In this document: positions 1 through 62,010 of the stretch, piece after piece | Layout: each line of letters begins with the position of its first letter | Position numbering within the stretch: position 1 is the stretch's first letter | NCBI GenBank assembly: GCA_002327305.1 | Contig: DCUZ01000065.1 | Span: forward strand, 1-62,010 | DNA: 62,010 bases | Origin: Holophagales bacterium UBA2201 | GTDB lineage: Bacteria > Acidobacteriota > Thermoanaerobaculia > UBA2201 | Direction of reading: 5' to 3' | The notes under the pieces: model-generated | The model's database searches: none | Seen by the model: the letters and a program-made list of their open reading frames with translations, nothing else | Told to the model about the DNA's origin: nothing | Program-made: the position numbers and the translations under genes

Positions 1-21
1 GAAGCCCGAAGGCGGAAGATT
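1..21. repeat. Heptamer tandem array, class GAAGNNN (gaagccc gaaggcg gaagatt)
   Basis: Three consecutive 7-nt units at the window edge. Same family as 10355-10396. Confidence 0.4.
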
Positions 22-39
22 GCACAAAACGGGATGTAG

Positions 40-67
40 CGCAGGTCCTCCGACCTGCGGCTTTTTA
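40..67 (+). terminator. Rho-independent terminator-like hairpin for an off-window upstream gene
   Basis: 8-bp stem CGCAGGTC/GACCTGCG (40-47/52-59) with a 4-nt loop, followed by GCTTTTT. A second 8-bp hairpin GGCCGGTT/AACCGGCC lies at 72-91. Confidence 0.5.
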
Positions 68-107
68 AGACGGCCGGTTGGAGAACCGGCCCTGCATCAG
101 GCGGTCT

Positions 108-142
108 CCGAACGCCGAACTCCCAACTCCCAACTTCCTCCC
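108..142. repeat. Heptamer tandem array (ccgaacg ccgaact cccaact cccaact tcctccc), reverse complement of the AGTTNNN class
   Basis: Five consecutive 7-nt units read directly from the sequence. Confidence 0.7.
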
Positions 143-165
143 CCCATGCTAAAATGGTTTTTCCC

Positions 166-1134
166 ATGCGAATCTTAGTCACCGGCTGCACCGGCTTCAT
201 CGGCCGGCACCTTCTCCCGGCCCTGGCCGCCGACGGCCACGCCCTGCGCCTTCTCCACCGCTCCCCCCGTCAGGCGGACCCCCTTTCCGACTTCGGGGAG
301 CCGTTCCAGGGCGACCTGGACGATCGGGCCCGCCTGGCCGGGGCGGTGAAAGACATGGAGGCCGTGGTCCACGCGGCGGGGACCATCCGGGGCAACCGGG
401 AGGGGGACTTCATGCGGGGAAACGCGATCGCCGCCGCCCGGCTCGCCGGGGTCTGCCGCGAAGCCGGCACGGTGCGGCGCCTGGTCCATCTCTCCTCCCT
501 CTCCGCCTTCGGCCCGGCCGCCGGGGACCGCCTCCCGGACGAATCGGCCCCCCCCGCCCCCGTCTCCTCCTACGGGCGGAGCAAATTGGAGGCCGAGCGG
601 GCCCTGGACGCGGAGGCCGGGGGGATCGCCGTGACGCACCTCCGCCTCACCGCCGTCTACGGCCCCGGGGACCGGGAGACCCTGGCGCTCTTCCGCATGG
701 CCTCCCGCGGCGCCTTCTTCATGCCCGGGGGGGCGGAACGGCGCCTCCAGATGCTATTCGTGGAGGACGCCGTGGAGGCCGTCCGCGCCGCCCTCGCCGC
801 GGAGACGGCCGGGACCTTCTTCATCGCCCACCCCCGCGTCCTCACCTACGCCGACCTGGCCCTGGCCCTGGGGCAGGCCGCGGAGCGCAAGGGGGCCATT
901 CTCCCCCTCCCCGGCTTCCTGGTCCTCCTCCTGGCGTCCGTCAACCAGGGGCTGTCGGCCCTCGTCCGCCGCCCGGCCATGTTCAACCTGGGCAAGGCCC
1001 GTGAGATGCTCGCCCCCGCCTGGATTTGTTCCACGGAGAAGGCCCGGGATGTGCTAAACTTTGTGGCCCGGACGGACTTCCCCGAGGGCGCCCTGCGGAC
1101 CGTCCGGTGGTACCGTCAAAATCGCTGGCTTTAG
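166..1134 (+). CDS. NAD-dependent epimerase/dehydratase family (extended SDR) protein, CerR-like candidate
   Basis: N-terminal Rossmann motif MRILVTGCTGFIGRHL. Also YGRSK (YxxxK catalytic motif). ATG at 166 (alternative ATG at 154). Confidence 0.85.
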   Translation: MRILVTGCTGFIGRHLLPALAADGHALRLLHRSPRQADPLSDFGEPFQGDLDDRARLAGAVKDMEAVVHAAGTIRGNREGDFMRGNAIAAARLAGVCREAGTVRRLVHLSSLSAFGPAAGDRLPDESAPPAPVSSYGRSKLEAERALDAEAGGIAVTHLRLTAVYGPGDRETLALFRMASRGAFFMPGGAERRLQMLFVEDAVEAVRAALAAETAGTFFIAHPRVLTYADLALALGQAAERKGAILPLPGFLVLLLASVNQGLSALVRRPAMFNLGKAREMLAPAWICSTEKARDVLNFVARTDFPEGALRTVRWYRQNRWL

Positions 1135-1145
1135 AAGGAGCCGTT

Positions 1146-2330
1146 GTGGATCTTTTCCAGAAGTGCAGGGAATTCAAGGACGTCGAGCGCATCCAGGCCG
1201 CCGGCCTCTACGCCTATTTCCGGGAGATCTCCTCCCAGCAGGATCCCGAGGTCATCATCGGCGGCCGGCCGGTCATCATGCTGGGCTCCAACAACTACCT
1301 GGGCCTCACCAGCCATCCCCTGGTCAAGGAGCGCGCCGCCGCCGCCGCCATGAAGTACGGCTCCGGGTGCGCCGGGAGCCGCTTCCTCAACGGCACCCTC
1401 GACATCCACGTGGAACTGGAGGAGAAACTGGCCGCCTTCGTCCGCAAGGAGGCCGCCCTCGTCTTCTCCACCGGTTTCCAGACCAACCTCGGCGCCATCT
1501 CCACCCTCGCCGGGAAGGACGACGTGATCTACATTGACAAGGCCGACCACGCCTCCATCATCGACGGGTGCCGCCTCTCCTTCGCCAAGGTGCGCAAGTT
1601 CAACCACCTGGACCTGGGGCACCTGGAACAGCTCCTGGCCGCGGAAGGAGACGCCCCGGGCAAACTGGTCGTGGTGGACGGCGTCTTCTCCATGGAGGGG
1701 GACATCTTCCCCGTGGACCGGCTGGTGGAACTGGCCCCGAAATACGGCCTCAAGGTGATGGTGGACGACGCCCACGGCCTCGGCGTCCTGGGCGAGTCGG
1801 GGCGCGGCACGGCGATCCACTTCGGCGTCAACGACCGGGTGGATCTGGTCATGGGGACCTTCTCGAAATCCCTCGCCAGCGTCGGCGGATTCCTGGCCGG
1901 CCCCGCCGAGGTGATCAACTGGGTCAAGCACAAGGCCCGCCCCCTCATCTTCTCCGCCGCGCCCCCCCCGGCCTCGGTGGCGGCCGTCACCGCGGCGCTC
2001 GAGGTCATCGAAAACGAACCCGAGCGGCTCCAGCGGCTGTGGGACAACACCCGGGCCCTCATGGAGGGCCTGCGCGGCATGGGCTACGACCTGGGCGAAA
2101 CCGCCACCCCCATCATCCCCGTCATCGTGGGCGAGGACATGCTGGCGTTCAAGATGGTCGTGCGCCTCCAGGAACTGGGGGTCTTCGCCAACCCCGTCAT
2201 CTCCCCCGCCACCCCGCCGGGCCGGGCGCTGATCCGCAATTCGCTGATGGCCACCCACGAGCCCGTCCACCTGGAGCGGGCCCTCGAGGCCTTCCGCACC
2301 GCCGGCAGGGAGTTCGGGCTCGTCCCGTGA
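1146..2330 (+). CDS. spt: Alpha-oxoamine synthase, serine palmitoyltransferase-like (PLP-dependent)
   Basis: GTG at 1146 lies 5 nt after AAGGAG. Motifs SNNYLGL, GSGCAGSRFLNGT, GTFSKS (PLP lysine), RLWDNTRAL and SPATPPG resemble Sphingomonas SPT as I recall it. KBL or BioF cannot be excluded without a search. Confidence 0.75.
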   Translation: MDLFQKCREFKDVERIQAAGLYAYFREISSQQDPEVIIGGRPVIMLGSNNYLGLTSHPLVKERAAAAAMKYGSGCAGSRFLNGTLDIHVELEEKLAAFVRKEAALVFSTGFQTNLGAISTLAGKDDVIYIDKADHASIIDGCRLSFAKVRKFNHLDLGHLEQLLAAEGDAPGKLVVVDGVFSMEGDIFPVDRLVELAPKYGLKVMVDDAHGLGVLGESGRGTAIHFGVNDRVDLVMGTFSKSLASVGGFLAGPAEVINWVKHKARPLIFSAAPPPASVAAVTAALEVIENEPERLQRLWDNTRALMEGLRGMGYDLGETATPIIPVIVGEDMLAFKMVVRLQELGVFANPVISPATPPGRALIRNSLMATHEPVHLERALEAFRTAGREFGLVP

Positions 2331-3442
2331 GCGTCGCGGTCCTGCCGGCGGAGGGACCGGGCGGCCTCAGGCGTTTCTGGCGCGTCCCATTCGCCCTTTA
2401 TCAGAACGACCGGAACTGGGTGGCGCCCCTCCGGGGCGATTACGCGCACCTCTTTTCCCCCTCGAATCCGTTCCTCAAGCACGCGGCGGTCAAGCCCTTC
2501 ATCGCCTGGCGCGACGGCCGCCCGGTCGGCACCATCGCCTATGTCCAGGATGAGAACCACATCCGCTTCCACGAGGAAAAGGCCGGCTTCTGGGGCTTCT
2601 TCGAATGCGCCGACGACCCGGAGGCCGCCGCGGCCCTCTTCGCCAGCGTGGAGGAGGAGGCGCGGGCGGCCGGGATGGAGCGGCTCCTGGGGCCCATGAA
2701 CCCCTCCACCAACGACTCCTGCGGCCTCCTCGTGGAAGGGTTCGACTCCCCCCCCGTGGTGATGATGCCCTACAATCCCCCCCGCTACGAAGCGCTGGTC
2801 GAGGCCAACGGCCACGCCAAGGCCAAGGACCTCTACGCCTACACCACCCCCATGACCGGCAAGTCCCTGGGCCGCCTGGAGCGCATCGCCCGGATCGCCT
2901 ACGCCAAGGCCCCCATCACCGTCAGGCCGGTGAACCTGAAAATACTGGAAGAGGAACTGGTCCCCGTCATGAGCATCTACAACGAGGCCTGGGAGAAGAA
3001 CTGGGGGTTCGTCCCCCTGACGGAGGAGGAGATCCGCGACCTGGCCAAGCGGCTCAAGCCCATCATCGTCCCCGAGCTCGTTCAGGTGGCGTTTGTGGAC
3101 GGCGACCCGGCGGCCTTCATCATGACCCTCCCCGACGCCAACGAGGCCCTGATCAAGATCCGCGGCCGGCTGGACCCCTGGTCGCTCGTCAAGCTCCTCT
3201 ACTGGTCGAAGCGCATCCGCGGCCTGCGCCTCGTCACCCTGGGCGTCAAGGCCAAGTACCGCGTCATGGGGCTCGACGCCTGCCTGTATTATGAGAGTTT
3301 GAAACGGGGCCTGACGATGAAGTACGACCGCGTGGAGGTCTCCTGGATCCTCGAGGACAACACCATCATGCAGAAAGCCATCCGGCTGATCGACGGGCGG
3401 AAGTACAAGACGTACCGGATTTATTCGAAAGAGATCGGCTGA
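2327..3442 (+). CDS. GNAT-fold acyl-CoA N-acyltransferase-like protein (bCerS-like candidate)
   Basis: GTG at 2327 overlaps the upstream TGA (GTGA). The ORF-track entry 1568..3442 is over-extended at its N-terminus. Only the part from VSVAVLPAEG onward looks like real protein. Confidence 0.6.
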   Translation: MSVAVLPAEGPGGLRRFWRVPFALYQNDRNWVAPLRGDYAHLFSPSNPFLKHAAVKPFIAWRDGRPVGTIAYVQDENHIRFHEEKAGFWGFFECADDPEAAAALFASVEEEARAAGMERLLGPMNPSTNDSCGLLVEGFDSPPVVMMPYNPPRYEALVEANGHAKAKDLYAYTTPMTGKSLGRLERIARIAYAKAPITVRPVNLKILEEELVPVMSIYNEAWEKNWGFVPLTEEEIRDLAKRLKPIIVPELVQVAFVDGDPAAFIMTLPDANEALIKIRGRLDPWSLVKLLYWSKRIRGLRLVTLGVKAKYRVMGLDACLYYESLKRGLTMKYDRVEVSWILEDNTIMQKAIRLIDGRKYKTYRIYSKEIG

Positions 3443-3448
3443 ACAGCC

Positions 3449-3483
3449 GGTTCCAAGTTCCAGGTTTCAGGTTTCAGGTCCCC
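3449..3483. repeat. Heptamer tandem array (ggttcca agttcca ggtttca ggtttca ggtcccc)
   Basis: Starts 7 nt after the stop at 3442. Confidence 0.7.
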
Positions 3484-3725
3484 CCGCCCGCCATATCGGG
3501 AATCCAATCACTATTCTGCTCGCCAGGAATCATGTAGCGTCCTCTGGCCGCCGAGGACGGCATCGGCGCCCCGTCGCATGCCTCGCGCGCTCCCACAGGG
3601 GCGGAGGGGCGCGCCGCCGGTCCGCCCCGAGGCCTTGCCCCCAAAAGCGATGAAGAAAGAAACAGGAGCAGGAACGGCTCGCGGCGGCGCGTTTGAGCCG
3701 CCCCAAGGCGGCGGGCGGCGGGCAC

Positions 3726-3750
3726 AAAAAAAAAGGGCATCGTGTCCCTT
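3726..3750 (-). terminator. Possible intrinsic terminator of the AT-rich island transcript
   Basis: On the minus strand, AAGGG-8 nt-CCCTT is followed by a T9 run (A9 at 3726-3734 on plus). The stem is only 5 bp. Confidence 0.35.
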
Positions 3751-3813
3751 CTTTCTCGTGCTCTTCGCTTTTCAAATCAGCGGTGGGGTGGCCTTGAGCA
3801 ACATATTACTCGG

Positions 3814-3835
3814 AAATAGGTGACTGTCCCTAATT
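3814..3835. repeat. GGGACAG/CTGTCCC repeat copy R1 (aaataggtgactgtccctaatt)
   Basis: Lies 13 nt downstream of the stop of the 3848-4246 gene. Confidence 0.8.
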
Positions 3836-3847
3836 ACACTAATTACA

Positions 3848-4246
3848 TTAATAATGCGGAGTACTGCTTCGTATTAGTTTTTGTGATTGTGGATCAAAAT
3901 ACAATTGATAAATAAATGCTCCATTTTGGTTGAAAATATTCATATAGATATAGTTTGTTTTTCGCACCGCCCTCTTTGAGTAATCGCTAAATCGGAATAA
4001 TATGTACATTTCCTCGCAATCCTGATCAAGAGCAACAGCACCCTTTTTTAAGATCGCATGAATATAGAACTCATCCTCAAATCTAAATGTATAACGATCT
4101 CCATAAAGACTTTCAAGCTCACGAATTTTTCTTTTATCTTCATCGGAAGGATGTGCACATCCTGCAAAAGATAAAGAAATAAATAAGACCCAAAATATTG
4201 CTTTACGGACGCTAACAGCACTTTGCACATGATGTTTCAAGTGCAT
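3848..4246 (-). CDS. Hypothetical lipoprotein (AT-rich)
   Basis: Signal peptide with lipobox LSFAGC. AT-rich codon usage unlike the neighbours. No recognisable domain. Confidence 0.6.
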   Translation of the reverse strand: MHLKHHVQSAVSVRKAIFWVLFISLSFAGCAHPSDEDKRKIRELESLYGDRYTFRFEDEFYIHAILKKGAVALDQDCEEMYILFRFSDYSKRAVRKTNYIYMNIFNQNGAFIYQLYFDPQSQKLIRSSTPHY

Positions 4247-4298
4247 TGGAATTTCCTTCCTTCAAGCATTAAATTCCTTTCGAACATTTAAAACCTCG

Positions 4299-4343
4299 TA
4301 GGGACTGTGTCTATTTTCCTAAATAGGTAACTGTCCCTAATTT
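4299..4343. repeat. Inverted doublet of the repeat (R2 tagggactgtgtctatttt + R3 aaataggtaactgtccctaattt), REPIN-like
   Basis: Two copies in opposite orientation separated by tcct. Confidence 0.75.
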
Positions 4344-4418
4344 CTGATAGTTCCCGAGCAGGGTCCCGGCGGCCAAAACGATCAGGACTACAAGAATCTG
4401 ACGCGCGGCGCTCTTCAT
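4311..4418 (-). pseudogene. 35-aa GC-rich signal-peptide stub (MKSAARQILVVLIVLAAGTLLGNYQKL...) that reads into repeat R3 and stops
   Basis: ATG at 4418. The hydrophobic N-terminus is encoded by a GC-rich ~75-bp patch between two repeat copies. The reading frame terminates inside the repeats. Confidence 0.25.
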
Positions 4419-4438
4419 AGTCTATGTTGATCCTTCAT

Positions 4439-4461
4439 AAAATAGGGACTGTCCCTATTTT
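4439..4461. repeat. Perfect 23-bp palindrome AAAATAGGGAC-T-GTCCCTATTTT (R4), possible bidirectional terminator
   Basis: 11-nt arms are exact reverse complements and are flanked by A4/T4. Lies 22 nt downstream of the stop at 4483. Confidence 0.8.
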
Positions 4462-4482
4462 CCCTAGATTCCTAAGTTACTA

Positions 4483-5076
4483 TCACCAGCAATTAGGGCC
4501 TAACGGTTTGGAAATCCGATGCAGGACTTGTGGGAGAGAGTTGCAGTCCAGGACTTCTCCGCTGGCAATCATGTCCTCAAACTGCGAAAGAACAGGGCTT
4601 GGCACGAGAAAATCAGTCCCTTGAACCCGAAGAGAATATAGTTGTTGATATTTGTTCGGCCAGAAGTCCATCACCGGTCTGTCAAGGGAGATAATGCCAT
4701 TCGAGAAGGTTGCTTTTCTCTCGAAATCGGCGGTGCCGACGCAGCCCCACATATGAAAGCGGGCTCTGTAGCCATCGTCAATTGTAGATATCGAGAGCTT
4801 CGTGCCGAAAAATCCCGTCGCAAATTTCCACTCGTCTGCGATTTCCATTTGCGGGTAAATCAATTTCGGGTCCGGTTGAGGAGCATTCGCCTGGTCTGGA
4901 TGCCATATCTCCAATTCTTGTTCGAATTCGAAAGTCAAGGAGCGTTCTACCATTTCCATATTTTGCTGAAGCTTCCGATGAGCCTGCTCTCTCACCGAAT
5001 CAGGCATCCGTCGAGCACAGGAGAGCAACGCAACTTCCAAGAGCAGTGCTCCAATGAGCAATTTGCGCCCAGTCAT
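4483..5076 (-). CDS. Hypothetical lipoprotein
   Basis: MTGRKLLIGALLLEVALLSC (lipobox-like LLSC). GAGAGG lies 7 nt upstream of the ATG at 5076 (alternative ATG at 5082). The ORF-track N-terminus (MTVPKSLSL) is translated repeat sequence. Confidence 0.6.
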   Translation of the reverse strand: MTGRKLLIGALLLEVALLSCARRMPDSVREQAHRKLQQNMEMVERSLTFEFEQELEIWHPDQANAPQPDPKLIYPQMEIADEWKFATGFFGTKLSISTIDDGYRARFHMWGCVGTADFERKATFSNGIISLDRPVMDFWPNKYQQLYSLRVQGTDFLVPSPVLSQFEDMIASGEVLDCNSLPQVLHRISKPLGPNCW

Positions 5077-5100
5077 ATTCATGCCTCTCATTAAGCGATT

Positions 5101-5132
5101 TAGGGACAGTGATTTAGGGACAGTCACCTATT
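5101..5132. repeat. Tandem repeat copies R5a/R5b (tagggacagtgattt + tagggacagtcacctatt)
   Basis: Directly upstream of the 4483-5076 gene. On the minus strand it reads CTGTCCCTAAAT twice. Confidence 0.8.
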
Positions 5133-5269
5133 ATTGCCTTCCTTTAATCCCCATGCCTGGGGAAAGGGCCCAGGGCTGGCCATTCAACCATTTGCCCGCC
5201 TTCCACCCTTCCCGAGATGCCGGATCAAGTCCGGCATGACAGCATCGGCAGGGCGAAAGGGAAAATCTT

Positions 5270-5301
5270 GGGACAGCCACCAATATTCAGGGACAGCCAC
5301 C
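5270..5301. repeat. Two copies of GGGACAGCCACC spaced 20 bp apart (R6)
   Basis: 5270-5281 and 5290-5301 are identical 12-mers sharing the GGGACAG core. Confidence 0.75.
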
Positions 5302-5327
5302 TTCGCGAAGTCGCGGCTTCGCCGCGC

Positions 5328-5543
5328 CTACCGCTCCACTTCGAAGTCGGCGCTGGGCTCCAGGAGGGGGTCCACGCAGATGAGGGCGGTCTGGGTGATG
5401 GGGAGCATGTAGGTGTGGCGCTTTTCCCTGACCTTGATCTGCAGTTCGTAGTAGCCGTCGTCGGAAATGGCGATCAGCGACCCTTCGACGTTCTTGAAGT
5501 CCATGACGGGGCAGGTGATGTAGACCTTGCTGGGAAATTCCAT
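5328..5543 (-). CDS. Hypothetical 71-aa protein downstream of ligA
   Basis: High-GC codon usage. Start lies 11 nt after the ligA stop. No domain recognised. Confidence 0.5.
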   Translation of the reverse strand: MEFPSKVYITCPVMDFKNVEGSLIAISDDGYYELQIKVREKRHTYMLPITQTALICVDPLLEPSADFEVER

Positions 5544-5553
5544 GGCTCGCTCC

Positions 5554-7847
<2,294 letters not shown>

Positions 7848-7867
<20 letters not shown>

Positions 7868-8858
7868 TGTCTTTTTTACCTTCGAACGCCGCCTGGACCT
7901 CCTCGTACAGCCGCTTCTCCTGCCCCAGGTACTTGGGGGAGAGGTGGAGGGGGATGACCTTTTTGGCCCCGCACCGGCGGGCCAGGCGTCCGGCCTGGGT
8001 GGTGGTGAGGTGGTTGCGCTCCCGGGCCCGCCTGGCCTCCGAGGCCTCGAAGGAGGTCTCGATATAGAGAAGATGGACGCCCTTGAGCAGGGCCGCGGCC
8101 CGCGACAGGTTTTCGCGGGTGGCGGCGAAGTCCACCACATAGCCGATGGACTGCCCCTCGGTGAGGATGACCAGCTCCTCGCGCAGGCGCCCGAAGGGGC
8201 GGGGCCCCAGGGGCGTTTCGACGGGAGTGGAGGAGCGGACGCCGGAAAGGACGGCTTCCTTCAGGTTCTGGATCCATCCGCCGGGGGAATAGCCCAGCCG
8301 CTGGAGGGCGTCCTTGTTGATGTTGATGTGGGTCTTCTCGTCGAGGCGGTAGGCCAGGACGGGGGTGCCGTGGTCCAGGACCGCCGCCCGCAGGGTCAGG
8401 GAGGGGTCCTCGATGAGGGCCCGCCCCGCCTTGCGCCGGCGGCGGTTGGAGAGGACGAACCTGTCGCGCGCGGAGAAATCGGCGCTCCGGACCCAGGCGC
8501 CGTCGTATTCATGGGCCGTCACCGCCAGGGGGTAGTCCTCGCTGACGTTCCAGGTGAAGGCGCGGAAGAGGCCGTCCACGTTGCCGATGAAGCCCGGCGG
8601 ACCCCACAGGTGGAGGGGCTCCCCGCGGGTGATGGAGAGGCGGATGAACTGCGCGGCGCTGACGAAGTGGTCCAGGTGGGTGTGGGTGACGAAGACCGCC
8701 TGGGCCCGCCGCAGGAGGCGCGTGGGGAGGCGCGGGGCGTACCCGAGGTCGAAGAGAAGCCCCCTCCCCTCCCCCACGATGTCCACGTAGAGGCCGGCGT
8801 CGCCGCAGGGCGGAGCAGCGGTCTGCGGAAGAAATTTCATGCGCATGGCCGAATGCAT
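7848..8858 (-). CDS. MBL-fold metallo-hydrolase (RNase Z/BN-like)
   Basis: THTHLDH motif. Start is ambiguous (ATG at 8858, 8846 or 8840). Confidence 0.8.
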
Positions 8859-8864
8859 TATAAT
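8859..8864 (+). promoter_or_regulatory. -10 box TATAAT 8 nt upstream of ATG 8873 (leaderless candidate)
   Basis: No Shine-Dalgarno between the box and the ATG. The same AT-rich palindromic stretch can serve the divergent MBL gene. Confidence 0.4.
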
Positions 8865-8872
8865 ATAACAGC

Positions 8873-10354
8873 ATGGCCCACGACCAGCTTCTTGAAAGTC
8901 TCCTTCTGGCCCTGGAGATCCCCGCCGTCTGGCTCCTGGAGCCGCGCAACGCCCAGCTGTGCCGCGTCCACCCCACCAACCCGGTTCTCAAGATCGAGTG
9001 GGAACCCTTCTACGCCTCCATCCGGGAGGGACAGTTCCTCGAACCGGAGGCCCTCCGCACCTCCTGCTTCTCCAACCATGCCCATTTCCTCCCCAAAGAA
9101 TGCGGCGCCGAGGTGGCCTCCCTCGGCTCACGCTACCTCGTTTTCTTCTCCCCCGCGCCCCTCCCGCGGGGCCACCTCCGTGCCGTCAAGGACTACTTCG
9201 CCGCGATGGAGGAGCACCAGACCCTCCGGACCTCCTTCGAGGAGCACCGCCTCGTCAACGACACGGTCCTCAACCTCCATCGCCTCTTCCTCGGCAAGTT
9301 CAACATCCGCGAACTGCTCCTTCGCGTCCTGGAGTACGTCAAGGACAAACTGGGGTACTCCAATTGCGCCATCCTCCTCCTCGATTCCGAGCGCAAGGCC
9401 CTCCGCATCCTCGCCGCCATCAACTACCTCGACGACGTGGTCCGCGACATCCGCATCCCCCTGGGCAAGGGGATCACCGGGTGGGCCGTCCTGCATGACG
9501 AGGTGGTCTTCGTCCCCGACACCCACGCCGACCCCCGGTACATCCCCGGCGCCCACGACATCCGGAGCGAGTTGGCCATCCCCCTGAAGGCGGGGACGCA
9601 GGTGATCGGGGTCCTGGACGTGGAGTCCGGCGTCCCCAATTTTTTCAAGAAGGCCGACCTGCGCATCCTGGAACCCCTCGCGGCCATCGTCGCCATCGCG
9701 GTGGAGAACGCCCGCCTCTACACGGAACTGAAGGAGACCCACGCCGACCTGGCCGATTCCTTCTTCCAGAGCGTCGAGGCCCTCGCCGAGGCGGTGGAGG
9801 CCAAGGACGCCTTCACCCACGGCCACATCCAGCGCTCCGCCTACTGGGGCATCACCCTGGCCCGCCTCCTCAACCTGGACGAGCGGCGGACGGAGAACGT
9901 GCGCCTGGCCAGCATCCTGCACGACGTGGGGAAGATCGGCGTCCCCGAGGCGATCCTCCTCAAGCCCGGAAAACTGACGCCCGAGGAGCGCATCGAGATC
10001 GAGAAGCACGTGGAGATCGGGGCGCAGATCCTCCAGCGCATCCGCCGCCTCCACGAGATCGTCCCCATCGTCATGGCCCACCAGGAGCGGTGGGACGGGG
10101 TCACCGAGGGGCCCTTCCACGGCTACCCCCGGGGATTGCAGGGGGAGGATATCCCCCTGGAGGCGCGCATCATCACCGTGGTGGACGCCTTCGACGCCAT
10201 GGTCAGCGACCGCCCCTACCGCAAGCGCCTCGGCTACGACAAGGCCATCCAGCGCCTGGAGGAGGAGAAGGGCCGGCAGTTCGACCCCCGGGTGGCGGGG
10301 ATCTTCGTCAATTGGCTCAGGGAGAACCGGAAACCCAGGGACCCGGACAAATAA
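8873..10354 (+). CDS. GAF domain-containing HD-GYP phosphodiesterase
   Basis: HDVGKIGVP and HQERWDG...GYPRGL motifs. A GAF-like region precedes them. Confidence 0.85.
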   Translation: MAHDQLLESLLLALEIPAVWLLEPRNAQLCRVHPTNPVLKIEWEPFYASIREGQFLEPEALRTSCFSNHAHFLPKECGAEVASLGSRYLVFFSPAPLPRGHLRAVKDYFAAMEEHQTLRTSFEEHRLVNDTVLNLHRLFLGKFNIRELLLRVLEYVKDKLGYSNCAILLLDSERKALRILAAINYLDDVVRDIRIPLGKGITGWAVLHDEVVFVPDTHADPRYIPGAHDIRSELAIPLKAGTQVIGVLDVESGVPNFFKKADLRILEPLAAIVAIAVENARLYTELKETHADLADSFFQSVEALAEAVEAKDAFTHGHIQRSAYWGITLARLLNLDERRTENVRLASILHDVGKIGVPEAILLKPGKLTPEERIEIEKHVEIGAQILQRIRRLHEIVPIVMAHQERWDGVTEGPFHGYPRGLQGEDIPLEARIITVVDAFDAMVSDRPYRKRLGYDKAIQRLEEEKGRQFDPRVAGIFVNWLRENRKPRDPDK

Positions 10355-10396
10355 GGCAACAGGCGGAAGGCGGAAGGCATCAGGCTGAAGGCATAA
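10355..10396. repeat. Heptamer tandem array GGCNNAA x6 (ggcaaca ggcggaa ggcggaa ggcatca ggctgaa ggcataa)
   Basis: Begins at the nucleotide after the TAA stop (10352-10354). Confidence 0.8.
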
Positions 10397-10429
10397 GAAA
10401 GACCAGAGCCAAGAGGGCGTCTATAGAGT

Positions 10430-10517
10430 CATTGAGTCGTTGGGTCGTTGGGTCGTTGGGTCATTGGGTCGTTGGGTCATTGGGTCGTTGGGTCATTGGG
10501 TCGTTGGGTCGTTGAGT
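10430..10517. repeat. 8-mer tandem array CRTTGGGT x11
   Basis: Eleven contiguous units, with the first and last reading ..TTGAGT. Counted unit by unit. Confidence 0.9.
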
Positions 10518-10530
10518 CAAATCCTCGATT

Positions 10531-10579
10531 GACCCGATAGACTCTATAGACCCGACAGACCCAATAGACCTGATAGACC
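10531..10579. repeat. 9-mer tandem array GACCYRAYA x5.4, GACCC core inverted relative to the 8-mer array
   Basis: gacccgata gactctata gacccgaca gacccaata gacctgata gacc. A 10-bp inverted repeat ctatagagtc (10421-10430) / gactctatag (10540-10549) brackets the 8-mer array. Confidence 0.8.
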
Positions 10580-10613
10580 GGGCGGTCGGAAGTACCTTCC
10601 CGCCTTCCAGCGC

Positions 10614-11375
10614 TTAGCGTTCCCGCGGAAGGAGCCCGCACGCATTCGCGTATATCTTCCCGGCGAGCGCCTCCACGGAGAGCCCGTGCCCCCGCGCCAG
10701 CGCCTCGGCCACCGCGGGGACCTGCCCCGGCTCGGCGGGGACGCCGGAGAAGGGAACGGGGGCGTCGCTCTCCAGGACGAGGCGTTGAAGGGGGATCGAG
10801 CACGCCACGCGGAGGGTCTCATCGGAGTAAAGGACGGCGGGACCGGCGGATACGGACACCCCCGCCCCTGCGGCGCGGGCGATCAGTTTGCTCGAATGGG
10901 TGAACCAATGGAGCAATGCGGGAAGGCCCGCGTCGGTCCGGAACCTCTGGGCCGCCTCCAGCACCTCCCTCTGGGCCCGCCGGGAATGGAGGTTGACCCC
11001 CAGCCCCGTTCCGGCGGCCATGGCCAACTGCTCCCGCAGGACCGCCCTCTGGGCCTCCCGCGCCTCCTCCGTTGCCGCGTACTTGAAGTCCAGCCCCGCC
11101 TCCCCCACCATGTCGGCTTCCGCCAGGTGGGCCGACATGAAAGCGAGCGCCCCACCCACCCCCTCCGGCCGCAGGGTCACCTCGGCCGGATGCAGCCCCA
11201 GGCCGGCGCGGATGAAGTCCGGGTGACGCTCCTTCAGCCGGAGGGTCTTCTCCATGGTGGCCCGGTCCTCGGAGACGCACAGGGCCCAGGCGAGCCCGGC
11301 GTCCCTCCACCGCGCGATCTCCTCCTCCAGGCGGGGCCGGTCGTACAGGTGGCAGTGGGCGTCGGCAAACGGCAT
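10614..11375 (-). CDS. TatD family metal-dependent hydrolase
   Basis: Starts MPFADAHCHLYD (HxH motif). The track ORF is N-terminally over-extended. Confidence 0.8.
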   Translation of the reverse strand: MPFADAHCHLYDRPRLEEEIARWRDAGLAWALCVSEDRATMEKTLRLKERHPDFIRAGLGLHPAEVTLRPEGVGGALAFMSAHLAEADMVGEAGLDFKYAATEEAREAQRAVLREQLAMAAGTGLGVNLHSRRAQREVLEAAQRFRTDAGLPALLHWFTHSSKLIARAAGAGVSVSAGPAVLYSDETLRVACSIPLQRLVLESDAPVPFSGVPAEPGQVPAVAEALARGHGLSVEALAGKIYANACGLLPRER

Positions 11376-11392
11376 GGCCGGCGGGGGAACGG

Positions 11393-12088
11393 TCAGCGCC
11401 ACGAGAAGGGGCGCCGCCGGCGCCGACCCACGAGGAACCCCGCCGCCAGCCCCGCGGCGAACCCCCCGATGTGGGCCCACCACGCCACGCCCCCCTGCTG
11501 GTAGGTTTGGGTGTCGGCCAGACTGAGGGTCCCCGAGAAGAACTGGAGGAGGAACCAGAATCCCAGGTAAAAGAGGGCGGGGATCTCCACGAACTGGATG
11601 AAGATGAAGAGGGGGATGAGCGTGAGCACCCGGGCGTGGGGGAACCAGACGACATAGGCCCCCATCACCCCCGCGATGGCTCCCGAGGCCCCGATGGACG
11701 GCAGGGGCGACCCGGGATTGAGGAGGGCATGCGCCGCCCCCGCCGCGAGCCCGGCGCCGAGATAGAAGAAGAGGTAGCGGAAATGCCCCAGCCGGTCCTC
11801 CACGTTGTCCCCGAAGATCCAGAGCGAAAGCATGTTCCCCCCGAGGTGGAGGAACCCGCCGTGGAGGAATTGGGAGGTGAGGAAGGGCAGGTAGAGGCCG
11901 GGGTCGTAGAAATGGGAGGGCAAATCGGAGAAGAATTGGCGCGGAACGACCCCGAAGGCGTAAAAGAACCCCTCCAGCCGGTGCCCCAGGAGGAGTTGAT
12001 AGACGAAAACGGCCAGGTTTATCGCGATGAGGGCGTAATTGACGAACGGGACGGTGCTCGACGGGTTGTTGTCGCGCAGGGGGATCAT
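11393..12088 (-). CDS. Rhomboid family intramembrane serine protease
   Basis: Multi-TM protein with GASGAIAG (GxSG) and downstream H residues. Start at MIPLRDN. Confidence 0.85.
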   Translation of the reverse strand: MIPLRDNNPSSTVPFVNYALIAINLAVFVYQLLLGHRLEGFFYAFGVVPRQFFSDLPSHFYDPGLYLPFLTSQFLHGGFLHLGGNMLSLWIFGDNVEDRLGHFRYLFFYLGAGLAAGAAHALLNPGSPLPSIGASGAIAGVMGAYVVWFPHARVLTLIPLFIFIQFVEIPALFYLGFWFLLQFFSGTLSLADTQTYQQGGVAWWAHIGGFAAGLAAGFLVGRRRRRPFSWR

Positions 12089-12249
12089 TCCGCAGCTCCC
12101 GCCGCGACCCATTGGAAGCGGGAAGTGGGCCCGCCCGGCCCCACCCTCACCCCGCAACGGTGCCTGCCCGCCCGCGCCGCGATGCACCTATTTCGCAAAG
12201 ATTGACACGCCGGGGCGTGGAAGGTTGGAAGAAAAAACATACGGGGGGA

Positions 12250-13539
12250 TCAGATCTCCCGAAGGGGCATCCCCAGAGCCTTCAGGCGGCCCCTGACCGC
12301 CGGGGCCCCCACCACGACCAGGACGGCGCGGGAGCGGTCGAAGGGGGTCCGGGGGACGCGCCGGAAGTCGAAACCGGGGGCGCGGTCCAGAAAGTCGAGA
12401 TACCGCCGGAAGTAGTCCGGCCCCAGCCACAGGGCCTCACGCTCGACGACGCGGTGGAGATACAGGGAGGGGCTGTCGAGCGCGTAATGGAAGCTGCCGG
12501 ACAGGTATCCGGCGGCGTCGGTCACCTCTTTGGGATCGAAGGCGGCGGCGGTCATGCCGTCGAGTTCGCCGAACATCTCCCGCAGGGCCGGGACCGTGAC
12601 CCCCGTGGCCACGGCGGCGGAGACGCAGAAGCAGGAGATGGCGCGCCTCTCCTGCAAAAACGAACGCGCGGCGTAGGTGTACCCGTGGGTCTCGCGCAGG
12701 TTGAGATTGAGCCGGGAGGTGAATTTGCCCCCGAGGATGGTGTTCAGCAGGAGGAACGGGAACCACTCGGCGCCCCCGGGCGCGGGCCCCGGCGTTCCCA
12801 GCCGGAGTTCCGATTGGACGGCCCCGGGCCAGGGATGGAAATAGAGGCCCGGCTCGGCGGGGGTGACGGCCGCCAGCGGGGACCGGGGGGACCGGGCGGC
12901 GGGAAACCGCCCCATGAGGACCCCAAGAGCCTCCTTCTCGCTCCGGCCCAGCCTGCCGCAGACGACCGCTTCGACCCCGGCGCGAAGGAGCGCATTCCCC
13001 CGCGATTTCACCTCGCCGAGTTCGGCCGAACGGACGGACTCCGGCGTGCCCTTGGTCGGACGGGCCTGGGGGGTGCCGCGCAGCAGGAGGGCGTTGAGAT
13101 GCTTGGCGGCGGTCTCCCTGGGGTCCTTGAGCTCCTTTTCCAGAAATGCGGCGGTCTGGTCCCTCAGCCGTTCGAAATCGACGGCGCGGAACCCGGCCTC
13201 GAAAACCAGTTCGCCGATCAGGGGGAGGGCCCGGACGAACAGTTCACGGGGCAGGGAGAACCGCAGGATGGAGACCTCGTGGCGCACCTCGGCCGAATAG
13301 TGCGCCCCCAGCCCCTCCAGGGCCGTGGCAAGGGCCAGGGCGTCGCGGCCCCGGGTCCCCTCGAGAAGCATCCGGGCCGCCAGATTGGTGATCCCGGCCC
13401 GCCCCTCGGGATCGCCCTGGGCCCCATCCCGGAAAATAAGGGCCAGATGGAGGGCCCGGGCGAAGGGCATCTCCACCGTCCTGAGGGCGACGCCCCGCTT
13501 GACGGTTTCCCGGCGCTCGGCGGGGAGAGACGGCCTCAT
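12250..13539 (-). CDS. M16 family peptidase, non-catalytic-type subunit
   Basis: Insulinase-like sequence lacking HxxEH. ATGA overlap with the upstream M16 gene. Confidence 0.75.
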   Translation of the reverse strand: MRPSLPAERRETVKRGVALRTVEMPFARALHLALIFRDGAQGDPEGRAGITNLAARMLLEGTRGRDALALATALEGLGAHYSAEVRHEVSILRFSLPRELFVRALPLIGELVFEAGFRAVDFERLRDQTAAFLEKELKDPRETAAKHLNALLLRGTPQARPTKGTPESVRSAELGEVKSRGNALLRAGVEAVVCGRLGRSEKEALGVLMGRFPAARSPRSPLAAVTPAEPGLYFHPWPGAVQSELRLGTPGPAPGGAEWFPFLLLNTILGGKFTSRLNLNLRETHGYTYAARSFLQERRAISCFCVSAAVATGVTVPALREMFGELDGMTAAAFDPKEVTDAAGYLSGSFHYALDSPSLYLHRVVEREALWLGPDYFRRYLDFLDRAPGFDFRRVPRTPFDRSRAVLVVVGAPAVRGRLKALGMPLREI

Positions 13540-14783
13540 GGCCGCGGCACGAACCCCAGGAGGAAACGGGGCTGTTCGAGGGCGCGGCGCAGATAGGCCT
13601 GGAGGCTGTCCCGGCTCACCCGCTCCCGCCCTTCCCTTTGCTCCAGCGCCGCCCCCGGATCGTCGAAGCGGATGGAGGCCTCGGAGAGGAGATCGGCCCG
13701 CTGGGTCAGGCTTTCCTCCTGCAGAACGGCGGCGGCCAGGTTGAGGTGGCGGGCCCTCCTGGTCTCCGGCGCCTCCAGCGGCCGCCTCCCGGCCCCTTCC
13801 AGGGTCCGCAGGAAGGCGGTTCGCAGGACCTTGAGGGAGACGCCGGGCTGGCCCGTGACGCAGAGGACGAGGGAGGAGACCCCCTCCGCGGGGAGGAACC
13901 AGGCCGAGGCGGCCGAGGCCGTCCGCCCCTCCATCACCAGTTCCCGGTAGAGGAGCGATCCCCTGCCGTCCCCGAGGAAATAGGCCGCGGCCTCGGCGTC
14001 GTGGTAGGCGGCCTCGCCGGGGGCCGGCGCGTGGATGAGGAGATAGAGGCGCGGCAGGGCCACGCTGTCCCGGACCACCGCTTCGGCCCCGCTCGCGGGA
14101 CGCGCCCCGGGAACGGGCCGCGGCTTCGGCCGCTTTCCGCCTGGAATGGGCCCGAAATAGCGCTCCACGAGGGCGCGCGCCCTCCGGGGCTCAAACCCGC
14201 CCGCGATGGTGAGGACGGCGTTGGAGGGGGTGTAGTGGGACCGGAAAAAGGCCTCCACGTCGGCCAGGGTGGCGTTGTCCAGGTCCTCCATATAGCCGAT
14301 GACGGGATGGTGGTAGGGGTGCCCCGCCGGAAAGGCCATTTCATAGAGCTTTTCGTCCCAGGCGCCGTAGGGGCGGTTGTCCACCCGCCACCGCCGCTCG
14401 TTTTTGACCACCTCGCGCTGGCCGTCCAGCTTTTTCTGCTCCAGGGTGTCCAGGAGATACCCCATCCGGTTGCTCTCCAAAAACAGCGCCAGCTCCAGGT
14501 GCTTGGGATCGAGGGTCTCGTAATAGTTGGTGTGGTCCAGCCAGGTGGAGCCGTTGGCCACCCCCCCCACCCGTTCCAGCATGAGGAAGTGCTCGTTGTC
14601 CCGGACGTCACGGCTCCCCTCGAACATCAGATGCTCGAACAGGTGGGCGAACCCGGTGTGGCCGGGCCGCTCGTCCTTGCTCCCCACCGCGTACCAGAGG
14701 TTCACGGCCGCGAGCGGGACCCCTTTGCGCGGGGCGAGCACCACCCGCAGGCCGTTGGGGAGCGTGAAGGGGGAGAGGCCCAT
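13536..14783 (-). CDS. M16 family zinc peptidase (pitrilysin/insulinase-like)
   Basis: HLFEHLMFEGS (HxxEH) near the N-terminus. Real start is MGLSPFTLPNG at 14783. The track ORF to 16094 is a read-through artefact. Confidence 0.85.
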   Translation of the reverse strand: MGLSPFTLPNGLRVVLAPRKGVPLAAVNLWYAVGSKDERPGHTGFAHLFEHLMFEGSRDVRDNEHFLMLERVGGVANGSTWLDHTNYYETLDPKHLELALFLESNRMGYLLDTLEQKKLDGQREVVKNERRWRVDNRPYGAWDEKLYEMAFPAGHPYHHPVIGYMEDLDNATLADVEAFFRSHYTPSNAVLTIAGGFEPRRARALVERYFGPIPGGKRPKPRPVPGARPASGAEAVVRDSVALPRLYLLIHAPAPGEAAYHDAEAAAYFLGDGRGSLLYRELVMEGRTASAASAWFLPAEGVSSLVLCVTGQPGVSLKVLRTAFLRTLEGAGRRPLEAPETRRARHLNLAAAVLQEESLTQRADLLSEASIRFDDPGAALEQREGRERVSRDSLQAYLRRALEQPRFLLGFVPRP

Positions 14784-14800
14784 GGAAGCGGCCGCGTCCC

Positions 14801-15655
14801 CTACATCTGGAAGCGGTCGAGGAGGCCGTCGAGGGTGGCCTTCCCTTTGGCCGCGGCCTTGCCCGCGATGGCGTCGAACTTGTCCCCGAGCGTGGGCTCC
14901 TGCGATTCGTAGAAGATCCCCAGCCACAGTTTCTCCGGGTCCTCGGCGTACTTGTAGGCCGCCAACTTGTCCTTGGGGTCGTACCCCTCCGGGAGCGGCG
15001 GGGTGATCTCCCGCAGGATGGAGAACTGCTCGCGTCCACGGTAGGTGACGCATGGCGAGAGGATCTGCAGGAATGAAAACCCCCGGTGCTGGATGCCGGC
15101 GACGATGGTCTCGGTGAGGTGCTGGATGTTGCCCGAGAAGCACCGCGCGACGAAGGTGGCGTTGTAGGCCAGGGCCAGGGCCAGCGGATTGGCGGGGTTC
15201 TCGGGATTGCCGAAGTAGGACGACTTGGTCTTGAACTCGTGGGGGGTGGTGGGGCTGGTCTGCCCCTTGGTGAGCCCGTAGATGCCGTTGTCCATCATCA
15301 GGACCGTGAGGTCCGAGTTGCGCTTGGCGGTGTGGGCGAAGTGGCCGGCGCCGATGGCCGCGCAGTCGCCGTCCCCGGTGGCCACGATGACCGACAGGTC
15401 GGGATTGGCCGACTTGACCCCCTCCGCGATGGGGAGGGCGCGCCCGTGGATGCTGTTGAACCCGTAGGTCTTGGTGTACCCGGGGATGCGGCTGCTGCAC
15501 CCGATGCCGGAGATGAAGCAGGTCCGGTGGGGTTCCTTCCGGAGCTTGGCCAGGGCCTGGTAGATGCCGTTCAGGACGCCGAAATGGCCGCATCCGGGGC
15601 ACCAGATGGGGTTCAGGTGGCTCTTGTAGTCCTGCCAGCGGACGGCCTCGCTCAT
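14801..15655 (-). CDS. korB: 2-oxoacid:ferredoxin oxidoreductase beta subunit (TPP-binding)
   Basis: WCPGCGHFG motif. ATGA overlap with the alpha subunit gene. Confidence 0.85.
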   Translation of the reverse strand: MSEAVRWQDYKSHLNPIWCPGCGHFGVLNGIYQALAKLRKEPHRTCFISGIGCSSRIPGYTKTYGFNSIHGRALPIAEGVKSANPDLSVIVATGDGDCAAIGAGHFAHTAKRNSDLTVLMMDNGIYGLTKGQTSPTTPHEFKTKSSYFGNPENPANPLALALAYNATFVARCFSGNIQHLTETIVAGIQHRGFSFLQILSPCVTYRGREQFSILREITPPLPEGYDPKDKLAAYKYAEDPEKLWLGIFYESQEPTLGDKFDAIAGKAAAKGKATLDGLLDRFQM

Positions 15656-17406
15656 TTGCACACCTCCTTGAGGGAATCGTAGATCTCCTGGGCCCTGAGG
15701 GCCCTCCCCCCCGCATGGGCGTAGGAATGGATCTGCTGTTTCCCGGGCTGGTAGTAGGTTTTGATGAATTTGGAGAACTGCTGGTTCCAACTCGATTCGA
15801 AAACGACGAACTTCTCCATCGGCTGGACATAGGCGTCGAACTGGCCGTAGTTGGGGGGATAGATGATCTGGGGCACCACCGCCTTGACCTTGGCCCCCTC
15901 GGCGTTGAGCCGCTCCACCGCCTCGCGCACCGCCCCTTTGGTGGAACCCCAGGCCACGGCGCCCACCTTGGCGTCCTCGGGGCCGTAGTGGCGGATGTAC
16001 TGCAGTTCCTTGCGCACCTCGTTGAACTTGCGGAAGCGCTTGACGATGGTCCGCTCGTGCACCTCGAAGTTGGAGGAGGGGTCTCCCCTCTCATCGTGGG
16101 TGATGCCCGAGGCCAGATGCATCCCGCCGGGCGTTCCCGGGATGGCCATGGGGGAAATCCCGGAGGGGGTGTCCTTGTACCGGATGTAGTCGATCAGGTC
16201 CTCGGGGGCGGGGAGGAGGCGGGCCGTGGCGGTATGCTCCACCTTGTGGAAGACCTTCCGCGGGATGCTCTCGAACCGGTGCCCCAGGTACTGGTCCGAC
16301 AACACGATGACGGGCATCTGGTAGTGTTCGGCGGCGTAGATGGCCTCGATGGTCGTGTCGAAGCAATCCTGGACGTCGGCCGGGGCGATGACGATCTTGG
16401 GGGCGTCTCCGTGGGTCCCGAAGACGGCCGGAAGGAGGTCGCCCTGCTCCGACTTGGTGGGAAGGCCGGTGGAGGGCCCCCCCCGCTGGACGTCCACGAT
16501 GACGAGGGGGATCTCGCTGATGGAGGCCAGGCCGATCCCCTCCTGCATGAGGGAAAGGCCGGGCCCCGACGTGACGGTGAGGGCCTTGGCCCCGGCGAAG
16601 GAGGCGCCGATGCAGTGGCAGATGGCGCTGATCTCGTCCTCCACCTGGAGCATCCGCGCCCCGAACAGGGGCAGGAATTCGGAAAGCTGGTGCATCACCT
16701 CGGAGGAGGGGGTGATGGGATAGCCGGCGAAGAAGTCGCACCCCCCGTAGATGGTCCCCAAAGCCACCGCGTCGTTGCCGGTCATGACGAGGCAGGGGTC
16801 CTTCCGCGTATAGGCTAAGGCCCCGATGCCCGTCTTGTCCGTGAGGGTGTCCCGGCCGTAGGCCCGGCCGATCTCCAGCGCCTTGAGGTTGGCCTGGACC
16901 ACCGCGTCGCCCTTTTTGGTGAACTTCCGGGTGATGATCTTGACCAGCCCTTCGTACGGGAGGCCGAACAACTCGCAGACCAGCCCCAGGGCGACGATAT
17001 TGACCGCCAGAGGGTTCTTGGCCTCCTCCTTGGCCAGTTTCTGGAAGGGAACGCGCACCACCCGCATCCCCGGCTTCAACGGAATGGGCGGGTTCTCGGA
17101 GAGGGCGTCGTTCTGTTCCAGGATGACGACGGCGTCGTCCTTCAGCTCCAGTTCGGCCTTGAACTTGGGGTACTCTCCCAGGTGGAAGGCGACCAGGACA
17201 TCGAGAAAATCCCCCGGGGTATAGATGGTATGGTCGGCGATCCGCAGCTTGGATGAGCTTTCACCCCCCCGGATCTGGGGTCCGAAGCTCATCGTCGCCA
17301 TGGCGGAGAGCCCCTCGTTGGCGGCGGCCTGGATCAGCATCTCACCGCAGGACACCACTCCGGCCCCCCCCGCTCCCACGAACCCCACACAGATGTCTCG
17401 TTTCAT
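15652..17406 (-). CDS. korA: 2-oxoacid:ferredoxin oxidoreductase alpha subunit with fused gamma-type N-domain
   Basis: N-terminal GAGGAGVVSCGEML gamma-like domain, then the pyruvate-flavodoxin oxidoreductase core. GAGGAGG RBS. Confidence 0.85.
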   Translation of the reverse strand: MKRDICVGFVGAGGAGVVSCGEMLIQAAANEGLSAMATMSFGPQIRGGESSSKLRIADHTIYTPGDFLDVLVAFHLGEYPKFKAELELKDDAVVILEQNDALSENPPIPLKPGMRVVRVPFQKLAKEEAKNPLAVNIVALGLVCELFGLPYEGLVKIITRKFTKKGDAVVQANLKALEIGRAYGRDTLTDKTGIGALAYTRKDPCLVMTGNDAVALGTIYGGCDFFAGYPITPSSEVMHQLSEFLPLFGARMLQVEDEISAICHCIGASFAGAKALTVTSGPGLSLMQEGIGLASISEIPLVIVDVQRGGPSTGLPTKSEQGDLLPAVFGTHGDAPKIVIAPADVQDCFDTTIEAIYAAEHYQMPVIVLSDQYLGHRFESIPRKVFHKVEHTATARLLPAPEDLIDYIRYKDTPSGISPMAIPGTPGGMHLASGITHDERGDPSSNFEVHERTIVKRFRKFNEVRKELQYIRHYGPEDAKVGAVAWGSTKGAVREAVERLNAEGAKVKAVVPQIIYPPNYGQFDAYVQPMEKFVVFESSWNQQFSKFIKTYYQPGKQQIHSYAHAGGRALRAQEIYDSLKEVCK

Positions 17407-17438
17407 TCGGTATACCTCCTCTGACGTTGACGCAGGGA

Positions 17439-17467
17439 AATGTACTCCATTTTACGACAATTTTCAA
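17439..17467 (-). promoter_or_regulatory. Candidate sigma70-type promoter for korAB (TTGAAA-17 nt-TACATT)
   Basis: On the minus strand the hexamers are at 17467-17462 and 17444-17439. About 30 nt upstream of the RBS. Confidence 0.35.
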
Positions 17468-17494
17468 GCACGGCGCGCCCGCCCCGGCGGGCGC

Positions 17495-18040
17495 TCACTC
17501 GTCCGCGGCCACGATGAACATGAGCGAGGTTTTTCCGACCGAAAACTCCGACTTGTCCTCCAACTGGGCTTCCGAAATCCGGCGACCGCCCAGGAAGGTT
17601 CCGTTGGTGCTCCCGGCGTCCCTCAGCATCACCTTGCCGTCCTCCCCCACCTCGATCTGGCAGTGCTTGCGCGAGGCCTCGGTGTCCGGCAGGACCAGAT
17701 CCCCGTAAGCCCGGCCGATGACGAAGACGCTTTTGGCGACCTTGATTACCTGGCCGCTCATGGGTCCGGAAAGGACACCGATGGAGAACCGCTTCCCCCT
17801 CAGGCTGATGGCCTGGGCTTGCGCCTCATCCGCCATGGCCTGGACATTCACGACCTTGGTGGTGTCCTTGAGCGAGGGGAGGGGCGCGGCGCCCGAGGGG
17901 CGGTCCACCGTCGCCTCGAGGGGCTCCTCGGCCGGAACGGTGAAGACCTCGGCGCACTTGGGGCACTTCACCTTCTTCCCCCGGAAGCGGGCCTCGTCGA
18001 TTTTGTACTTGGTGCCGCATTTGGCGCAGGCCAGGATCAT
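17495..18040 (-). CDS. MJ0042-type zinc ribbon plus FHA domain protein
   Basis: N-terminal CAKCGTKYKI...CPKCAEVF. C-terminal FHA-like FVIGR...RKHCQI...DAGSTNGTF. Confidence 0.8.
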   Translation of the reverse strand: MILACAKCGTKYKIDEARFRGKKVKCPKCAEVFTVPAEEPLEATVDRPSGAAPLPSLKDTTKVVNVQAMADEAQAQAISLRGKRFSIGVLSGPMSGQVIKVAKSVFVIGRAYGDLVLPDTEASRKHCQIEVGEDGKVMLRDAGSTNGTFLGGRRISEAQLEDKSEFSVGKTSLMFIVAADE

Positions 18041-18049
18041 GTCGCCCTC

Positions 18050-19351
18050 CTACAGGGTTTCGTCCGCGATGATGATGCCCTCGCCCTCGAAGCGCACGTT
18101 GAACGCGTCCCCCTCCCCGCCCAACTCCTCCTCCGCCACCACGGGGTAAAGGTGGCCGGTCCAGGCCACGAGGGAACTGGAAAGGATGGTGAGGGGGTAT
18201 TCCTGGGTGACGCGGAGGGTGAGGGGCTCCAGGTGGGTCAGGAGCGCCAGCGCCCCCTTGCCGTAGACCTTGAAGGACTCCAACCGCCGGCTGTGGCGGT
18301 AATCGTGGACCGGCTCGGGGCGGAACGCCAGGTCGTCCTCGAGGGCCAGGATGTGGGACCCCTCGACATAGACGAACTCCTGGTTCAGTTCGAACAGGTA
18401 GGTCTGGTAGTTCTTTTCGTACAGGAACAGCTTGCCCGTCCCGGAGGCCTCCTGGATCTGCTGGGCGGTGGTGCCGTGCAGCGCCGGGACCGCCGCGAAC
18501 CGGAAGTTCCCGGTGTAGGACCTCAGGGACGACTTCTTGATGAACACGCGGCCCAGCGCGTGGATCTCCAGAAACCCGTTGTGGTGCAGGATGAACCTCT
18601 TTTCCGTGGCCTGGAGGACGGGGCGGGTCGAGAGGTCGATGGTCTCCGGCGCTTCGGAGGCCTCCTTGTTGAGGGACTCCACCACCGCCCGGTACGGCCT
18701 CCCCTCCCCCTTCACCACCGGGATGGGCTGCGTGGTCTCGGCGGGGACCGGGCGGCCGATCTCCGCCGTGGTGTGGGCGGGGCCGGGAGGCGGCGGGGCG
18801 GGGGTGGCAGGGGCGGGAACGGCCGCGGGGACCGGCCCGGTTTCCTGCGGCGGCGCGCTCTCACGCTGCCGCTTCAGGGCCTCCTCCATCTCCTTCGTGT
18901 ACTGGGTCGCCTGGGCGAAGGAAAAGTGCTCCAGGGCCATGCCGTATTTCCCGTTCTTCCGGTAAATAAGCCCCAGGTAGAGGTGCGCCTTCAGGTAATT
19001 GGGCTTCAATTCCACGGCCCTCTTGAAATGGGGCAGGGCTTCGTCTGGGCGCCCCTGCTTGAAGAGGACCAGCCCCATATTGGACCGGAGGATGAAGGCA
19101 TCGGGGTTCTTGACCAGCAATTTCCCGTAGATCGCCTCGGCCTCGGAGAAAAGGCGGAGCTTGAAATAGACCATGCCGAGCAGGTTGAGCAGATCGTCGT
19201 CGTCGGGCCGGTACTTGAGGGCGATCTCCATCTCCAGCCGCGCCCCCTCCAGGTCGTTGGAGCGGTAGGCCTCCCTGCCCTTGTTCAGGTGGACCAGAAA
19301 GACCCCCTGGTCGAACGGGGGGATCTTGGCGCTGTCGCGCGGCCCCATCAT
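18050..19351 (-). CDS. TPR repeat protein with C-terminal AIM24/DUF124-like beta domain (tentative)
   Basis: N-terminal TPR-like repeats (AIYGKLL..NPDA, ALPHFKRAVELKPNY). A Pro/Ala linker follows. The C-terminal half resembles AIM24-type proteins by eye only. Confidence 0.55.
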   Translation of the reverse strand: MMGPRDSAKIPPFDQGVFLVHLNKGREAYRSNDLEGARLEMEIALKYRPDDDDLLNLLGMVYFKLRLFSEAEAIYGKLLVKNPDAFILRSNMGLVLFKQGRPDEALPHFKRAVELKPNYLKAHLYLGLIYRKNGKYGMALEHFSFAQATQYTKEMEEALKRQRESAPPQETGPVPAAVPAPATPAPPPPGPAHTTAEIGRPVPAETTQPIPVVKGEGRPYRAVVESLNKEASEAPETIDLSTRPVLQATEKRFILHHNGFLEIHALGRVFIKKSSLRSYTGNFRFAAVPALHGTTAQQIQEASGTGKLFLYEKNYQTYLFELNQEFVYVEGSHILALEDDLAFRPEPVHDYRHSRRLESFKVYGKGALALLTHLEPLTLRVTQEYPLTILSSSLVAWTGHLYPVVAEEELGGEGDAFNVRFEGEGIIIADETL

Positions 19352-19977
19352 CGGCGTTGATTGGTGACGAGGACGCTGCCGCTCCCGTCACGGATGATGC
19401 GGACCCGGCGGGGTCCGGCGAAATCGGAGGTGCCGCCGTTGTAGGCCCGGAGGACCTGGCGGACATAGTTCTGCGTCTCGGGGTAGGGGGGGACCCCGCC
19501 GTGCCGGACCACGGCCTCGGGCCCGGCGTTGTAGGCGGCCAGGGCCAGCTTGAGGTCGCCGTCGAAGCGGTCGATGAGGGAGCGGAGGTAGCGGCATCCG
19601 CCGAAAATGTTATCCCGCCCGTCGAAAGCGTCCTCCACCCCGAGAAGCCGCGCCGTGGCGGGCATCAACTGCATCAGGCCCATGGCCCCCTTGCGGGAAA
19701 CGGCCCGCGTCCGGAAACCCGATTCGGCCTTGACCACGGCCGCCACCAGATCGGGGTCGAGTCCGTACCGGAGAGAAGCGTCCTGGATGTGGTCCCAGGT
19801 ATCCCCTCTCCGGACCGGTTGCGGCGGCGGCGGCGCCTCCGTCCGGGCAAGGGCGCGGGACACGCTCTGCCCGCTCCGGGCGTTGGACACCACCCAGTTG
19901 CCGTCGGCGTCCTTGGTGACGCGGATGTCGCCGAAGCAGCATAATCCCAACATTAGCGCGAGACCCTTCCGCTTCAC
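19348..19977 (-). CDS. Lytic transglycosylase (SLT domain)
   Basis: AESGF, GLMQLMP and AYNAGP motifs. GTG start. Signal peptide present. Confidence 0.85.
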   Translation of the reverse strand: MKRKGLALMLGLCCFGDIRVTKDADGNWVVSNARSGQSVSRALARTEAPPPPQPVRRGDTWDHIQDASLRYGLDPDLVAAVVKAESGFRTRAVSRKGAMGLMQLMPATARLLGVEDAFDGRDNIFGGCRYLRSLIDRFDGDLKLALAAYNAGPEAVVRHGGVPPYPETQNYVRQVLRAYNGGTSDFAGPRRVRIIRDGSGSVLVTNQRR

Positions 19978-20066
19978 GCGATAATCATACCAGATTTCCG
20001 GGATTTCGTCAGTTTATCCATTTCCAGAGGCCCCCCTCCGCAAGGGGGCCGGGTTCCAGACGATCG

Positions 20067-20100
20067 CAAACAAAACGGGAGAGGAAGCCGCCCTCTCCCG
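20067..20100 (-). terminator. Rho-independent terminator after the fmdB-like gene
   Basis: 9-bp stem CGGGAGAGG/CCTCTCCCG (20076-20084/20092-20100), followed on the minus strand by TTTTGTTTG. Confidence 0.7.
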
Positions 20101-20145
20101 CTTAGGAATGCCGACGGACCGGACCGGCCCGCGGGGTCAGACCCC

Positions 20146-20322
20146 TCAGGAGAACCCTGAAGTGGAGGACCCGCACCCCGAAGCGGCCTGTCCGGGAACC
20201 GATACCATTTTCCGAAGGTCGGTGCTCCCGCACGCCGGACAGCGGGGCTCCTCGGAGACCCCCAGGAGGAACAGTTCGAACTCCTCCCCGCAGCCGAGGC
20301 AACGATATTCGTAGACCGGCAT
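20146..20322 (-). CDS. FmdB family zinc-ribbon protein
   Basis: MPVYEYRCLGCG...CPACGS signature. Confidence 0.8.
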   Translation of the reverse strand: MPVYEYRCLGCGEEFELFLLGVSEEPRCPACGSTDLRKMVSVPGQAASGCGSSTSGFS

Positions 20323-20327
20323 GGGCC

Positions 20328-20750
20328 CTATCCCAGCATCTCCAGGATCTTCTTCTTGGGGACGGCCCCCACCAGCCGTTCCACCACCTCCCCGTCCTTG
20401 AACAGGATGAGGGTGGGGATGCTCATGATGCCGAATTGGGAGGGGACCCCGCCGTTGTCGTCGGTGTTGATCTTGACCACCTTCACCCGCCCGTCGGCTT
20501 CCTTGGCCACCTCGTGGAGGATGGGGGTGAGCATCTTGCAGGGCATGCACCAGGGGGCCCAAAAGTCCACCAGGACGGGCCGCTTGCTCTGGAGCACCTC
20601 CTTCTGGAAGGTGGCGTCGCTCCCCTCCAGGACGTCCCCGTAGAACTTCAGCGGGGCCTTGCAGGAACCGCAAAGGGCGTCCCCCTTGCGTTCGGGCTCC
20701 ACCTGGTTGGGGGTTCCGCAGGCTTCACATACAGTCAGCACTTTTTCCAT
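20328..20750 (-). CDS. trxC: Thioredoxin with N-terminal zinc-finger (Trx2 type)
   Basis: CEAC...CGSC N-terminal pairs, plus the WCMPC active site. Confidence 0.85.
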   Translation of the reverse strand: MEKVLTVCEACGTPNQVEPERKGDALCGSCKAPLKFYGDVLEGSDATFQKEVLQSKRPVLVDFWAPWCMPCKMLTPILHEVAKEADGRVKVVKINTDDNGGVPSQFGIMSIPTLILFKDGEVVERLVGAVPKKKILEMLG

Positions 20751-20815
20751 TTCCCTTCTCCTTCGTTGGTATTGCGCGGGTCCTCCCGACCGGGAGGCGT
20801 GGCCTTCGGCCTCAT

Positions 20816-20905
20816 TCAAGTCCCCACCCCGAGACGGGGCAGGATGACGGCCTGAAGCAGCAGCCACGCGGCCAGAAAGCCGAGTAGCAGGAGGACATCC
20901 CCCAT
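20816..20905 (-). CDS. Candidate 29-aa hydrophobic peptide (MGDVLLLLGFLAAWLLLQAVILPRLGVGT)
   Basis: AAGGAG lies 6 nt upstream of the ATG, which is 4 nt after the arsR stop. Not in the ORF track because it is under 60 aa. Confidence 0.35.
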   Translation of the reverse strand: MGDVLLLLGFLAAWLLLQAVILPRLGVGT

Positions 20906-20908
20906 CGG

Positions 20909-21232
20909 CTACTCCTTGGTGAAGAGGCCGTCCTCCTCCTCGTGCCGCTTGGCCAGGTACTCGCACACGGAATCGCAGATGTTGAAGAACCGCTTTTCCT
21001 TGAGGGCATAGAAGATGTTGAGGCCCTTGCGCCTGGCGGTGACCACGCCGGCCTTCTTCATGATCCCCAGGTGTTTCGAGACGTTGGCCTGCTGGCTCCC
21101 GGTCAGCTTGATCAGCTCGGAGACGTTCTTCTCCCCGTGCCTCAAACTGTCGAGGATCTTGAGGCGCATCGGCTCGGAAAGGACCTTGAAAATCTCGGCG
21201 ATACGATCGATAAGCTCTTCGGAATAGTTCAT
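20909..21232 (-). CDS. ArsR/SmtB family transcriptional regulator
   Basis: FKVLSEPMRLKIL...ELIKLTGSQQANVSKHL winged-helix signature. TATAAT plus GAGG upstream. Confidence 0.85.
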   Translation of the reverse strand: MNYSEELIDRIAEIFKVLSEPMRLKILDSLRHGEKNVSELIKLTGSQQANVSKHLGIMKKAGVVTARRKGLNIFYALKEKRFFNICDSVCEYLAKRHEEEDGLFTKE

Positions 21233-21303
21233 GGTTGACCTCATAGCGATTAGATTATATTACCCAAATGCGAACACAGGTGCGGAGACGATTATTCCCG
21301 CTC

Positions 21304-21870
21304 TCACTTGGCCCGATAGGCCTTCACGACGGAAATGGTCTCCTTGGGAACGTTCTCAAAATTCCCCACTTTGCCGGTGGGGACCTCGGCGATGGCGTCC
21401 ACCACCTCCATCCCCTCGACGACTTTGCCGAAAACGGCGTAGCCCCAGGTGGAGCCGCTCTGCTTCCCCTTGTGGTCGAGACGGTCGTTGTCCACCAGAT
21501 TGACGAAGAACTGGCTCGAGGCGGAGTCCACCTCCATCGTCCGCGCCATGGAGAGGGTCCCGCGGAGATTGGACAGGCCGTTGTCGGCCTCGTTCTTGAT
21601 GGGGTCGTGGGTCTTCTTCTCGGTCATGTCCTTGATCATGCCCCCTCCCTGGATGACGAAACCGGGGATGATGCGGTGGAAAATGGTGCCGTCGTAGAAC
21701 TTCTCGTCCACGTAGGTGAGGAAATTCCGGACCGTGAGGGGGGCCTTGTCCGGGTAGAGCTCGATGACCATCTTGCCCTTGGAGGTCTCGAAGACCACCT
21801 TGGGGTTCCCGGCCGCCAGGGCCGCGAGGGGGAAGAGGAGGATCATGGCGAGGATGAGGGTCTTCTTCAT
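21304..21870 (-). CDS. Secreted cyclophilin-type peptidyl-prolyl isomerase
   Basis: Signal peptide MKKTLILAMILLFPLAALAAG. Motifs FHRIIPGFVIQGG and SQFF. Confidence 0.9.
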   Translation of the reverse strand: MKKTLILAMILLFPLAALAAGNPKVVFETSKGKMVIELYPDKAPLTVRNFLTYVDEKFYDGTIFHRIIPGFVIQGGGMIKDMTEKKTHDPIKNEADNGLSNLRGTLSMARTMEVDSASSQFFVNLVDNDRLDHKGKQSGSTWGYAVFGKVVEGMEVVDAIAEVPTGKVGNFENVPKETISVVKAYRAK

Positions 21871-21969
21871 GGGAAATCTCCTTAGGGTTTTATGATTGCT
21901 ACGACTATATTCTAACACGGCCCGTGCCGCTTTTATTCATACGGTTGGATGGGCAGATGGTGTTGGGGG

Positions 21970-23952
21970 TCATTCCACCGTCCACACCTCGTAGAGGTCG
22001 GGGTCCAGCTCGGCGAGGAACCGGGAGGTGCGCTGGACGGTATTGCGCCAGGAACCCTCTTTGCTCCACTGGGGGTAGCACAGATGGAGCTCATCCCGGG
22101 CGCGGGTGCAGGCGACATAGAAGAGACGCCGCTCCTCCTCCACCCCCTCCTCGGTCCCGGTGGAGCGGAAGCTGGGGAAGAGGCCGTCGGCCAGGGAGAT
22201 GACGAAGACCGCCGACCACTCCAGCCCCTTGGCCTGGTGGACCGTGGAGAGGACCAGCATCTCCCGCTCGTCCTCCCCGGCGGCCACATCCTGCCCGGAG
22301 AGCTCGGAGAGCAGGGAGAGTTCCTCGAGAAAGGCGGTGATGGAGGCGTAGCGGGAGGCGAACTGCGCCAGTTCCTCCAGGTCGTCCAGGCGGACCGAGC
22401 CGTTGGGGAAGGTGGCCAGGGCGTATTCCCGGTAGGTGGTCTCCACCACGGTGCGGATGGCTTCCGAGGGACCGGTCTGCATCTCGGGGGTCACCAGGAG
22501 GCGCAGGACCTTCTGGAACTCCCCGTAGACCCCCCGGCTGCGGGGCGGGACGGCCGGCAGGACGGCCTCCGAAACCGCGAACCCCAGAGGGTCGCGCGAT
22601 GCGGCGATGGCGGCGTAGATCTTCGACGCCAGTTTCTCCCCCACCGTGGGATAGAGCTTGAGGCACCGGCGCCAGGCCAGTTCGTCGCGGGGATTGACGG
22701 TGATGCGGAGAAAGGCCACGACATCCTTGATGTGCCTCTGCTCGAAGAACCGCACCCCCGACCGGATCTCGTAGGGGATCCCCATCTCGGTGAGTTTCAA
22801 CTGGATCTCCAAACTCTGAAAATGGCTCCGGTAGAGGACGGCGATGTCGTTGAGGGGCACCCCCTCGTCGCGCAGGTCCAGCACCCGGTGGGCGACGAAG
22901 TCGGCCTGCTGGTAGACGTCGCGGCACGGGACCACGCTGGGGCTCTGCCCACCCTCCCGCACGGGATGGAGGGATTTGGGGTATTGCCGGTAATTATGCT
23001 TGATGGAGGCGTTGGCCAGGGCCAGGACGGGGGGGAAGGACCGGTAGTTGGTCTCCAGATAGAACACCCGGGCCCCCTCGAACCGCTGGGGGAAATCCAT
23101 GATGTTGGCGAAATTGGCGCCGCGGAACGAGTAGATGGACTGCGCGTCGTCCCCCACCACCATCAGGTTCCCGCCCTGGGGGGCCATGAGATACAGGAGG
23201 TCGGCCTGCAGGGCGTTGGTGTCCTGGTACTCGTCCACCAGGACGTGCTGGAACCGCTGGCGGTAGAAATCACGCACCTCCGCGTGTTCCTCCAGGAGCC
23301 GCTTCCACAGGAGAAGGAGGTCGTCGAAGTCCACCAGGGCGTCCTTGAGCTTCCGCTCGCGGTAGCGCTCGAACACCAGGAGGATGTCCCCGGCCATCTC
23401 GACGAACTGCTGGTGGCGCTCCCGGATCAGCTGGTCCGGCGTGATCTGCATGTCCACCGCCAGGGAATGGATGTCCTGCAGGACGTCCGCCTTGGGGAAC
23501 CGCACCGCCCGCTCGGCGAACCCCAGCTCCACGATGCACGCCCCCATGAGGTCGCGGCTGTCCTCGGCGTCCAGGATGGTGAACCCGGGCTCCACCCCGA
23601 TGGCCCGCCCGTGGCGCCGCAGGACCAGGTTGCCCACGTGATGGAAGGTCCCGCCCCAGAGGCGGAGGCCGTCGATGCGGGTGAGCGACTGCACCCGGTT
23701 GAGCATCTCCCTCGCCGCCTTGTTGGTGAAGGTCAGAAGGAGGATGCGGGCGGGGTCCACCCCGTCCTCCAAAAGACGCGCCACCCGGTAGGTCAGCGTC
23801 CGGGTCTTCCCCGAGCCCGCCCCGGCGATGACCAGCATGGGGCCGCCGGGCTCCATCACCACCTTCAACTGCTCCTCGTTGAGGTCGGACTCGTAGGGGA
23901 TCTGATAGGCGGGCCCTTCCCCGTCCCGCCGGTGGATGACGTATTTTTTCAT
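21970..23952 (-). CDS. UvrD/PcrA/Rep family ATP-dependent DNA helicase
   Basis: AGAGSGKT Walker A, DEYQDT, and a C-terminal VHQAKGLEW motif. Confidence 0.9.
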   Translation of the reverse strand: MKKYVIHRRDGEGPAYQIPYESDLNEEQLKVVMEPGGPMLVIAGAGSGKTRTLTYRVARLLEDGVDPARILLLTFTNKAAREMLNRVQSLTRIDGLRLWGGTFHHVGNLVLRRHGRAIGVEPGFTILDAEDSRDLMGACIVELGFAERAVRFPKADVLQDIHSLAVDMQITPDQLIRERHQQFVEMAGDILLVFERYRERKLKDALVDFDDLLLLWKRLLEEHAEVRDFYRQRFQHVLVDEYQDTNALQADLLYLMAPQGGNLMVVGDDAQSIYSFRGANFANIMDFPQRFEGARVFYLETNYRSFPPVLALANASIKHNYRQYPKSLHPVREGGQSPSVVPCRDVYQQADFVAHRVLDLRDEGVPLNDIAVLYRSHFQSLEIQLKLTEMGIPYEIRSGVRFFEQRHIKDVVAFLRITVNPRDELAWRRCLKLYPTVGEKLASKIYAAIAASRDPLGFAVSEAVLPAVPPRSRGVYGEFQKVLRLLVTPEMQTGPSEAIRTVVETTYREYALATFPNGSVRLDDLEELAQFASRYASITAFLEELSLLSELSGQDVAAGEDEREMLVLSTVHQAKGLEWSAVFVISLADGLFPSFRSTGTEEGVEEERRLFYVACTRARDELHLCYPQWSKEGSWRNTVQRTSRFLAELDPDLYEVWTVE

Positions 23953-23960
23953 GATGGCCC

Positions 23961-23966
23961 ATTATA
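23961..23966 (-). promoter_or_regulatory. -10 box TATAAT 8 nt upstream of the helicase ATG (leaderless candidate)
   Basis: The minus strand reads gcgTTATAATgggccatcATG. No SD. Confidence 0.35.
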
Positions 23967-24052
23967 ACGCGGGAGGGCCGGGGGACTCCCCCCCTCGCGC
24001 CTCGGCCGGCGGGCGGGCCCTTCCTGCGCCCGCCCTCCGGCCCGTCCCCGCG

Positions 24053-26137
24053 CTATTTGAACACCCTGTTCCGCTGGTATTCCTGCAGGTCGTAGGGGGG
24101 CGGGGCCCCGCCGAGATACCGTTGGAACCAGTCGAGATGGGCCAGATAGTAGAACGACATCTCGACCCAGGAGGGCCAGTGCCCCGCCTTGGGGAAGATG
24201 ACGAGGCGGCTGGGGACACCCATCTTCTGCAGGGCGGTGAACATCTGCAGGGACTCGGTGTAGGCGATGCGGTAGTCTTTCTCGCCGGAGACGACCAGCA
24301 TGGGGGTTTTGAAGTTCTTGACATGGTTGGCGGGGTTCCACTTCGTGTAGTCCTCCGAATCCCACGGCGTCCCTTTGAGGTCCCATTCGGGGAACCACAG
24401 TTCCTCGGTGGTGCCGTACTTGGAGCGGAGGTCGAAGGCCCCCATCATGGAGGCGAGGCACTTGAAGGGGTTGTCGTGCCCTTCGATCCAGTTCATCATG
24501 TAACCGCCGTAGGACCAGCCCATGGCCCCCATGCGGTCCTTGTCGACATAGGGAAGTTTGGAGAGCTGGTCGGCCACCTTCATGACGTCTTCATAGACCT
24601 TTCCGCCCCAGTCGCCGGAGATGGCGTCGCAGTAGTCCTGCCCGTAGCCGTTGGAGCCGTGGGGGTTGGGGAAGGCCACGATGTAGCCCGAACCGGGATA
24701 GACCTGCCAGTCGCCCCGGAAGGAGTCCATCCACTGCTGCTGCGGTCCGCCGTGGACGTTGAGGATGAGGGGATATTTTTTCGACGGGTCGAAGCCGTGG
24801 GGCTTGACGAGGAACACTTCCACCGGCTTGCCCTCGGCGCCGGCGACGCTCAGGCGCTCGGCCGGGCGGATGTCCACCTCGTCCGCCACCGCCTTGTTGA
24901 AGAAGGTCAGGCGCTTCGGGGCCGCCTTGCCGGTCGGGTCGTAGCGCCACACCTCGGCGGGGTCACCCACGGAGCGTCGAACCGCAAGGGCAAAATTCCC
25001 TTTGGGATCCAACACCCAGGCATCGAAGGTGGCGTGGGCGGCGAGGCGATCGAACAGGCGCGAGACCCGGTTGTAACGGTACAGCGGCGTCTCGCCCCGC
25101 TCCTGGGCCGTGAAATAGACCGCCTTGCCGTCGGCGGCCCAGCGCACCTCGTTGGCCCAGTTATTGAAGGTGCCGCGGTCGGTCAGGAGCGTCACCGCGC
25201 CGGTGGCAGGGTCCACCAATCCGATGCGGAAGAGGTCGGCCTCGAACCGCGGGATGCGCTGGGTGAGGTAGGCGATCTTCTTCCCGTCGGGCGAGAAGCG
25301 CGGCGAGCCGTCCCAGGCCTCGTTGGCGGCCGTCAGGTTGCGGGCGGAATCGGGGGTGATGTCCCCGTCGAGTTTCTGGAGGAAAAGGTCGGCGTTGGTG
25401 GACTCGGCCGGGTCGGCGACCCGCTTGGAGGCGAAGACGAGCCACTTGCCGTCCGGGGAAATATCATAGTTGCGGTCTCCGCCCAGGGAGAACACGGGCG
25501 ACTCGTGGGGGCCGGGGGTGAGGTCGCGGGACTTACCATCGAGGTCCACGGCCAGGATATGGTCCGTCTTGCCGTCCTTCCAGGCGTTCCAGTGGCGGTA
25601 GAGGAGCTCGTCGGCCACATGGACCTTGAGGGGCCCCTTGTCCCAGGTTTCGGCGATCTCCTTGTTGCAGGCGTCATCGGCCCCGCACTCGGGATAGACG
25701 GTGGAGGCGAAAACGATGAACTTCCCGTCCGGCGACCACATCGGACCGCTGATGCCGGTGCTGATGTCGGTCAATTTCTTCGCCTCGCCGCCGGAGAGGG
25801 GGAGGAGGTAGAGCTGGTCGGAGCCGGAGCGGTCGGATAGAAAAGCGAGCGTTTTGCCGTCCGGAGAGAAGAAGGGGGCGGAATCCATGGTCTCCCCGCC
25901 GGTGGCCTGCCGCAGGTTGGAACCGTCGGCGTTCACGAGCCAGATGGCCTGGGTCTTCTTGGCATTTTGAAGATCGTTGGTGGCGACCGTGAAGGCGGCC
26001 GTCCTGCCGTCGGGCGAGAGGGCCAGGTCGCCGAGCGACTTGATGCGGTAGAGGTCGTCGAGGACGAAGGCGCGTTTCTCGGCACCGAAGGCCGCAACGG
26101 CAACGAGGATCATGATGACGGGCAGCATTTTACGCAT
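24053..26137 (-). CDS. S9 family serine peptidase with N-terminal beta-propeller
   Basis: GWSYGGY nucleophile motif. Repeated SPDG propeller blades. Signal peptide. AAGGAG RBS. Confidence 0.9.
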   Translation of the reverse strand: MRKMLPVIMILVAVAAFGAEKRAFVLDDLYRIKSLGDLALSPDGRTAAFTVATNDLQNAKKTQAIWLVNADGSNLRQATGGETMDSAPFFSPDGKTLAFLSDRSGSDQLYLLPLSGGEAKKLTDISTGISGPMWSPDGKFIVFASTVYPECGADDACNKEIAETWDKGPLKVHVADELLYRHWNAWKDGKTDHILAVDLDGKSRDLTPGPHESPVFSLGGDRNYDISPDGKWLVFASKRVADPAESTNADLFLQKLDGDITPDSARNLTAANEAWDGSPRFSPDGKKIAYLTQRIPRFEADLFRIGLVDPATGAVTLLTDRGTFNNWANEVRWAADGKAVYFTAQERGETPLYRYNRVSRLFDRLAAHATFDAWVLDPKGNFALAVRRSVGDPAEVWRYDPTGKAAPKRLTFFNKAVADEVDIRPAERLSVAGAEGKPVEVFLVKPHGFDPSKKYPLILNVHGGPQQQWMDSFRGDWQVYPGSGYIVAFPNPHGSNGYGQDYCDAISGDWGGKVYEDVMKVADQLSKLPYVDKDRMGAMGWSYGGYMMNWIEGHDNPFKCLASMMGAFDLRSKYGTTEELWFPEWDLKGTPWDSEDYTKWNPANHVKNFKTPMLVVSGEKDYRIAYTESLQMFTALQKMGVPSRLVIFPKAGHWPSWVEMSFYYLAHLDWFQRYLGGAPPPYDLQEYQRNRVFK

Positions 26138-26248
26138 GGGTACTCCTTTCCGTCTTTGGGGAATCGTTTATTATACGGGATACCGGGCCCGCGGTTTTGG
26201 GAATATCTTTTCGGGCCCCCCGTCGTATTGTTCTTCCAAGGAGGATCC

Positions 26249-27649
26249 ATGCGCCCCTGTCTTCCGTTGCTCCTGGTCTCCCTCGTCCTGCCGTCGGGCC
26301 CTGCTCTGACGGCGGCTGATCGCTCCCCTTCCCCGGCGCCCACCGTGGCGGAACGCCTCCTCGTCCGTGGACTGGAGGAGCGGAGGGCCTATGACATTCT
26401 GGGATCACTGCTGAAGGCGGCCCCCAGCCGGATGTCCGGCTCCCCGGGCGCGGCTGCCGCCGTGGAGTGGGGCCGGAAGACCATGGAAGAGCTGGGGCTG
26501 GAGACGCGCCTGGAGGCGGTCACGGTAAAGGCCTGGAGGCGCGGAACGGCCGAAGCCCGCATCCTGAAAAGCCCCAAGGGGGGCGCCGCCGTCCCGCTGG
26601 CCGCGGCGGGCCTGGGGAACAGCGTGGGGACCCCGGCCGCGGGGATCACGGCCCGCGTGGTTGAGGTCAACTCCTTCGACGAACTGGACGCCCTGGGGGA
26701 GAAGGTCAAAGGAAAAATCGTCTTCTTCAACCGCCCCATGAACCGGACCTATCTCAACCCTTTCCGCGCCTACGGCGAGGCGGGCGACCAGCGCTACGCC
26801 GGGGCCGGGCGGGCGGCCGTGCACGGGGCTGTGGCGGTCCTGGTGCGCTCGCTTACCGACCGGCTCGACCCCCATCCCCGCACCGGCATGATGGCTTACC
26901 CGGAAACGGGTGAGAGGATCCCGGCCCTCGCCGTCAGCACCCTCGACGCCGACCTCCTCAGCCTGCGGCTGAAGGAAGAGCCGGATTTGAAGGTCTTCTA
27001 CCGCACCGACTGCTCCCCCCTGCCCGACGCCCCATCGCACAATGTCATCGGCCAGATCACGGGGACGGAGAAGCCGGAGGAGGTCATCCTGCTGGGCGCC
27101 CACCTCGACGCCTGGGACCTCAGCCCCGGGGCGCACGACGACGGCGGCGGCTGCGCCCAGGTGCTCGAGGCCCTGCGGCTGATCAAGGCCCTGGACCTGA
27201 AACCCAAGCGGACCATCCGGGGCGTCCTCTTCATGTGCGAGGAGTTCGGGGGGCAGGGGGGGCGGCAGTACGCGCAGGCGGAGGCCCGCAGGGGCGAGAA
27301 GCACCTGGCGGCCATCGAATCGGACGCCGGCGTGGAGATGCCGCTGGGCTTCGGCATCCGGGCGGACGAGGCCGTGGTGCAGGCGTTCCAGAAGCATCTC
27401 CCCCTCGTCGAGACCTTCGGCATGTTCTTCATCCGGCGCGGTTACGGCGGGGTGGACATCGACCCGCTGAGGGAGTCCGGGACCGTCACCATCGGCCTCG
27501 CCACCGACGCCCAGCGCTATTTCGTCTACCAGCACGGGGCCCTCGACACTCTGGACAAGGTGGACGAGCGGCAGATCGAGTTGGGGGCCGCGGCCATGGC
27601 GGCCCTGGCCTGTGCCCTTGCCGAAGAGGGGTTGCCGGCGGTCCCGTGA
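26249..27649 (+). CDS. Secreted M28 family aminopeptidase
   Basis: Signal peptide MRPCLPLLLVSLVL. GAHLDAWD...HDDGGG metal-ligand motifs. AAGGAGG RBS. Confidence 0.85.
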   Translation: MRPCLPLLLVSLVLPSGPALTAADRSPSPAPTVAERLLVRGLEERRAYDILGSLLKAAPSRMSGSPGAAAAVEWGRKTMEELGLETRLEAVTVKAWRRGTAEARILKSPKGGAAVPLAAAGLGNSVGTPAAGITARVVEVNSFDELDALGEKVKGKIVFFNRPMNRTYLNPFRAYGEAGDQRYAGAGRAAVHGAVAVLVRSLTDRLDPHPRTGMMAYPETGERIPALAVSTLDADLLSLRLKEEPDLKVFYRTDCSPLPDAPSHNVIGQITGTEKPEEVILLGAHLDAWDLSPGAHDDGGGCAQVLEALRLIKALDLKPKRTIRGVLFMCEEFGGQGGRQYAQAEARRGEKHLAAIESDAGVEMPLGFGIRADEAVVQAFQKHLPLVETFGMFFIRRGYGGVDIDPLRESGTVTIGLATDAQRYFVYQHGALDTLDKVDERQIELGAAAMAALACALAEEGLPAVP

Positions 27650-28728
27650 TCGGCTTGAAATGGCTTCGGAAGATCCGCGTCACCAGCGCCATTAAGGCGG
27701 AGTGCGAAGAAAGGTACGGTCTGCGATCCACAACCTGGAAAACCAGATCGGACCGCACCCCCCCCTATGCCTCCTGCTACAACATTCCCAAGGACTGGCT
27801 GGAGGGCGTGGCCGCAGGGCGAGTCGTCACCTTCTGGGGAGCGTGGGGAGAGAAGTTCACGGGCGAGGTGATGGTGGGGCCCTTCGACGCGTGGTGGAAC
27901 CGGACGGTGGTATGGTCGGAAGGGAAGGTCGTCCGCCACGCCGATACAGGGGACCCGGGGGGGCGGATGGCGCCGCAAAGGGAACTGGAGGCCCTTTTGG
28001 AGGCGCATCCCGCCTTCGAGCGGTTGGGGGTCTCGTTCAAGGGGCTGAGCCTGAAGTTCGCCGGAGCGGGGGCTCCCCTCCTCCATCAAAGCATCGCCCT
28101 CGCCGTCCGCGTCACGGACCGGCTCCTGGCCCGGGAGGAGCCGCCCCTGCTGAAGGCGGCCAAGGCGGGCGGCCGCGATGCCGTCCGCTCCCTCCTGGAC
28201 GCGGGGGCCGACCCGGACGAGTTCGGGCCGGAGTTGAGGGAGTACGCCCGCTCGGCCTCCGGGCGCTACCGGTTCCATGACCGGCCCCTCCTGGCCGCCG
28301 TCATGAACGACGACGCGCCCATGGTGTCGCTCCTTATGGAACGCGGGGCCGATACGACGGTCAACCCCAACTACATCCTGTGGATCGCGCTGGAAAACGG
28401 GAAGAACCACGCCTTGCGCGCCCTGTTCCAGGGCGGCTTTAGGCCCTCCCCGTGGGGACTGCCCTATGGAGACCTCCATCCCCTCCCCTTCGCCGCTTCC
28501 AAGGGGGACCCGGAGGCGGTCCGGATCCTTCTGGAAGTGGGACTGGCCCCCGGCCAAAACGGGCCCCGCCTGTTGGACGACGCCCGGGCTCAGGCCTCGG
28601 GCCCCCGGAAGGAGGAGATCCGCCGCCTCCTGGAAGAGGCCGGGAGGAAGGAGGAAGCGGCCGCCGGCCGTCTATCGCTGGCCCCCGCGACGGGCGGGGC
28701 CGAACTGAGCCGGACGGAAGAGGACTGA
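27646..28728 (+). CDS. Ankyrin-repeat protein with Trp-rich N-terminal domain
   Basis: GTG overlaps the M28 TGA (GTGA). Ankyrin-like repeats (LLKAAKAGGRDAVRSLLDAGADPD, PLLAAVMNDDAPMVSLLMERGAD, PLPFAASKGDPEAVRILLEVG). The exact start is uncertain. Confidence 0.6.
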   Translation: MIGLKWLRKIRVTSAIKAECEERYGLRSTTWKTRSDRTPPYASCYNIPKDWLEGVAAGRVVTFWGAWGEKFTGEVMVGPFDAWWNRTVVWSEGKVVRHADTGDPGGRMAPQRELEALLEAHPAFERLGVSFKGLSLKFAGAGAPLLHQSIALAVRVTDRLLAREEPPLLKAAKAGGRDAVRSLLDAGADPDEFGPELREYARSASGRYRFHDRPLLAAVMNDDAPMVSLLMERGADTTVNPNYILWIALENGKNHALRALFQGGFRPSPWGLPYGDLHPLPFAASKGDPEAVRILLEVGLAPGQNGPRLLDDARAQASGPRKEEIRRLLEEAGRKEEAAAGRLSLAPATGGAELSRTEED

Positions 28729-28816
28729 TTTTCCTCCTCCCCGACCGGGAAACACCCTTCTTGATTTTTTATCCGTTTCAAGGGAAAATAGCTCGCAATC
28801 ATTCAAGGAGGTGCGC

Positions 28817-29581
28817 ATGAAGATCGCTGTTTGCATCGTCCAGGTTCCGGCCACGGACGCCAGGATCGTGATCCGGCCCGACGCGAGGGGGGTCGAAACG
28901 AAGGAGGTCAAGTTCGTCATCAGCCCCTACGACGAGTACGCCATCGAGGCGGCCCTGCAGTTGAAGGAACAAGCCGGGGGCGAGGTGGTCCTCATCACCG
29001 CGGGACCCGACCGCGCCCTCCAGGCCCTGCGCGAAGGGCTGGCCCTGGGGGCCGACCGGGCCGTCCACATCACCCTCACCGACGAATACCACGACGCCCT
29101 GGAGGTCGCCACCCTCCTGGCCGCCGCCCTTGGCAAGGAAGCGCCCGACCTGGCCCTCTTCGGCAAGTTGGGTGTGGGGTTCGACCACGGCGCCACCGGG
29201 GTGATGGTGGCCGCCATGCTGGACCGTCCGCACATCTCCATGGCCGCGAAACTGGAGATGGAGGGGACCACCCTCAAGGGGCGGCGGGAGATCGAGGGGG
29301 CCGCCGAGACCTATGCCATCGCCCTTCCCGCGGTGGTCACGACCGAAAAGGGGCTCAACAGCCCGCGCATCGCCAACCTCAAGGGGATCATGGCGGCCAA
29401 GAAGAAGCCCGTCGAGACCTTCGCCGCCGCCGACCTGGGCGCCGCCGCCCCGGCCCTGACCCTGGAAGGACTCCAGCCCCCGCCGAAGAAGGCCGCGGGA
29501 AAACTGATTTCGGACGAGGACCCCGCCAAGGCGGCCCGCGAACTGGTCCGGCTTCTCCGCGAAGAAGCCAAGGTCATCTGA
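28817..29581 (+). CDS. etfB: Electron transfer flavoprotein beta subunit
   Basis: MKIAVCIVQVP...ISPYDEYAIEAALQLKE. AAGGAGG RBS. Confidence 0.9.
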   Translation: MKIAVCIVQVPATDARIVIRPDARGVETKEVKFVISPYDEYAIEAALQLKEQAGGEVVLITAGPDRALQALREGLALGADRAVHITLTDEYHDALEVATLLAAALGKEAPDLALFGKLGVGFDHGATGVMVAAMLDRPHISMAAKLEMEGTTLKGRREIEGAAETYAIALPAVVTTEKGLNSPRIANLKGIMAAKKKPVETFAAADLGAAAPALTLEGLQPPPKKAAGKLISDEDPAKAARELVRLLREEAKVI

Positions 29582-29591
29582 GGAGGACGCC

Positions 29592-30566
29592 ATGGCCCAC
29601 ATTCTCTGTTTCGTCGAAGTGCGCGAATCCCAGGTCCGCAAGGCATCGCTGGAGGCCGTCTCGGTGGCCCGCGGTTTGGCGACCGCCAACGGCTGGTCCG
29701 TCGAGGCCGCCGTCCTCGGCCCGGCGGGGGCCGACCAGCTCGACAAGGTCAAGGCCGCCGGCGCCGACACGATCCACCACGCCGCCGACGCCGCCCTCGC
29801 CCTCTACTCCCCCGACCTCTACGCCGCCGCTCTCCTCGGGCTCATCCAGGCGTCGAAGCCCGAGGCCGTCCTCCTGGGCCACACCGCGATGGGCCGCGAC
29901 CTCTCGGCCTACCTCGCGGGCAAGCTCAAGACCGCTGTCGCCGGCGACGCCGTCAAGGTGGAGTTCGCCGGCGGGTTCAAGGTCGTCCGCCCCATGTACG
30001 CCGGGAAAGCGCTGGCCACCGTCTCCGTCAACGCGGGCTTCCTGCCCCTGATCACCCTCCGCCCCAACATCTTCCCGGTCGGCTCCACCGCCGGCAAGGG
30101 CGAGGTGAAGCCCCTGGCCCTCCCTTCTCTCGCTCCGAAAACCCTCTGCGCGGGGCTGGAGAAGCCCGAGTCGGCAGAGATCGACGTGGCCGAGGCCGAC
30201 GTCATCGTCAGCGGCGGCCGCGCCATGAAGGGCCCCGAGAACTTCGCCATCCTCAAGGAACTGGCCGCCGAGCTGGGGGCCGCCGTGGGCGCCTCCCGCG
30301 CCGCGGTGGACTCCGGGTGGATCGGCCACCCGCACCAGGTGGGGCAGACGGGCAAGACCGTCTCGCCCAACCTCTATATCGCCTGCGGCATCTCCGGGGC
30401 CATCCAGCATCTGGCCGGGATGTCCTCCTCCAAGATCATCGTCGCCATCAACAAGGACAAGGAGGCCCCCATTTTCCAGGCGGCCGACTACGGCGTCCTG
30501 GGCGACCTGTTCCAGATCGTCCCGCAGGTGACCCGGGCCCTCAAGGACCTCAAGAAGGAGGGCTAA
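29592..30566 (+). CDS. etfA: Electron transfer flavoprotein alpha subunit
   Basis: C-terminal FAD-binding region [27 protein letters not shown]. Confidence 0.9.
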
Positions 30567-30572
30567 GGGCCC

Positions 30573-32534
30573 ATGCCCACGGTGCATCCGTTCCTCTCCG
30601 CCGCCGTCATCGCCGCCGGCCTGCTCCTCCTGGCGTGGTCGCTCTACCGGCGCTACCTCCCCCTGCGCACCTCCCGCCCCGTCGAGTTGACCGGCACCGC
30701 CTGGGACCGGTGGAAATCGCTGGCCGAGTACGTGTTCCTCCAGCGGAGGATGTTCCGCGACCCCTTCGCCGGGTTCTACCACGCCCTCATCTTCTACGGG
30801 TTCGTCGTCTTCGGCCTCAAGTCGCTTTCGCTCCTGTTGGAGGGGTTCGGCCTGGACCTCGGGGTCCAGCATTTCGGCCCCTATCAATTAAGCAAGGATA
30901 TTTTCATCGTCCTTACCCTGGCCGGCATCCTCCTCGCCGTGGCGCGGCGCCTCTTCTTCCGCCCGGAACGGCTGAAGAATTCGTTCGACGCCTTCCTCGT
31001 CCTTTTCCTCATCGCGGCCCTGATGGTCACCGACGGCCTCACCGACGGGGCCGCCATCCTCCTGCAGGACCCGGCGTGGAAGGGATGGGCCCCGGTTTCG
31101 TCCCTCTTCGCCTCCTTCATCCCCCCTCAGGGCGCCGCGACGGTCTACCTGTGGTCGTGGTGGGTCCACCTCCTGGTCCTGCTGGGGTTCATGAACGAAC
31201 TCCCCTTCAGCAAGCACTTCCACGTCTACACCTCCGCCCTCAACGTCTGGTTCCGCCCCCTCGACCCGCCGGGGAAACTGCCCGGCATGGACTTGGAGGC
31301 CCTGGACGAGAACAGCCGCCTCGGCGTCTCGGCCCCCACCGATTTCACTTGGAAGCAGACGCTGGACTTCTACACCTGCACCGAGTGCGGCCGCTGCCGC
31401 GAGTTCTGCCCCACGCGCCTCACCGACAAGCCCCTCTCCCCCATGGAGTTCGGCCTCGCCTGCCGCGACCTCGTCTATGCCGGCAACGGCAACCTGGCGG
31501 CCGCCGAGGTGGACCTGCCGCAGGGTGAGGTCCCGGCACTGATCGGCGAGAGCATCACCGAGGACACCCTCTGGGCCTGCACCACCTGCCGCTATTGCGA
31601 GGCTGCGTGCCCGCTGTTCATCTCGTATGTGGACAAGATCGTCGGGATGCGCCAGCACCTGGTGATGGAAAAGTCCGAGTTCCCCCCCGAGGCCGCCGTT
31701 GCGTTCAAAGGCATGGAGGTCAACGGCAACCCCTGGAACATGCCGCGCGACACCCGCACCGACTGGTGCGAGGGGCTGGACATTCCACTGGCCTCGGAGA
31801 AGAAGACCGAATGGCTCTTCTGGGTGGGATGCGCCGGCTCCTACGACGACCACGGCAAGAAGATGGCCCGGATGACGGTGGACCTCCTGCGCAAGGCGGG
31901 GCTCGACTTCGCCATCCTGGGCCCCGAAGAATCGTGCACCGGCGACTCGGCCCGCCGCATGGGGAATGAGTACCTCTTCCAGATGATGGCCCAGGCCAAT
32001 GTCGAGGTCCTCAACGGCCACGGCGTCAGGAAGATCGTCACCTTCTGCCCCCACTGTTTCAATACTCTCGCCCACGAGTACCCCCAGTTCGGCGGGAAAT
32101 ACGAAGTCTTCCATGTCACCGAGGTGCTGGCCCGCGCCATCGCCGAGGGCAAACTGGCCTTCACCACCACGCTGGGCCTCGAACTGACCTATCACGACTC
32201 CTGCTACCTGGGGCGCTACAACGGGATCATGGACGCCCCGCGGTTCGTCCTGGAGCACCTCCCCGGGGTAAAGGTCAAGGAGATGGAACTCTCGAAGGAG
32301 AAAGGGATGTGCTGCGGGGCCGGCGGCGGCCGCATGTGGCTGGAGGAGAAACTGGGGACGCGCATCAACCACCTGCGCCTCGACCAGGCCCTGGCCACCG
32401 GGACGAAGGGGGTCGCCCTCTCCTGCCCCTTCTGCTACATCATGCTGGAAAATGCCACCAAGGAAAAAGGCAAAGAGGACTTCCAGGTTCACGATATTCT
32501 GGAGCTGGCTCACAAGGCGCTTCGGCAAGGGTAG
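30573..32534 (+). CDS. Membrane-bound Fe-S oxidoreductase (N-terminal multi-TM domain, 2x[4Fe-4S], CCG domains), Etf-associated
   Basis: CTECGRCREFCP and CTTCRYCEAACP cluster motifs. CCGAGGG (CCG domain). About 5-6 N-terminal TM helices. Confidence 0.85.
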   Translation: MPTVHPFLSAAVIAAGLLLLAWSLYRRYLPLRTSRPVELTGTAWDRWKSLAEYVFLQRRMFRDPFAGFYHALIFYGFVVFGLKSLSLLLEGFGLDLGVQHFGPYQLSKDIFIVLTLAGILLAVARRLFFRPERLKNSFDAFLVLFLIAALMVTDGLTDGAAILLQDPAWKGWAPVSSLFASFIPPQGAATVYLWSWWVHLLVLLGFMNELPFSKHFHVYTSALNVWFRPLDPPGKLPGMDLEALDENSRLGVSAPTDFTWKQTLDFYTCTECGRCREFCPTRLTDKPLSPMEFGLACRDLVYAGNGNLAAAEVDLPQGEVPALIGESITEDTLWACTTCRYCEAACPLFISYVDKIVGMRQHLVMEKSEFPPEAAVAFKGMEVNGNPWNMPRDTRTDWCEGLDIPLASEKKTEWLFWVGCAGSYDDHGKKMARMTVDLLRKAGLDFAILGPEESCTGDSARRMGNEYLFQMMAQANVEVLNGHGVRKIVTFCPHCFNTLAHEYPQFGGKYEVFHVTEVLARAIAEGKLAFTTTLGLELTYHDSCYLGRYNGIMDAPRFVLEHLPGVKVKEMELSKEKGMCCGAGGGRMWLEEKLGTRINHLRLDQALATGTKGVALSCPFCYIMLENATKEKGKEDFQVHDILELAHKALRQG

Positions 32535-32859
32535 GGTCGGGGAGCGCGCCGCGGCCGCCCGCCTTCGGGAGGAGGGCTACACCCTTATCGAAATGAACTG
32601 GCGGTGCCGCGCCGGCGAGATTGATATCGTCGCCCGCGAGGGGGACACCCTCTGCTTCGTGGAGGTCAAGCGCCGCCTCACCCTCGGCGCCGGCCGCCCT
32701 GAGGAGGCCTTCACCCCGAAAAAACGGCGCAAACTCGAATCCCTCGCCGCCCTCTACTGCAAGGCCAAAGGGCTGCCGGCCCAGCCCATGCGCATCGACA
32801 TGGTTGCAGTGGACGAGTCGTCGGGGAGGAGGGAGATCAGGGTGTATCGCGGTGTTTGA
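32452..32859 (+). CDS. yraN: YraN family (UPF0102) endonuclease-like protein
   Basis: GERAAAARLREEGYTLIEMNWRCRAGEIDIVA...FVEVKRR. The start is uncertain. The only ATG overlaps the upstream gene by 83 nt. Confidence 0.7.
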   Translation: MPPRKKAKRTSRFTIFWSWLTRRFGKGRVGERAAAARLREEGYTLIEMNWRCRAGEIDIVAREGDTLCFVEVKRRLTLGAGRPEEAFTPKKRRKLESLAALYCKAKGLPAQPMRIDMVAVDESSGRREIRVYRGV

Positions 32860-32937
32860 ATCGTGCCGGGAGGATCCCCTTCGTCTCGCCCCCCCGTAAG
32901 CCCCTCCCGCAGAAGTTCGTAGGGGCGGATTGCCCTC

Positions 32938-33093
32938 GTCCCATACCCCCGCCCATTCCGCCCGGTGCTTATCGTACGCGGGCGGGTCTGCACGCGGACT
33001 CAAGACGCGGGTAACCCGTCCCTGCATGCCTATTGATCGGCATTTCATCCGTTTTGCATTCGTCGGGGCGCATTGCCCCCATCCCGTACTCGC
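32938..33093 (+). repeat. Direct repeat copy A (~156 bp) upstream of the zeta-like cassette
   Basis: Positions 32944-33035 align without gaps to 34000-34091 with 6 mismatches in 92 nt (manual alignment). The remainder aligns with indels. Confidence 0.85.
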
Positions 33094-33192
33094 GCCCGTT
33101 CCGCCCGCACGTATTCCATGGTTTGACTTCACAACCCCTGGGTGATACGATTTGCCTATCATGACCTCCTTTGCCATGCGGAGAGCATCTTT

Positions 33193-33384
33193 ATGACTGA
33201 CCCTCGGGACCATGTGGCCGATGCGTTTACCGTGGAAGCGGGGGAAGAGCACCTCCAAGTGTTGATCGCGGAAGCTGGGGAGGAGGCCCGGCGCCGCAGG
33301 CGTGAGGCGATGGAACGCCATCAAGCCGCGATCCGCTCCGCGATCGCCGAAGCCGCGGACCAAGCCCAACCGACGCGGTCATGA
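33193..33384 (+). CDS. Putative antitoxin (63 aa, acidic/helical)
   Basis: GGAGAG RBS 8 nt upstream. ATGA overlap with the downstream P-loop gene. Confidence 0.5.
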   Translation: MTDPRDHVADAFTVEAGEEHLQVLIAEAGEEARRRRREAMERHQAAIRSAIAEAADQAQPTRS

Positions 33385-33995
33385 CGGAAGGGTTGAAACC
33401 CCGATTGATCGTCGTGGCCGGCCCAAACGGCTCCGGAAAAACCACCATCACCGACAAATTGCTCCGCCATGAGTGGATGGAGGGGTGCGTTTACATCAAC
33501 CCGGACCAGATCGCTCAGATTGAATTCGGGGATTGGAACAGGCCGGAAAACGTGCTGAAAGCGGTTCAGCGGGCCCAGGAGATGCGGGAAGCGTGCCTGT
33601 CGAGCGGGACCAGCTTGGCCTTTGAAACCGTCTTTTCCGCACCCGACAAAGTGGATTTTCTTCACCGCGCCAGGACGGCCGGTTTTTTCGTCCGCTTATT
33701 CTTTATCTGCACCGATGATCCCACCATCAACGCCCAACGCGTCGCCCTCCGGGTGATGGAAGGCGGCCACGACGTTCCCATCGCCAAGATCATCAGCCGC
33801 TACTATCGCTCCCTCGCCAACTGCGTGGTGGTTGTGCCTTGGATCGACCGTGCCTATTTATACGACAACTCCGTGACGGATGCCGACCCGCGCCTGATGT
33901 TCCGGGTGATGGAAGGCCGCATCGCCAAATCCTATGGTGCTATGGCTCCCTGGGCTGAAAAGGTTGCCAACACTCTCCTAACCTCCCGGCGGTGA
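33381..33995 (+). CDS. Zeta-toxin-like / COG4185-type P-loop kinase
   Basis: Walker A GPNGSGKTT near the N-terminus. About 200 aa. HDVP and RY motifs typical of zeta/AAA_33-like kinases, from memory. Confidence 0.65.
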   Translation: MTEGLKPRLIVVAGPNGSGKTTITDKLLRHEWMEGCVYINPDQIAQIEFGDWNRPENVLKAVQRAQEMREACLSSGTSLAFETVFSAPDKVDFLHRARTAGFFVRLFFICTDDPTINAQRVALRVMEGGHDVPIAKIISRYYRSLANCVVVVPWIDRAYLYDNSVTDADPRLMFRVMEGRIAKSYGAMAPWAEKVANTLLTSRR

Positions 33996-34136
33996 CCCGT
34001 ACCCCCGCCCATTCCGCCCGGTGTTTATCGTACGCGGGCGGGTCTGCACGCGGGCCCACGACGCGGGTAACCCGCCCCTACATGCCTATTGCATCTTTTT
34101 TGCATTCGGGGCGGATTGCCCCCGTCCAGTACCCTC
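33994..34136 (+). repeat. Direct repeat copy B (~143 bp), starting at the zeta-like stop codon
   Basis: See copy A. It contains the stem GGGCGGGT/ACCCGCCC. In copy A the same stem is kept by a G-T wobble (ACCCGTCC). Confidence 0.85.
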
Positions 34137-34154
34137 GGTTTAGCCTCCCGCAGA

Positions 34155-34189
34155 AGTTCAGCGTTGAGAGTTCGGAGTTCAGAGTCCGC
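34155..34189. repeat. Heptamer tandem array (agttcag cgttgag agttcgg agttcag agtccgc)
   Basis: Five 7-nt units. Confidence 0.7.
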
Positions 34190-34240
34190 CACCCATCCGG
34201 AAGCTCGCATCAGAGGGCAGTTCGGTTCCCCATTTTCCCC

Positions 34241-34268
34241 TTCCGCCTTCAGCCTTCCTTCTTCCTCC
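34241..34268. repeat. Heptamer tandem array (ttccgcc ttcagcc ttccttc ttcctcc), reverse complement of the GGCGGAA class
   Basis: Spans the stop codon (34249-34251) and the last codons of the DUF368 gene. Confidence 0.7.
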
Positions 34269-35349
34269 CGCTCCTCCGGTCCACCGCGTCGAAGAAGGCC
34301 ATGATGAGGCACCCGGCGGCAAAGCAGATGACCGTGGCCGCGATGGTCCCCGCCGGGACGGGGCCCCCGGCCGATGGCCAGTAATTGTGCTGGGTGTACA
34401 GGCGGACGCCCCTGACGAGTTCAACCGCCCCGTTGACCCGTTCGTAGAGGTCGGCGACGATGAAGGTCTTGAACGGCCAGAGGGTGTAGAGCGACCCGAA
34501 GATCAGCCCCGTCAGGAAGGCCAGCGTGCCGTCCGGATACCGCCGGAGGAGGACCCGCACGAGGCGGACGAACGCCGCCAGCCCCGCCACGCTCCCGAGG
34601 ACGAACCAACAGAGGACCCCCAGGTCATGGGGCAGGCCGCCGGCCGCGCCGCCCGTGAGGGCGCGCCGGACCCCCGAGACCGACGCGACCACCGTGAAAT
34701 ACTCCCCCAGGAGGATGAGGACGAAGGAGCCGCTGATCCCCGGCAGGACCATCGCCGAGATGGAGAGCACCCCGCAGAAGACCAGGTATCCGGCCGACGC
34801 GGGCCCCAGACCCTCCGCGAGCGGGTCGCCGTCCGCCAGCTCGCCGGCCAGCAGGGCGGACTTCTCGAGGGCTTTCTGCGAGGGGTCCACGGCGGCGGAG
34901 ATCCACACGGTCAGGGCGGCGGCGGCGCAAAAGGCCAGAATCTGGACCGCCCCTTTTTTCCGGATCATCCGGTACGGAATGGGCGCCGAAAAGAGGATGA
35001 GGCCGAGAAAGAATCCATAGACCCCCTCGCGGTGATGGATCAGGAGATACTCCATCAGCGACGAGGTCAGGACGATGGCCGAGAGGGCCCCCAGGACGAC
35101 GCGGGCGAGGAACCACAGGTCGGTCTCGGCCGCCAGTTCCATGAACCGGCGCCGCGAGGCGGCCCTCCACGGCCTGGACGCGGCCGGGACGAAGGCGCCG
35201 ATCCGGCGGAGGGTGAAGGCGCTGATGGAGGCGATGAGGCGGTCGTAGATGCCCAGGATCAGGGCGAAGGTCCCCCCCGATATCCCCGGGATGATGTTGG
35301 CGATCCCGATCAGGAGCCCCTTGCCGAAATCGTTGGCTTCCCTCTTCAT
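34249..35349 (-). CDS. DUF368 family membrane protein (PopT-like polyprenyl-phosphate transporter family)
   Basis: GLLIGIANIIPGISGGTFALILGIY and a second PGISGSF half-repeat. Start at MKREANDF. Confidence 0.8.
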   Translation of the reverse strand: MKREANDFGKGLLIGIANIIPGISGGTFALILGIYDRLIASISAFTLRRIGAFVPAASRPWRAASRRRFMELAAETDLWFLARVVLGALSAIVLTSSLMEYLLIHHREGVYGFFLGLILFSAPIPYRMIRKKGAVQILAFCAAAALTVWISAAVDPSQKALEKSALLAGELADGDPLAEGLGPASAGYLVFCGVLSISAMVLPGISGSFVLILLGEYFTVVASVSGVRRALTGGAAGGLPHDLGVLCWFVLGSVAGLAAFVRLVRVLLRRYPDGTLAFLTGLIFGSLYTLWPFKTFIVADLYERVNGAVELVRGVRLYTQHNYWPSAGGPVPAGTIAATVICFAAGCLIMAFFDAVDRRSGRKKEG

Positions 35350-35602
35350 CGCGCGGCCCCGCCGTCTCCCTGATCGGACCGGCGGGGGGCGCCGCCCGAC
35401 CCTCCGACCCCCGGGGACCCCGCGCGGCCGGGCGGGAGGCCTTGTCGCGCTGTTCGCCGGTCCGTTGCCCGGTCCCGGCGGCGAAAGCAGGATGGATGCA
35501 TGGCTATCCAATACCTCATGGCGGGGGGGGTTGTCAAGCGCGGCGCGCAGAGGATGGCCGACCGGAGCGTCGGCCCCGCATCCTTCCACCCTCCGTCCGC
35601 TT

Positions 35603-35611
35603 TGTTATAAT
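35603..35611 (+). promoter_or_regulatory. Extended -10 TGTTATAAT 8 nt upstream of ATG 35620 (leaderless candidate)
   Basis: TGn-TATAAT with no SD before the ATG. Confidence 0.4.
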
Positions 35612-35619
35612 GATTCCCC

Positions 35620-36333
35620 ATGGCTGAACGCCCCGCGCCCCCCCTGCCCCCCGTCAGCGTCCTGATGCCGGCCTATAACGAAGAGGCCGGGATCGCCTTC
35701 ACCGTGGAAACCACCTCTCCGGTCCTGGACCGCCTCTTCGACGACTACGAGCTGATCGTCATCAACGACGGCTCCCGGGACGGCACCGCGGCCGTCCTGG
35801 AGGGGCTCCAACCCCGCTTCCCCCGTCTCAAAGTTCTGTCCTATGCCCCCAATCGGGGATACGCCGAGGCCCTGAGGCGCGGCTTCGCCGCCTCCTCCAA
35901 GCCGTTCGTCTTTTTCACCGACGCCGACCTGCAATTCGACGTGGCCGAACTGCCCCTCCTGTTCGAGGCCCTCGGGGACGGCGCCCTCGCCGTGGGGTTC
36001 CGGAAGGACCGCCGGGACCCGTGGCACCGGAAGATCTATTCGCGGACTTATAATTGGATGCAGAGGACCCTGCTGGGCATCCACGCCACCGACATCAACT
36101 GCGCCTTCAAATTGTTCCGCCGCGAGTTCATCACCGGCATCCCCCTCCATGCCGAATCGTTCGTCATCAACGCCGAGATCTTCCTCCGCGCCCGCCAGCG
36201 CGGTCTTTTGGTCGCCGAGGTCGGGGTGACCCACCGCGAGCGGGCCCGCGGCTCCACCACCGTGCGCCCCTCCACCGTCCTCCGGACGCTTGGGGAGATG
36301 GTCCGCCTCCGCTTCGCCCGCGTCCGCGCCTGA
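35620..36333 (+). CDS. GT2 family glycosyltransferase (polyprenyl-phosphate glycosyltransferase-like)
   Basis: SVLMPAYNEE, INDGSRDGT and TDADLQ motifs. Confidence 0.85.
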   Translation: MAERPAPPLPPVSVLMPAYNEEAGIAFTVETTSPVLDRLFDDYELIVINDGSRDGTAAVLEGLQPRFPRLKVLSYAPNRGYAEALRRGFAASSKPFVFFTDADLQFDVAELPLLFEALGDGALAVGFRKDRRDPWHRKIYSRTYNWMQRTLLGIHATDINCAFKLFRREFITGIPLHAESFVINAEIFLRARQRGLLVAEVGVTHRERARGSTTVRPSTVLRTLGEMVRLRFARVRA

Positions 36334-36343
36334 AGGTCGGCTC

Positions 36344-38188
36344 GTGCTCAAAGCCGCCAACCTCGACAAGGCCTACGGAAGCCAGGTCCTCTTCCGGGAG
36401 GTCAGTTTCAACGTCAACCGCCGCGAGCGGATCGGCCTCGTCGGGCGCAACGGCCACGGGAAGACCACCCTCTTCCGCCTCATCCTGGGGCTGGAGGAGC
36501 CCGACGCGGGGACGGTGACCGTCCCGAAGCATTACACCCTGGGCCATGTGGAGCAGGAGGTGAACTTTTCCCGCCCCACGGTGCGGCAGGAGGCATGCGT
36601 GGCCCTCAAGGGGGGGGCCGAGGGCGAGGCGTGGCGCGCCGAGAAGATCCTCCTGGGGCTGGGGTTTTCCACGGCGGACCTGGACCGCGACCCGCGCGAA
36701 CTGTCGGGGGGGTACCAGGTGCGCCTGAACCTGGCCAAAGTCCTGGCGGCGGAGCCCGACTGCCTCCTCCTCGACGAGCCCACCAACTACCTCGACATCG
36801 TCTCCATCCGCTGGCTCTCCCGCTTTCTGCGCGAGTGGAAGGGGGAACTGCTCCTCATCACCCATGACCGCTCCTTCATGGACGGGGTGACCACCCACAC
36901 GCTGGCCATCCACCGGCGCAAGGTGCGCAAGTTCACCGGGGGGACCGCCAAGGCGTACGAGCAGATCGCCCAGGAGGAGGAGACCCACGAGAAGACGCGC
37001 CTGAACGACGAGAAAAAGCGGAAACAGGAGGAACTCTACATCCGCCGCTTCCGGGCCAAGGCCCGCCTGGCCGGGCTGGTGCAGTCGCGCATCAAAATGC
37101 TGGCGCGCCGGGATAAACTTGAAAAACTGGAATCGCTGGAGGACCTGGAGTTCGCCTTCAGCGCCGCGCCGTTCGAGGCCAAGCGGATGGGCGAGGTCAG
37201 GGACCTGGCCTTCAGTTACGACCGCCGCGCCCCGTGGCTCATCCCCGGCCTCTCCTTCGCCCTCGGCCCGCGCGAGCGCCTCTGCATCGTCGGGAAGAAC
37301 GGCCGGGGCAAATCCACCCTCCTCAAACTCCTGGCCGGCCGCCTCCGCCCCTCCGAGGGGAGCGTGGCCTACCACCCCTCCCTGCGCGTGGGGTACCTCG
37401 GCCAGACCCCCGAGCACGAGCTCCACCCCGAGCGGACGGTGGCCGAGGAGCTGATGGCCGCCGCCCCGGGATGCACCCTGGACCGGGCGCGCGACCTGGC
37501 CGGGGCGCTGATGTTCTCCGGGGACATGGCCCTGCGCAAGACCGCCCGCCTCTCCGGCGGGGAGAAGAGCCGCGTCCTGATGGGCAAGATCCTCCTGACC
37601 CCCTGTCACCTTCTTCTCCTCGACGAGCCGACCAACCACCTGGACATGGAATCGTGCGACGCCCTCCTGGCCGCCGTGGACGCCTTCGAGGGGTCGGTGA
37701 TCATGGTGACGCACAACGAGATGTTCCTCCACGCCCTGGCCACGCGCCTCATCGTCTTCGACCGCGGCCGGGCGTTCGAATACCACGGCACCTACCAGCG
37801 GTTCCTGGACGAGTTGGGGTGGGAGGGGGACGAGGGGCTCGACAGGTCGCCGGCCCCCCCCTCCCCCACGCCCCCCGGCGAGCGGCAGGAGGCCAAGCGG
37901 GCCCGGGCCCGTCTCCTGCAGGAGCGCTCCCGCGCCCTCCGCCCGCTGGAGGAGGAGGCGGCCCGCCTGGAGGCCGCCATCACCGCCCTGGAGGGGGAGC
38001 AGGCCGCCAACGACGAGGCGCTGGTGCGCGCCAGCACCGACGGGGACGCCCCGGCCATCGCCTCCCTCGCCAGGCGCCAGCGGGAAATCCCCCCCCTGCT
38101 CGACGGGCTCTACGGCCGCCTCGACACCGTCACCCGCGACCTGGAGGCGCGCGCCGCCGAATTCGCCCGGCGCCTCCAGGAGCCATAG
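36344..38188 (+). CDS. ABC-F family ATPase (two ABC domains, C-terminal coiled coil)
   Basis: GRNGHGKTT and GKNGRGKST Walker A motifs. LSGGYQ and LSGGEK signatures. GTG start after GAAGG. Confidence 0.9.
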   Translation: MLKAANLDKAYGSQVLFREVSFNVNRRERIGLVGRNGHGKTTLFRLILGLEEPDAGTVTVPKHYTLGHVEQEVNFSRPTVRQEACVALKGGAEGEAWRAEKILLGLGFSTADLDRDPRELSGGYQVRLNLAKVLAAEPDCLLLDEPTNYLDIVSIRWLSRFLREWKGELLLITHDRSFMDGVTTHTLAIHRRKVRKFTGGTAKAYEQIAQEEETHEKTRLNDEKKRKQEELYIRRFRAKARLAGLVQSRIKMLARRDKLEKLESLEDLEFAFSAAPFEAKRMGEVRDLAFSYDRRAPWLIPGLSFALGPRERLCIVGKNGRGKSTLLKLLAGRLRPSEGSVAYHPSLRVGYLGQTPEHELHPERTVAEELMAAAPGCTLDRARDLAGALMFSGDMALRKTARLSGGEKSRVLMGKILLTPCHLLLLDEPTNHLDMESCDALLAAVDAFEGSVIMVTHNEMFLHALATRLIVFDRGRAFEYHGTYQRFLDELGWEGDEGLDRSPAPPSPTPPGERQEAKRARARLLQERSRALRPLEEEAARLEAAITALEGEQAANDEALVRASTDGDAPAIASLARRQREIPPLLDGLYGRLDTVTRDLEARAAEFARRLQEP

Positions 38189-38280
38189 GGAGGGGCAATC
38201 CGGAACATGGGCCACGCGTCCCAGGCGGCGTGTCTCGAGTTTTTCGCCCCCCTTGTCCCCGCGCGCCAGTTGCCCGGCGC

Positions 38281-38315
38281 CTTCCGCTTGGCTTCTTCCT
38301 CCTTCCGCCTTCCTC
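38281..38315. repeat. Heptamer tandem array (cttccgc ttggctt cttcctc cttccgc cttcctc)
   Basis: Five 7-nt units just upstream of the ctp promoter. Confidence 0.65.
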
Positions 38316-38321
38316 CTGATT

Positions 38322-38330
38322 TGCTATAAT
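38322..38330 (+). promoter_or_regulatory. Extended -10 TGCTATAAT 6 nt upstream of ATG 38337 (leaderless candidate)
   Basis: TGn-TATAAT with no SD. Confidence 0.45.
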
Positions 38331-38336
38331 GTTTGG

Positions 38337-39875
38337 ATGCTTAAAGCTGTCTGCGCTTCACTGGCCCTCCTGGCCCTGATCGTGGGGGTGTGGTTCGCCC
38401 TCGGGGGGGACATCGCCCAGGCCCAGGAACACCACTCCTTCCGGCAGTACACCGAAATGCTGGAGAAGGTGCAGACCTGGTACCCCGGCGAGACGAAGGG
38501 GGACCGGCTGGTGTACGCCTCCATCGACGGGATGCTGGAGATGCTGGACCCCCACTCCAATTTCCTCGATCCCGAGGCCTACCGCTCGATGCGCCAGCGG
38601 CAGGCGGGCCGCTTTTCGGGCCTCGGTATCATCGTGGGGATCCGGGACGGGAAGGTGACGGTGATCTCCCCCATCGAGGGGACCCCCGCCCACCGCCTCG
38701 GGATCCGCGCGGGAGACATCATCACCGCCATTGACGGCGCCCCCACCGAGGGGAAGAACATCGACGACGTGGTGGACAAACTGCGCGGCCCCCAGGGGAG
38801 CAAGGTGGGCATCGCCGTCATGCGCCGGGGCCTGGAGGCCCCGCTGGCCTTCACCATCACCCGGGAGATGATCCCGGAGACCTCGGTCCGGTATTCCTTC
38901 ATGCTGGACGAGGGGACCGGGTACGTCCGGATCACCGATTTCAACCGCACCACGGCCCAGGAGCTGGAGGACGCCCTCAAGGGGCTGGAGGGGAAGGCGA
39001 TGAAGCGGCTCCTGCTCGACCTGCGCGACAACCCCGGCGGGGTGCTGGAACAGGCGGTGGAGGCCACCGACCTCTTCCTCAAGGCGGGGAGCATGGTGGT
39101 CTATACGCGGGGGCGGGACGCCTCCTCGTTCCAGGAGTACCGCACCCCCAGCAAGAGGGAGCGCCGCGACCTCCCCGTCATCGTGCTGGTGAACGGCGGC
39201 TCGGCCTCCGCCTCGGAGATCGTCGCCGGAGCCCTGCAGGACCACGAGCGGGCGGTGATCGTGGGCGAGACCACCTTCGGCAAGGGGTTGGTCCAGTCGG
39301 TGTACGAACTGGGGGGAAACTCGGCCCTGGCCTTGACCACCGCCCGATACCACACCCCCTCGGGCCGGTGCATCCAGCGCGACTACTCCAACCTGGCCGA
39401 CTACTACCGGGGGGCCAACGGCGCCGCGGCCGGCGGCGAGGAGTACAAGACCGACCGCGGCCGGACCGTGTTCGGGGGGGGCGGGATCACCCCCGACCAG
39501 GTGCTCAAGAGCCCGGAGGTACCGGTGCGCCAGTGGCGCCTCCAGCTCGCGGGGGCCTATTTCAATTTCGCCGTGGACTTCGCCGGCCGCCACCCCGACC
39601 TGGCCCGCGACTTCCAGCCCGACGACAAGGTGGTGGAGGCATTCTCCGCCCAGTGCGTCAAGGACGAACTGCTCACTCCCAAGGGGGCCGCGGAGATGCG
39701 GAAGGACGAGGCGGAAATGCGCGTCCTGCGCACCATCCTGCGCCGCGAGATCCTCTCCGCGCGCTTCGGGATGACCCAGGGATATCAGAGCATCATCAGG
39801 GACGATGAACAGGTCAATCAGGCCCTCGCCCATTTCGGCCAGGCGGCCGATCTGGCTGGCCTTTATTTTCAGTAG
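38337..39875 (+). CDS. S41 family C-terminal processing peptidase (PDZ domain)
   Basis: GLGI..., PDZ-like region, GGSASASEI and TFGKGLVQ motifs. TM/signal anchor at the N-terminus. Confidence 0.9.
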   Translation: MLKAVCASLALLALIVGVWFALGGDIAQAQEHHSFRQYTEMLEKVQTWYPGETKGDRLVYASIDGMLEMLDPHSNFLDPEAYRSMRQRQAGRFSGLGIIVGIRDGKVTVISPIEGTPAHRLGIRAGDIITAIDGAPTEGKNIDDVVDKLRGPQGSKVGIAVMRRGLEAPLAFTITREMIPETSVRYSFMLDEGTGYVRITDFNRTTAQELEDALKGLEGKAMKRLLLDLRDNPGGVLEQAVEATDLFLKAGSMVVYTRGRDASSFQEYRTPSKRERRDLPVIVLVNGGSASASEIVAGALQDHERAVIVGETTFGKGLVQSVYELGGNSALALTTARYHTPSGRCIQRDYSNLADYYRGANGAAAGGEEYKTDRGRTVFGGGGITPDQVLKSPEVPVRQWRLQLAGAYFNFAVDFAGRHPDLARDFQPDDKVVEAFSAQCVKDELLTPKGAAEMRKDEAEMRVLRTILRREILSARFGMTQGYQSIIRDDEQVNQALAHFGQAADLAGLYFQ

Positions 39876-41511
39876 CGGCCTGGCCGCGGCCCTCCCCTCC
39901 CTCGAAATCCGCCCTCCCATCGAACCGGTCACGGCGATTTCCTCGTCGTTCGGGGAGTACCGCACCAACCACCTGCACGCCGGCATGGACTTTTCCACGG
40001 GCGGCCGGAACGGCCTTCCCGTCCTCGCCGTGGCCGACGGGGAGGTGCGGATGGTCAAGGTCACCCATCGCGGCTACGGCAAGGCCCTCTATCTCACCCA
40101 CGCGGAGGGGTACATCTCGGTGTACGCCCATCTGCAGCGCTTCAACGACGCCGTCGAGCGTTCCATCGCCCCGGCGCTGGCCGGCTCGCCCTACCCGGGC
40201 ACGGTGGATCTCCAGCCGCCGGTGAAAGTGAAGTCCGGCGAGGTGGTGGCCTACGCGGGGGAGACCGGCGATGGGCTTCCCCACCTCCACTACGAGTTGC
40301 GCAAAAACAATGCTCCCGTCAACCCCGCCGCCTTTTTCAAGGACCCCACCCCCGGCAAGACCCTCCTTCGCCGCCTGGCCTTCATCCCCGCCGCCCCCGG
40401 CACGGCGGTGAACGGGCGACACGACCGGGTGGTGGTCCAACTCCCCCGGCGCGAGCCGGTCACCGTGACCGGGCCCTTTACCCTGACCCTGCAGGGCATG
40501 GATTTCTGGGAGGGGCGCCATCGGGGGCTCAGCGGCGTGGACCTCCTGCTGGACGGCGAGACGGTGGGACGCCTCTCCATGGACACCTTCGACTTCACCG
40601 AGTATCGGGGGGCCCGCTTTCTCTACGAAAAACGGGCCACGCGGTTCTCCCCCTCCTGGTTCTCCTACTGGCTCCTCCCCCAGCCCGGCAACGCCCTGCG
40701 GTTCCTGCAGGGCCCCTCCTCGCTCGACCCGCCCCCCGGGACCCACCGGCTGCAGATCCGGGCGCACGGCCTCTCCAGCTCCGCCTCCGAGACGGTGACG
40801 CTCATCGTCAAACCTCCGAAAGCCCCTCCCCCGCCGGCGGCGAGGATGGACTTCTTCCCCACCCACTTCCTCTTTCCCGGCCTGCCCCCGCAACCGTGGC
40901 CGGAGCAGTTCCAGTCGTTCACGACCGGCGGGACGACCGTCCACGCGGGGATGGCCCCGGCGGGGACCCCCATCATCCTCGGCCCCTACACCATCACCCA
41001 CGAGGAGGGCCGTCCCATCCCCCTGGCCCTGTATCTGGGGGGCGAAGCGCCGGACTCCCTCCCCTCCCTCGCCCCCGTCCTCCATATGGAGCCCAAGGAT
41101 CTGGGAATGACCGGCAAATTCAGGGTGCAGGTGACCCTCCCCAAAACCGCCGTTCCCCGGCAGGTGGGGTTCTACCGAATGGCCGGAACCCGCTGGCAGG
41201 GGGGCGGCTGGCAGGGAGACACCCTTTCCGAAATCCTTTTCGGCCCCGAGGACTTCGTCGTCCTGCGGGACGACCGCCCCCCCTCCATCGGCTCGGTCTC
41301 CCTGCGGGGTGGGGGCGTCCGGGTGGTCTGTTCCGACAAGGAGACGGGGATCCCGTGGAACGGCGTGCAGGCCCGGGTGGACGGGGTGGACCACTGGCTG
41401 GAATACGACCCCGACCACAATTCGGCCTGGGGGACCATCCCGGCGAAGGGGGGGGTCACGGTGCGGGTGACGGACAACGCGGGAAACGTCTCGACGCGGG
41501 TGGTCCGATAG
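39805..41511 (+). CDS. M23 family metallopeptidase with large C-terminal extension
   Basis: HLHAGMDFS and LPHLHYEL motifs. A signal peptide is encoded in the 71-nt overlap with the ctp 3' end. Confidence 0.8.
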   Translation: MNRSIRPSPISARRPIWLAFIFSSGLAAALPSLEIRPPIEPVTAISSSFGEYRTNHLHAGMDFSTGGRNGLPVLAVADGEVRMVKVTHRGYGKALYLTHAEGYISVYAHLQRFNDAVERSIAPALAGSPYPGTVDLQPPVKVKSGEVVAYAGETGDGLPHLHYELRKNNAPVNPAAFFKDPTPGKTLLRRLAFIPAAPGTAVNGRHDRVVVQLPRREPVTVTGPFTLTLQGMDFWEGRHRGLSGVDLLLDGETVGRLSMDTFDFTEYRGARFLYEKRATRFSPSWFSYWLLPQPGNALRFLQGPSSLDPPPGTHRLQIRAHGLSSSASETVTLIVKPPKAPPPPAARMDFFPTHFLFPGLPPQPWPEQFQSFTTGGTTVHAGMAPAGTPIILGPYTITHEEGRPIPLALYLGGEAPDSLPSLAPVLHMEPKDLGMTGKFRVQVTLPKTAVPRQVGFYRMAGTRWQGGGWQGDTLSEILFGPEDFVVLRDDRPPSIGSVSLRGGGVRVVCSDKETGIPWNGVQARVDGVDHWLEYDPDHNSAWGTIPAKGGVTVRVTDNAGNVSTRVVR

Positions 41512-41512
41512 A

Positions 41513-43726
41513 TCAGGCCTGCGCTCCCGCCGATTCCACCGAGAACAGCCCCTGTCGAATGACGCGCAGGCAGGCGTCCACCACGGCGGCATCGTAGTAG
41601 CGCCCCCGGAAATCCTGGATCTCCTGAAGGGCCTGGATCAGCCCCCGGGCGGCGCGGTAGGGACGGTGGGTGGCCATGGCCTCCACCACGTCCGCGACCA
41701 TCAGGATGCGGGCCTCCAGGAGGATGTCCTCCCCTTTCAACCCCCGCGGATACCCGGAGCCGTCGATCCGCTCGTGGTGCTGGAGGATCATCTCCGAGAT
41801 GGGCCACGGGAAGGGGACCGCCTTCAGCACCTCGGCCCCGAAATTGGGGTGGGTGCGGATCATGTCGATCTCGATGCGGGTGAGCTGGCCCGGCTTGGAG
41901 AGGATCTCGGCGGGAATGTAGATCTTGCCGATGTCGTGGATCATGGCGGCCATGTGGAGCCCCTGGACGCGGTCCGGCGGGAGGGCCATCTCCCGGGCGA
42001 TCAATTCCGCCAATTCGGCGACCCGGATCTGGTGCCCGGCGGTGTAGGGGTCCTTGGTCTCCACGATCTTGGCCATCGTGGTGATGGTGGTGGAAAGGGT
42101 CCTCCGGAGGGTGCCCACGCTCTCCTGGAGGGCGGCCTCGGCCCGGCGCCGCTCGGTGATGTCCTCCACCATGGAAAGGACCCCCAGGATGCGCCCGTCG
42201 GGCTCCCTCAGCGGCGTATTGGTCCACTGGCACAGGATGGTGCGCCCGTCGCGGGTGAGGTTCTCGTTGACGGAGTGGGCCGTGTCGTCGCCCTGCAGGA
42301 GGCGGCCCCAGATGCCGTCGATCTGCGGTTTCACCTCCCGCGGGATGATCCGGTCGTAGGGTTGGGTTCCGCGCACCTCCTCGAAAGCGAAGCCGAAGAT
42401 CCGCTCGGCGGCGGGGTTCCACGAAACCACCCGGAATTCGGCGTCCCACAGGATGCACCCGATGGGCATCCGGTCGAACTGGAGCTGGAGCCGCTCGGAG
42501 GTGCGGCGAAGCTCGTCCTCGGCCCGCTTCCGCTCGGTGATGTCCATCACCGTCCCCATGATGGCGGGGCGGCCGTTGAATTCGATGAAGCGGGAGAGGG
42601 CCTCGCAGTGGATGGCCGTTCCGTCCCTGCGCAGGCCCCGGAAGGTGTACCGCCCCACCTCCTCGCTCCGCGAAAGCCGCGCCCCCACCTTGCCGGCGAC
42701 CAGGTTCCGGTCCTCCGGATGGGTCAGGTCCACCGAGGACAGCCGGTCCTCGATCTCCCCGGCGGGGTAGCCGAACATCTCGGCGAAGGCGGGGTTGACG
42801 TAGCGGAACTTCCCGCCCTGGACCAGATAAACGCCCACGAGGGCCGCCTCCGTGACCTGACGGAACCGCTCCTCACTCTCGAGCAGGGCTCCGATGGCGT
42901 TCTTGTAGTCGGAAATGTCCTCGACGGTTCCCTCGTAGCCGACCACGCGCCCGTCGCCATCCCGCAGGGCCCGCGCGCTCTCCCGCACGTGGAGGACGGA
43001 TCCGTCCTTCTTCAGCCACTTGGCCTCGAAACCGCGCACCTCCCCCTCCTCCTCCAGACACTCACGGAAGGCGCGGCGCGGCGTGTCGGAATGATATCCC
43101 TCTTTTTCGATGTCCCGGTTCAGGAGCTCCTCGAGCGAGGAATAGCCCAGCATCCTCACCAGCGCCGGGTTGGCCATCAGCGGCCGCCCCTCCACCGAAC
43201 TGCGGAATACGCCCACCGGCGCGTCCTCGAAGAGGCGCCGGTATTCGGCCTCCCGCAGGCGGAGGGCCTCCTCGGCCCGCATCCGCTTGGTGATGTCGCG
43301 GACGATGCCGAACCATCCCGCCAGGCCTTTGGCGTCCCGCAGGGGACGGACGGTGAACTCCCCCGTGTGATGCTCCCCGTTACGGCACCGCACCCGCAGG
43401 ACGTGCAGATGGGACCCGCCCCGCAGGACTCCCGCGAGGAGGCGCCGCATGCGGGAAGCGTCGTCCGGATGGAGCAGGCCTGCGGCGGGCTTCCCGAGCC
43501 AGGCGTCCACCGTCCAGCCGGTGACGGCCTCGAAAGCCGGGTTGAGCGAGGTGATGGAGCCGTCGCGCGCGAGGGTGTAGATGACGTCCGGGGCCGTCTC
43601 GAGCAATTGGTGATAGTGCCCCAGCGCCTCGCGGAGCTGCTCCTCCCGCTGTTCGCGCTGGCGGAGCAGTTTTTCCAGCTCCAGGATCCGCTCGATGTCG
43701 GAGGGGCGGGGGGGCAACTGCGTCAT
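41513..43726 (-). CDS. Multi-PAS sensor HD-GYP phosphodiesterase
   Basis: About four PAS-like modules, then HDIGKIYIP and HHERIDGSGYPRGL. Confidence 0.85.
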   Translation of the reverse strand: MTQLPPRPSDIERILELEKLLRQREQREEQLREALGHYHQLLETAPDVIYTLARDGSITSLNPAFEAVTGWTVDAWLGKPAAGLLHPDDASRMRRLLAGVLRGGSHLHVLRVRCRNGEHHTGEFTVRPLRDAKGLAGWFGIVRDITKRMRAEEALRLREAEYRRLFEDAPVGVFRSSVEGRPLMANPALVRMLGYSSLEELLNRDIEKEGYHSDTPRRAFRECLEEEGEVRGFEAKWLKKDGSVLHVRESARALRDGDGRVVGYEGTVEDISDYKNAIGALLESEERFRQVTEAALVGVYLVQGGKFRYVNPAFAEMFGYPAGEIEDRLSSVDLTHPEDRNLVAGKVGARLSRSEEVGRYTFRGLRRDGTAIHCEALSRFIEFNGRPAIMGTVMDITERKRAEDELRRTSERLQLQFDRMPIGCILWDAEFRVVSWNPAAERIFGFAFEEVRGTQPYDRIIPREVKPQIDGIWGRLLQGDDTAHSVNENLTRDGRTILCQWTNTPLREPDGRILGVLSMVEDITERRRAEAALQESVGTLRRTLSTTITTMAKIVETKDPYTAGHQIRVAELAELIAREMALPPDRVQGLHMAAMIHDIGKIYIPAEILSKPGQLTRIEIDMIRTHPNFGAEVLKAVPFPWPISEMILQHHERIDGSGYPRGLKGEDILLEARILMVADVVEAMATHRPYRAARGLIQALQEIQDFRGRYYDAAVVDACLRVIRQGLFSVESAGAQA

Positions 43727-43730
43727 GACT

Positions 43731-44456
43731 TCAGGTCGTCCCGGGGCTCATATTCATCACGATCGCCTCATTATACCTTGTTTGAGGGAGCGAGGCCCTC
43801 AGCGCCATCGCCGGACCCGGTTCGTCGGTCAAGATGCCGGCGAGATCGCCCCGCCCGAGCGCCGCGCCCAGGTTCTCCACCCCGTTGACCGTCCACGCAT
43901 AGAGGTCCACCCCCGCGCATCTCCCGGGGGACGGAAGGATGGAATGGTGCATGAAGAGCGCCGCGTGCCCCTCGAACCGGCAAAAGGCCGCGAGGGCTTC
44001 CGCTTCGCCCGTATCCGCCACGAGTCCGGTGACGAATCGGGCATCGCGCCGCCGGACGCCCGCCAAAGCGCCCGGCAGGAACGAGGACACCACGAATCCC
44101 CCCGGAGGATGGCGCCGGATCAGGTCCAATACCGCCTCCTCCGCCCCTTCCACCTTGATCTCGATGTCGAGGAGGACCCGCCCGGCGCAGAGGCGCAGGA
44201 CCTCCTCCAGCAAAGGAACGGAAGGATCCAGGGCGGCAAGGTCCCCCCAATCCAGCCCGTCCACCGGAAACCCCGACACCTCGGGGTCATGGACGACCAC
44301 CGGCCGGCCGTCGCAGATGGTCCGCACGTCCAGTTCGATCATCTCCACCCCGAGGCCCATGGCCCGCCGGAAGGCGGCCAGGGAGTTGCGGGGCTCCGGG
44401 CCCCATGCCCCGCGGTGGGCGGCGATCAGAGGCCTGCAGGCCGTGGCAAGGTCCAT
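43731..44456 (-). CDS. Glycerophosphodiester phosphodiesterase family protein
   Basis: IAAHRGA...NSLAAF...IELDV motif. Lies 4 nt downstream of the HD-GYP start, so it sits upstream in the same operon. Confidence 0.8.
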   Translation of the reverse strand: MDLATACRPLIAAHRGAWGPEPRNSLAAFRRAMGLGVEMIELDVRTICDGRPVVVHDPEVSGFPVDGLDWGDLAALDPSVPLLEEVLRLCAGRVLLDIEIKVEGAEEAVLDLIRRHPPGGFVVSSFLPGALAGVRRRDARFVTGLVADTGEAEALAAFCRFEGHAALFMHHSILPSPGRCAGVDLYAWTVNGVENLGAALGRGDLAGILTDEPGPAMALRASLPQTRYNEAIVMNMSPGTT

Positions 44457-44497
44457 ATCCCTACTTCAACACATTCGCGCACCGAATGCAATCCCGC

Positions 44498-44503
44498 TAT
44501 AAT
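44498..44503 (+). promoter_or_regulatory. -10 box TATAAT 6 nt upstream of ATG 44510 (leaderless candidate)
   Basis: gcTATAATagcgttATG with no SD. Confidence 0.4.
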
Positions 44504-44509
44504 AGCGTT

Positions 44510-45520
44510 ATGACCTCTCCCCCATTTCCCGGTCGGGCCGACAACGGCACCGCCGTCCTGGACGATCCGGTCCTCGCCCATGCCCGAAGCGAATTCGTCA
44601 CCCTGCGCGAGGCTTGGACCGCCGCCCGCTCCGTGGAGGAGATCCGGGGCCGGGACCTGGGCGACGCCATCCTCTATTTCTATGTCGTGGATGACGACGG
44701 CCGGCTCAAGGGGGTCCTCCCCGCACGCCGCCTCCTGACCGCGCCCCCCGAGCGCCTCGTGGGCGAAATGATGATCGAACGGGTGGTGACCATCCCCGAG
44801 AACGCCTCGATGATGGAGGCGCTGGAATTCTTCATCCTCCACAAGTTCTACGCCTTTCCCGTCGTCTCGGAGGACCGCCGCCTCCTCGGCGTGGTGGATG
44901 TGGGGCTCTTCACCGAGGAGGCCTTCGACATTCTGGAGCGGGAGCGGATGGACGAGGTGTACGAATCCATCGGGTTCCGGTTTTCCCAGGTCCGGAGCGC
45001 CGGACCCTGGGGGGCCTTCCGCGTCCGGTTCCCCTGGCTGGTGGCCACCCTCGCCGGGGGAACCCTCTGCGCCCTGCTGACCAGCGCCTTCCAGGTGACC
45101 CTGGCGAAGAGCCTCATCCTGGCCTTTTTCCTCACCCTGGTCCTGGGGCTGGGGGAGAGCGTCACGACGCAGTCCATGACCATCACCTTTCAAGCCCTGA
45201 GGGCATCACGCCCCACCCTGCGCTGGTACCTGGGGGCCCTGCGGCGCGAGGTCCTCACCGGCGCGTTCCTGGGAACGGCATCGGCCCTGGCGATCGCGGC
45301 CATCGTGGCGGGGTTCTTCGGGACGGGGATGCCCGCGATCGTCATCGGATTGAGCGTTCTGGCGGCCATGACGGCCGCCTGCCTTTTGGGGCTCACCATC
45401 CCCACCGTTCTGCACGCCCTGGGGCAGGATGTCCGCATCGCGGCCGGCCCCCTCTCGCTGGCGCTGGCCGATCTGTGCACCTTGCTGATCTATTTCTCTA
45501 CGGCCGCGTGGCTGCTGTAA
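44510..45520 (+). CDS. mgtE: CBS-domain MgtE-like divalent cation transporter (short form)
   Basis: CBS pair (VVTIPENASMMEALEFF...FPVV) followed by 5 TM helices. Shorter than canonical MgtE. Confidence 0.65.
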   Translation: MTSPPFPGRADNGTAVLDDPVLAHARSEFVTLREAWTAARSVEEIRGRDLGDAILYFYVVDDDGRLKGVLPARRLLTAPPERLVGEMMIERVVTIPENASMMEALEFFILHKFYAFPVVSEDRRLLGVVDVGLFTEEAFDILERERMDEVYESIGFRFSQVRSAGPWGAFRVRFPWLVATLAGGTLCALLTSAFQVTLAKSLILAFFLTLVLGLGESVTTQSMTITFQALRASRPTLRWYLGALRREVLTGAFLGTASALAIAAIVAGFFGTGMPAIVIGLSVLAAMTAACLLGLTIPTVLHALGQDVRIAAGPLSLALADLCTLLIYFSTAAWLL

Positions 45521-45614
45521 CGGAGGATTCCATGTGGCACAGCCCCCCTCGGCTGTGCATGCATTGACCCGGGCGGGGCGCCTGGGCCACATGCAACGGA
45601 ATGATTCAATCCAT

Positions 45615-46811
45615 TCAGCAGGTGGCGCGGTAGCGCCGGAGCCCCTCCTCGAAGCACACCATGGCCTTGCGGATGTCCTCCTCGCAGAGGACATAGGCCA
45701 GGCGCACCTCGTCGTGCCCCAGCGTCGGCGTCCCGTAGAAGCCGTTGCCCGGGGCCACCATCACCGTCTCCCCGCTGTGGTCGAAACGGTCGAGGAGCCA
45801 CTGGGCGAAGTGGTCCGAGTCGGTGACGGGGATCTTGGCGATCATGTAGAACGCCCCCCGGGGCTTCTTCAGCACGACGCCGTCGATGCGGGAAAGGGCG
45901 TCGAACATGGTGTCCCGGCGCCGCTGGTACTCCTCCCGGATGGGGTCGAAATAAGCGGGGTCCATCCGGTAGGCCGCCAGGGCGGCCAACTGCTCCACCA
46001 TGGGCGGGCAGAGACGCGCCTGGGCGAACTTCACCAGCGCCTCCATCACCGCCTCGTTGCGCGTCACCACGCAGCCGATGCGGGCGCCACACGAGGAGAA
46101 GCGCTTGGACACGGAATCCACCACGATGACACGGTCCTCCAGGCCGGGCAGTTCCAGCAGGGAGGTGTGCCTGTAGCCGTCGTAGGCGAACTCCTTGTAG
46201 ACCTCGTCGCCGATCAAAAACAGGTCGTGCTTGACGGCCAGCTTTGCCACCCCCTCCAGCTCCTCGCGGGTGAGGATGGTGCCGGTGGGGTTGTTGGGCG
46301 AGCACAGGAGGATGGCGCGCGTCCGGGGGGTGATCTTTTTCTCGATCTCCTCGACGGGAGGCAGGTGGAACCCCTCCTCGGCCCTGGTCACCAGGGGGAC
46401 GATCCGGACGTCGGCAAAGGAGGCGTAGCCGTTGTAGTTCGTGTAGTAGGGCTCGGGGATGAGGATCTCGCCGCCGGTGTCGGCCACGACCGAGAAGGCG
46501 AAATGGATGGCCTCGCTCCCGGCGATGGAGATGAGGACGTTTTCCGTCTCGATGCCGTATCCATAGCGCTGGAAGTAGCCCGCCACCGCCTGCCGCAATT
46601 CCAGCAGGCCCTGGGAGTGGCCGTAGCTGATGATCTTCCCGTCGAAGTGTCGGATGGCATCGAGGACCGGCGCCGGAGTGGGGATGTCGGGCTGGCCGAT
46701 ATTGAGGTGGTAGACCTTCAGGCCGCGCTTCTTGGCCTCATCGGCGAAGGGGACGAGTTTGCGGATGGGCGAGGCCTGGATGGTGGCGCCCCGCTGGGAG
46801 ACCTTGGGCAT
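45615..46811 (-). CDS. Class I/II PLP-dependent aminotransferase (aspartate aminotransferase-like)
   Basis: NPTG and SVSKRFSSCGARIG motifs. GGAGG RBS. Confidence 0.85.
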   Translation of the reverse strand: MPKVSQRGATIQASPIRKLVPFADEAKKRGLKVYHLNIGQPDIPTPAPVLDAIRHFDGKIISYGHSQGLLELRQAVAGYFQRYGYGIETENVLISIAGSEAIHFAFSVVADTGGEILIPEPYYTNYNGYASFADVRIVPLVTRAEEGFHLPPVEEIEKKITPRTRAILLCSPNNPTGTILTREELEGVAKLAVKHDLFLIGDEVYKEFAYDGYRHTSLLELPGLEDRVIVVDSVSKRFSSCGARIGCVVTRNEAVMEALVKFAQARLCPPMVEQLAALAAYRMDPAYFDPIREEYQRRRDTMFDALSRIDGVVLKKPRGAFYMIAKIPVTDSDHFAQWLLDRFDHSGETVMVAPGNGFYGTPTLGHDEVRLAYVLCEEDIRKAMVCFEEGLRRYRATC

Positions 46812-47131
46812 GGGACCTCCTTGTGAACCTCTTCACCCCATTGTACGGCAGGGAAGCCCCGCCGTCAACCGTTGTCTGTCCGGGGGGAATGCCCCCCCCT
46901 GTTCTCGACGCGCCGGATGGCCAAAATGACGTTCGAGCAGATCCCCATCCGCCTTTATATGGCCGGTCCGGCGCGTCTGACCGATCCGATCTGTCCGCTC
47001 CATGGGAACGGCGAGGCCTCCATTCCCCCCCTTCCGGGTTCCCTCTCCCCGCTCCTTTCCTCCTCCCGCTTGTTCTTGCCAAATCCCCCATTTTCCATTA
47101 AGATAAGCCATCCTCTTGCCAAGGAGCCCCC

Positions 47132-48454
47132 ATGCCCGATCCTGCGCCGGTTTCTTCCTTCCACCCATCCACCCGGCTCTACCGGTTCATTTTCCTGTTT
47201 TTCGTCTCCTTCATGCTCTTCGGCAGCTATTTCGCCTATGATTCGATCGGGGCCATCGCCCCCACCCTGATCCAGGAACTGGGACTGGACCGGGAATTCA
47301 TCGGGACGCTTTACTCGGCTTACTCCCTGGCGGCCATCTTCATCGTCTTCTTCGGCGGGATGCTGGTGGACCGCCTGGGTCTGCGCAAGGCCTCGATCCT
47401 CTTTTCCTTTCTCGTCACCCTCGGGGCCGTCATCGTGGCCCTGGCCCCCAACAAGACCATGCTGTTCGCCGGGCGCTTCATCTTCGGGGCGGGTTCGGAA
47501 TCGCTCGTGGTCGCCGAGATGGCCTTCATCGCCCGGTGGTTCAAGGGCAAGGAACTGGCCCTGGCCTACGGCCTCTCTCTGACGGTGAGCCGCCTGGGGA
47601 CCCTTTTCTCCTTCAACACCGAGGAGCTGATCAGCAACTACTTCGGGAACTACCGCTACGCCCTGTGGGCGGCGGCCCTCCTCTGCGGCGTCTCCCTCCT
47701 CGTCAACGCCCTGGCCAACTGGATGGACCGGCGCGGCGAGCGCGTCCTCGGGCTGGAGAGGGTGGACGCGGGCGACCGGATCGTCTTTTCCGACATCGGC
47801 AAGTTCGGGGCCCGCTACTGGTATGTGGTGGCCCTCTGCGTCACCTTCTACAGCGCCATCTTCCCCTTCACCGCCCTCTCCACCGACATGTTCCACACCA
47901 AGTGGGGCATCCCCACCTCCATCGGGAGCGACGGCGGCTTCCTCGGGCAGGTCTTTTCCTCGTTCCTCCACATGTTCAGCACGGCCCCCGGCATCACTTC
48001 CATCGTCATCTTCGCCTCCATGGTCTTCGCCCCCTTCGCCGGGGGCCTGGTGGACAAGATCGGCCGGCGGGCGTCCCTGATGCTTTTCGGTTCCCTCCTG
48101 CTCATTCCCGCCCACTTCGTCATGGGGGCCACCTCCTGGAACCCCATCCCGGCCATGATCGTCCTGGGGGCGGCCTTCGTCCTGGTCCCCGCCGCGCTGT
48201 GGCCCAGCGTCCCGATGGTGGTGGAGCCCAAGCGAGTGGGGACGGCCTTCGGTCTCCTGACGGCCATCCAGAACGTCGGCCTCATGACCTTCCCCAAGGC
48301 CAGCGGCTACCTGATCGACTCCACCGGCGGCTACGCCGCCAGCCAGTACATGTTCGCCGGCCTGGGCGTGGCAGGGCTGATCTTCGCCTTCCTGCTCCTG
48401 CGGGCCGACCGGCGGGGGGACCACGTCCTGGAGAAGCCGGCCTCCAAAGCTTAG
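47132..48454 (+). CDS. MFS transporter
   Basis: About 12 TM segments. GGMLVDRLGLRK loop motif. AAGGAG RBS. Confidence 0.85.
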   Translation: MPDPAPVSSFHPSTRLYRFIFLFFVSFMLFGSYFAYDSIGAIAPTLIQELGLDREFIGTLYSAYSLAAIFIVFFGGMLVDRLGLRKASILFSFLVTLGAVIVALAPNKTMLFAGRFIFGAGSESLVVAEMAFIARWFKGKELALAYGLSLTVSRLGTLFSFNTEELISNYFGNYRYALWAAALLCGVSLLVNALANWMDRRGERVLGLERVDAGDRIVFSDIGKFGARYWYVVALCVTFYSAIFPFTALSTDMFHTKWGIPTSIGSDGGFLGQVFSSFLHMFSTAPGITSIVIFASMVFAPFAGGLVDKIGRRASLMLFGSLLLIPAHFVMGATSWNPIPAMIVLGAAFVLVPAALWPSVPMVVEPKRVGTAFGLLTAIQNVGLMTFPKASGYLIDSTGGYAASQYMFAGLGVAGLIFAFLLLRADRRGDHVLEKPASKA

Positions 48455-48487
48455 TTCCGAGTTTCGAGTTCAAAGTTTCGAGTTAAG
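48453..48487. repeat. Heptamer tandem array AGTTNNN x5 (agttccg agtttcg agttcaa agtttcg agttaag)
   Basis: Begins inside the TAG stop codon of the MFS gene. Confidence 0.8.
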
Positions 48488-48531
48488 CGGGTCCCTGCCT
48501 GTAGCCCGTGGGCTGGAGCCTGTTGCCTGTT

Positions 48532-49347
48532 TCAGTCCATCAAAAGATAGCGCAGCTCCGACTTTCCCGGGACGATGGCCCGGGCCATTTCCTGGTGAAG
48601 AAACGCATCGGCCCGCTCCACTGCCTCGGGCAAGCCCAGGTCTTTTGCCAGCCCCGCTGCAATGGAGGCCGAGAGGATGCAGCCGGTGCCGTGGAACTCT
48701 CCTTCCAGGCGCGGATATTCGAAGGTCCGCTTCCCCTCCCTGGTGATTAGGACATCCCTGACGATCGGCTGGTTGCCGTGCCCGCCCTTAAGCAAGAACG
48801 GAACATGGAATTGCGCCCAGAGGATCTCAGCCCCCTCGTCAGCGTCCTTGATTGTACAACCGGCCAGGACGGCCGCTTCGTCCAAATTGGGGGTGACGAC
48901 GGCGGCCAGCGGGATCGACTCGGTCAGGAGTGCCTGCGTCGTGTCCTCCAGCCGGAGCGACGCCCCCGAGGTGGCGATGAGGACGGGGTCCACGACAAGG
49001 CGGACATGAGGCCGGGCGCGGAAGAACACCGCAACGGCCCTAATGGCCTCCGCCGTGGGAAGCATCCCCGTCTTTGCGGCGGAGATGTGGAAATCATCGT
49101 CCACGGCCTCCAGCTGAGCCCGCAAATTCTCCAAAGGCGTGGGATGAATGTGCGTGATGCCCCGCGAGTTCTGGGCCGTCATCCCCGTGATGACAGTCAG
49201 TCCGGGCACGCCATGCGCCCGGAACGCCTTGAGGTCCGCCTGGATCCCGGCCCCGCCGGAGGAGTCGGAGCCGGCGACGGTCAGGACGCACGCTTTGCGT
49301 GCGTGCAGTTCAGAGTTCGGAGTTCGGCGATCGGAGCTTATTACCAT
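48532..49347 (-). CDS. thiD: Hydroxymethylpyrimidine/phosphomethylpyrimidine kinase
   Basis: [22 protein letters not shown]. The first ~16 codons are encoded by a heptamer array and a hairpin, so the start is uncertain. Confidence 0.85.
49307..49341. repeat. Heptamer tandem array (agttcag agttcgg agttcgg cgatcgg agcttat)
   Basis: Lies within the annotated thiD N-terminus, 30 nt downstream of the stop of the 49372-50082 gene. Confidence 0.7.
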
Positions 49348-49371
49348 TTCTTCTTAGTTCCTCGATATCTA

Positions 49372-50082
49372 TTAGCTATCCGTCTTCATGTAAACATCGA
49401 GAAATGGGTTTTGGATCCACATCCCATTATGAAAAACAAAATCCGATTCCGGCCAGATGACATGGTTGATTGGATATTGATCGTAATGTGCAACATCGAA
49501 TTGCGCATCCCCTCCCTTGCTGATGATCCAATAGCCCTTGCTGCTTGAAGAAACCTCAAATGGAACACCCCATCCGTCCTTTAGACCGTCTTTCCATTTC
49601 TCAAGCATGGGCTCTAAGCGTACAACTTCCATCATCGAATGGATTTTAGGATATTCTCCCTTAGCGCACCGGTAATTCTCAATCACTTCTGCAATCGTCT
49701 TGGTATCCGCCATCGTTCGTTTGGCTCTGCTCCTATCCATGGAGCAGAAATCCATGTTAGAAAGTGCAAGCAGAATCACCAACATCATAATGGCAGCGAT
49801 AGAAAACGCGAACCCGACTTGCAAATACAAAATAGGCTTTTCTCGGAACTTGAAATAATAAATGCTTCCAAATAAGCCGATTACAAGTGCGACTGCGAAA
49901 GCGACTATAAGATATTGAAAACACTGCTTATCTAGGATAATCGTTGATGCAAAGTACCGTCGTCCGGCGAATATTCCTATGCACAAGAAGGGCAGTACCA
50001 ACAACGAAAATGCTAGAATAAATGGGAGTAAAGCAAAGGCCTGATTGAATGCGTTGCTGAGTTTCTTGCTTAACACGCTCAC
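49372..50082 (-). CDS. AT-rich membrane protein with C-terminal T2SS GspG-like pseudopilin domain
   Basis: About 4 TM helices. Then RAKRTMADTKTIAEVIENYRCAKGEYP ... DGWGVPFEV...YWIISKGGDAQFD, resembling the GspG globular domain. GTG start. Low GC. Confidence 0.55.
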   Translation of the reverse strand: MSVLSKKLSNAFNQAFALLPFILAFSLLVLPFLCIGIFAGRRYFASTIILDKQCFQYLIVAFAVALVIGLFGSIYYFKFREKPILYLQVGFAFSIAAIMMLVILLALSNMDFCSMDRSRAKRTMADTKTIAEVIENYRCAKGEYPKIHSMMEVVRLEPMLEKWKDGLKDGWGVPFEVSSSSKGYWIISKGGDAQFDVAHYDQYPINHVIWPESDFVFHNGMWIQNPFLDVYMKTDS

Positions 50083-50298
50083 TATTATATTTTAGCATGG
50101 TCACAGCGTTAGCCCATTCGGACCGCAAGGTGAAGCGGACCGGGGCGGCAGCGGTCCGCCCTACGCTCGGACCCGACGTGGGTATGAGGCGCTCGCTCAG
50201 GATTTCGCCCCCGCTCAAGCAACGCTGCCTTGGGCCAGATGGTAGGCGGCCAAGCCCTGGGCAGCGCAGTGCTGACGAAGTCAGTATGATCATCTAAT

Positions 50299-50406
50299 CT
50301 ATTGCGCAGGCCAACGACCCAGATGGTCCGAGGCTGGCGCCGCGCGGGAGGGAAGTATTTGAAGGCTTCCGTTGCAACTAGGACATGTAGCTGCTTTGAA
50401 GGCCAT
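50299..50406 (-). CDS. 35-aa zinc-ribbon-start stub (MAFKAATCPSCNGSLQI...), possibly a gene remnant
   Basis: GGAGGAG RBS 5 nt upstream. A CPxC motif, then low-complexity sequence and a stop. Confidence 0.2.
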   Translation of the reverse strand: MAFKAATCPSCNGSLQILPSRAAPASDHLGRWPAQ

Positions 50407-50511
50407 ATTCTCTCCTCCAACTATAATAACCAATGCGTATTGTTGCTCCATCTCATTGAATTGTCAAGGGGATAGGCAAGAAAAGAGCCCCATCCGCCTC
50501 GCCCTGAACCC

Positions 50512-50889
50512 CTAGTCTCCAGCCCCCGGCCCGGGCCCGCCATGCATTCTGACGCGCCCTTCCTCAACGATCCAAAGCCACCCCTCCACAGGTTCTCGGT
50601 CGAGAAGCGGGATGATTCCGGACAGAATGGTAAGAAGATGCTGCCTGTCCTGAAAAGCCGGTCTTAGAACGATGACACCGGGGTGATGTTCCGGAGGATG
50701 GCGCCGGATGTCGGCAAAGCCGGCATCCAAGGTGATCACCGCGCGATGCTCGTTTGCGGTCAAGGTGGCGAGGGCGGAATCTGATATTCCTTTGATGTCC
50801 TGATCATGGACAGTCAGGGCGTCATGGCCTGCCCCACGGAGGAGTCCGGCGGCTTCTACAGGCAGATTTTCGTCAATTTTGAATTTCAC
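50512..50889 (-). CDS. DUF5615-type PIN-like toxin candidate
   Basis: VKFKIDENLP... typical N-terminus. GTG lies 4 nt after the DUF433 stop. Confidence 0.65.
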   Translation of the reverse strand: MKFKIDENLPVEAAGLLRGAGHDALTVHDQDIKGISDSALATLTANEHRAVITLDAGFADIRRHPPEHHPGVIVLRPAFQDRQHLLTILSGIIPLLDREPVEGWLWIVEEGRVRMHGGPGPGAGD

Positions 50890-50893
50890 CCTA

Positions 50894-51420
<527 letters not shown>

Positions 51421-51530
51421 GGTTTTCTCCTTTCAAAGTTAATGCTACCAGAACCGCAGGGCCATTGCAACGGCGCGGGGTCCGTTTCCGGAGGGACGGA
51501 ACGCGCCCTCCAGCCGTGGGGCGGGGGCCT

Positions 51531-51565
51531 AAAAACGAAAAGGGCGAACCCATCGGGCCGCCCTT
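51531..51565 (-). terminator. Rho-independent terminator after efp
   Basis: Stem AAGGGCG/CGCCCTT (51540-51546/51559-51565), followed on the minus strand by TTCGTTTTT. Confidence 0.65.
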
Positions 51566-51623
51566 GCATCGCATCTTATTAAGCCTTCCCGCGTTCCCGC
51601 GTTAAGCCTTCCCGCGAGCGCGC

Positions 51624-52184
51624 TCAGGCGCGCTCTAAGTATTTCCCGTCGCGGGTGTCCACCTTGATCTTCTGCCCGACGTCCACGAACTGCGGCACCT
51701 GGACGACGAGGCCGGTGTTGGTCTTGGCCGGTTTGTAGGAGGCCGTGGCGGTGGCCCCCTTGAGCTGGGGCTGGGTCTCGATCACCTCCAGGACGACCGT
51801 GGTGGGGAGGTCCACGGAAACGGGGTTCCCCTCGTAAAAGAACATCGACACTTCCTGGTCCGGCAGAAGGTACGGAAGGGCCTCGCCCAGGGCCTCGTCC
51901 TGCAGGGCCATCTGGTCGTAGGTCTCGGTATTCATGAAATGGTGGCCATGGGGGTCCGAGTAGAGGTATTGCATCGTGTGCTGGTCCAGCTCGGCCTTCT
52001 CCACCTTGTCGTCGCTGGAGAACCGCTTCTCCACCTGGGAGCCGGTCTTGAGGTTGCGCATCTTGACGTGGATGATGGCGCGCCAGTTTCCGGGGGTGAC
52101 ATGGTCCATGGTCATGACGCGGTGCAGGGTCCCCTCGTACTGCAGGATCATCCCCGACCGGATCTGGGTGGCGTTGATGAGCAT
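51624..52184 (-). CDS. efp: Elongation factor P
   Basis: MLINATQIRSGMIL...KPAKTNTG.. conserved EF-P sequence. Confidence 0.95.
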   Translation of the reverse strand: MLINATQIRSGMILQYEGTLHRVMTMDHVTPGNWRAIIHVKMRNLKTGSQVEKRFSSDDKVEKAELDQHTMQYLYSDPHGHHFMNTETYDQMALQDEALGEALPYLLPDQEVSMFFYEGNPVSVDLPTTVVLEVIETQPQLKGATATASYKPAKTNTGLVVQVPQFVDVGQKIKVDTRDGKYLERA

Positions 52185-52188
52185 GGGG

Positions 52189-52728
52189 CTAATCGACCTT
52201 GGCGGCCTTCTTGGCTGGGGCCTTGGCCTTCGGCTCCGCTTTGGGCTTGGCCGTTGGCTTCTTTTCCGCCCCGGCCTTGGGCTTGGACTTGCTCTCGGGG
52301 GCCTTCTTCTCGGCCTTGCCTTCGGCCGCCGCTTTCTCCTTGCCCTTCCCCTTCTTGGCCTTGGGCTTGAACTTGAAGTCCACGAACTCCAGGATGGCCT
52401 CCTCGGCCGCGTCGCCGCGGCGGACCCCCAGCTTCAGGATGCGGGTGTAGCCGCCCGAGCGGTCGATGAACCGCGGCGCGACCTCCTCGAACACCTTCTT
52501 GACCAGGGCGTGGTCGGGAAGGTACCGGTACACCATCCGCTTGGAATGGAGGCTTTCCCTCTTGCTCCAGGTGACGATGCGCTCGGCGAAGGGCTTGATC
52601 TCCTTGGCCTTCTCCACGGTGGTGACGATGCGTCCGGCCTTGAAGAATCCGACCAGGAGGTTCCGGAACATGGCGAGGCGGTGCTTCGTGGTCCGCCCCA
52701 GCTTGCGGGTACCGACGCCGTGTCTCAT
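52189..52728 (-). CDS. rplQ: 50S ribosomal protein L17 with Lys/Ala/Pro-rich C-terminal tail
   Basis: MRHGVGTRKLGRTTKHRLAMFRNL. About 60-aa KAP-rich extension. Confidence 0.95.
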   Translation of the reverse strand: MRHGVGTRKLGRTTKHRLAMFRNLLVGFFKAGRIVTTVEKAKEIKPFAERIVTWSKRESLHSKRMVYRYLPDHALVKKVFEEVAPRFIDRSGGYTRILKLGVRRGDAAEEAILEFVDFKFKPKAKKGKGKEKAAAEGKAEKKAPESKSKPKAGAEKKPTAKPKAEPKAKAPAKKAAKVD

Positions 52729-52731
52729 GGG

Positions 52732-53700
52732 CTATTCTCCTTTGCCGGCCTTGAGGGTGTAGCCGAGGGTCTCCAGGGCCTTGATGATGTCGTCCACCGA
52801 CTTGCGCCCCAGGTTCTTGATGTCCTTGATCTCGTTGTCGGTCATCGAAACCAGCCTCTTGAGGGTGTCGACCCCGGCGTTCTTGAGGCAGTTGATGGCC
52901 CGGGTGGAAATGTCCAGTTCGTCCACGGGCCGGTCCAGCGGATCGTCGACGAAGCCGCGCGGGACCACGAGGGGTTCCTCCTCCTTCTTCCCGTCTCCCG
53001 TGGGTTCGGGCTCCAGCTTGAAGAGGTCCACGTGCTGGTTGAGCAGGCCGGCGGCGTATTGAAGGGCCTCCAGGGGCGAGACGGCGCCGTTGGTCCAGAT
53101 CTCCAGGTCCAGCTTCTCATAGGTGGAAACGCGCCCCACGCGGGCGGGGCTGACGCGGAAATTGACCTTCTTGACCGGGCTGTGGATGGAATCCAGACAG
53201 ACGTAATGCACGTCCAGATCCTCCTCCTTGTTGTCCTCGGCGGAGACATACCCGCGGCTGGATCGGACGCGGCACCACAGTTCCAGCTCCCCATCGGCGT
53301 CGAGCGTGGCGATGGGGCAGGCGGGGTCCACCAGGGTGACGGCGCTGTCGGCGTCGAAGTGGCCGGCCCGGACCAGCTGCTGCCCGGCGATCTTGAGGTG
53401 CAGGATGCGGGGCTCCTCCCCATGCAGGATCATGGGGATATTCTTGAGGTTGAGGACGATGTGCGTCACGTCCTCCTGCACCCCGGGCACGGTGGAGAAC
53501 TCGTGAAGCACCCCGGCGATCTTGACGGCGCTGACGGCCGCCCCGGGGACCGAGGAGAGGAGGATCCGCCGAAGGGCGTTTCCCACGGTGGTGGCCCAGC
53601 CCCGTTCAAAGGGCTGACAGACGAACCGGGTGTACCGCCCGGAGGCGGTATCGGCATGGAAGGCGATCTTCGTGGGCATGTGGAACTTGGGTTCGGGCAT
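52732..53700 (-). CDS. rpoA: DNA-directed RNA polymerase alpha subunit
   Basis: GNALRRILLSS motif. C-terminal domain STRAINCLKNAG. Confidence 0.97.
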   Translation of the reverse strand: MPEPKFHMPTKIAFHADTASGRYTRFVCQPFERGWATTVGNALRRILLSSVPGAAVSAVKIAGVLHEFSTVPGVQEDVTHIVLNLKNIPMILHGEEPRILHLKIAGQQLVRAGHFDADSAVTLVDPACPIATLDADGELELWCRVRSSRGYVSAEDNKEEDLDVHYVCLDSIHSPVKKVNFRVSPARVGRVSTYEKLDLEIWTNGAVSPLEALQYAAGLLNQHVDLFKLEPEPTGDGKKEEEPLVVPRGFVDDPLDRPVDELDISTRAINCLKNAGVDTLKRLVSMTDNEIKDIKNLGRKSVDDIIKALETLGYTLKAGKGE

Positions 53701-53766
53701 TCCCGACCTCCTTGATTACTGCGCGGCGCTGATCCCCCCCACGGGGGGGATGGTTGGATAGATCAT

Positions 53767-54393
53767 CTACTTGGAGTAGAGCTCGACGACCAACTGTTCC
53801 TGGAAGGGCAGCTTCATGTCCTCGCGCGAAGGGACCGCCACCACTTTTCCGGCGTATTCGGTCCGGTCCATCTCCAGCCAGGAGGGGATCCCCCGCCCGC
53901 CCGCCGATTCGAGGTTGGAGAGGATGACGGCGTTGGTCCTGGACTTCTCGCGCAGGACCACCGCGTGCCCCACCCTCACCTCGAAGGAGGGAATGTTGAC
54001 CTTGCGCCCGTCAATCTGGATGTGTCCGTGGCGGACGAGCTGGCGGGCCTGGGACCGGGACGAGGCGAACCCCAGCTGGAAGACCACATTGTCCAGCCGT
54101 CGCTCCAGCAGGGACAGCAGGTTCTCGCCGGTGACACCCTTCATGTTCTGGGCGCGCTCGAACGTGCGGCGGAACTGCTTTTCCATGAGCGCATAGTAGT
54201 TGCGGATCTTCTGCTTTTCCTGGAGCTGGAGTGCGTAGCCGACGACCTTGCGGTTTTTCTGGCCGTGCTGGCCGGGGGCGTAATTGCGCCGCTCGATGGC
54301 GCACTTTTCCTTGTAGCAACGCTCCCCTTTGAGGAAGAGCTTCATGCCGAGGCGTCGGCAGAGGCGGCAGGCGGAACCGGTATAGCGGGCCAA
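53767..54393 (-). CDS. rpsD: 30S ribosomal protein S4
   Basis: MARYTGSACRLCRR... Confidence 0.97.
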   Translation of the reverse strand: MARYTGSACRLCRRLGMKLFLKGERCYKEKCAIERRNYAPGQHGQKNRKVVGYALQLQEKQKIRNYYALMEKQFRRTFERAQNMKGVTGENLLSLLERRLDNVVFQLGFASSRSQARQLVRHGHIQIDGRKVNIPSFEVRVGHAVVLREKSRTNAVILSNLESAGGRGIPSWLEMDRTEYAGKVVAVPSREDMKLPFQEQLVVELYSK

Positions 54394-54404
54394 GGGGGGC
54401 CTCC

Positions 54405-54806
54405 TTAAACGCGGCGCCGCTTGGGCGCGCGGCAGCCGTTGTGCGGGATGGGGGTGGTGTCCCGGATGGACTTGACGTCGATCCCCTCGGCCTGGAGCGA
54501 GCGCAGGGCGCTCTCGCGGCCGGAGCCGGGGCCGTTGATCTCCACCTCGACGCTGCGGACCCCCAGGTCCTTGGCCTGCTTGGCCACATCCTGGGCGGCG
54601 AGCTGCGCGGCGAACGGCGTCCCCTTGCGGGAACCCTTGAAGCCGATCTTCCCGCCCGAGGACCAGGTGAGGACGTTTCCGGCCATGTCGGTGACGGCGA
54701 CGATGGTGTTGTTGAAGGTGGAACGGATGGAAACCCGCGCGTGCGGGAGGACCACCCGGTCCTTCTTCTTGGTCTTCTTTGCGGCGGTTTTCTTCGCTTT
54801 AACCAT
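54405..54806 (-). CDS. rpsK: 30S ribosomal protein S11
   Basis: [14 protein letters not shown] conserved core. Confidence 0.97.
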
Positions 54807-54821
54807 GGTTGCTCCTTCAGC

Positions 54822-55208
54822 CTACTTCTTGGTGGCTTTCTTCTTGCCGGCGATGGCCATGCGCCGCGGCCCCTTCCGGGTGCGGGCGTTGGTGTGCGTC
54901 CGCTGTCCGCGGGTGGGCAGGCCGCGTCTGTGGCGCATGCCGCGGTAGCAGCCGATATCCTGGAGGCGCTTGATGTTGGACGAGACCTTCTGACGGAGCT
55001 CGCCCTCCACCGTGACCTCCTTGTCCTGGATCACCCTGCCGATCATCTGGGTCTGGGCCTCCGAGAGGTCCTTGACCCGGACCTGCGGTTCCACACCGGC
55101 CTGCTTGAGCACCCAAGCCGATTTGGCCGGCCCGATGCCGTAGATGTAGGTCAGGGCGACGTCGATGCGCTTGTTGGGGGGCAGATCGATACCTGAAATA
55201 CGCGCCAT
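54822..55208 (-). CDS. rpsM: 30S ribosomal protein S13
   Basis: [10 protein letters not shown]... Confidence 0.97.
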
Positions 55209-55223
55209 AGGGGTCCTCCCGGG

Positions 55224-55337
55224 TTATCCCTGCCGCTGCTTGTGCTTGGGGTTGGCGCAGATGACGCGCACCACTCCCCGGCGGCGGATGATCTTGCACT
55301 TGACGCAGATCTTTTTGACAGAGGCTCGGACTTTCAT
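55224..55337 (-). CDS. rpmJ: 50S ribosomal protein L36
   Basis: Manual translation gives [37 protein letters not shown]. Not in the ORF track because it is under 60 aa. Confidence 0.95.
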
Positions 55338-55347
55338 GGTGTTCCTC

Positions 55348-55566
55348 CTATTTGTAACGGTAGATGATGCGCCCGCGCGTCAGGTCGTAGGGCGTCAACT
55401 CCACCAAGACCTTGTCCCCAGGGAGAATGCGGATGAAGTGCTTGCGCATCTTTCCCGAGACATGGGCCAGCACGCGTCGGCTGTTCTCCAATTCGACCCA
55501 GAACCGGGCGTTGGGAAGCAGTTCCACCACCGTTCCCATGACCTCGATCGTCTCTTCTTTGCCCAT
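55348..55566 (-). CDS. infA: Translation initiation factor IF-1
   Basis: [25 protein letters not shown]. Confidence 0.97.
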
Positions 55567-55571
55567 AGTCC

Positions 55572-56339
55572 TTACCTCCCAGCCAGGCCCAAAATCCGGG
55601 CCCCCGAGGAGGTGACGGCCACGCTGAACTCGAAATGCGCGGCCATTTTACCATCATTCGTCCGGGCCGTCCAGCCGTCATCGTCGATCGAGACCCCGTT
55701 CCCGCCCTCGCAGACCATCGGCTCGATGGCCAGAACCATCCCCTCAAGCAGTTCCGGTCCGTCGCCGGGCCGGCCGAAATTGGGGACCTGGGGCGGCTCA
55801 TGCATCCGCGTCCCGATGCCGTGCCCCACGAAGTCGCGGATCACGCTGAAGCCGTTCTCCTCGGCGTGGGTCTGCACGGCGTTCCCGATGTCCCCGACGG
55901 TGCTTCCCGGCCGCGTCTGTTCCACGGCGCGGTCGAGGCACTCCCGGGTCACGGTCACGAGCCGGCGGGCGCCGGGGTCCACCTCCCCCACCGTCACGGT
56001 GAGGGCGGCGTCGCCGCAGTAGCCCCGCCAGGTCACGCCGAAATCCACGCTCACCAGGTCGCCCTCCCGGATGATGGCCCGGACGGAGGGGATGCCGTGG
56101 ACGATGACATCGTTGATGGAGACGCAGAGCGACTTGGGATAGCCGCTGTAACCCTTGAAGGAGGGGACGGCGCCGCGGCGGAGGCATTCCCGCTCGGCGA
56201 TGTCGTCGAGGGCCTGGGTCGTGACGCCCGGCTTCACCGCCGCGGCCACGGCGTCGAGCACCTCCCAGACGATCCGGTTGGCCTCGTCCATGATCTCGAT
56301 CTCCGCCCCCGTCTTGAGGGGAATGGCCGGCTTGCTCAT
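55572..56339 (-). CDS. map: Type I methionine aminopeptidase
   Basis: Start [15 protein letters not shown]. Motifs VHGIP and DFGV..GY.GD. Confidence 0.95.
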
Positions 56340-56995
56340 GCGCCCGGCTCCCCCAGGATGGCCCGCAATTGGACCTGGATGGTTTCGATGCCGCCCAGGG
56401 CGATGATATGGCGCAGGAGCTTTCGCTTCTCGTAATGCTCCACCAGGGGATGCGTGCTGGCGGCGTAGACCTTGAGGCGTTCGCGCACGACCGCCTCGGT
56501 GTCGTCGAGCCGCTGGATGAGCCCCTGGCCGCAGGCGTCGCAGAGGCCGTCCGCCGCGGGCGGGCTTACCTTGAGATGGTACACCCGGCCGCACCCGGGA
56601 CAGGAGCGCCTCAGCGCGAGGCGGGCGACCAGTTCGTCCTCGGGAACGTCCAGGAAAAGAGCGTGGTCCAGTTTGCGGCCCAGTCCGTCCAGCATCCCTT
56701 CCAGGGCCTCGGCCTGGCCCAGGGTGCGGGGAAAGCCGTCCAGGAGGAATCCCTTTTCCCCGCCTTCTTCCAGCCGCGCCCTGACCATCCCCAGGATGAG
56801 CGCGTCGGGGACCAGGCCGCCCGCGTCCATGAATCCCTTGGCCTCCTTCCCGAGGGGGGTTCCCCGGCGCACTTCGTCGCGCAGGAGGTCCCCGGTGGAG
56901 AGGTGCTGGAGGGCGTAGGCCCCGGCCAAGCGGGCCGCCTGGGTCCCTTTCCCGGAACCCGGGGCCCCCAGAAGGATGAGCCCGAGACCGGCCAT
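56336..56995 (-). CDS. adk: Adenylate kinase (zinc-binding lid)
   Basis: LLGAPGSGKGTQA. Lid CPGCGRVYH...CDACG. Confidence 0.95.
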   Translation of the reverse strand: MAGLGLILLGAPGSGKGTQAARLAGAYALQHLSTGDLLRDEVRRGTPLGKEAKGFMDAGGLVPDALILGMVRARLEEGGEKGFLLDGFPRTLGQAEALEGMLDGLGRKLDHALFLDVPEDELVARLALRRSCPGCGRVYHLKVSPPAADGLCDACGQGLIQRLDDTEAVVRERLKVYAASTHPLVEHYEKRKLLRHIIALGGIETIQVQLRAILGEPGA

Positions 56996-58374
56996 CAGCG
57001 CCGTCCCCGCAGGCGGACCCGCTTGAGGAACCCGTCGTAGTGGCGCATGATCAGCTGGCTCTCGATCTGGTTGAGGGTGTCCATGGCGACGCCGACGACG
57101 ATGAGGAGGCTGGTGCCTCCGAAGTAGAACTTGATGCCCATCCCCTCGGTGACCCATTGGGGGAGGATCTCGTCCAGCCAGGGCCCGACGCCCGGGATGG
57201 ACTGGACCTTGAAGCCGGTCATCATCAACTCGGGAAGGATGGCGATGGCCGCCAGGTAGAAGGCCCCGATGAAGGTGATGCGCGAAAGGGTCCTGTCGAT
57301 GAACTCCGCGGTGGCCTTCCCGGGCCGGATCCCCGGGATGAAGCCGCCGTACTTGCGCATGTTGTCGGCGGTGTCCACCGGATTGAAGATGATGGAGGTG
57401 TAGAAGTAGCAGAAGAAGATGATGAGCCCCACGTAGAGCAGGTTATAGAGGGGCTCGCCGTAGGAGAACTGGTGGGCGATGGTCTGCATCACCGGCACCT
57501 TGACCATGGCGGCCACGGTGGAGGGGAACTGCACCACCGAGGCGGCGAAGATGATGGGGATGACGCCGCCCGTGTTCAGCTTCAGCGGGAGGTAGGTGTT
57601 GGCGCCGCCGTAGACGCGGCGGCCCACCTGCCGCTTGGCGTACTGGATGGGGATGCGCCGCTGGGCCCGCTCCATGAAGACGATGAACCCCACCACGGCC
57701 ACCATGAAGACGATCAGGAGGGCGACCTTGAAAATGTTGGTGGCGCCGCTGCGGAAGTCCTCGAAGGTGGCGACGATGCCGCCGGGGATCCCCACGATGA
57801 TGCCGGCGTAGATGATCAGCGAGATGCCGTTGCCGATCCCCCGCTCGCTGATCTGCTCGCCCAGCCACATGATGAAGGCGGTCCCGGTGGTCAGGGTGAT
57901 CATGGTGAGGAGGCGGAATCCCCATCCCGGCTCGGGGATGAGGGGAAGGCCGCCGGGGGAGGTCTGACGCTCGATGAAGATGGCGATGCCGAAGGACTGG
58001 AGGATGGAGATGCCCATCGTGCCGTAGCGGGTGTACTGGGTGATCTTGCGCTTCCCCAGCTCCCCCTCCTTGGAGAGCTTCTCCAGGTAGGGCCAGACGA
58101 CGGTGAGGAGCTGGAGGATGATCGAGGCGGAGATGTAGGGCATGATGCCCAGGGCGAAAATGGTCATGCGCCCCATGGCGCCGCCGGAGAACATGTTGAT
58201 GAACCCGACGACGGTCCCCTCGAACTGCCGGAAGAACTCCGCCAGGGCGGTGGGGTCGATGCCCGGGGTGGGGATGACCGCTCCGACGCGGTAGACCGCC
58301 AGCAGGGCGAGGGTGAAGATCACCCGCTTCCTCAAGTCCGGGATGGCGATGATGTTCCGGACGCTATCGAACAC
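56995..58374 (-). CDS. secY: Preprotein translocase subunit SecY
   Basis: 10-TM protein with a conserved SecY N-terminus and position in the operon. Confidence 0.97.
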   Translation of the reverse strand: MFDSVRNIIAIPDLRKRVIFTLALLAVYRVGAVIPTPGIDPTALAEFFRQFEGTVVGFINMFSGGAMGRMTIFALGIMPYISASIILQLLTVVWPYLEKLSKEGELGKRKITQYTRYGTMGISILQSFGIAIFIERQTSPGGLPLIPEPGWGFRLLTMITLTTGTAFIMWLGEQISERGIGNGISLIIYAGIIVGIPGGIVATFEDFRSGATNIFKVALLIVFMVAVVGFIVFMERAQRRIPIQYAKRQVGRRVYGGANTYLPLKLNTGGVIPIIFAASVVQFPSTVAAMVKVPVMQTIAHQFSYGEPLYNLLYVGLIIFFCYFYTSIIFNPVDTADNMRKYGGFIPGIRPGKATAEFIDRTLSRITFIGAFYLAAIAILPELMMTGFKVQSIPGVGPWLDEILPQWVTEGMGIKFYFGGTSLLIVVGVAMDTLNQIESQLIMRHYDGFLKRVRLRGRR

Positions 58375-58375
58375 C

Positions 58376-58813
58376 TTAGATCACCTCGCAGGTTCCGCCG
58401 ACGGCCTCGATCTTCTCCCGGGCCGTCTTGGAGAACTGGTGAGCCACGACGTGGATGGACTTTTCGAGCGCGCCGGTGCCGAGGATCTTGACGCCGGCCT
58501 TCATCTTCTTCACAAGACCGCTCTCCACCATCTTCTGCAGGTCCACCTTGGTCCCCTTCCGGAACTCGTTGAGGTCGCCCACGTTGACGATGGCGAACTC
58601 CTTCTTGAAGATGTTGGTGAAGCCGCGCTTGGGGATCCGGCGGATCAGCGGCATCTGCCCCCCTTCGAAACCGGGACGCATGGAGGAGCCGGAGCGGGAC
58701 CAGAAGCCCTTGTGGCCGCGGGCCGCGGTCTTGCCGTGGCCCGAGCCCGGGCCCCGGCCGATCCGTTTGCGCTTGTGGGTGGCGCCTTTGGCGGGTTTGA
58801 GCGTGTTCAGCAT
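58376..58813 (-). CDS. rplO: 50S ribosomal protein L15
   Basis: [29 protein letters not shown]. Confidence 0.97.
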
Positions 58814-58817
58814 GGGA

Positions 58818-59006
58818 TCACTCCTCGACGATCTCGACGAGATGGGGGATGCGGGCGATCAGGCCCCGCAGTTCGCGGGTGTCCTGCCGCGTGACGGTGT
58901 GCCCGATGCGGCGGAGACCGATGCCCTTGAGGCATTCCTTCTGCCGCTCGGTGCATTTGGCCTTGCCGCGGACCTGACGGATGGTGAGGGATTTGGCCTT
59001 CTTCAC
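58818..59006 (-). CDS. rpmD: 50S ribosomal protein L30
   Basis: Size, position and the LGLRRIGH-type motif. Confidence 0.93.
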
Positions 59007-59500
59007 TTGCGGCCCTCCTTCTCCTCCAGGCCGCGGGCCGCCAGCACCCGCTCGGGGGGCCGGATGCTGACCAGACCGGCGATGGTGGCCTGCACCAGGT
59101 TGTTGGGATTGGTGCTTCCGAGGGATTTGGTGAGGATGTCGGAGACGCCGAGGGTCTCCATGACCGCCCGCACCGGTCCGCCGGCGATGACGCCCGTCCC
59201 GGGACGGGCGGGCTTGAGGATGACCCGGCCCGCCTTGAAACGCCCCAGCACCTCGTGGGGGATGGTGGAGCCCTTCAGCGGCACCTCCACCACGTTCTTG
59301 CGGGCGGCGTCCAGGGCCTTGCGGATGGCCTGGGGGACCTCACGGGCCTTCCCCGTGCCGAAACCGACCTTCCCCTTCTTGTCGCCCACCACGACGAGCG
59401 CCGAGAAGCGGAAGTTCTTGCCTCCCTTGACGACCTTGCTCACGCGGTTGACGAAAACGACCTGGTCGAACCATTCCTGCTCGTAATTCTCCATAATCAT
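59003..59500 (-). CDS. rpsE: 30S ribosomal protein S5
   Basis: [24 protein letters not shown]. Confidence 0.97.
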
Positions 59501-59503
59501 CCT

Positions 59504-59869
59504 CTAAAACTCGATTCCCTTTTCGCGAAGGGCCTCGGCAAGGGCCTTGACGCGGCCGTGGTATTTGAAACCCCCGCGGTCGAAGACGATCCGCGTGATC
59601 CCCTTTTCCTTCAGCTTCTCCGCCAGCTTGTGCCCGATGGCCTTGGCGGCGGCGATGTTGCCGCCCCCCTTGATCTCGGTGCGCGCCTCGGTGGAGTTGG
59701 AAGAGAAGGCCGCGAGCGTTTTGCCCGTTTCGTCGTCGATGGCCTGCGCGTAGATGTGTCCCGTGCTGCGGAAGACGGCCAGGCGGGGCCTCTGCTGGGT
59801 GCCTCGCACCCGTTCCCGGATGCGCGCGTGAACCCTCTGGCGGGGGGTGGTCCGTTTTTTGATCGTCAT
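59504..59869 (-). CDS. rplR: 50S ribosomal protein L18
   Basis: RPRLAVFRS..HIYAQ.IDD. Confidence 0.97.
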   Translation of the reverse strand: MTIKKRTTPRQRVHARIRERVRGTQQRPRLAVFRSTGHIYAQAIDDETGKTLAAFSSNSTEARTEIKGGGNIAAAKAIGHKLAEKLKEKGITRIVFDRGGFKYHGRVKALAEALREKGIEF

Positions 59870-59872
59870 GGC

Positions 59873-60415
59873 CTAAGCTCCTGCCTTGCCGACCTTGAGT
59901 TTGAGCTTCTCGTCGGCGAACTTGATCCCCTTGCCCTTGTAGGAATCGGGGGGCCTCAGGCCGCGGATATTGGCCGCCACCTGCCCGATGAGGTGCTTGT
60001 CGGCGCTGGTCAGCGTCAGACGGTTGGCTTTGGGGTCGTAGGCCACCTGGACGCCCGCCGGGACGCTGAAGGAGACGGAGTGCGAAAAGCCGAGGGCGAG
60101 GGTGAGGTCCTGGCCCTTCAATTCGGCCTTGTAACCCGTTCCCACGATCTCCAGCTCCTTTTTATAGCCGGTCGTGAGGCCGTTGATGGCGTTGGTCAGA
60201 AGGCGGAAGATCAGCCCCTGGTAGGAGCGGGTCTTTTTTTCCTCGTCCCGTCGCACGATGTGGACCGATCCGGCCTCGCGGAACTCGGCGTCGATCCCGG
60301 GCAGCAGGTCCACAAAGAGGGTCCCCTGCTTCCCCTTGACGGCGAGGCGCCCGCCCTCCTTGGCGACCTGGAGGCCGGCCGGGATGACGATGGGTTTCTT
60401 GGCAAGTCTCGACAT
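59873..60415 (-). CDS. rplF: 50S ribosomal protein L6
   Basis: MSRLAKKPIVIPAG. Confidence 0.97.
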   Translation of the reverse strand: MSRLAKKPIVIPAGLQVAKEGGRLAVKGKQGTLFVDLLPGIDAEFREAGSVHIVRRDEEKKTRSYQGLIFRLLTNAINGLTTGYKKELEIVGTGYKAELKGQDLTLALGFSHSVSFSVPAGVQVAYDPKANRLTLTSADKHLIGQVAANIRGLRPPDSYKGKGIKFADEKLKLKVGKAGA

Positions 60416-60425
60416 AGGCGGCCTC

Positions 60426-60824
60426 CTACCAGACCCGGCAGAGGACCTCGCCCCCCACCCCCTGGTGGGAGGCCTTCTGGCCGGTCATGATGCCCCTGGA
60501 AGTGGAGAGGATGACGATGCCGAGGCCCCCGAGGACCTGCGGGATCGCTTCACGATCGCAATAGACGCGCCGGGAGGGCTTGCTGACGCGTTCCAGGCGG
60601 CGCATGATGGGGTGGCCGCCTTCGTCGTATTTCAGATGGATCTTCAGGACGCCCTGCTTGGCGTCCTCGACGAACTTGAAATTGCGGATGTACCCCTCGT
60701 TCTTTAGGATCTTGGCGATCTCCAGCTTCATCTTGGAGGCCGGGAGCACCACCTCCTCGCGCTTGGCCATGTAGGCGTTGCGGATGCGGGTCAGGAGATC
60801 GGCGATGGGATCGGTCATGCTCAT
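60426..60824 (-). CDS. rpsH: 30S ribosomal protein S8
   Basis: [17 protein letters not shown]. Confidence 0.97.
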
Positions 60825-60833
60825 GGGTTCACC

Positions 60834-61019
60834 TCACCAGGACGCTTTCCGGACGCCGGGGATCTGTCCCTCCAGCGCCATTTTTCGGAAGCAGATCCTG
60901 CACAGCTCGAATTTGCGGTAATAGCCCCGGGGCCGGCCGCACAACAGGCAGCGGTTCCGGTGCCGGATCTTGAATTTCAGTTTCTTGCGCTCGCGCGCCA
61001 TTTTCGCGGTCGTGGCCAT
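60834..61019 (-). CDS. rpsN: 30S ribosomal protein S14, zinc-binding type Z (61 aa)
   Basis: [13 protein letters not shown]...[20 protein letters not shown]. The track ORF is N-terminally over-extended. Confidence 0.95.
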
Positions 61020-61042
61020 GGATCGTGCGCTCCCTTCTCCGT

Positions 61043-61591
61043 TTACTTGGCGAACGGCATCCCGAGGGACGCCAGCAGGTAATAGCCCATTTCGTCGGAG
61101 CCGGCCGAGGTGCAGATGGTGACGTTCATCCCCTTGGACTTGTCCACCTTGGTGTAATCCAGCTCGAGAAAGATGAGATGGTCCTTGAGGCCGAGGGTGT
61201 AATTGCCGCGTCCATCGAACCCCGTGGCGGGGATGCCGCGGAAGTCGCGCACGCGGGGCAGGGCGACGCTGACGAAGCGGTCCATGAACTCCCACATCCG
61301 GTTGCCCCGCAGGGTGACCCGGCAGCCGACCGGCATCCCCTCGCGCAGTTTGAAGTTGGCGATGGACTTCTTGGCCCGGGTGATGACCGCGCGCTGCCCG
61401 GCGATGAGGGTGAGCTCGTCGGCCGCCACGTCGAGGAGCTTGGGGTCCCGGGAGCCCTCCCCGAGGCCGATGTTGAGGACGATCTTCGTCAGCGTGGGGA
61501 CGGCCGCGGGCGTCTTGAGCGCGTATTTCTCCATGAACTTGCCGGCGATCTCCCGCTGGAACAACTCCTTCATTCTGGGTTTGTAGGCCAT
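61043..61591 (-). CDS. rplE: 50S ribosomal protein L5
   Basis: Conserved L5 sequence and operon position. Confidence 0.97.
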
Positions 61592-61606
61592 GGTCGATCT
61601 CCTCCC

Positions 61607-61921
61607 TTACCCCAGAAACCCTTTGCACTTCTTGCACGCGCGGTTGCGCGTGCCGTCGGCCTGGACGGCGTGCCCCACCCGCGTGGGGACGCGGCACTCG
61701 GGGCAGACGACCATGAGTTTGTCGACGCGCAGGGGCGCCTCGCGCTCCACCACGCCGCCCTTGATCTGTTTCTGGGGATTGGGGCGGGTGTGGCGCTTGA
61801 TCATGTTCACCTTCTCCACGATGACGGTGTTTTTCTTGGCCAGGACGCGCAGGATCTTCCCCTTCTTGCCCCTGTCCTTGCCCGAGAGCACCACGACGGT
61901 GTCGTTCTTCTTGAGGAACAT
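61607..61921 (-). CDS. rplX: 50S ribosomal protein L24
   Basis: [21 protein letters not shown] (KOW motif). The ATG shares one nt with the rplN TGA. Confidence 0.95.
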
Positions 61922-62010
61922 CACAGCACCTCCGGAGCCAGCGAGATGATCTTCATGAACTGCTTCTCGCGCAGCTCCCGCGCCACGGGCCCGAAGATGC
62001 GGGTGCCGCG
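61921..62010 (-). CDS. rplN: 50S ribosomal protein L14, C-terminal fragment (gene continues off-window)
   Basis: The minus-strand translation ends ..[29 protein letters not shown]. Confidence 0.9.

Follow-up and report, generated by a model that had tools for sequence, protein, structure and literature searches.

The segment at positions 3814-5301 of the window, by which we mean the whole 62,010-nt stretch of DNA analysed here, is compositionally foreign, horizontally acquired DNA in which selfish repeats of a known kind are clustered with unusual density; the transposase is absent from the 62 kb. The repeat unit is the putative cognate flanking repeat of a single group within the widespread REP-associated tyrosine transposases (RAYTs), which are Y1/HUH enzymes related to IS200 TnpA. 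This group is known under three names: TIRYT, RAYT group 1 (Bertels et al., 2017; PMC5581495) and TnpA-Y1 subclass 2.1 (Quentin et al., 2018; PMC6006769), the subclass being assigned through similarity to TIRYTs and not through subclass HMMs. For the annotation of this genome, a puzzling cassette-like structure thereby becomes ordinary horizontally acquired scrap littered with REP-type repeats, in which one of two lipoprotein genes is still selected and the other is dying.

Repeat copies and genes of the island

The sharp drop in GC content that first drew attention to the segment is real: GC content is 0.33-0.50 in the island and 0.60-0.72 in the flanks, while GC3 is 0.27 in gene 1 and 0.55 in gene 2 compared to 0.90-0.92 in the neighbouring genes. 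Eight copies of one ~22-nt unit, (A)AATAGGTGRCTGTCCCTAATT, lie in the segment, three of them intact and five decayed or partial; the unit has the core GGTGRCTGTCCC and the palindromic arms TAGG(T)GAC and GTCCCTA (palindromic core TAGGGAC-N-GTCCCTA). The features of the segment are the following.

3814-3835, plus strand: R1, intact, AAATAGGTGACTGTCCCTAATT, an exact match, 13 nt 3' of the gene 1 stop codon
3830-3847, plus strand: duplicated tail of R1, two tandem copies of CTAATTACA directly adjoining the gene 1 stop codon
3848-4246, minus strand: gene 1, an ORFan of 132 aa with a signal peptide and the lipobox SFAG↓C, GC 0.34
4299-4319, minus strand: R2, decayed unit, left arm of the R2/R3 inverted doublet
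4311-4418, minus strand: stub ORF of 35 codons (MKSAARQILVVLIVLAAGTLLGN...), signal-peptide- or transmembrane-like, GC 0.50
4321-4342, plus strand: R3, intact AA variant, AAATAGGTAACTGTCCCTAATT, one change from the consensus, right arm of the doublet
4439-4461, no strand: R4, symmetrised unit, a perfect 11+1+11 palindrome AAAATAGGGAC-T-GTCCCTATTTT, 22 nt 3' of the gene 2 stop codon
4483-5082, minus strand: gene 2, lipoprotein-like, 199 aa with a signal peptide and LLS↓C, GC 0.50
5100-5113, minus strand: R5a, partial 3' copy, CTGTCCCTAA plus tail, a duplication of the R5b tail
5114-5132, minus strand: R5b, intact and exact, 32 nt 5' of the gene 2 ATG (5082)
5216-5237, no strand: unrelated GC-rich hairpin, ATGCCGGA-N5-TCCGGCAT, -9.1 kcal/mol, z -3.0
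5270-5281, minus strand: R6, decayed GG variant, GGGACAGCCACC 12-mer (GGTGGCTGTCCC core)
5290-5301, minus strand: R7, decayed GG variant, the second GGGACAGCCACC 12-mer (GGTGGCTGTCCC core)

R1 and R5b form a perfect 19-nt inverted pair (3815-3833 and 5114-5132), and R2 and R3 form a heads-inward (-,+) doublet that resembles a REPIN. R6 and R7 stand in direct orientation, 20 nt apart, and adjoin the terminator hairpin of a 71-aa gene; they match the unit at 16 of 21 positions, each with five mismatches to the 19-mer consensus. Sequence variants of the GA, AA and GG types coexist in the island, whereas other genomes mostly carry a single variant. All window copies are intergenic and occupy every intergenic spacer of the 1.5-kb segment, five island spacers in all. 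On re-mapping, the coordinates originally given for the copies all held, and the count of at least seven was right in that eight are present, but R5a, R6 and R7 are partial or decayed and not full units. The degenerate 19-mer matched the window three times, compared to 0.00 expected from 100 shuffles, and with up to five mismatches all seven matches of the 62 kb fell within 3815-5301; by our own calculation, ~1.4 would be expected by chance in the whole window. Exact and relaxed scans thus agree with the original prediction that the motif occurs nowhere else in the 62 kb, and the unit is absent from 4.7 kb of L007 as well. We do not call this the densest cluster anywhere, as that holds only if decayed copies are counted (seven here compared to five or fewer elsewhere, at up to five mismatches); the three intact copies are within the range of other loci (three to five).

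Both genes encode lipobox-bearing proteins with no recognisable domain, as first described, and neither matched Pfam or NCBIfam. Their description as two orphans stands for gene 1, for which a search of 5.8 billion proteins gave no homologue from any other species. With alleles that bear a frameshift in L010 and a nonsense mutation in L013, gene 1 is a decaying ORFan. For gene 2 the description fails, since a profile search connects it with 211 representative relatives (E<=1e-3), one of them labelled Phycisphaerae, with a conserved ~120-aa core in common. The profile of this family matched nothing in Pfam or the PDB, and the genomic contexts of three members contained no copy of the motif. A homologue on L131 is 78% identical (dN/dS 0.22, dS 0.57); gene 2 is a real gene under purifying selection and belongs to an uncharacterised family of secreted proteins. 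The search for remote homology that had been proposed was productive for gene 2, but the proposed structure models were not, those of genes 1 and 2 being unusable (pLDDT 48) and too poor to use (pLDDT 42), respectively. The stub ORF lies between R3 and R4, its frame enters R3, and gene calls include it in L001, L002 and others; it would represent a gene truncated at R3/R2.

The locus is covered by 14 metagenome contigs, all at least 99.4% identical to the window. Communities that harbour this organism include oil-sands and anaerobic enrichments. We suspected a presence/absence polymorphism of the island from the ends of several contigs at 3600-3609 and 5216-5311 but rejected it, as these ends coincide with an extremely GC-rich or poly-G stretch and with the palindromes GATGCCGGA...TCCGGCATG and TTCGCGAA and are assembly breaks. 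A comparison of synteny with relatives, suggested at the outset, showed that the closest of them, L132, at 86% nt identity, has other low-GC content at the island site, in the interval between ligA and a GNAT-like gene, and lacks the motif; no copy of the unit was found in 659 kb of relatives' DNA. The gene 2 homologue on L131 lies in a different context without flanking repeat copies, and homology to it stops 3-9 nt from R4 and R5a. As a separate observation, a GTAG-type hairpin, GTAGCCGCAGGCTTTAGCCTGCG, is present in L131 and L132 and absent from the window.

The unit in other genomes and its transposase

The matches listed place the exact 19-mer in over 116 stretches from ~77 assemblies with labels from at least 14 phyla, mostly Planctomycetota, compared to a chance expectation, by our own estimate, of ~17 in the 596 Gb searched; 2.9 million viral contigs gave no match. 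A text search of the literature with the 10-12-mers of the unit returned only unrelated primers. In other genomes, as judged from 149 instances, the sharply conserved part runs from position -1 (A or T) to +21, with no conservation beyond it, positions 1-7 being invariant by design of the search. The neighbours of the unit in these genomes are unrelated genes, and single metagenome-assembled genomes carry copies at several loci, no fewer than eight in Hydrogenedentes TH-Jun18-22 and six in Sumerlaeota OFTM353. Heads-inward doublets are the main form of copies away from the transposase: 57 of 98 adjacent pairs are (-,+), 45 of them 24-138 nt apart. In Hydrogenedentes and Sumerlaeota the loops of these doublets are constant in length and unrelated in sequence; they may be host DNA, arising by in-situ inverted duplication or by insertion into host hairpins, or may belong to the element. 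Scars beside the unit are one-sided, with 52 partial 3'-suffix copies downstream compared to seven upstream, and the one-sided tail duplication seen at R1 also occurs beside the unit elsewhere. Puzzling features of the unit are its invariance across phyla, the one-sidedness of its tail duplications and the constant length of the variable loops; the latter two are leads on where and how group 1 enzymes cut and copy DNA.

At 16 loci in other genomes a full-length transposase homologue adjoins the motif (tblastn), and N-terminal fragments do so at four more. A minus copy precedes the transposase start by 52-62 nt in 13 of the 16 loci, and a plus copy follows the stop after 0-77 nt, likewise in 13 of the 16; the unit in these RAYT loci abuts a sigma-70-like -35 box. 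The flanked transposases are Y1/HUH enzymes of 220-240 aa with the HuH motif NH[IV]H, WQ, Y-x3-NP in the form Y[IV]E[RHQ]NP and the tail GRPxG...GRPKK. Flanked ORFs matched Pfam Y1_Tnp with E-values of 5e-13 and 5e-14, the sole domain that Pfam reported in the two flanked proteins scanned, its hits not including the C-terminal helix-turn-helix (DnaA_C-like) domain of the published group, and scored 68-72 bits with NCBIfam REP_Tyr_transpos, under its cutoff of 80. They barely match the E. coli RAYT, a marginal similarity, but in blastp their full-length identity to the TIRYTs aba2776, pca3049 and gsu2396, whose sequences come from PMC3733652, is 40-50% (E 1e-50 to 1e-75). The cognate RAYT or TnpA that the original prediction proposed to look for was thus found at the motif, though in other genomes: neither tblastn nor a 14-sequence HMM run with --max detected a RAYT gene or remnant in the 62-kb window. 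An ORF that starts 23 nt past R5b (MPGERAQGWPF...) was considered as a RAYT remnant and is not credible.

These elements resemble the TIRtrons, with their TIRYT transposases, of Di Nocera et al., 2013 (PMC3733652) in the size and all four motifs of the enzyme, in inverted repeats on either side of it, which here contain GGG(G)ACAG, and in repeats that are present singly, as dimers or in clusters, with moderate copy numbers. The consensus of the TIRYT inverted repeats, published as an 8-nt shared motif GGGG[AT][CG]A[CG], is compatible with the forms found here: some copies, in L028, L047 and L069, read GGGGACAG, and most copies read aGGGACAG, which agrees at seven of the eight positions, the comparison being with the consensus alone. 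Here, however, the full 22-nt unit does not vary over the 14 or more labelled phyla and is found in REPIN-like doublets, and in the window the repeats are clustered in a foreign island without a transposase. Subclass 2.1 was reported to be without REP-like sequences (Quentin et al., 2018; PMC6006769). For this group, the largest and least understood of the RAYT subgroups, the present results show a sharply defined 22-nt partner in many uncultured phyla, one that occurs in REPIN-like doublets and stays the same even where the enzymes are only about 40% identical.

The likeness to REP/BIME and REPIN-RAYT systems, such as E. coli TnpA-REP and those of Pseudomonas, is also extensive. The copies are short, extragenic, imperfect palindromes, some directly past gene ends as potential mRNA 3' hairpins; heads-inward doublets predominate; and, in other genomes and not in the window, inverted copies flank a single-copy Y1 transposase in the manner of a REPtron. 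The original reading of the motif as a REP/REPIN or recognition site is therefore supported, by the inverted 19-mers around Y1 transposases at the 16 loci and by the doublets. In contrast to REPs, which according to PMC6006769 and PMC3733652 are marked by a 5' GT[AG]G tetranucleotide at the hairpin foot, the unit begins with AAATAGG and has ATAG in the corresponding position. Furthermore, a single unit has no stable single-stranded DNA hairpin (R1, -1.2 kcal/mol, z 0.26, no better than shuffled sequence), the repeat sequence is common to many phyla rather than species-specific, and the transposase is only marginally similar to the E. coli RAYT and reaches at most 72 of the 80 bits of the REP_Tyr_transpos cutoff. 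As predicted, sequence is conserved more than hairpin strength. Similarly, the subterminal hairpins of IS200/IS605 share with the unit what appears to be a related Y1/HUH enzyme and an asymmetric, bulged palindrome that would confer strand specificity, but the present repeats are not the ends of a multi-copy IS: there is one enzyme gene, and it is not carried along when the repeats spread.

Origin of the repeats and competing explanations

We consider it highly probable that the copies in the window are REP-type repeats of the group 1 RAYT subgroup that were imported with, or made locally in, a foreign low-GC island. As they are restricted to that island, with none elsewhere in the window or in relatives, they would most likely have come in with it or have been made in place by a once-adjacent, now lost RAYT gene. 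If it works as E. coli TnpA-REP and IS200/IS605 do, the transposase would recognise the unit or doublet in the single-stranded DNA of replication forks and would cut and rejoin a few bases outside it, copying doublets into further extragenic positions; cleavage is predicted to fall a few nt 3' of CCCTAA and to depend on the bulged T. On the CCCTAA side, the partial duplications (the R1 tail, R5a and R6/R7) may be scars of such activity. The coexistence of three variants in one island, we note, fits poorly with a single recent import.

A less likely source of the copies, although one that keeps some weight, is an active genome-wide REPIN population with a resident RAYT, the island being simply the window's only intergenic-rich and dispensable DNA. 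The three intact copies, two of them identical, and the fresh-looking tail duplications suit such a population. Given that 16-mers associated with group 1 RAYTs average ~12 per replicon (PMC5581495), 60 kb without a copy would be unsurprising. However, all five island spacers are occupied, the rest of the 62 kb and the 4.7 kb of L007 are empty, and so are the 659 kb of relatives' DNA.

More speculative is the possibility that the CCCTAA end of the unit is an active break-and-copy site at which the group 1 RAYT joins or copies adjacent DNA, and that the island consists of genes captured between repeats. We regard this as improbable. Such a process would produce REP-bounded segments such as gene 2, one-sided tail duplications, and loops of fixed length and unrelated sequence; if true, it would be a gene-shuffling mechanism undescribed for REP systems.

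To return to REP-type repeats carried by a foreign island, four further explanations have to be weighed against them. The copies could be operators through which a dimeric transcription factor jointly controls the lipoprotein genes, since the core is palindromic, R5 lies directly 5' of gene 2 and R2/R3 lie 5' of gene 1; in RAYT loci, where the unit abuts the -35 box, it may also serve autoregulation. Given that R1 and R4 sit 3' of genes, that the 19-mer is invariant across phyla beside unrelated genes, and that doublets and tail duplications are signatures of mobile DNA and not of a regulon, we think operators very unlikely. Slightly more doubtful still is a composite transposon or MITE of a DDE transposase, with 3815-3833 and 5114-5132 as the ends of a 1.3-kb element. 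This perfect inverted pair does bracket low-GC genes, but it is tails-inward, opposite to the arrangement around transposases and in doublets; it has more copies inside it, it is not bounded by a target-site duplication (CTCGGA at one end, ATTGCC at the other), and at none of the loci is a DDE transposase associated with the motif.

The cassette flavour of the segment, taken as an integron-like or site-specific-recombinase array with genes bounded by attC-like sites, finds hardly any credence with us. As in integron arrays, the genes are small, compositionally foreign ORFans without obvious promoters, with a related imperfect palindrome at each gene boundary, and gene 2 occurs elsewhere on L131 with homology that ends close to R4 and R5a; at a dS of 0.57, however, intergenic homology would be lost in any case. 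No IntI was found, and integrase and recombinase domains are absent from the called genes ~10 kb either side. The unit is 22 nt long and without RYYYAAC/GTTRRRY core sites, whereas attC sites measure 55-140 nt. The copies alternate in orientation, and in other genomes the unit adjoins unrelated genes and flanks an HUH Y1 transposase.

Possible terminators and 3' hairpins

Plain intrinsic (bidirectional) terminators, alike through local duplication, are as hard to credit as a cassette array: R4 and R2/R3 do form hairpins with U-runs on mRNA, but R1 and R5 fold no better than shuffles and take no terminator form on mRNA, a consensus terminator scan flagged none of the copies, and what is conserved across at least 14 phyla is sequence rather than structure. 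The view that the motif is not a simple terminator is supported. Neither Rfam (at gathering thresholds over the whole window and at E<=1 over 3300-5700) nor ARAGORN gave an RNA family, tRNA or tmRNA as an anchor.

The palindromic copies nevertheless probably act as 3' hairpins, as terminator or mRNA stabiliser, R4 for gene 2 and R2/R3 for the stub ORF. As DNA, R4 folds with -7.8 kcal/mol (z -5.0) and the R2/R3 doublet (4295-4347) with -9.5 kcal/mol (z -5.6). As RNA, R4 forms a 10-bp hairpin followed by UUUUAU, which is terminator-like, and R2/R3 a good hairpin followed by a U-run. The unrelated hairpin at 5216-5237, at which several of the metagenome contigs break, belongs to the R5-R6 spacer, which has 58% GC.

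Repeat copies and genes of the island

The repeats in the window are a dense, transposase-less cluster of REP/TIR repeats of group-1 RAYTs (REP-associated Y1 transposases), an already known kind of element, within a small horizontally acquired island. On re-reading the sequence, the region was found to be as first described. The degenerate 19-mer AATAGGTRRCTGTCCCTAA matched three times, with none expected from 100 shuffles, and a repeat finder added five further copies.

Repeat copies (19-mer matches by degenerate-pattern search, the others by repeat finder) and genes (ORF/gene calls) of the island
3815-3833, + strand, 19-mer match (R1)
4322-4340, + strand, 19-mer match (R3)
5114-5132, - strand, 19-mer match (R5b)
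4299-4319, decayed copy (R2), inverted doublet with 4322-4340
4439-4461, perfect 11+1+11 palindrome (R4)
5100-5113, partial copy (R5a)
5270-5301, two GGGACAGCCACC 12-mers (R6, R7)
3848-4246, - strand, gene 1
4311-4418, - strand, 35-codon stub
4483-5082, - strand, gene 2
5328-5543, - strand, 71-aa gene

Copies occupy all island spacers and no other part of the window: when the 62 kb were scanned, all seven ungapped 19-mer matches at up to five mismatches fell in 3815-5301, as originally noted. Counting intact copies only, the cluster (3) is like other loci, which have 3-5; only the inclusion of decayed copies (7-8 versus at most 5) sets it apart.

The sharp GC drop was equally evident, from 0.60-0.72 to 0.33-0.50, with third-position GC of 0.27 in gene 1 and 0.55 in gene 2 against 0.90-0.92 in ligA, the 71-aa gene and the 371-aa gene, which marks the segment as foreign by composition. 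Neither lipoprotein matched Pfam or NCBIfam, in agreement with the lack of recognisable domains first noted, and no Rfam family, tRNA or tmRNA was found; structure prediction, an earlier suggestion, gave unusable models for both. That both genes are orphans held for gene 1, for which no relative outside its own species was found, but not for gene 2, which by sequence falls into a family with 211 representatives (profile search, 50% clustering; including P0011-P0160), whose uncharacterised members are secreted or anchored. The family shares a core of about 120 aa with conserved W..P, GC, R, LDRPV and Y..LY motifs, and N-termini with a signal, lipobox or pilin-like methylation motif; it has no match in Pfam or PDB, one member is labelled Phycisphaerae, and no repeats lie near the three members examined. 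One 78%-identical relative of gene 2 (dN/dS 0.22), on contig L131, has no repeat at either flank, and the homology ends 3-9 nt from R4 and R5a. Gene 1 is decaying, since contigs that elsewhere match the window at 99.4% identity or more carry a frameshift (1-nt insertion, L010) and a nonsense allele (C>A, stop at codon 78, L013), two independent losses of function at window 3964 and 4015.

The motif and its cognate transposase

The motif is not private to the source genome. In one genome per GTDB species (596 Gb), the exact 19-mer occurs, among the matches listed, in more than 116 stretches of about 77 assemblies, against some 17 expected by chance on our own estimate. By label, the listed assemblies span at least 14 phyla, with Planctomycetota in the majority alongside Hydrogenedentes, Sumerlaeota, WOR-3, Omnitrophota, Fischerbacteria, Acidobacteriota, Myxococcota/Deltaproteobacteria, Verrucomicrobiota, Gemmatimonadota, Elusimicrobia, Eisenbacteria and further ones; 2.9 million viral contigs gave no match. 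Positions -1 to +21 are sharply conserved, and nothing beyond (149 instances among the matches listed), which defines a unit of about 22 nt, (A)AATAGGTGRCTGTCCCTAATT.

At several loci an inverted pair of copies brackets an ORF of 220-240 aa matching Pfam Y1_Tnp (E 5e-13 and 5e-14) and, under the cutoff of 80 bits, NCBIfam REP_Tyr_transpos (68-72 bits). Among the loci listed, tblastn found a full-length homologue adjoining the motif at 16 and N-terminal fragments at four more; in 13 of the 16 the (-) copy lies 52-62 nt before the start codon, and in 13 the (+) copy lies 0-77 nt beyond the stop. This is the REPtron or 'TIRtron' arrangement. The transposases are 40-50% identical over full length to the TIRYTs aba2776, pca3049 and gsu2396 (sequences from PMC3733652 supplement 5) and barely similar to the E. 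coli RAYT. TIRYT inverted repeats have GGGGWSAS in common and are found singly, as dimers or in clusters (Di Nocera et al., 2013, PMC3733652); GGGGACAG / aGGGACAG broadly fits this consensus. TIRYTs are TnpA-Y1 subclass 2.1, or Bertels group 1, for which no REP-like sequences were found (Quentin et al., 2018, PMC6006769), and group-1-flanking 16-mers number about 12 copies per replicon (Bertels et al., 2017, PMC5581495).

A promoter-like layout abutting the upstream unit is conserved before the transposase gene at L038 (2907-2950), L090 and L119: unit, 3-5 nt, TTGAC(A/G), 16 nt, TAnnnT, 7 nt, ATG. The mRNA would therefore be nearly leaderless, and the unit might serve in autoregulation.

REP sequences usually differ from one species to the next. 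The 19-22-nt unit does not vary among the roughly 77 listed assemblies (L015-L130) and at least 14 labelled phyla, and the adjoining transposases are only 37-46% identical at lowest (L111 and L113, Elusimicrobia, and L106, versus L038). We believe the main value of this work lies in such by-products: this invariance, the one-sided tail duplications and, in some genomes, the constant-length unrelated loops and locus-specific outer inverted repeats of doublets.

Doublets and tail duplications

Among listed loci of other genomes, adjacent copies are heads-inward (-,+) in 57 of 98 pairs, 45 of them spaced 24-138 nt and 11 spaced 715-890 nt around the transposase gene. A single unit is a poor hairpin (R1, -1.2 kcal/mol, z 0.26), whereas doublets (z -5.6) and the symmetrised R4 (z -5.0) fold well, which bears out the early remark that hairpin strength is less conserved than sequence. 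The proposal of a protein recognition site or REP/REPIN-like element likewise gains support from the transposase-flanking copies and the doublets; the element acts like a protein-recognition repeat that makes REPIN-like doublets.

Partial 3'-suffix copies within 60 nt of a unit number 52 downstream versus 7 upstream (listed loci, other genomes), and the window holds matching scars: CTAATTACA follows R1 in two copies, R5a follows R5b, and R6/R7 are of this kind too. For these reasons the CCCTAA side would be the active end. As in E. coli TnpA-REP and IS200/IS605, the transposase would act in trans on single-stranded DNA, cutting and rejoining beside the unit.

The tail duplications comprise the unit's 3' end plus a few adjacent bases, in tandem, on the CCCTAA side only (25/150 units versus 24/752 control CTAA sites). 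They recur across L015-L130, for example CCTAATTACAC at least four times in L104 and CCCTAATTTTC at least three times in L023, and in the window at 3830-3847 and 5100-5113. Doublets of a Hydrogenedentes MAG (L024, L026, L040, L049, L081, L122, L127) and a Sumerlaeota MAG (L016, L029, L079, L098, L101) have a spacing constant per genome, 99-102 nt or 57-58 nt start to start, with loops unrelated between loci. Directly outside the arms, 16 of 39 doublets carry a locus-specific inverted repeat of at least 6 nt (up to 16 nt).

Origin of the cluster and its surroundings

Our preferred reading is that the cluster arrived together with the island or was made on site by an adjacent RAYT since lost, because the copies are confined to island spacers and missing from relatives. 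At up to three mismatches the motif is absent from 659 kb at 80 loci of organisms with a homologue of the 371-aa gene. The closest relative, L132 (86% nucleotide identity in that gene), loses homology directly after it and has different low-GC DNA, with no motif, at the corresponding site; the position is thus a variable spot. An active genome-wide repeat population is possible but less likely. L007, which extends 4.7 kb past the window start, has no further copy. The 62-kb window contains no RAYT or remnant, including by tblastn. Integron-like cassettes are disfavoured, as no integrase was found, called neighbours within about 10 kb have no recombinase domain, and site size and orientation are wrong. 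Operator sites are disfavoured by the copy positions and the signatures of mobile DNA. Plain terminators would suit R4 and, less clearly, R2/R3, which are predicted to fold on mRNA like terminators or 3' stabilisers, but this reading too is disfavoured, as R1 and R5 have no such fold and different phyla share one unvarying sequence. A DDE composite transposon is disfavoured by a tails-inward outer pair, internal copies and the absence of a target duplication.

As to the donor, R1 with its tail (CCCTAATTACAC..., 3805-3845) shares 90% identity over 41 nt with copies in L071, L104 and L015, all from one Phycisphaerae MAG, CSMAG_2420, whose units all have the same TTAC tail; this resemblance is a weak hint of the donor lineage.

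Contig ends at first suggested a presence/absence polymorphism of the island, but they proved to be places where assembly broke off at palindromes and poly-G. A second low-GC patch (0.45-0.47; 7500-7950), between ligA and a metallo-beta-lactamase-fold gene, lacks repeat copies. In it lies a small membrane-protein ORF, called as 85 aa in part of the contigs, whose Pannexin_like match is weak (E 0.01). Between the 371-aa gene and R1 lies a 370-nt non-coding spacer (3443-3813, GC 0.64) with an A9 run and several GC hairpins, for which Rfam gave only a chance-level ctRNA match (E 0.75). Past the 371-aa gene, tandem heptamers GTTCCAG / GTTTCAG (3447-3492) run into a C5GCCC box. The heptamers are kept in L132 (1690-1810), where two sets of them flank a GTAG-footed hairpin, GTAGCCGCAGGCTTTAGCCTGCG. 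This hairpin also occurs on L131, at its ends, and is missing from the window; these elements may represent a REP family native to the lineage.
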